Below are positions 1-32,000 of a stretch of DNA of 32,000 nucleotides, one piece after another. A program made the position numbers and the translations under genes. Every line of letters starts with the position of its first letter. Positions within the stretch are counted from its first letter, which is position 1. Source of the stretch: Candidatus Hermodarchaeota archaeon. GTDB taxonomy: Archaea > Asgardarchaeota > Heimdallarchaeia > Hodarchaeales > Hodarchaeaceae. The stretch is from contig JBHLKY010000019.1 of the NCBI GenBank assembly GCA_048886185.1, positions 62,239-94,238 of the forward strand, in the 5' to 3' direction. The notes below the pieces were generated by a model, which worked only from the letters and a program-made list of their open reading frames with translations, had not been told where the DNA came from and did no database searches.

Positions 1-807
1 AACATTGATTATTTGAGAAAACAAGGTATTCACTTTTTATTTTCAAAGGAAATTGAAAATAAACACAAATTTCCTTCTTTAAGCGATCTAATGCAATCCA
101 TTTTTGAATTACTTGATCCATCTCACCTCTTAAAAGGGAAGAGATTCTTATTAACAGGAGGTGCGACACGCGAATATCTTGATGACGTACGTTTTCTCTC
201 CAATCCATCAACTGGATTATCTGCTGTTGAAGTTGCACAAGCTTTGAAAAATCATGGAGCTGAAATTTTACTCATCCTGGGTGAAGGGCATAACTTAGAT
301 TTAGAAAGATTAACAGTCCCAATAAAATCTGTAAGGTCAACTCAAGATATGTATGAAACAGTACATTCTGAGCTCTCTTCTTCAGAGTATTATGGATTCA
401 TATCTGTAGCTGCAGTAGTAGATTATCGGCCAGAGTATCAACCTGGTAAAATACCTTCAAAACAATCCGGTTTAGAGATCAAACTAATACCTACAATAAA
501 GATAATTGAAAATATTAGACAAAATTTCTCTAAATTACATATTATTGCATACAAGGCTGAAGTCGGTGTTTCAGAAGAAGAGCTATTAAAAAGAGGGAGA
601 GATTTTTTGGAGAAATTCAATCTGGATATGGTTTGTGCTAATTGGGTAGGTGAGCCAGAAAAAGGATTTATTTCAAAAACCAATGATATCTTCGTTATTC
701 GGCCTAATAACCCTCCTATTCATCTTAAAGGTTCAAAAATGATGATTGGAGAACGAATTGCAGACATAATAGCTAATGATTGTAAAGATCGGAGTGATAA
801 AAAATGA
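1..807 (+). CDS. coaBC: Bifunctional phosphopantothenoylcysteine decarboxylase/synthetase CoaBC, C-terminal part (5'-truncated by the window edge)
   Basis: The frame is open from base 1 (aac att gat tat ttg...), so the TTG at 13 is not the real start. CoaB motifs: LLTGGATREYLDDVRFLSNPSTG, AAVVDYRP, GKIPS, YKAE, CAN. Located within the CoA gene cluster. Confidence 0.92.
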   Translation, partial: NIDYLRKQGIHFLFSKEIENKHKFPSLSDLMQSIFELLDPSHLLKGKRFLLTGGATREYLDDVRFLSNPSTGLSAVEVAQALKNHGAEILLILGEGHNLDLERLTVPIKSVRSTQDMYETVHSELSSSEYYGFISVAAVVDYRPEYQPGKIPSKQSGLEIKLIPTIKIIENIRQNFSKLHIIAYKAEVGVSEEELLKRGRDFLEKFNLDMVCANWVGEPEKGFISKTNDIFVIRPNNPPIHLKGSKMMIGERIADIIANDCKDRSDKK

Positions 808-1721
808 ATATCACAGTATTTGGTGCGGGTAGCATTGGATCTTTATTTGCAGGCAGAATGGCTTATACTGGATTTGATGTTGCTGTTGTTGGACGTAATC
901 CTCATGTAACTGAGATTAATAAAAGAGGATTACGAATAATAGAAACGGAACAGGAGATAATCTCTCGTTTCCCTGCTGCAACAAATTTTCAACCAGAGGT
1001 CGTGACTCCTGATGCAGTATTTATTTCAACTAAAGCTTACGACAATGAGGTTGTAGCAAATTGTATGTTAGGAAAACTTTCTCAAATGACTCCCATCTTC
1101 ATTATACAGAATGGAATGGGTAATGAGCTAGTATTTCAGCAGAAATTTCCTCTGAATCCAGTTTTTCGTGCAGTAACAACCGAGGCAGCTGAGTTAATTT
1201 ATCCTGGTATTGTAAAACATGTAGCATTTGGAAAAACCTCCTTTGGCATAATCTCTGGAGACGAAAATGGTTTTGGGCCTAGAATACAGAAAATAATGAA
1301 CAAATCAGGATTCAAATCCAACAGGACAGCTAAAATTCAACTGAAAATGTGGCAAAAAGTTTTGACAAATGCTACAATATGTCCATTGGGTGCTCTTTTA
1401 CATGTACCTAATGGTCAAATCCTGCAAAAGCGGTCAATTACTCATATTTTTGATGCAATCTTGGAAGAGGGATTAGCGGTAGCTTCTCATAATCTACCTG
1501 ATGAAGACTTTTCGGAAACTCGTGACTTCATTCTTCATGTTATAGAAAAAACAAATGATAATAAATGTAGTATGCTTCAGGATATCGAACGAGGTCGTAG
1601 AACAGAGATAGATTATATGAATGGATTTATTGTTCAAGAAAGTAGACGATTGGGTTTGAAAGCTCCAGTCAACGCGGCGATTGCTGATTTGATTCGGCAT
1701 TTAGAAAGATATCCGCAATAG
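804..1721 (+). CDS. panE: 2-dehydropantoate 2-reductase (ketopantoate reductase)
   Basis: N-terminal GAGSIG Rossmann motif, STKAYD, IQNGMG, W-x-K-x-x-x-N, and SMLQDIERGRRTEIDYMNG. Overlaps coaBC by 4 nt (ATGA). Confidence 0.93.
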   Translation: MNITVFGAGSIGSLFAGRMAYTGFDVAVVGRNPHVTEINKRGLRIIETEQEIISRFPAATNFQPEVVTPDAVFISTKAYDNEVVANCMLGKLSQMTPIFIIQNGMGNELVFQQKFPLNPVFRAVTTEAAELIYPGIVKHVAFGKTSFGIISGDENGFGPRIQKIMNKSGFKSNRTAKIQLKMWQKVLTNATICPLGALLHVPNGQILQKRSITHIFDAILEEGLAVASHNLPDEDFSETRDFILHVIEKTNDNKCSMLQDIERGRRTEIDYMNGFIVQESRRLGLKAPVNAAIADLIRHLERYPQ

Positions 1722-1734
1722 TGAAGGAATTTTT

Positions 1735-2625
1735 GTGATAAATGACGCTTCTTATTGGGTTGCATCACATTTAACTGGGATTTTTGAGATCAAAGATAGT
1801 TCAAAGAATCTTCTCCAACAGGGATCAAGGGGAGCAGGATTATCAATCAATAGGGGAGTTATTACTACAGTACGTAAATCTGACTATCCTAATGTTGAGA
1901 TTTTATACGATGGAGTAAGAAAAACTGCACCAGAGGCAGCTGTTACCAAAAGAGTGATTGATATTTTACTTTCTAAAAAAAGTCAAAAAAATCTTTCAAT
2001 TAGTCATAACTTCGAGGTTCCACTTTCTTCTGGCTTTGGCGCTTCTGCTGCAGGAGCAATCGGAACAGCTTTTGCTCTAAACGAATTTCTTGATTTAGGG
2101 ATGTCAAGATTAGAATTATTTCAAGTCGCCCATAAAGCTGAGGTTCTGACAAAATCAGGACTCGGAGATGTCATAGGAATTTACCAAGGGGGATTAGAGA
2201 TTCGTTTGAAAGAGGGAGCCCCTGGAATAGGAAAAACAATGTCATTCACAAATTCTAATAAATGGAAAATAGCTACCATCCATTTAGGTACTCTTTCAAC
2301 ATCTGAGGTTTTGTCAGATCCTCATAAAAGAAAAGCAATAAATGAAGCAGGAAATGAACTCATTTCGGAGTTAATTCTTCAGCCGACCTTCTCAAATTTC
2401 GCAAGATTATCTGCCATTTTTTCAAATCGTGTGAGTCTTTGGTCCCCTCAACTAGAGAAATATGTTAAGGATTTGCCTAATACTGTTCTAGGAGCCCAAA
2501 TCATGCTTGGTGAAGCTTTTTTCATATTCTATAAAAGCAACAGTGACTTGAAATATATCAAGATCCCGGTTACCCAAATATGCGAAGAGGCAATTTGCCA
2601 AAAAACCATAGTAAGATGTAGATAA
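1735..2625 (+). CDS. pok: Pantoate kinase (archaeal GHMP kinase family)
   Basis: GHMP motif PLSSGFGASAAGA, plus SHLTGIF, GSRGAGL, AHKAEV..KSGLGDV, GGLEIRLKEGAPG and MLGE. Lies between panE and the PPS gene. Confidence 0.9.
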   Translation: MINDASYWVASHLTGIFEIKDSSKNLLQQGSRGAGLSINRGVITTVRKSDYPNVEILYDGVRKTAPEAAVTKRVIDILLSKKSQKNLSISHNFEVPLSSGFGASAAGAIGTAFALNEFLDLGMSRLELFQVAHKAEVLTKSGLGDVIGIYQGGLEIRLKEGAPGIGKTMSFTNSNKWKIATIHLGTLSTSEVLSDPHKRKAINEAGNELISELILQPTFSNFARLSAIFSNRVSLWSPQLEKYVKDLPNTVLGAQIMLGEAFFIFYKSNSDLKYIKIPVTQICEEAICQKTIVRCR

Positions 2626-2627
2626 CA

Positions 2628-3416
2628 ATGATCCATGAAGTACCAAAATCTCATCCACGTTATGAATCTTTGATCATACGTGAGAGATTAATTGAGGGAA
2701 TGCATCAAAAAATAGTTGCAGAAGCTGGATTAATTGCAGCTGGCCGTGGGGAGGCTTATGATTATATATTGGGGGAATCTACTCCTCCCTTTGCTTTACT
2801 TCAAGAAAGATTAGCTGTAATCACTTTATTACTGGCTAATTATCCTATAATTTCCGTAAATGGTAATGTTGCTGTATTATGTCCTGAAGAAATGGTACAG
2901 CTCAGTCAGATCCTAAATGCTCCTTTAGAAATAAATCTTTTTTATCGGACACCTGAACGTGAGGTTGCTATCAAAAAAGTTCTGATGAAAGCTGGTGCTC
3001 AAAATGTATATGGGACTGATCCAAAGAAACAGGAGACGATACCTGAAATATCACATAAACGTAGATTTGTAGATTCCCGTGGAATCGCGCGTTCAGATTG
3101 TGTGTTTGTACCATTGGAGGATGGTGACCGTACAATAGCACTTAGGAAGTTGGGAAAAGATGTGGTTACAGTTGATTTAAATCCTCTTTCACGGACATCT
3201 TTAACTGCATCAGTATCCATTACCAATAATATTGTAAGAGCTGCAACTGAAATGATTCAGCTTTCCAAGGAACTCACAAAATTAACTATCAAAGAATTGG
3301 AAAAAGAGAAAAAACAGTTGAATAATGAAACCTTATTACAAGAAGCCCTAAAATTCATGTCAAATAGGCTCATGGAGCTAGCTAATAACAAAAGAATATT
3401 CGAGGTGAAATTATGA
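2628..3416 (+). CDS. pps: 4-phosphopantoate--beta-alanine ligase (phosphopantothenate synthetase)
   Basis: PKSHPRYESL..RE, GLIAAGRGEAYDYILGE, ISVNGN, VPLEDGDRT, VDLNPLSRT and NIVRA are characteristic of archaeal PPS. Confidence 0.93.
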   Translation: MIHEVPKSHPRYESLIIRERLIEGMHQKIVAEAGLIAAGRGEAYDYILGESTPPFALLQERLAVITLLLANYPIISVNGNVAVLCPEEMVQLSQILNAPLEINLFYRTPEREVAIKKVLMKAGAQNVYGTDPKKQETIPEISHKRRFVDSRGIARSDCVFVPLEDGDRTIALRKLGKDVVTVDLNPLSRTSLTASVSITNNIVRAATEMIQLSKELTKLTIKELEKEKKQLNNETLLQEALKFMSNRLMELANNKRIFEVKL

Positions 3417-4210
3417 GAAAAAAAACAGTTCTAGATGTTATAGAAATGATGAATAAGGGGGAAAAAATAACCATGCTGACTGCTTACGATTTTGTGATGG
3501 CATCTATCTTAGATGAAGCAGGAACGGATTTATTGCTTGTCGGGGATACAATGGGTATGGTAGTCCATGGAAATCCTACAACATTGACTGTGACTTTAGA
3601 TGATTCGATTCGCCATACTCAAGCAGTCGCACGAGGGGCGAAACAAGCAATGGTAATTGGAGATTTGCCCTTCGGAACATTCCAAGTTTCTGCAGAGGAA
3701 GCAATTCGTAATGCAATCAAACTAGTTAAAGTAGGTCATGCTGAGGCAATAAAGCTTGAAGGAGGAAGTGAGAGGAATGATTCTGTTAGAGGAATCCTTG
3801 ATGCAGGTATCCCTGTCATGGGTCACCTAGGCCTGACTCCTCAATCAATTCATCGTTTTGGAGGTTTTAAAGTTCAAGGTAGGACTGAAGAGACAGCAAA
3901 TTATCTTATTGAAGAATCAAAGAAGCTAGAAGAGGCTGGTATTTTTTCTCTTGTATTAGAAGCCATACCATGGAAAGTAGCTAAAAAAATTACTGAGTCG
4001 ATTTCTATCCCAACGATTGGAATCGGAGCTGGGCCTTATTGTGATGGTCAAGTCTTGGTAACTTATGATCTCTTGGGTTACTTTGATTTCGGAGCAAAAT
4101 TCGTTAAAAGATATTTAAACCTTAAGGAACAGATCTTAGAAGCTATACGAGAATATAATAAAGAAGTTAGAGATGGTACGTTTCCAGATCTTAGCTATAG
4201 TTATGAATAA
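3413..4210 (+). CDS. panB: 3-methyl-2-oxobutanoate hydroxymethyltransferase
   Basis: MLTAYD, LLVGD, GDLPFG, IKLEGG, PVMGHLGLTPQ, FKVQGR and IGIGAGPYCDGQVLV. Overlaps pps by 4 nt. Confidence 0.96.
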   Translation: MRKKTVLDVIEMMNKGEKITMLTAYDFVMASILDEAGTDLLLVGDTMGMVVHGNPTTLTVTLDDSIRHTQAVARGAKQAMVIGDLPFGTFQVSAEEAIRNAIKLVKVGHAEAIKLEGGSERNDSVRGILDAGIPVMGHLGLTPQSIHRFGGFKVQGRTEETANYLIEESKKLEEAGIFSLVLEAIPWKVAKKITESISIPTIGIGAGPYCDGQVLVTYDLLGYFDFGAKFVKRYLNLKEQILEAIREYNKEVRDGTFPDLSYSYE

Positions 4211-4280
4211 TTATTTTCCTCATTTTCGTCATTTTCACTTATCTCCCTCTCCTATTTTCTATATAAAGTCTAGAGAAGCT

Positions 4281-4288
4281 TTTATAAA
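4281..4288 (+). promoter_or_regulatory. Candidate archaeal TATA box (TTTATAAA) with purine-rich BRE-like upstream sequence
   Basis: gagaagcTTTATAAA ends about 33 nt upstream of the ATG at 4321, the spacing expected for an archaeal promoter with a very short leader. Confidence 0.45.
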
Positions 4289-4320
4289 GTGTTCATGACA
4301 GGTACACGAAATGAATGTGA

Positions 4321-4539
4321 ATGGGTTCCGACTCTTTTTCCACTCACTACAGAACTATATCTAGTAGAGTTTCTACTAAAAATTTACTTCTAATGGAACT
4401 TAAAAAAGCCAAAGAAAAGTTAAGTACTTCTCCTCACCCCTATTGCGAATCCAATTGTCCTTGGATATTGCTTTGCAGAAATATAAATCCTTCTGGATGT
4501 ATATTAAGCTATTTAATTGACCCAAGCTTATGGCATTAA
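4321..4539 (+). CDS. Small Cys-rich protein, putative metal-binding (C-x3-C-x5-C-x7-C)
   Basis: 72-aa ORF filling an otherwise empty gap, with four clustered Cys (CESNCPWILLCRNINPSGC) and an upstream TATA-like box. Confidence 0.55.
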   Translation: MGSDSFSTHYRTISSRVSTKNLLLMELKKAKEKLSTSPHPYCESNCPWILLCRNINPSGCILSYLIDPSLWH

Positions 4540-4619
4540 TACTAACTCTCTTTTTTAGAGTAGAGAATATTAAATTTTGCATAAAATGTGATTGAAAATG
4601 AAAAAATTTAGTAGTTTTC

Positions 4620-5318
4620 TCAGGAAGATTTTAACAGTTTTTGGTTTTCTATTAAATATTTTGGTCCAAATCCTTCTACTTGAGATAATGGACCTTCAAT
4701 TCCCTTTGGGTTTCCTGTTCTTGTGTATATTACCTTAGATTCAATAATTGCGTTTAGAATGTCAATTGGTTTCTCATTAAACGAATCAAGTAAAATTTCG
4801 GCCTTCTTTTGGCCCGTCTTATGAAGACCCTGTAAAAAATACAGCTGGTTATCCCTTAGCGATCGCTTTTTAGGTGATTTTCGCGCAATAATAGGATCAG
4901 CGTGTTCTTCTTGAACCCATGAGGCGATACGATTTAATGCGATAGCTGTCTCGCTCATTCGAGAAGTTGGGACAACTGGTACTTGGCGACGTAAAAAAAT
5001 ATAAGTCAAAGCACCATAAACATGCTTTTTTCTCTTCTTCCATTCAGTTCTTTCGAATGCTGAGGGCAAATTTTCTAATAATAAGATTGGTTGGTCATAG
5101 GTTTCAATTAATCGATCAATTTGTTCAAAAAGTCGATTATCCATTATAGACGTAATTAAGTCCAAACCTGTTTTTCTTTCACAAGCTACCTGATCAGATA
5201 AGATATAGTCAGCGACATCTAATTGTTGTTCTTCAACCTCCATACCAAATGTCACCAGTCTTTTCTTGAGTTTTTCAGGTTCCCGTTGATCAACTATGAT
5301 TTGTAAAGGCTGAGTCAT
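4620..5318 (-). CDS. xpf: Short XPF/ERCC4-family structure-specific endonuclease with C-terminal HhH motifs
   Basis: IIVDQRE, (G/A)DY (here ADY), ERK and LLLE nuclease motifs. HhH-like segments LQGLHKTGQKKAEILLDSF and QVEGFGPK. No helicase domain. Confidence 0.88.
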   Translation of the reverse strand: MTQPLQIIVDQREPEKLKKRLVTFGMEVEEQQLDVADYILSDQVACERKTGLDLITSIMDNRLFEQIDRLIETYDQPILLLENLPSAFERTEWKKRKKHVYGALTYIFLRRQVPVVPTSRMSETAIALNRIASWVQEEHADPIIARKSPKKRSLRDNQLYFLQGLHKTGQKKAEILLDSFNEKPIDILNAIIESKVIYTRTGNPKGIEGPLSQVEGFGPKYLIENQKLLKSS

Positions 5319-5351
5319 CTTTATCGTAACCTGTTGGTTATAATATGAAAT

Positions 5352-7736
5352 TTATAAGAGATAGCCCTTTTCTGACAGAGTTCTAGGTAACAAATTATTC
5401 TGAATCAAGGACTCAAAAATAATTCTGATGTCATTCCTAGAAATGTTTGTTTCACGACTGATTTCTTCCCAAGGGATTAACTTTCTTATTTGCATTTCAG
5501 GTTGCTTTACATAATCAATAACTTTACTAAGAGCCTTTTTTTGGGTCATTACTTTGTTTTTATCCAAAGAGATTATTAAATTGCTATCCTCTGAAATTAT
5601 TTCTCTAACTATCGTTTCATTTTTCTTATCTTTAATAATTTCAAGGATTTCTAAAAGCTCTTGGAGAGAAAATTCTTCCCTATATTCTATGATTCCTTGA
5701 ATTTCCTGATTAATGCCTTTTGAGGTTACAAACTCTCCCACTGCATTAGTAAATCCTCTGATAAAAAGGATATTTTCAACTATTTTATAAAGGATTTTTG
5801 GATTCAAATCTAATTTGAATCCTAGAACATTAAAATTGATTCTTCCTTGAGTTTGAATTTCTTTTTCAACTTTAGCTATCAAATCTTCAGTGAAGAAATA
5901 ATCAGTGTCAGGAGTAGTTCTACCGCTAAATTCTTGTGTGATAAAATCGAGAATAACTGGTTTTGTTGTGCTAGCTATTTTTCCAAATTTTACTTTTTGT
6001 AAGAATTCAGAGATAGAAAGATAGCCTTTACCAATGATATGTTGTTGAAGCTGTGGATGAAGATTCTCTAGAGTGATTAATTGTCCATCACTTGCTTGAT
6101 AGGTTTTTATATCCATTAATTTCTGTAGGCTTTGTAAGAATCTAGGAAATTCGATATTAATATGTTTTAAAAGATGAATTACTCTTGATTCATCAATTCC
6201 TGAGGAATTCTGTTCTAGTTTCTGAAATTCTGTTATTTCTAGAAAAACATTGATTTCTTCAAGCCATACCCCTTTAAACTTGTCTTCAACAATCTCTTTT
6301 AACGTGGAAATTTCGATTTTAGGATTTCCGATTTGAGTTATAAATTTCTTAAGCGAGACAATCTTATTACTTTCTATCTGATGTTTTAACTGAGTCTGTA
6401 GATATTCTTTTGTAAGGTATTCATTTTGAGAATTATACCATCCATCTTTTGATGGATTTAAAATTGGAATTAATTCTTTTTTAACTACATCATTAGATTT
6501 ATTGATCTCTGTTGCAATACTTGGAATTTGAAGAATTCCTGAGCTTTTAAATTCAGTAGAGATATTGTTAAAGCACTCTACTGTTAAATAAAGGTCTTGA
6601 TTAACTTGATGACTTTGTGGAATAGTGGAGATTAATTGCTTTAATATCTCTAGTGAAACCTGTCTGAAAGGATCTTTTTGTTTTATAGTTGGAATGTGAA
6701 TGGAGTTATTCTCTTCTAACTCTGTTATCAATAATCTCTTTAGACCTGTTTCTGTTAAATAAGTGTCATCAAAAAGAGGAATCAGCTTTAAGTTTAATAT
6801 TTTTGTAACTAATACCTTTATAGCAACTACATTGGACTGTAATTCCGCAGCAAGTTCTGATAAGACCAACCTGTCTTTTGCTATTAACCGTGTTTGGAGA
6901 TCTTTTATCGCAAAAGCCATTTGAGAAGTAAGGGAGGAGACTGATGAATCAAAGTTTTGTTTTGTTGTGTCGGTTCCATGTTGGAGTGAAGCGATTAAAT
7001 CAATTCTCCCTTTTGATATGACTTCAGACGTGATTTCCTGTTCATTTTTTTTAAGAAAAGCCGCTGCTGTTTCTCTAACATAGTCATTTGGGTCTACAAG
7101 GTTTTCTATAAATGGTAATATAAGTTCCCGTCCTCCCATATGTTCCAAGGCTGACCCTGCTTGATTACGTGTCCAATCATCATACCCAGGATTTCGCATG
7201 ATTTCAACAAGGGTGCCAATTGCTTTTGGTGTCTTTAACTTTCCAAGGGCATATATTATTGATCTGCGAAGACCACCAGTTTCTGATTTTAATAATTGCA
7301 ACAATTTTACTTCTACTCCCTCAATTTGGTGTGCAACAACAAGTTCCATTGCAGTCTTTCGAACCACCTCTGCCTGATCATTAAGACTTCTCATTACTTG
7401 TGGTTTAAGCTGGGGATGATTCTGTTTAGCAAGCCATTCAAGAGCTAATGACCGAATCCCTGGACTTGGATCTGAAAGTGCTGAAGAGACTAAAGATTCA
7501 ACTGTTTTTACGTCTGGAAGAGCTTCTATTAATGTTATTAGTGCTTTTTCTCTAATATTCTTCTCTGGAGCTTTAGTAAAAGGTAATAACGATTTGACGA
7601 TCATACGGAAGCGAAAATCCGCGGAATTTGGGTTTGCTTGTAAATATTTTTGCAGATTGTTTATTGAAGTCCATTTGAGATCGATATCCTTTGATTTAAG
7701 GCCTTTAAGATCATTCAATACGGATTCTTCGGACAT
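5352..7736 (-). CDS. HEAT-repeat protein with C-terminal tandem winged-helix (UFL1/PCI-like) repeats
   Basis: N-terminal HEAT repeats (DPSPGIRSLAL, DQAEVVRKTAM, DPNDYVRETAA). The C-terminal part has ~55-60-aa repeats starting [YF]-[LFV]-T. Likely start is the ATG at 7736 (MSEESVL), preceded by GTGAGTGGT; the ORF track extends to 7853. Confidence 0.75.
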   Translation of the reverse strand: MSEESVLNDLKGLKSKDIDLKWTSINNLQKYLQANPNSADFRFRMIVKSLLPFTKAPEKNIREKALITLIEALPDVKTVESLVSSALSDPSPGIRSLALEWLAKQNHPQLKPQVMRSLNDQAEVVRKTAMELVVAHQIEGVEVKLLQLLKSETGGLRRSIIYALGKLKTPKAIGTLVEIMRNPGYDDWTRNQAGSALEHMGGRELILPFIENLVDPNDYVRETAAAFLKKNEQEITSEVISKGRIDLIASLQHGTDTTKQNFDSSVSSLTSQMAFAIKDLQTRLIAKDRLVLSELAAELQSNVVAIKVLVTKILNLKLIPLFDDTYLTETGLKRLLITELEENNSIHIPTIKQKDPFRQVSLEILKQLISTIPQSHQVNQDLYLTVECFNNISTEFKSSGILQIPSIATEINKSNDVVKKELIPILNPSKDGWYNSQNEYLTKEYLQTQLKHQIESNKIVSLKKFITQIGNPKIEISTLKEIVEDKFKGVWLEEINVFLEITEFQKLEQNSSGIDESRVIHLLKHINIEFPRFLQSLQKLMDIKTYQASDGQLITLENLHPQLQQHIIGKGYLSISEFLQKVKFGKIASTTKPVILDFITQEFSGRTTPDTDYFFTEDLIAKVEKEIQTQGRINFNVLGFKLDLNPKILYKIVENILFIRGFTNAVGEFVTSKGINQEIQGIIEYREEFSLQELLEILEIIKDKKNETIVREIISEDSNLIISLDKNKVMTQKKALSKVIDYVKQPEMQIRKLIPWEEISRETNISRNDIRIIFESLIQNNLLPRTLSEKGYLL

Positions 7737-7883
7737 ACCACTCACTAAAGCATAAGTATGTGATTCTAGTCTCTTTACTCCAAAACAACATATAAGGATA
7801 TTTATTCTTAGATATATATTTCCTCCAAGAAGGATTCTTCTATATCTCGACATAATTTATTAGAGTGCTGTTTATAGGCTGCT

Positions 7884-8954
7884 TCATATTTTTGCTGGAT
7901 TACGAATGAAAGCTGATACAAGCTGAATTGTGTGATGAATGTCCTCTAGGGACAGTAAAGATGTTGGAGAGTGAATATATCGGCAGGGAACTGAGACAAC
8001 TGAAGAGGGTATTCCACCTCGTGTTTGGTGGATCCTTCCAGCATTAGTCCCACCAAAGATTGGCTTTTTAATGTGAAATGGAATATTCTCATGTTTAGCA
8101 TTTTCTATTAAACGCTTATTTACAAAGGGGTGAGCAATCATACTATTATCCGCTACTGAAATAGTAGGCCCTTTACCAATGTATGCTGGGCACTCTGAGT
8201 CTTTAATTCCTGGAACATCCCCAGCTGTGGTGTTTTCAATAGCTAAAGCGATTGTAGGTTCCAACGTGAAAGCTGCTGGTCCAGCGCCACGCCCCCCAAT
8301 TTCTTCCTGGGTAGAGAAACTGAAAAGAAGAGTATCAGATGGAAAATTTATAGCAAATTCCTTTATCAGATGAATAAGAACATTAACTGCTGTCCTGTCA
8401 TCGAAGGCTTTACCTCTAACCATATTGTTTGGAAATTCAACAAAAGGATCATATAGAGTACCCACAGATCCTATTTGAATACCACAGGATTCCACCTCAT
8501 CCCTAGTTGTCAAACCTATATCAATATACATATCGCTGACTTTCACAAGGTTTTTCCTCTCACTTTCTGTAGTTAAGTGTGGGGGCTTTGACCCAATTAT
8601 ACCATGATATTCTTTTCCATCATTTGCAAGAATCTTGACAGCTTGTCCTAAGAGAGTCCTAGAATCCCATCCACCAATGGGTACAAAACGAAGAAAACCT
8701 CCTCTAGATTCAATATAACTTATCATAAATCCTATCTCATCAACATGACCATCAACCATGATTCTATCCTTGGGATTCTCTCCTTCCTTGACAGCTAATA
8801 AAGATCCAAGGGGATCAACCCACATCTTGTCAACCGCTCCTTCAATTTGGCTTTGAATAAAGTCAACAACTGGTCTTTCGTGGCCAGAAACTCCTATAAT
8901 TTCTGATAATTGCTTTTGTAGGGATTTAATTCCTTCAAGATCTATTTTTTTCAT
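7884..8954 (-). CDS. M42 family metallo-aminopeptidase (TET/FrvX-like)
   Basis: VSGHE, GHVDEIG, PIGGWD, GIIGSKPPH, KAFDDR, QEEIGGRGA, GGTNAG and PCRYIHSP. Confidence 0.93.
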   Translation of the reverse strand: MKKIDLEGIKSLQKQLSEIIGVSGHERPVVDFIQSQIEGAVDKMWVDPLGSLLAVKEGENPKDRIMVDGHVDEIGFMISYIESRGGFLRFVPIGGWDSRTLLGQAVKILANDGKEYHGIIGSKPPHLTTESERKNLVKVSDMYIDIGLTTRDEVESCGIQIGSVGTLYDPFVEFPNNMVRGKAFDDRTAVNVLIHLIKEFAINFPSDTLLFSFSTQEEIGGRGAGPAAFTLEPTIALAIENTTAGDVPGIKDSECPAYIGKGPTISVADNSMIAHPFVNKRLIENAKHENIPFHIKKPIFGGTNAGRIHQTRGGIPSSVVSVPCRYIHSPTSLLSLEDIHHTIQLVSAFIRNPAKI

Positions 8955-9084
8955 TTATTTTCGACCTAAATCATTTTTATAGACTTTGGATGACTTTTAT
9001 TTTCTAAGTTTAATAGAGTTGATCTAATCAAAGATTTTCTCTAAATAGGTTCTCCTCTCTTATCTGAAAGAAAGTGTATATTTT

Positions 9085-9564
9085 TTAGAGTTTTTTAGTT
9101 AGAATTAGAATATTTTCATCTCGGATCCGCTTTTCTCCCGTTACTGTAAACCCAAATCTCTCATAAAATCTGAGGAGACTCGGAATTTTAAAATATATCT
9201 CTAATTCAATTCCAGTTATTCTCGGCATATTTTTTTGGATCATCTTGATGACCTCCCTAATAGTCCAGAAACCTATTCCCTGTTTTTGATATTGTGGTTT
9301 AATCGCCAAATGAAATAGTTTTATAGTGTCCTCTTTTAGAGGAGCTAAAGAAAAAGTTCCAATTAACTCTTTATTTTCTGAATAAACTCCATATAATTGA
9401 TCCTTTCGGAAAGCATTATTGATTTTTTCAGCGGTATCGTTCAGTGCTCCAGGGGGTCGAGATAACACATTTGATATTGATTGGTAAGCATCCTTTATGA
9501 TTGATTCAATTTGCAATAGTTCTCTTTCATGAGCCAAATGGAAATAAATCATGGTTTCTCTCAC
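9085..9564 (-). CDS. GNAT family N-acetyltransferase
   Basis: Acetyl-CoA motif A LAIKPQYQKQGIG and motif B FYERFGF; 159 aa. Confidence 0.85.
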   Translation of the reverse strand: MRETMIYFHLAHERELLQIESIIKDAYQSISNVLSRPPGALNDTAEKINNAFRKDQLYGVYSENKELIGTFSLAPLKEDTIKLFHLAIKPQYQKQGIGFWTIREVIKMIQKNMPRITGIELEIYFKIPSLLRFYERFGFTVTGEKRIRDENILILTKKL

Positions 9565-9565
9565 T

Positions 9566-10282
9566 CTATCCTGGAAAATTTTTGCTTTCTCGAATAAAAC
9601 GAGCTGGGGTTCCAGCGTAAATTGTATTTGGAGGGATTTTTTGTCCTTTTGTTACAAGAGAATTCACCCCAATCACACTGTTGTCTCCGATCTCTGCACC
9701 TGGAGCAATAATTGTATTTCCTCCTATTGTAACATTTCTCCCAATTTTAACTGCTGCAATTGTCAGATATTGATTTTCTGTAACATGAGCAGCAATGATT
9801 GCACGCAATCCAATGAAACAGTTATCACCAATTGTAACTAGATGCGAATCAATCATTGTACCTGATGAAAGATATACATTCTTTCCAACATTCAAACCAT
9901 ATAATCTAAGGAATTTTGCCAAAAACATGGAATATAGATGAGGAATAAAACTAAAAGCTTTCAACATTGATTTAAAAATCCCTGGAGAGACAATAGTGAC
10001 ACCATATAATTGAGCTAAATCAGAACCATGATAGTATCTTCCTGGTTGTATTTTTGGTAAAAATAAACGACAAATTATCTGGGAATGAATGATTCCAAAA
10101 GCGATTGAGGAAATGAAGTAAAGAATGGGTAAAAACATTGCTATAATAAGCCAGAGAAGAAAATCATTCACTGAAATCATCAATAAATATACAGATATGA
10201 ACTCTGGTAGAAAAACTGCCATAAAAGTTATGGCTGTGAAGAAAAAATATCCAAATAATCGAAATTTTGTTATAAATTTCAA
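9566..10282 (-). CDS. Membrane-anchored left-handed beta-helix (hexapeptide repeat) acyltransferase
   Basis: Hydrophobic N-terminal segments, then hexapeptide repeats (VTIGDNCFIG, VKIGRNVTIGGNTIIAPGAEIGDNSVIG) and C-terminal YAGTPARFI. Confidence 0.82.
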   Translation of the reverse strand: MKFITKFRLFGYFFFTAITFMAVFLPEFISVYLLMISVNDFLLWLIIAMFLPILYFISSIAFGIIHSQIICRLFLPKIQPGRYYHGSDLAQLYGVTIVSPGIFKSMLKAFSFIPHLYSMFLAKFLRLYGLNVGKNVYLSSGTMIDSHLVTIGDNCFIGLRAIIAAHVTENQYLTIAAVKIGRNVTIGGNTIIAPGAEIGDNSVIGVNSLVTKGQKIPPNTIYAGTPARFIRESKNFPG

Positions 10283-10313
10283 AAGTAATCCCTATTTCCT
10301 ATATTATTGTAGA

Positions 10314-11084
10314 TTAGTGAGGGATGATTTCTTTTACCTGTTTAACCGTTTCAGACGCTTTAATAACAAGTTTCTCCAGTCCAGATGCGGGGTCTCCGTC
10401 AACATAAAGTAATAATCCCTCGCTAATTTTATAGGCAACTAAATTAGTCGCCTCTGAAGATACAACTAGATATCGTAAATTCCTCATATATGTTGAAACA
10501 TTTAAGAGACGAATAGCTCCCTCCATTCGTGTTTGATCCATTTTATATTCGAGTAGAATATCCCCAGTGAATGAAACAATCATGGCACCCCTTACTCCTA
10601 TGTTTTTTTGTTGGACTAATTTTTTCAGATAAAAGAGAGCAGCATTTTTTGAGCTAGTTAACATCTCACGAGTTTCACCCAAAAAGACTTCGTCAACATG
10701 ATTTTTGAATGGTTCAAATATATCTGTTTCAATAATTTGCATTTCTTCCGCCCGTGTTCCATATTCTGCTAAAAAAAGACTCGAAATAGTAGTTAATTTA
10801 AATTGTAAGTCTAATGGACTTACAAGAGGAGAAGCTAATATAGCGAACACTAATCCACCTCTTTCAATGAAGGAGAATCGGAGATCTGTCATATCAACAA
10901 CTTTCAAATCGCTCAATGATGTTGATTTAGCGAAAGTGAACATAGCTGTCAAAAAAGCTACTACTAGATGGGCATCTGGTGTTTTAGTATCATGAGTTTC
11001 GTAAGATCGCGTAAATAGTGTGTTTCCTGTTTCTTTTTCAAAAATGAAAAAAGCTTTTATTGTCTTGAATTTCTCTAAAGCCAT
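10314..11084 (-). CDS. Longin-domain protein with C-terminal roadblock-like domain
   Basis: Longin pattern FIFEKETGNTLFTRSY...DAHLVVAFLTAMFTFA...VVDMTDLRFSF...LVFAILA...FLAEY...FEPFKNHVDEVF. C-terminal GVRGAMIVSFTGDIL...LVAYKISEGLLLYV resembles roadblock/LC7. Confidence 0.72.
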   Translation of the reverse strand: MALEKFKTIKAFFIFEKETGNTLFTRSYETHDTKTPDAHLVVAFLTAMFTFAKSTSLSDLKVVDMTDLRFSFIERGGLVFAILASPLVSPLDLQFKLTTISSLFLAEYGTRAEEMQIIETDIFEPFKNHVDEVFLGETREMLTSSKNAALFYLKKLVQQKNIGVRGAMIVSFTGDILLEYKMDQTRMEGAIRLLNVSTYMRNLRYLVVSSEATNLVAYKISEGLLLYVDGDPASGLEKLVIKASETVKQVKEIIPH

Positions 11085-11099
11085 GTTGAACTGAACTCC

Positions 11100-11669
11100 T
11101 CATTCATCTAAGATATATTTCTTAGCTGTAAGATTTAAGATTCTGGTTGTCATAGTTTGAAAAGCCTCATTTACATTTTGTCCAGTTTTAGCAGAAGTTT
11201 CAACATAATCAATGACATGCATTGCTTTTTGGATTCTTTTTGTTTGAGAACTCGTAAATGCTCGTTCTTGCTTCAAATCCGCCTTATTTCCAATAAGGAT
11301 CGATAAACATTTTGGAGAAACTTTTAGAACTTGTGATTGCCACCTTTCTTGCATATTGAGAAGTGTTTCCCTACGGGTCAAGTCAAAAACATAAAACGCT
11401 CCAAGAGCTCCTTTTAAATAGAGATGTGAGTATGAAACATGCCTAGCCTGGCCAGCAATGTCCCATACTTGTAATGATACAGTCCGTTGTACATCTTTTG
11501 TATCAATAAACTTTACTGTTTTAGTAAGAAAATCAACTCCTAAACTCATGCTATATTCTTCTCGGAACTTATTCTCAATAAAGCGTAATATTAATGATGT
11601 TTTACCTACTGCCCCATCACCTAATAGTAATACCTTCAAAATATGTTTAATTTCTTTACCTTTAGCCAA
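11100..11669 (-). CDS. Rab-like small GTPase
   Basis: G1 GDGAVGKT, G2 region YSMSLGVDF, G3 WDIAGQ, G4 NKAD, G5 ETSAKT. Likely start is the TTG at 11669 after GGAGATGG; the extension to 11921 in the ORF track looks non-coding. No C-terminal Cys. Confidence 0.9.
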   Translation of the reverse strand: MAKGKEIKHILKVLLLGDGAVGKTSLILRFIENKFREEYSMSLGVDFLTKTVKFIDTKDVQRTVSLQVWDIAGQARHVSYSHLYLKGALGAFYVFDLTRRETLLNMQERWQSQVLKVSPKCLSILIGNKADLKQERAFTSSQTKRIQKAMHVIDYVETSAKTGQNVNEAFQTMTTRILNLTAKKYILDE

Positions 11670-11959
11670 ACTACCATCTCCAGCTTTAATGAGTGTCCCG
11701 AGACGATTAATGGAATTATAATAATAAAAGGAATATAGTGTGCACCATTTCAAAAGCTTTTCTTCGAATATTAAAAAGATAGTAACAGTAATAAAAAGGA
11801 ATGTTCGAATGTGAATAGGAAATATGGTATTTGCTTTATTGTGAAAAGCCAAAAAAAGAATCTCTGATCCTTCTCGATATTTCAAGGAAAAAATTTGATG
11901 AGTAGTCATGCAAATTCTCATAAAGCCTCTTATCTTAGTGCATAGAAGAATTTTTTAGG

Positions 11960-12244
11960 ATGAAACCTCGGGTGAATCGAGGGTTGGATTCAGAAACAGA
12001 CCTATCTGGGACAGAAAAGTGGATAGAACTTGTACTAAAGGAGTTAGTAGAGGCTACTACAGTTGAGATTATTGATCGTGTGAGCATGTTCAATCAGGAC
12101 TGTGCTGATCGTATACCCATGGTTTTGACTCAAATGCGAATAGATGGGAAGGTCACCTATGAAGTTGTATCATCTCCTGATGGAAAAAGACAAAATATTG
12201 TCTGGAGATTAATTGAATCCAAAAAAACTGTTGAAAATAGATGA
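11960..12244 (+). CDS. Small hypothetical protein, probable winged helix-turn-helix
   Basis: 94 aa with helix-helix-helix-hairpin pattern (WIELVLKEL, TTVEIIDRV, RIPMVLTQMRIDGKV, IVWRL). Divergent from the GTPase gene. Confidence 0.55.
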   Translation: MKPRVNRGLDSETDLSGTEKWIELVLKELVEATTVEIIDRVSMFNQDCADRIPMVLTQMRIDGKVTYEVVSSPDGKRQNIVWRLIESKKTVENR

Positions 12245-12260
12245 AACTTTCTTGATTACC

Positions 12261-13958
12261 TTATAATAAAAATTCCTGCCCTTCTAAGGGGAAAAATATT
12301 TTCGAATAAGTATTAAGGATTGGAATTTTATTTATTACTTCCGATCCTAAATGAATAAGGGCCATCCTATCAGTTAATGATGCAAGTTTGGTTATCTGGT
12401 GATAATTTAAGTGCATTTCATGTGTTGTGTTTAAAAAATTACATTCAGAAATTGTCAATTGAGTTTTTTTAACAAGATGGTGTAATTCATCTGTCCACCC
12501 AGTATCACCTGAATAAGCAATAGAAAGATCTTTCATTTCTAATCTATATCCTTGAGCTTCAGGAGTATGAAGCATTTTAAAAGCTCTGATGATTAATCCA
12601 TCCATCTTCAATGGAGAATTAGATGGTGTAAGAACTGAGAATTCACAATAAAAAGGGAGCTTTTCTTCTGCGATGTTTCCATATAATGCTGAGTAAAGAT
12701 CATTTGTCTTTCTGTCAATCTCTGGAGGGCCAATGATCATCAGTGGCTTTTTCCTTCGTTGAAAAATGCCAGCTTCTAGTAGAAAGAACGGAATCCCACC
12801 AAAATGATCCCCATGAAAATGGGAGATAAGGATTATATCAACATTATTGGTTTCTCTGCGTGATTTCTTTAATGCCTGTATTGTGTGGGGGCCACAATCC
12901 AATAGAATTCCTTTATCACCAATTTCTACAAAAACAGAGGCACTTTTCCCTCCCCCTGATCCAAAAGCGTCTCCAGTTCCTAAAAACACAATATTCATCT
13001 TATGAGTTCTCTTTGGTTTGATTATTGTTCCAACAGCTTCTCCATTCAAAGCAGTGCTGAACTCTTTGAGTCCTACGACCCAACATTTGGTGTGAGATTT
13101 TGCTAATTCAATGATATTCTTCAATTTACCGGTCATTTCATTTGTAACATCAAAGTTTCCTTTAGTTTTAACATTCTGAAAGGAAAGGATTTCATCATTA
13201 ATACCAAAATATGATATTTCGTCCGCGTCAACTTCAATTCGAGAAATAAATTTAGCATCAGAGAAACTTGGATCCTTCGTATATATTCCAGTCCGTTTTC
13301 CCTCCACATTAGTAAGAAATATGACTGAATCTAAACGAGTAATGTTAAGACGTCTTGTCAAAGCTGCAGGATAGATATCACCAGAGAATACTTTCCAACC
13401 GCTTGATGTAGAACCAACATCTCCATAAAAAACTGGTACTGCTGTAGTTTCAGTAATTATTTGTTCAAAAATTGTTAGATCAAAAGCATCAGCTTTTTTT
13501 GATGAAGTATTTTCTGTTGGAACACCTCTTAAAATGGGATGGGAAGGGAAAGAGATAGCATTTATACCATTTTTTATGGCTTCAGATACAATTATTTGAT
13601 TCTGAATGGCAACTGCAAGTTTGATGAAAGGGTATTGAATATCGAGATCTGAATGGTTCTTTAATAAATGAATAACCAAGGAATGTCCTATTGAACCAGC
13701 CCCATGAATTAATGCTAATTTCCTTTTGGGATTTTCAGCTAAAAACGACGATAAAATCTTAAGGATTTCATTAAGATAATCAAAGTTAACTAAATCAATA
13801 ATTTTCTCAGTTAATGTTCCTAATGAACCTGTACCTGATTTAAAGAAGTCTATTTGATCTAAATATTGTTTAATGCGATAAGAATCTTTTTTATAAGTTA
13901 TTAAGCTTCCACCCATTTTAACTAACGTGATTGGCGTTTTCTTCATTCTTTTCACCAA
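12261..13958 (-). CDS. Fusion: isopentenyl phosphate kinase-like amino-acid-kinase domain + metallo-beta-lactamase (RNase Z-like) hydrolase
   Basis: N-terminal VKMGGSLIT, IHGAGSIGH, PVFYGDV, SGD, TNVEG..YTKDP and DVTNEMTGKL. From aa 321: MNIVFLGTGDAFGSGG, LLDCG, SHFHGDHFGG, HTPEA, YSGDT and HL. No stop codon between the two halves. Confidence 0.82.
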   Translation of the reverse strand: MVKRMKKTPITLVKMGGSLITYKKDSYRIKQYLDQIDFFKSGTGSLGTLTEKIIDLVNFDYLNEILKILSSFLAENPKRKLALIHGAGSIGHSLVIHLLKNHSDLDIQYPFIKLAVAIQNQIIVSEAIKNGINAISFPSHPILRGVPTENTSSKKADAFDLTIFEQIITETTAVPVFYGDVGSTSSGWKVFSGDIYPAALTRRLNITRLDSVIFLTNVEGKRTGIYTKDPSFSDAKFISRIEVDADEISYFGINDEILSFQNVKTKGNFDVTNEMTGKLKNIIELAKSHTKCWVVGLKEFSTALNGEAVGTIIKPKRTHKMNIVFLGTGDAFGSGGGKSASVFVEIGDKGILLDCGPHTIQALKKSRRETNNVDIILISHFHGDHFGGIPFFLLEAGIFQRRKKPLMIIGPPEIDRKTNDLYSALYGNIAEEKLPFYCEFSVLTPSNSPLKMDGLIIRAFKMLHTPEAQGYRLEMKDLSIAYSGDTGWTDELHHLVKKTQLTISECNFLNTTHEMHLNYHQITKLASLTDRMALIHLGSEVINKIPILNTYSKIFFPLEGQEFLL

Positions 13959-14228
13959 ATCTGTTTTTGATGTTGCCTAAACAGACACAAAATGGGACTC
14001 TCGATGATCATCATCTTCATTATTTCGTTTTTTTCTATTCCAACAACGAATGAAAGTCTAATTTTTTCCAAATGACTCAACTATGTCACTTTATTGTATT
14101 ATCAATTATTAAATTTTAAATTCCTGTAAATAAAGGAATACCCAAGGAATCTCTTTAGTTATTTTATGAGAAGCATTTTTTAATTAGAGTTTTGTTGCTC
14201 TTTAAAAACTTAGTAAGGTAGAGTATTC

Positions 14229-15875
14229 ATGAAAATTACTAAGATTATCTTTATCATACTTCCTACAAGCATCGTGTGGTTAGTTACAGCTCCTTTTCTC
14301 CTAGTTTATGCTTTTGATTTGCTTGAAATAGACATAAATCAGAGTTTATCCAGTTCTGGTGTGATTCTTCTATTTTTTACTGCAATTTTCGCCACTTTTT
14401 CCTTGTATTTATCTGGATACATCATTGATAAGAATCCACAGGTAATCAACACATTAATCACAGGATCTTTGATAATGAGTGGGATTAGTCTCTTCATCAC
14501 AGTTCTAGGTGTTGATTTTTTTATTTTTCTTATATTAGGATTGATAAGTCTTGGTTTTTTCTTGGGAATATTAGCATCAGGAGCTAGTGCACTATATACA
14601 GCACATTCAGAGGTCCACCACCGAGGACGTATTTATGCCAGTGCCCTATTCATCAGTGCAATTATATCACTAATCATTATCCTATATGTTGAACTCTTTA
14701 AGCTAGATATTCGAATTCCTCTCCTTATTATTAGCAATTTGGCGATTCTTGCTGCAATCCTTTTCTATTATGTTTCTCGCTCATCATCTCCTTGGGTGAA
14801 TGATAAATTCCCTACTCCAATCAAACATATTATTAATCGGAGATCAGTTAAAGCTTATTTGGTCGCTCATTTCTTCTTTTATTTTATGCTTGGAATAGCT
14901 TTTGCTACTCTATCCCAGATCGGTCATTCACGGTATCCCGATCTACTAGTTACTCTGCCATTCCTTGGAAAGCTGGCATTAGATCAGACAAAATTATTTT
15001 GGATCATTGTTTTCTTTGGTGATTTACTTTGTGTATTACCAATGGGGTGGTTTTCTGATCATTTTGGAAGAAAGAACCTTGTTGTAATGGGTTTTTATGG
15101 AGTCGTAGTTGCAGCATTAATTGTAGGCTTAAGTGAAAATCCAATAATGTTCTACTTCTCTGCGTATCTATTAGGGGTCAGCTTTTCAGCGATCCATCCC
15201 TCTCTTGATAGTGCTGTATGGTGTGACTTAAGCCCTCTTGACTCTGTAGGACGATATAATGCCTTAGGTTTCGTTTTTTTACTACAAGGAGTCGGATGTG
15301 GTTTAGCGATGGGCATATTTATACTTCCCTTAAGTCCTAGTACTATTAGTTATGTCCTTTTTGGTTCAGCTGTTTTTGGATTATTTCCCCTCTTTTTTGT
15401 AGCAGACTCTTTTGAACCTCTTGATATCTACCTTCTCTTAATTGCTACAAGCGGAATATGCATGTTTAATTACGATTTTGAAAGACCAGATCAAAGTAAG
15501 ATTACTGAAAAAGATCTAGCTCTTGTGGCCGGCGCCTTATCAGCTATTAGTACATTTTTCGAGGGGATAAGCCAACAACCTGCTGTTTTAGATCTTGTTC
15601 GTCATGGTAAAGTGGTGACTTTCCAAACAAAAGGAGGAACAGAGAGAAAGGAGCTCATCGCCACAATTTTTACCAACAAGATGGATCCTGAGCTACAACA
15701 AAGCCTAGATAGTTTCTTAGCAAGATTTTGTTTATCTTATCATAACGAGATAAATGAGTGGATTGGTCAAACTAGTGTTTTTGATCCTGCAATCAGTATC
15801 GCTGAAGATGTTTTTGGTCCTCTTATTCCATCTAAAACAGTATTAAGAAGTTTAAAAGAGTCAGAGATTAACTGA
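14229..15875 (+). CDS. MFS transporter fused to C-terminal longin domain (paralog 1)
   Basis: About 12 hydrophobic segments, MFS motif A GWFSDHFGRKN and HHRGR loop. Soluble C-terminus LLLIATSGICMFNYDF...LVAGALSAISTFF...LVRHG...IATIFTNK...FLARF...VFD is longin-like. Confidence 0.8.
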   Translation: MKITKIIFIILPTSIVWLVTAPFLLVYAFDLLEIDINQSLSSSGVILLFFTAIFATFSLYLSGYIIDKNPQVINTLITGSLIMSGISLFITVLGVDFFIFLILGLISLGFFLGILASGASALYTAHSEVHHRGRIYASALFISAIISLIIILYVELFKLDIRIPLLIISNLAILAAILFYYVSRSSSPWVNDKFPTPIKHIINRRSVKAYLVAHFFFYFMLGIAFATLSQIGHSRYPDLLVTLPFLGKLALDQTKLFWIIVFFGDLLCVLPMGWFSDHFGRKNLVVMGFYGVVVAALIVGLSENPIMFYFSAYLLGVSFSAIHPSLDSAVWCDLSPLDSVGRYNALGFVFLLQGVGCGLAMGIFILPLSPSTISYVLFGSAVFGLFPLFFVADSFEPLDIYLLLIATSGICMFNYDFERPDQSKITEKDLALVAGALSAISTFFEGISQQPAVLDLVRHGKVVTFQTKGGTERKELIATIFTNKMDPELQQSLDSFLARFCLSYHNEINEWIGQTSVFDPAISIAEDVFGPLIPSKTVLRSLKESEIN

Positions 15876-16057
15876 TTACCAATATTATTACTATGATGAC
15901 TGTTACTTCAAAATAAAAAGGATGGGTAAGTAAGTTAATAAAGTTCCCCAGATCAATAAAATATTAACATTTTTCTACGAGAATATCAAGAAAGGAAGAA
16001 AATTACTAAATAAATATTATGATATACGTTGTAAAATAGATAACAGAATCCTATATA

Positions 16058-17734
16058 ATGTCCAATGTGATAAAAGTGAAAATCAAAATAATTTTGACCG
16101 TAATTATCCCAAGTATATTCTCTTGGTTGTTAGCTTCCCTATTACTCTTGGTTTATTCTTTTGATATTTTAGATAAAGTAGAATCGTCAAAAAACAATCC
16201 TTTTCTCGGATTTGGAATGTTGATATTGGGTTTTGTATTGTGTTTGGTTATCTTCATGCTTTACTATACTGGCTCTGTACTCGATAGCCATCCAGAATAT
16301 TTATGGCTTTCTGTGATAATAGGGATGGTGGGGAGCTCTATTTCAGTTATTATTTCAATTATATTTTTTGAGGAATATATAATATTGATGATTGGATTGA
16401 TATGCCTTGCTTTCTTTTTCGGAATATTGTTAACAAGTAATGGAACACTGTTTGCTGGGTTAACAGATATGTGGCACCGAGGAAGAGTATATTCATATTG
16501 TATCTTCATCTTTATTGCTATTGCCTTACTTAGTATCCTCTTTGGGGGAGTATTTTCGCATGAATATGAGAGGATTTACCAAAGTGGGATTTGGACTTAT
16601 AGCTTCACAAGTGTGTTAGTTGTTGTTGGTATTCTTGGACTTATATTTGCTTTAATTTTTTTCCTTTTAACCCGTAATCTAGGTATCCCTTGGCAAAATG
16701 ATAAATGGCCAACAAAATTTTCCAAAATCATTGGACGAAGGTCAGTTCGAGCTTATATACTCTCACACATTTTATTATATACGATGCTTGGTATTTCTTT
16801 AGCTAGTTTTTCTCGAATTGGAGAGTTATTGGAAATTTCTTGGGCAATAGGGGAGTATGATCTCCCTGTTGATAAAACGTTTTGGTTTTTCGTCCTACTT
16901 GGAGATCTCCTAGTGATTTTACCTGCTGGGTACCTTGCGGATCGTTTCGGACGAAAAAATTTTATTGTTGCTGCAATTTATGGATTAGTATTTGCATCAT
17001 TGATTTTTGGGCTAGAAAAGTCTCCCAATAGCTTCCTCATTGCTGCTTTTGGTATAGGTTTTTCTTTTGCAATGCTCCATACAACACTAGACTCCTCTTT
17101 ATGGGCTGATTTATCTCCTCGGGATGGTCTTGGCCGTTATTACTCGATTGGGTTTATTTCACTTGCACTTGGTCTTGGAATTGGCTCTGGATTTGGTCAT
17201 TGGGTTTTAACACCTATGGTTACTGATCTTTCGGGATTAGAATTCATTACATACCTTATAACTATTTTAGCAGTTCTATCGGCTTTACCTTTGTTCTGGG
17301 TATCAGATAGTTTCAAACCACTTGATTTTACGCTCCTTCTTGTTATTGAGGAAGGAGGACTACCAATCTTCGATTACACATTTACAAAAGATATAGATAC
17401 CAGTATTGAATTAACATTACTTTCAGGAGCTCTCAAAGCCGTATCCTCTTTTATGTCCGAAACCATGAAAGACAAAGGCGATTTGAATCTAGTAAGACAT
17501 GGTAACCACTTTATATTGACTGAAAAAAAGAATGGAACATCTGCTGCTATTTTTAGTAATAAACAGGATCCAGAATTACATAAAGCTCTTCGAGAATTTC
17601 TTGAAAAGTTCTGTATTAAGTATAATGAAACGCTTAAAACATGGCGTGGAGTTCGGTCTCTATTTGATGGTGCTGTTGATATTGCAGAGGAAGTTTTTGG
17701 ATATCTATCACCTTCAACGAACCTTGAAGAATAA
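16058..17734 (+). CDS. MFS transporter fused to C-terminal longin domain (paralog 2)
   Basis: About 12 TM segments, motif A GYLADRFGRKN and WHRGR. C-terminus LLLVIEEGGLPIFDYTF...LLSGALKAVSSFMSE...LVRHGNHFIL...AAIFSNK...FLEKF...LFDGAVDIAEEVF. Confidence 0.82.
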   Translation: MSNVIKVKIKIILTVIIPSIFSWLLASLLLLVYSFDILDKVESSKNNPFLGFGMLILGFVLCLVIFMLYYTGSVLDSHPEYLWLSVIIGMVGSSISVIISIIFFEEYIILMIGLICLAFFFGILLTSNGTLFAGLTDMWHRGRVYSYCIFIFIAIALLSILFGGVFSHEYERIYQSGIWTYSFTSVLVVVGILGLIFALIFFLLTRNLGIPWQNDKWPTKFSKIIGRRSVRAYILSHILLYTMLGISLASFSRIGELLEISWAIGEYDLPVDKTFWFFVLLGDLLVILPAGYLADRFGRKNFIVAAIYGLVFASLIFGLEKSPNSFLIAAFGIGFSFAMLHTTLDSSLWADLSPRDGLGRYYSIGFISLALGLGIGSGFGHWVLTPMVTDLSGLEFITYLITILAVLSALPLFWVSDSFKPLDFTLLLVIEEGGLPIFDYTFTKDIDTSIELTLLSGALKAVSSFMSETMKDKGDLNLVRHGNHFILTEKKNGTSAAIFSNKQDPELHKALREFLEKFCIKYNETLKTWRGVRSLFDGAVDIAEEVFGYLSPSTNLEE

Positions 17735-17736
17735 TA

Positions 17737-18633
17737 ATGAGTGATAACATGCTAAGTAATCTGCTTTATCGTTTGAGAGTACCGAACATTGTTGGTTCAT
17801 CACTTTTTGCTTTTACTGGATTAATACTGAATCTACGTCAGCCTCACACGTTTGAAATGTACAGAGCTCTTCTAATTGTACTTTCTATGATATTCTTCAA
17901 TATCTTCATCTGGATTTCAAATGACTATTATGATGCTCCATATGATGCTGCTGATGCTTATAAGAGGGCAAGAAACGTATTTTGCGGGAAATCAGAAAGT
18001 CGAGATTATAAGATTGGAATGACTTTAATGGTTTTTTCAATACTATCGGGATTAATTAGTGGATGGTTTGCTGGTCTTATCTATTTTTTATTTGCTGTCG
18101 CAGGAATGCTTCTTGCATATTTTTATAACAGTCCAATTTTTCGTGCAAAGAGTCGGATTGGTTTTGATTGGATTTTTCATGTAATCTGGTTTCAAATCAC
18201 ATTTCTTCCCCTATATTTGTATATTTTTGGTTTTGATGTAATTTGGGGTCTTGAGACAAAACATATTCAATTTTATTGTGTTTTTCTTTCAATTTCTTTA
18301 CTGTCATTGTTAGCGCAAATAAATCATCAGATTCCCGACTATTCTCTAGATCTTCATACAGAACAAAGAACAACCGTTGTTGCTTTAGGGATAGAAATTA
18401 CGTTAAAGCTTAGATACATATTTTATTTTTCTATCTCTATTGCTGTTTTTATTCTTTGTATACTAAACAATACATTCATTGCTTTGTTAATGATGATTAT
18501 CTATACTCTATACATGTTAAAGACTGATAAAACGAAAGCAGCAGATGCTCCTTTACCATGGTTGTACTTTTTTGTACTAGATTACCTAATTCTCTCTCCA
18601 ATATTATCCAATATTTTTTCAATATTATTATAA
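17737..18633 (+). CDS. UbiA family prenyltransferase
   Basis: First Asp-rich motif NDYYDAPYD, second motif NHQIPDYSLD...RTT, and multiple TM segments. Starts 2 nt after MFS-longin paralog 2. Confidence 0.85.
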   Translation: MSDNMLSNLLYRLRVPNIVGSSLFAFTGLILNLRQPHTFEMYRALLIVLSMIFFNIFIWISNDYYDAPYDAADAYKRARNVFCGKSESRDYKIGMTLMVFSILSGLISGWFAGLIYFLFAVAGMLLAYFYNSPIFRAKSRIGFDWIFHVIWFQITFLPLYLYIFGFDVIWGLETKHIQFYCVFLSISLLSLLAQINHQIPDYSLDLHTEQRTTVVALGIEITLKLRYIFYFSISIAVFILCILNNTFIALLMMIIYTLYMLKTDKTKAADAPLPWLYFFVLDYLILSPILSNIFSILL

Positions 18634-18655
18634 ATCTATTATAGGTGTTTGACAA

Positions 18656-19321
18656 GTGGTCCTGTTCCTTATTATTCAGCTTTTGTTAACATTAAGCCTT
18701 ATTATCCTTTTTCTACTTGTTTTTACTGGAGTTACTTCATTTGAGGTTGATTTAATCCCTTCATTGGTTATATCCCTCTTTCTAACCTATTTTTTGACGC
18801 TTTTTCTTCTAGCTAGTATGCACAAGATTTCAAGAGTTTTAATGAAAAATAAGGAAGGTGAGATAGATGGTACGGATTTAATCTTATGGACAATTCAAGC
18901 CACAAGCTTGGACATTGCTATAACATTAACTCGAAAGTTAATTATTCATTCTCCTTTTCCAGATGTCCTTTTTAGATTATTTGGTCTAAAAATTAAGAAG
19001 GGGGTTTCAATATTAACTCCTCGTATCTGGGATCCCGATCTTATTGAAATCGGGGAGAACACTTTAGTGGGTACAAACACCCTAATATCAGGACATCATA
19101 TAAGGAGGGGTAAAATGTTCCGAAGACGAATTATTATTGGGAAAAATGTCACAATCGGAGCTGATTGTGTCATTTTACCAGGTGTAGTAATTGGAGACAA
19201 TACTATAGTTGGTCTTGGCTCTAGTATTCCACCTAACCAAATACTGGATGCCAACAGTCTATATAGTGGTGTTCCAGTGAAAAAGCTGAAATCTTTGACC
19301 ATTAAAGATTCAGAGAATTGA
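18656..19321 (+). CDS. Membrane-anchored hexapeptide-repeat acyltransferase
   Basis: Two N-terminal TM segments; IEIGENTLVGTNTLISGHH, IIIGKNVTIGADCVILPGVVIGDNTIVG and YSGVPVK. Confidence 0.82.
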   Translation: MVLFLIIQLLLTLSLIILFLLVFTGVTSFEVDLIPSLVISLFLTYFLTLFLLASMHKISRVLMKNKEGEIDGTDLILWTIQATSLDIAITLTRKLIIHSPFPDVLFRLFGLKIKKGVSILTPRIWDPDLIEIGENTLVGTNTLISGHHIRRGKMFRRRIIIGKNVTIGADCVILPGVVIGDNTIVGLGSSIPPNQILDANSLYSGVPVKKLKSLTIKDSEN

Positions 19322-19379
19322 TTCCATTATTTATTATAATTATAGATTTTTGACACAATGAAATTTCCGTTTCTGATTT

Positions 19380-20057
19380 TTAAAGTTCTTTGGGATCAAT
19401 TTCTTTAACTTTTTTAACTGGCACACCAGAATAAATGCAATTTGAATCAAGCTTCCAATTTGCAGGTACAAGAGATCCTGCACTTACCATTACATTATCT
19501 CCAATTTCTGCTCCTGGTAAAACAGTGGAGAGAATGCCGAGGGTGCAATTTTTTCCAATTTTAATACGCTTTCGATAGAGTCTTCCCCTCCGTATATGAT
19601 GAGCAGTTATCATCGCATTTGTTCCTATTAATGTCCCCTCTCCCACATCAATAAGCTCTAAGTCCCATAAATCTGCCATAATACTCACCCCTTTTCTTTT
19701 CTTAAAACCAAATAATCTCATGAGTATATCTGGAAATAGTGGTAATAAGATTATTTTCTTTGTAATTATCCGGGCTAAATCCCAGGTAGTTTCCTTGATT
19801 GTCCATAAAATTTTCTCTAATCCAGCCAATTCTCCCTCTTTATCGCGAAGTAATACCCTAGAAGTTTTGTTAATTGAAGCTAAGCCAAACAATATTGTGA
19901 AATATGATATTAGGAATGTTAGTATAATCACTATGAGAATTTCTATAATGGAAGGGAAAAAAAATAAATCTTGAGAGAGAACTCCAAGAAATACAAAATA
20001 AACAATCGTGATACAGAGACATATTAGGATTAATTGAATAATTAGATAAATCATCAC
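19380..20057 (-). CDS. Membrane-anchored hexapeptide-repeat acyltransferase (close paralog of 18656..19321)
   Basis: Two N-terminal TM segments; IDVGEGTLIGTNAMITAHH, IKIGKNCTLGILSTVLPGAEIGDNVMV and YSGVPVKKVK. Confidence 0.82.
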   Translation of the reverse strand: MMIYLIIQLILICLCITIVYFVFLGVLSQDLFFFPSIIEILIVIILTFLISYFTILFGLASINKTSRVLLRDKEGELAGLEKILWTIKETTWDLARIITKKIILLPLFPDILMRLFGFKKRKGVSIMADLWDLELIDVGEGTLIGTNAMITAHHIRRGRLYRKRIKIGKNCTLGILSTVLPGAEIGDNVMVSAGSLVPANWKLDSNCIYSGVPVKKVKEIDPKEL

Positions 20058-20079
20058 ATTAACACTTTGTTTGAATCCT

Positions 20080-21237
20080 TTATTTCGAGCTTAATGCTTT
20101 TATTGTCTCTAGACATAACTGAATTTCTTCTATCGTATTATAACAGTGAGGAGAGAGGCGTATTCCTCCCTCACGATAAGAAACAGCAATGGGAAAAGAT
20201 AATTTTCGGAGTTGGGATACAATTTTCTCACCATTAGGACAGGAAAAGCTAACTATTCCACTTCTTTGTTCTTTAGTCTCTATTGGAGTGTTTAACTGAA
20301 AAATCTTCTCGTTTCTAACAATTTCAATAATTAAATCGGTTAGCTTCATGATTTGCTGATATATTTTGTCAATACCTAGATCATTCAGATATTTTACAGC
20401 TCTTGCTATTAAATGGGTATGTGGGCCTAGTGAAGCCTGAAATCTTTTGGCTCCACGGCCAGGTATATAAACATGATGGGATAGATCAAGTGGATTTGCA
20501 TCTGACATTGACCCAACAAAACTAGGATAAAGTAATTCAGCTAATTCCCGCTTGATATAAATAAAACCAGTCCCAAGAGGTCCCAATAGCCATTTATAAC
20601 CTCCAGAAGCCAGATAATCAATATCTTGCTTTTGAACATCTACTGGTACTGCTCCAAGAGATTGAATTGCATCTACAATGAATCTTACTTCTTTCTCATG
20701 ACAAATTTTAGCTAGCTCGTTAATGTTAGCACGAAATCCATTACTAAATTGAACATGTGAAATTGCGACTAATCGTGTTGATTCATCAATAGCTTGGTTG
20801 AATGATTCTAGAGGAATAACCCCGTCAATATTTGAGAGAACTTCTAATTGCAAGTCGAATTTATTTGCTAGAGCTTGATATGTGTAGGAATTTGATGTGT
20901 ATTCCGCATTATTAATAATGATTTTATCATCTTTCTCCCATTTAATGCTTTCAGCAATCGCAGCCAGTCCATAACTCGTGTTATAGGTAAAAGCGATCTC
21001 TTCCTCAGGAAATTTAGCATTTATAAACTTACCAACAATTCGACGATCCTCATTTATACTCTCGAGTATCTTTTCGAGATTTGGAAAAAATAAATCGCCA
21101 TAAGATTTATGATGAATCAACCATTTTTGACATTCTTCAATTACTGGTGTAGGACTCGGTGAGATGGCAGCATGATTTAGAAAGATGGCTTTTTCAGTAA
21201 CTGGGAACTCTTTCCTGAGCTTTTCAAAATCCATCAA
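20080..21237 (-). CDS. Aminotransferase class V PLP-dependent enzyme
   Basis: FLNHAAISP, EYTSN, VAISHVQFSNG, VDAIQSLG, PLP-lysine motif SGGYKWLLGPLGTG, and IRLSPH.YN. Confidence 0.88.
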   Translation of the reverse strand: MMDFEKLRKEFPVTEKAIFLNHAAISPSPTPVIEECQKWLIHHKSYGDLFFPNLEKILESINEDRRIVGKFINAKFPEEEIAFTYNTSYGLAAIAESIKWEKDDKIIINNAEYTSNSYTYQALANKFDLQLEVLSNIDGVIPLESFNQAIDESTRLVAISHVQFSNGFRANINELAKICHEKEVRFIVDAIQSLGAVPVDVQKQDIDYLASGGYKWLLGPLGTGFIYIKRELAELLYPSFVGSMSDANPLDLSHHVYIPGRGAKRFQASLGPHTHLIARAVKYLNDLGIDKIYQQIMKLTDLIIEIVRNEKIFQLNTPIETKEQRSGIVSFSCPNGEKIVSQLRKLSFPIAVSYREGGIRLSPHCYNTIEEIQLCLETIKALSSK

Positions 21238-21413
21238 CTTTTATCATCCTTAATTACTATTTTATAATGCTTTCATATTTTCTAGTAAAAATACATATTT
21301 ATTACATAGGATGACTTGTTTTCCAGGAAACCATCCTGAAATAGTTTATCACAGATTTAATAATCTCAAATAAACACTACAATACTCTTGTTTTGCAGCT
21401 ATTCTTTGTTAAA

Positions 21414-23303
21414 TTACGTTTTATTTTCTTTATCCATGTTAATCATAATTAGTTTTGTCAGTTCAGAAAGGTAGTCAATAGCCTCTCGGATGGAGTTCCT
21501 TTTAAGCTCGTAATCAGTTGTTTTAGAGGTAAATTTTTGGAGTTGATTATGCGTTTGTAATATTTGAAGGATTTCTCTCTGTTTCTGCACTTTTCCTTCA
21601 AGTAGAATAAATTGATGGTCTTTTGCATGTTTCATGACTTGATCGAATATTTTTGCTGCCTTCGAATATTGACGTGTATGCATTTCAATTATAGCAAAAA
21701 TTAATTCCACTTCACACCTAATAAGGGCCGAAGATTCGGCAGCAGCTTTAAGATCCTTCAAAAAAAGTTTTGCTTTCTCCAGATATTCATAATTATCAGC
21801 TGAAATCATGAAAAGTTCCAAATTTGTTTTAGTTATTCCTAAAAGGGTTTGTGCTTCTACTTCAAAGGATTCACAGTATTCAAGTGCTAAAGAAAACTCC
21901 TTTGAAGCTTTTTGCAAATGTTTCTGATTTAATTCTTTTTGATTAAGTGCGATATTTCCTAATGTATTGTAATATCTACCAAAATCAAGGCGCCTTTGTT
22001 GAGTCCAGATTTGAGTTTTAGCTTTCGATAAAAGGTTCTCAATTTCATACGAAAAGTTATCACCCATCTTTGATAATAATTCTGCTAGCGCTAGCAAAAT
22101 AATCGGTGGTACGGTTTTCAAATTCTCTTCAAATATCGTGATACTTGACTCATAGCATTTTTTTGCTTGGATTAAGTTTCCTTGATTGGATTCAAGCCAA
22201 CCAAGGGCCCCATATGTGAATCCCAACCCATAATAGTCCCCCTCCTCCTCACTTAGTAACATACTAGATTTATAACAGTTTGTTGCTTTTTTATTGTCAC
22301 CAATGAGAGTGTAAATCATACCCAATGTATTTTGAGTGTATGCTTCTTGCCATCTGTCGTGAATTTCTTTTTGATTTATTCTCAGAGATTCCATTAAATA
22401 ATGAATAGCGAGATTATACTCCCCAGTGAAACGTAAATTTGATCCTAATGAATTTAAAATATGAATTCTTCTCCCTGATGGTATTGGGACTTCTTCTAGA
22501 CATTGCAACAATATATCTTTGGCTCTTTGGTACTCACCAAGCAATTGAAGCATCCAAACGAAGTTCAATTTTAAAGAAACAACGTTTTTAGAATCTATTT
22601 TATTACCTTTGGTACAAAACCGTAAACTCTTTTGCATATGATTCAGAAATCTTTCAGTATCTAATTGCTGTCTCGCTAATCTTGCGTGGGCATACTCTAA
22701 TACACATTGAGTTACATCATTAGATGGATGACGGTCAAAATCAAGTGCTTTTGTGACTAGTACAAACCAAGGACTTAGTTTAGCGTACCCTGTAATATCC
22801 CATAAGAAGTCTAAATTAGTGTTCCAGTTCTCTTGAAGCTTATTACTTTTAAATATATCATCCAATCCTTCTATCAAAGTTTTAAAAAAGTTTTCCTCGT
22901 CTTCTAATCTGAAATAGCAATTAAGTAACATTTTACGATAATAATTTTGACGGCCTAAATCATTTGAAAGAAAAGAAAGTGTATTCTGAAAGAATTGAAC
23001 TGCTCTGGAATAATTTCCCATTCTATAATGAATTGTAGCCATCCTTCCATTAAGACTACTTTTCTGACCAGAGGTTAGTTCTATTTCTTTAGATAGTAGA
23101 AGAGATTCTTCGATATTCTCTTTTGCTGAATTATAATCTTTTCTATATCGCTTAATTTCACTTGAAAGTAGATTAAACCAATATCTTTCTTCGCTAGTAA
23201 ACTCTGGTGCTATCTTCATTAGTTTTATATAAATCCTTTCAGCTTCTTGGATTTTATTTTCTCTAATTAGCCGTCGAACTTCAGTATAGTGAGTCTCCAT
23301 CAC
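21414..23303 (-). CDS. Tetratricopeptide-repeat protein
   Basis: Repeated TPR signatures: LNGRMATIHYRMGNYSRAVQFF, LNSLGSNLRFTGEYNLAIHYL, QNTLGMIYTLIGDNKKATNCY, YGALGWLESNQGNLIQAKKCY and YNTLGNIAL. Confidence 0.82.
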   Translation of the reverse strand: MMETHYTEVRRLIRENKIQEAERIYIKLMKIAPEFTSEERYWFNLLSSEIKRYRKDYNSAKENIEESLLLSKEIELTSGQKSSLNGRMATIHYRMGNYSRAVQFFQNTLSFLSNDLGRQNYYRKMLLNCYFRLEDEENFFKTLIEGLDDIFKSNKLQENWNTNLDFLWDITGYAKLSPWFVLVTKALDFDRHPSNDVTQCVLEYAHARLARQQLDTERFLNHMQKSLRFCTKGNKIDSKNVVSLKLNFVWMLQLLGEYQRAKDILLQCLEEVPIPSGRRIHILNSLGSNLRFTGEYNLAIHYLMESLRINQKEIHDRWQEAYTQNTLGMIYTLIGDNKKATNCYKSSMLLSEEEGDYYGLGFTYGALGWLESNQGNLIQAKKCYESSITIFEENLKTVPPIILLALAELLSKMGDNFSYEIENLLSKAKTQIWTQQRRLDFGRYYNTLGNIALNQKELNQKHLQKASKEFSLALEYCESFEVEAQTLLGITKTNLELFMISADNYEYLEKAKLFLKDLKAAAESSALIRCEVELIFAIIEMHTRQYSKAAKIFDQVMKHAKDHQFILLEGKVQKQREILQILQTHNQLQKFTSKTTDYELKRNSIREAIDYLSELTKLIMINMDKENKT

Positions 23304-23743
23304 TTATCCCGCTACTCCATGCGAAATGAGAAATTTGTTTTTCATATTACATTTTCATTGAAAACACTAGCGACTTAAATACTCTATTCTGGGATGTCAA
23401 AGAAAATTCTCTCTTTTTTATCTAATACTGATTTTTAAAAAATAATCTTATCGGATTGTTGGCACACAGTTTGTGAGATTAGCTTTTGGGACCGATAAAT
23501 TCATTATTTTTTCTACCATCGGAGAAGATGAGCACTCAAGTTTGTATGAATAGAGGTTCTACTATTACTTCTTATATTAAATATTCTTCAATTTGTCTCT
23601 GCTTTGGTAAAATAGAACTTGAAAATTATTCCTAAAAATAGCTATGACCAGAACTCTGCAAAAATGAAAATAGTCTAAAATACTAAATGAGTTTCAAGGA
23701 AATTGCTCTTAAAGTTATAAATTTGGCGTATGAATGTCAAAAT

Positions 23744-24532
23744 CTATTTTAGAATCATCGGAGCTCCAATTAAAGCAAAATCTTCAGCGATTTTTGATAC
23801 TTCAAGACGTAAGCCTTCAATATAGGTTTCATTACTCCATTGTTTAGGGAAAATCTCAAGAAGATTAGGTCTGATTCTCCGAATGCCTGGAATATTCTCC
23901 TCATATATATTATTTGGAGTTTCTATTGCGATTTCATTCACAAATATCTCATTAAAGAATTCTGAAATGAGAATTCTCATCTGAGTAGGAGAATAGTAAA
24001 ATTCGCCATATTTTTCCGTCGCTTCCTTTAACATAACCAATGGTTCCTTGAGTGGTAAAATGAGTTGAGTTAATATTCTACCCCGTCCAAAAGCTCGGCT
24101 ACTTTGTCCTTTATAATTTTCTTGAGCTTCTAGTGTATTGAAGGAAAATTCTAGAAGATTTTCACCAACAATCATAAAATCATAGGGAGGAGGAAATATG
24201 AATGGTTCTGTACTGAAGTGATTATTAAGCCATTTTTCCTCAGGAATAACAAGGCCAGTTAAAAACCTAGTATCTGTTGTTGTTGTTTTCTTCCGTACAG
24301 AAAATTTAGTCCAATATACCCCTACTCCATAAAGCAAGATATATGAAAGATTAAAAAGAATCAAACGTGAAAAATCTATAGGAACAAAAATTACACTGCT
24401 CTGCGAAATTGATTCAACTTCTTGATTTTTATAGAACCATCTCAAATCTCTTGGCTTCGTAGCCTCAGTAAAGGAAAGCCAATCTGTTATTACAATTAAT
24501 GATCTTAAATTGCCGAAAGGTTGTTTTCGCAT
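23744..24532 (-). CDS. Hypothetical protein, 262 aa, possibly one TM segment
   Basis: Long ORF with SD-like AAGGATGG and a TATA-like box upstream. No recognisable family motif. Confidence 0.6.
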   Translation of the reverse strand: MRKQPFGNLRSLIVITDWLSFTEATKPRDLRWFYKNQEVESISQSSVIFVPIDFSRLILFNLSYILLYGVGVYWTKFSVRKKTTTTDTRFLTGLVIPEEKWLNNHFSTEPFIFPPPYDFMIVGENLLEFSFNTLEAQENYKGQSSRAFGRGRILTQLILPLKEPLVMLKEATEKYGEFYYSPTQMRILISEFFNEIFVNEIAIETPNNIYEENIPGIRRIRPNLLEIFPKQWSNETYIEGLRLEVSKIAEDFALIGAPMILK

Positions 24533-24579
24533 TATTATCCATCCTTATTGACATCTAGATCCAAATAATTATTAAATAT

Positions 24580-24587
24580 TATATAAA
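24580..24587 (-). promoter_or_regulatory. Candidate TATA box (TTTATATA) for the 262-aa gene
   Basis: TTTATATA on the minus strand about 48 nt upstream of the ATG at 24532, preceded by purine-rich GAGAAGG. Confidence 0.4.
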
Positions 24588-24870
24588 TTAGCCTTCTCGA
24601 TTTAGAACTTTTTTTTTTCAAACAACAAGTTCATTCACATTATAGTTTTTGTGATAGCATTCTTGAATGTTGAGTTAAAAAGAGATCATGTCATAATCAA
24701 AATTAAACAACATAAATTTGAAACAACTGTTTCCAAGACAACCAACTTCTGAAATCATATTAATTTTCATACCGTCCCCTCTTTATCCTTCCTATTAGCT
24801 TATTATGAGTTTAACTTGGTGAAAATTTGATCTCAACAATCAGAGAGAAGTTATCTGTCTTCAGGAATAC

Positions 24871-25788
24871 TCAAGTCATTATTTTTTGAATTATTCGACA
24901 TGCTGAGCATTTAATTTCTGGGGAATAAGATGAACATAAACTACATCTGTGTACTAGCTCAACTTGAGCTTTTCTTTTGGTTTCGTTTTTTATAGATGAA
25001 ATAATGTTATAAAGAATACGTGGATCTTTTTCCCCAATTATAGATAGGAATGAGGTAATTTCCGATCGGAATGATCTTTCTGCAAAAATACATCGGACAT
25101 TCAAAAATTGTAAATGGTTAATTTTTGAATATTTACTAATTGTGTTTTCAGAAACTTTTGATAAGGGTTTAATTCTCAATGGTAATGATTTTCCATCAGC
25201 TGAAGTGTACTTAATTTTGTCACGATAAATTTTCCATGGATTGCCTCGAAGTATATTAAGGAGTATTGTTTCAGCCTCATCTTCGAGAGTATTTCCCAGT
25301 GCAATATAATCAGCTTTATTATCTAAAGCTAATCTCATAATACCATGACGACGTAATACGCCACAAATAGTACATGGAGTATATCTTAATCCTTGTTTAT
25401 CTGATTGATGAATCAAAGAAGGGAGAGAGTAATCAAATAATTCAGAATAAGATTTCTGAATAAAAGATACAGTAGAGTAACTCGATTTAAGCTGGTTTAT
25501 GACCCTTTTCCGAGGCTGTTGAATTTCTGGGGTCTCTTCTTCGAGGATGATGGCAATTAACTTAGTAATTCGGAGCTTTCGCTTATATTTATGGAGAATA
25601 TGAAGCATTGTAGTACTGTCTTTGCCCCCCGATAATGCAACACTAATAGAATGTCCTCGGATATATCTTGGAATATTATTTAGAATCCTTTTTTCAAACT
25701 TCCGAGAGTAACAATTAGGACAGAAGTATTGTGTGGAGGGAGGGAATTTTAATTGACCAAATAAACCACAATCACACCAAGGACTCAT
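24871..25788 (-). CDS. TtuA/NcsA/Ctu1-family tRNA 2-thiolation protein (PP-loop ATPase)
   Basis: PP-loop VALSGGKDS, PCTICGVLRR, RIKPL, third Cys in RCIFA, and N- and C-terminal Cys clusters (CDCG..CPNC; CSLC..CSAC). Confidence 0.85.
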   Translation of the reverse strand: MSPWCDCGLFGQLKFPPSTQYFCPNCYSRKFEKRILNNIPRYIRGHSISVALSGGKDSTTMLHILHKYKRKLRITKLIAIILEEETPEIQQPRKRVINQLKSSYSTVSFIQKSYSELFDYSLPSLIHQSDKQGLRYTPCTICGVLRRHGIMRLALDNKADYIALGNTLEDEAETILLNILRGNPWKIYRDKIKYTSADGKSLPLRIKPLSKVSENTISKYSKINHLQFLNVRCIFAERSFRSEITSFLSIIGEKDPRILYNIISSIKNETKRKAQVELVHRCSLCSSYSPEIKCSACRIIQKIMT

Positions 25789-25833
25789 GCAGTCTCATCT
25801 AAAAAAGTAGGTCAGTTGCCAGTTCTCATCATT

Positions 25834-25855
25834 TCCTTATTAATCATAATAAGGA
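25834..25855. promoter_or_regulatory. Inverted repeat TCCTTATTA-ATCA-TAATAAGGA upstream of the tRNA thiolase gene
   Basis: Perfect 9-bp arms with a 4-nt spacer, 46-67 nt upstream of the start at 25788. Confidence 0.4.
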
Positions 25856-26037
25856 TCGGTCGGTAAAACCTTCGTCACACCACTAACTCAATAGATTTTT
25901 AACTATTTAATAATTGTCTTTTTAATTTCTGGAATGCTATTTAATTGATTTATTGTATTCCAAAACATACAAAATCCAATATGTTATTCTTAGGGATTTC
26001 AGTTTTTATTAGAAAGATAATCCCTACTCCTGCATTT

Positions 26038-32000: not shown

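Follow-up and report, generated by a model that had tools for sequence, protein, structure and literature searches.

A 794-residue protein encoded in a 32,000-nt stretch of Hodarchaeales DNA (the window, i.e. the whole stretch that was analyzed) is predicted to join an N-terminal HEAT solenoid to a rod of nine tandem winged-helix (WH) domains, and the resemblance of this array to UFL1 exceeds generic similarity among winged helices. In the reading that is preferred here, to which a probability of roughly 0.6 is assigned, the protein is a non-enzymatic, UFM1-independent docking scaffold with a HEAT head and a nine-WH rod, remotely homologous to UFL1/DDRGK1 and specific to its lineage. The protein is no UFL1 ortholog; the UFL1 C-terminal domain and a DDRGK partner are both missing, and searches of its genome returned no UFM1, UFC1 or UFSP. 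UFL1-like domains in Asgard archaea have already been published; the combination of HEAT repeats with nine WH domains is a new variant.

The window originates from Candidatus Hermodarchaeota archaeon (Hodarchaeales, Hodarchaeaceae; GCA_048886185.1, contig JBHLKY010000019.1, positions 62,239-94,238, forward strand), and all feature coordinates are positions in the window. The open reading frame remains open to 7853 (7853..5352, minus strand, 833 aa), and the extra N-terminal length was not used. All 27 orthologs (788-812 aa) can be aligned from MSEES onward; because all of them begin at this motif, the ATG at 7736 is the correct start. The same start (794 aa) had been proposed in a first-pass annotation of the DNA, and all of the peptide strings cited there were found in the translation. 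Upstream of the gene, an AT-rich box that resembles TATA and a GGTG-like motif are present. The existing annotation of the protein reads only “HEAT repeat domain-containing protein”. The features are as follows.

5352..7736, minus strand: gene for the HEAT and nine-WH protein, 794 aa (stop codon at 5352-5354)
6954..7736, minus strand: HEAT alpha-solenoid, aa 1-261, 16 helices in about eight PBS-lyase-type repeats (Pfam, DSSP of the full-length model, Foldseek)
6918..6953, minus strand: linker helix between the HEAT solenoid and WH1, aa 262-273 (models)
6753..6917, minus strand: WH1, aa 274-328 (AF2/DSSP; inside the hhalign match to the Asgard UFL1/DDRGK/PCI family)
6582..6752, minus strand: WH2, aa 329-385 (AF2/DSSP; inside the same hhalign match)
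6411..6581, minus strand: WH3, aa 386-442, invariant G-W in the wing (AF2/DSSP; inside the same hhalign match)
6237..6410, minus strand: WH4, aa 443-500 (AF2/DSSP)
6072..6236, minus strand: WH5, aa 501-555, variant unit without the first strand (AF2/DSSP)
5889..6071, minus strand: WH6, aa 556-616 (AF2/DSSP; start of the Z 12.4 alignment to 8b9x)
5724..5888, minus strand: WH7, aa 617-671, the best-conserved unit (mean column identity 0.75; AF2/DSSP)
5544..5723, minus strand: WH8, aa 672-731, strongly acidic, several invariant Glu residues (AF2/DSSP)
5355..5543, minus strand: WH9, aa 732-794, PCI/DDRGK1/RPA32C-like terminal winged helix (AF2/DSSP, VIA, Pfam in orthologs)
4620..5318, minus strand: short-form XPF/ERCC4 nuclease, 232 aa (Pfam ERCC4, 78.4 bits), 33 nt past the stop codon of the HEAT-WH gene

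The HEAT region claimed in the first-pass annotation was confirmed. Pfam HEAT_2 scored 64.6 bits (cut-off 27.7) and HEAT 34 bits (cut-off 23.5), 16 paired helices were assigned by DSSP in this part of the full-length model, and its best Foldseek matches were alphaRep proteins (E 3e-7, 22-24% identity), which are designed PBS-type HEAT repeats. The best-conserved block of the HEAT part, as judged from invariant columns among the orthologs, spans aa 155-230.

Residues 262-794 were modeled in AlphaFold2 using a 27-sequence alignment (mean pLDDT 90.6, pTM 0.59). In this model, nine successive H-(b)-H-H-b-b units of 55-63 aa were delineated by DSSP between residues 274 and 794, in agreement with the tandem repeat of about 55-60 aa that had been claimed earlier; the nine units were found again in the full-length model (pLDDT 88.7). 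The unit junctions consist of an aromatic residue, a hydrophobic residue and Thr (YLT, YLT, YLT, LIT, FFT, FVT, VMT) and run into the next helix. When sub-profiles were compared in hhalign, full units were aligned in register for WH1/WH7 (E 1.5e-4, 52 columns), WH4/WH6 (E 2.2e-4, 53 columns) and WH3/WH7 (E 5.7e-4, 55 columns). The units are strongly diverged in sequence, and the unit-versus-unit hhalign probabilities were 52% or less; the evidence for the repeat is therefore mainly structural. A recent internal tandem duplication was rejected, as the units are too diverged from one another. The family-mean net charge per domain ranged from -7.7 (the value for WH8) to +2.1, and the pI of the WH part is 5.8. 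In WH9, the window protein has an Arg (AGA, 5382-5384) where Gly785 is found in all orthologs.

In a Foldseek search of the PDB, the first five ranks were occupied by UFL1 chains (8ohd_A, E 5.1e-8, followed by 8qfc_B, 8b9x_A/B and 9gy4_E; E 5e-8 to 2e-6), a comparison suggested in the first-pass annotation; cullin-4 (E 4.5e-4, probability 0.69) and SelB (2.9e-3) came next. The units of UFL1 that had been cited there (GKEYIT...GRVNI and GQLID...LQESGQVTI) are present in the sequence of PDB entry 8b9x. VIA-align, which is independent of Foldseek, was run on 48,161 representative chains and placed the DDRGK1-UFL1 chimera 8b9x_B first, with a Z of 12.4 (233 of 255 residues, rmsd 9.1 Å); the runner-up chain had a Z of 8.8, i.e. 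3.6 units lower. In the predicted model, a tandem WH rod superposable on solved UFL1/DDRGK1 is thus present. The nearest shapes in the ESM Atlas were an Asgard DDRGK/UFL1/PCI cluster and eukaryotic UFL1 (TM ≤0.40 over 325 residues). A relationship to cullins or CAND1 was rejected, the respective Foldseek matches being of low probability or due to the generic HEAT solenoid.

At the level of sequence, a fragment of the window protein (aa 580-740 of the ORF, WH6-WH7) scored 17.9 bits (E 0.0025) on E3_UFM1_ligase (PF09743), under the gathering cut-off of 23.2 bits, and the whole window protein gave no match to that model; two of the 27 orthologs passed the cut-off when their WH parts were scanned alone (P0026, 31.8 bits; P0029, 24.1 bits). 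The Pfam comparison with UFL1 suggested in the first-pass annotation thus succeeded for these two orthologs but not for the window protein. No UFL1, DDRGK1 or PCI chain was retrieved at E ≤10 from all PDB sequences using phmmer and a family-profile hmmsearch, for which the best match was eS25 (E 0.35), and no match to the Pfam UFL1 C-terminal domain (UFL1/UFL1_C) was obtained at E ≤10; the chain ends with WH9. By contrast with the tandem-WH Vps25 of the same genome, which served as the negative control (hhalign 0.2%, E 0.32), an Asgard zinc-ribbon family with UFL1, DDRGK and PCI matches was aligned to the family profile at 94.9% (E 4.5e-8, 192 collinear columns, WH1-WH3). When the family profile was run against 1.84 billion representatives in HMMER, the sole non-orthologous match (P0040, E 1.5e-5) was a fragment of that same Asgard family. 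Sequence places the correspondence at WH1-3 and VIA at WH6-9; such a difference in register is expected for repeats, and no one-to-one domain correspondence is implied. A 915-aa membrane protein on contig 27 (PF09743, 23.9 bits) was rejected as a paralog, being a different WH-array protein. Overall, the predicted structure, two structure searches independent of each other, profile-profile alignment and borderline Pfam matches all support the earlier description, in which HEAT repeats are joined to 8-9 tandem WH domains of UFL1-like type.

The C-terminal end had been called PCI-like. The best single-domain matches of WH9 were indeed the PCI winged helices of CSN (CSN2, CSN4) and proteasome-lid subunits (Z 9.0-9.8, rmsd 1.2-1.5 Å, 59 residues), with DDRGK1 at Z 9.0; however, BirA, Rrf2 and IclR lay within about 1 Z unit, and BirA, Rrf2 and NiaR (8.3-8.6) were tied. 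The Pfam PCI model (PF01399, cut-off 22 bits), which had been proposed as a check, was not matched by the window protein, and WH9 of the orthologs scored 16.8-20.6 bits on it, below the cut-off. A PCI-type helical (HAM/TPR-like) subdomain is absent from the position right before the winged helix; WH8 precedes WH9, and 470 residues separate WH9 from the HEAT region upstream. WH9 of three orthologs passed the Pfam cut-off for RPA_C (23-28.9 bits), the protein-binding winged helix of RPA32.

Global TM-scores were low (0.25-0.40), and SelB arrays reached similar values; the structural signal therefore comes partly from the presence of many WH domains in a row. Individual units also matched RPC82 HTH_9, RPA_C, TFIIE_beta, MarR and others in Pfam. 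Together with the near-tie of PCI, BirA and Rrf2 in single-domain Z and the sub-threshold Pfam UFL1 score of the window protein, these observations are compatible with a generic tandem WH protein that expanded independently and that resembles UFL1 only because the PDB contains no WH array longer than that of UFL1. Such an origin is nonetheless unlikely, given that E3_UFM1_ligase was the sole multi-domain collinear match among 24,736 Pfam families (31.8 bits over 160 residues in P0026), that the Asgard UFL1/DDRGK family was separated from the Vps25 control as described above and was alone beyond the orthologs in the exhaustive HMMER scan, and that the Z 12.4 match stood 3.6 units over every other chain.

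The HEAT-WH gene and the XPF gene lie on the same strand, no obvious terminator is located in the 33-nt gap between them, and they are probably co-transcribed. Their adjacency is kept in all orthologous loci examined, even the most diverged (38-42% identity). Scaffold partners are required by eukaryotic nucleases of the XPF family. A DNA-repair scaffold or sensor, in which the WH array and the HEAT solenoid would bind repair proteins or DNA structures and would either recruit the short XPF or regulate it, would fit this arrangement, as it would the RPA_C matches of the three orthologs. However, gene order is conserved within the genus throughout the neighborhood, an unrelated CoA-biosynthesis operon included, and the adjacency to XPF is therefore not independent evidence. 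The XPF ortholog (55% identity) from a sister family within the order has other neighbors, namely a 148-aa ORF or a 408-aa ORF (one genome each), and the HEAT-WH gene was not found in these genomes, which are fragmented and 80-85% complete. The neutral-to-acidic character of the WH domains also argues against this role and would favor protein docking over nucleic-acid binding, net charge being a crude argument. The repair role is accordingly judged improbable, and XPF is regarded as a candidate partner only.

The search for the UFM1 pathway in the source genome (96% complete), as recommended in the first-pass annotation, returned no match to UFM1 (PF03671), UFC1 (PF08694) or UFSP/Peptidase_C78 (PF07910), the last of these blanks being weak, as control genomes were without a match too. 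No DDRGK domain was found in this genome at E ≤0.1, and nothing was retrieved from it with the profile of the Asgard UFL1/DDRGK family. Because UFM1, UFC1, UFSP and DDRGK were not found, a UFM1-independent function is proposed. The family is present as one copy of constant length in the source genome and in all of the other genomes of a single GTDB genus (21 of 21), and it was not found outside that genus anywhere searched. Orthologs share 38-70% identity along the whole protein, and this pattern of retention suggests that the family is under purifying selection. That the protein is a true E3-like scaffold, an analogue of UFL1 or cullins acting with Asgard ubiquitin/E2 or with an undetected UFM1-like modifier, is highly improbable: its nearest structural relative is an E3 scaffold, the genome has at least four UQ_con E2 homologs and cullins are among the weaker Foldseek matches, but the UFM1 components were not found, the protein has no RING, cullin-homology (Pfam) or UFL1 C-terminal domain, and no ubiquitin-system gene is located in the neighborhood.

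In the docking-scaffold reading, the solenoid of about eight HEAT repeats would provide a protein-binding surface, and the rod of nine WH domains would adjoin it without a flexible linker. The WH domains would be remote homologs of the UFL1/DDRGK1 WH arrays, with PCI-type winged helices as still more distant relatives. Like its UFL1/DDRGK1 counterpart, the array would most likely place protein partners along a semi-rigid rod without reading nucleic acid, and we infer that enzymatic activity is absent. The WH array would be a module that has been shuffled between architectures in Asgard archaea, and the family a genus-confined Hodarchaeales elaboration of it.

Hodarchaeales are the Asgard order proposed to be closest to eukaryotes, and the family constitutes a second, differently built Asgard WH rod, having nine units and a HEAT head in a genome in which the UFM1 pathway was not found. 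Because of its narrow range and its weak direct similarity to UFL1, it is placed on a side branch and not in the ancestry of UFL1. The first-pass annotation had suggested that the protein may bear on how UFMylation or PCI complexes arose; this suggestion is accordingly weak, the protein being confined to one genus and devoid of the UFL1 C-terminal domain and of the UFC1- and DDRGK1-binding elements. It is quite unlikely that a free-standing, UFM1-independent rod of the UFL1/DDRGK1 type organizes a multi-protein machine here (XPF with repair factors, or Asgard E2/ubiquitin); if it did, the role of the UFL1 scaffold before the recruitment of UFM1 would be revealed. Being retained genus-wide and well predicted in structure, the family is a tractable system in which the structure and interactions of a WH-rod scaffold independent of UFM1 could be studied.

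Among known systems, PBS-lyase-type HEAT proteins (alphaRep, PDB 3ltj and 4zv6) resemble the N-terminal 260 aa (target-normalized TM 0.5-0.65); they are generic binding solenoids and are not informative regarding the partner. The C-terminal array of four WH domains in SelB (PDB 1lva, 2uwm, 1wsu) shares the tandem arrangement and a similar spacing, and two-unit superpositions gave Z 8.5-8.8 over 106-113 residues. Its Foldseek E, however, is weaker than that of UFL1 by some five orders of magnitude, and there is no sequence similarity. In SelB, the array is a SECIS RNA-binding element joined to a translational GTPase; neither the SelB WHD nor GTP_EFTU was matched in the window protein by Pfam, and the likeness is at the level of the fold only. 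With PCI subunits (COP9 signalosome, proteasome lid, eIF3), the protein shares the WH9 superposition and, in general, the combination of a helical-repeat region and a winged helix, but the PCI domain is one winged helix packed on a helical subdomain, whereas eight more WH domains stand between HEAT and WH9 here.

Eukaryotic UFL1-DDRGK1 (UFBP1; PDB 8b9x, 8c0d, 8ohd, 8qfc) has in common with the window protein head-to-tail winged helices of about 60 aa, a wing strand (xY[IL]T) that passes straight into helix 1 of the next unit and an array that serves as a non-catalytic scaffold, presumably so in the window protein as well. The window protein has nine complete WH domains in one chain, whereas UFL1 has one partial and five, and DDRGK1 one and a partial. 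A HEAT solenoid forms the N-terminus of the window protein, whereas in UFL1 this end consists of a UFC1-binding helix and a partial WH completed by DDRGK1; the C-terminal ribosome-binding domain of UFL1 is missing from the window protein.

UFL1 and DDRGK1 are the two components of UFMylation for which an Asgard origin that predates UFM1 has been proposed (PMC10183829), and Asgard fusions of about 790 aa that combine zinc ribbons, a DDRGK/UFL1/PCI-like WH array and a Vps28-like region have been described (Liu et al., bioRxiv 10.1101/2020.10.19.343400). This zinc-ribbon family is present in 35 of 40 genomes of another Asgard family. Given its far stronger UFL1, DDRGK1 and PCI matches (E3_UFM1_ligase 74 bits, with a range of 50-74 on PF09743; DDRGK 56; PCI 82; E 2.7e-11 against the 8b9x sequence), it is the better candidate for an ancestor. 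It differs from the window protein in its N-terminal zinc ribbons, its approximately 4-5 WH domains and its long C-terminal region with a Vps28-like end; the similar total length is coincidental. It is, however, the nearest sequence relative outside the orthologs, and both families have the WH-array module and the restriction to Asgard archaea in common.

The open reading frame enclosing the HEAT-WH9 gene was translated, and all of the peptides quoted in the first-pass annotation were present in the product. The gene specifies 794 aa. All 27 HEAT-WH9 homologs in a collection of 5.8 billion proteins are 788–812 aa long and share an MSEES start in the alignment; they are publicly annotated as “HEAT repeat domain-containing protein”. 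Upstream of the initiating ATG, the sequence has a TATA-like, AT-rich box as well as a GGTG-like motif. The features are as follows:

7853..5352, reverse strand: open reading frame enclosing the gene
7736, reverse strand: initiating ATG
5382–5384, reverse strand: AGA codon of Arg785, in the wing of WH9 (Gly in all 27 orthologs)

The AGA was matched by contigs of three sequencing runs of what is probably the source study; a related strain from an estuary metagenome has GGA.

Pfam matched only HEAT repeats in the window protein, in its N-terminal third (HEAT_2, 64.6 bits; HEAT, 34 bits). In the full-length model (pLDDT 88.7), aa 1–257 form 16 paired helices, or about eight HEAT repeats, followed by a short linker helix. 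This part is 22–24% identical to alphaRep, a design based on PBS-type HEAT repeats, and the HEAT region proposed earlier is thus supported.

For the winged-helix (WH) part, aa 262–794 and the 27-sequence alignment were inputted into AlphaFold2. The model (mean pLDDT 90.6, pTM 0.59) repeats helix-short strand-helix-helix-hairpin nine times (WH1–WH9) with a period of 55–63 residues, in agreement with the tandem winged helices of the first-pass annotation; an aromatic-hydrophobic-Thr motif is found at every unit end. Profile comparisons between units were weak (best E 1.5e-4, probability ≤52%), and several pairs aligned in register over the full unit. Recent duplication as the source of the units was ruled out by these weak scores; judged by their profiles, the units are ancient or fast-evolving copies.

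The array had been likened to the N-terminus of UFL1. In a Foldseek search of the PDB, ranks 1–5 were all UFL1 chains (8ohd_A, E 5.1e-8; 8qfc_B; 8b9x_B; 8b9x_A; 9gy4_E, 2.2e-6), followed by cullin-4 (4.5e-4) and SelB (2.9e-3). An independent VIA-align search of 48,161 representative chains had as its top match 8b9x_B, from an engineered DDRGK1-UFL1 chimera (Z 12.4, with 233/255 residues aligned on WH6–WH9 at an rmsd of 9.1 Å); the second-best chain had a Z of 8.8. TM-scores were low, and those of SelB arrays were comparable. In the ESM Atlas, searches by shape and by language-model features placed UFL1 clusters foremost, as leads only (TM ≤0.40, cosine 0.81). When the WH parts of the orthologs were scanned, E3_UFM1_ligase was the sole multi-unit Pfam match, and 2/27 passed its cut-off of 23.2 bits: P0026 (31.8 bits, E 1.5e-7, 160 residues, model positions 21–183) and P0029 (24.1 bits). 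The window protein scored below the cut-off (17.9 bits, on a fragment).

The family profile was also run exhaustively against 1.84 billion representatives with HMMER. Besides the orthologs, it returned a single outsider, P0040 (E 1.5e-5), which is a fragment of the Asgard Zn-ribbon family (~790 aa). That family is present in 35/40 genomes of another Asgard family and matches the Pfam models E3_UFM1_ligase (50–74 bits), DDRGK (46.7–56) and PCI (82–85). Its profile and that of HEAT-WH9 aligned collinearly over 192 columns corresponding to WH1–WH3, with a probability of 94.9% and E 4.5e-8; with the same HEAT-WH9 query, the control, a bona fide tandem-WH protein (Vps25 of the same genome), yielded 0.2% and E 0.32. 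Because the sequence and structure methods differ in the register of the UFL1 match, no domain-by-domain correspondence is drawn. Four lines of evidence (Foldseek, VIA-align, the profile comparison via P0040 and Pfam in the orthologs) agree that the array is UFL1-like, beyond what many winged helices would be.

The Asgard Zn-ribbon proteins combine their Zn ribbons with a WH array and an end resembling Vps28, an architecture already noted by Liu et al. (bioRxiv 10.1101/2020.10.19.343400). Their profile is collinear with the 8b9x sequence (E 2.7e-11), positions 141–218 falling on DDRGK1 and 219–340 on UFL1; a statement of this collinearity was not found in the literature. From this alignment, they look like natural single-chain DDRGK1+UFL1 proteins, in which case the eukaryotic pair may stem from a split inside a winged helix. 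Another UFL1-like WH array is encoded in the genome of the window by P0030 (contig C27; L001:205-2952), a 915-aa multi-pass membrane protein with a cytoplasmic tandem-WH array and C-terminal zinc ribbons (PF09743, 23.9 bits; hhalign to the HEAT-WH9 family, 46%, E 2e-4).

The first-pass annotation also described a PCI-like end. WH9 does resemble PCI winged helices (Z 9.0–9.8, rmsd 1.2–1.5 Å) and DDRGK1 (Z 9.0), but the winged helices of the bacterial BirA and Rrf2 lie within one Z unit, and Pfam PCI reached 16.8–20.6 bits on WH9 of the orthologs (threshold 22). RPA_C was passed on WH9 by three orthologs. A canonical terminal PCI domain (40.5 bits) following helical repeats occurs in another long protein of this genome (C7:53505-53699).

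Within the GTDB genus of the window, the WH profile matched in all 21 further genomes; wherever the assembly is unbroken, there is a single full-length gene. No HEAT-WH9 gene was found with it in sister-family genomes (0/2) or in the other families of the class searched; five genomes outside the genus had weak single-WH matches only (near E 5e-4). All loci examined share the arrangement M42 aminopeptidase, HEAT-WH9, short XPF/ERCC4 nuclease, with XPF starting 26–37 nt past the HEAT-WH9 stop. Because collinearity across the genus extends to the whole region, the CoA-biosynthesis operon on the opposite strand included, this adjacency does not count as independent evidence that the genes are functionally linked. 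The neighbors of XPF in the sister family (55% identity) are different. Among the Heimdallarchaeia genomes compared, the short form (232 aa; 4620–5318, reverse strand) was found in this order only; three other families of the class carry the ERCC4 domain within ~780–840-aa proteins. At one locus with the same synteny, the gene before XPF encodes P0036 (L042:155-1363; 402 aa), which joins a partial TIR_2-like N-terminus (30 bits) to WH5–WH9; with only 155 nt between this gene and the end of the contig, it may reflect either a real domain swap or contig chimerism.

Elsewhere in the window (10314–11921, reverse strand), the gene of a Ras-family small GTPase with an N-terminal extension (147.5 bits) precedes that of a 256-aa protein in which a longin domain was faintly matched (Fuz_longin_1, E 0.018). 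The pair is kept in all orthologous loci and could constitute a GTPase-regulator module. Just downstream of another small GTPase, of RagA/Gtr1-like type (92.3 bits; 26038–30080, reverse strand), a 1022-aa HEAT/Cnd1-like and TPR protein is encoded, which is a second large solenoid of eukaryote-like character.

Conservation in the HEAT-WH9 family peaks in HEAT repeats 5–7 and WH6–WH8. That the WH units range from neutral to acidic (per-unit family mean net charge −7.7 to +2.1; pI of the WH part 5.8) favors protein docking, as in UFL1/DDRGK1, PCI, ESCRT-II and cullins, over nucleic-acid binding. Charge and conservation point to a non-catalytic scaffold, in which a HEAT binding head would be carried on a nine-unit WH rod. 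The analysis establishes the architecture, fold and relationships of the protein, and docking is its inferred function. This scaffold would act without UFM1: searches of the genome (96% complete, 5% contamination) for UFM1, UFC1, DDRGK and UFM1-protease, the first two sought at the suggestion of the first-pass annotation, returned no match. At least four UQ_con E2 homologs are present.

HEAT-WH9 is not a UFL1 ortholog. UFL1 has a C-terminal domain that HEAT-WH9 lacks, and the N-terminus of UFL1 is a UFC1-binding helix and a partial winged helix, whereas that of HEAT-WH9 is a HEAT solenoid. Liu et al. (bioRxiv 10.1101/2020.10.19.343400) reported fusion proteins of Asgard archaea with domains resembling the E3 UFM1 ligase, and Picchianti et al. 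(PMC10183829) proposed that UFL1 and DDRGK1 are of Asgard origin, with a UFM1-independent function. No description of the HEAT plus nine-WH architecture was found in the literature. Of the suggested UFL1-type scaffold bearing on the origin of UFMylation, the UFL1-like array stands; HEAT-WH9 is confined to one genus and is a worse candidate for a UFL1 ancestor than the published Asgard Zn-ribbon family, and it is a new architectural variant of an already known module.
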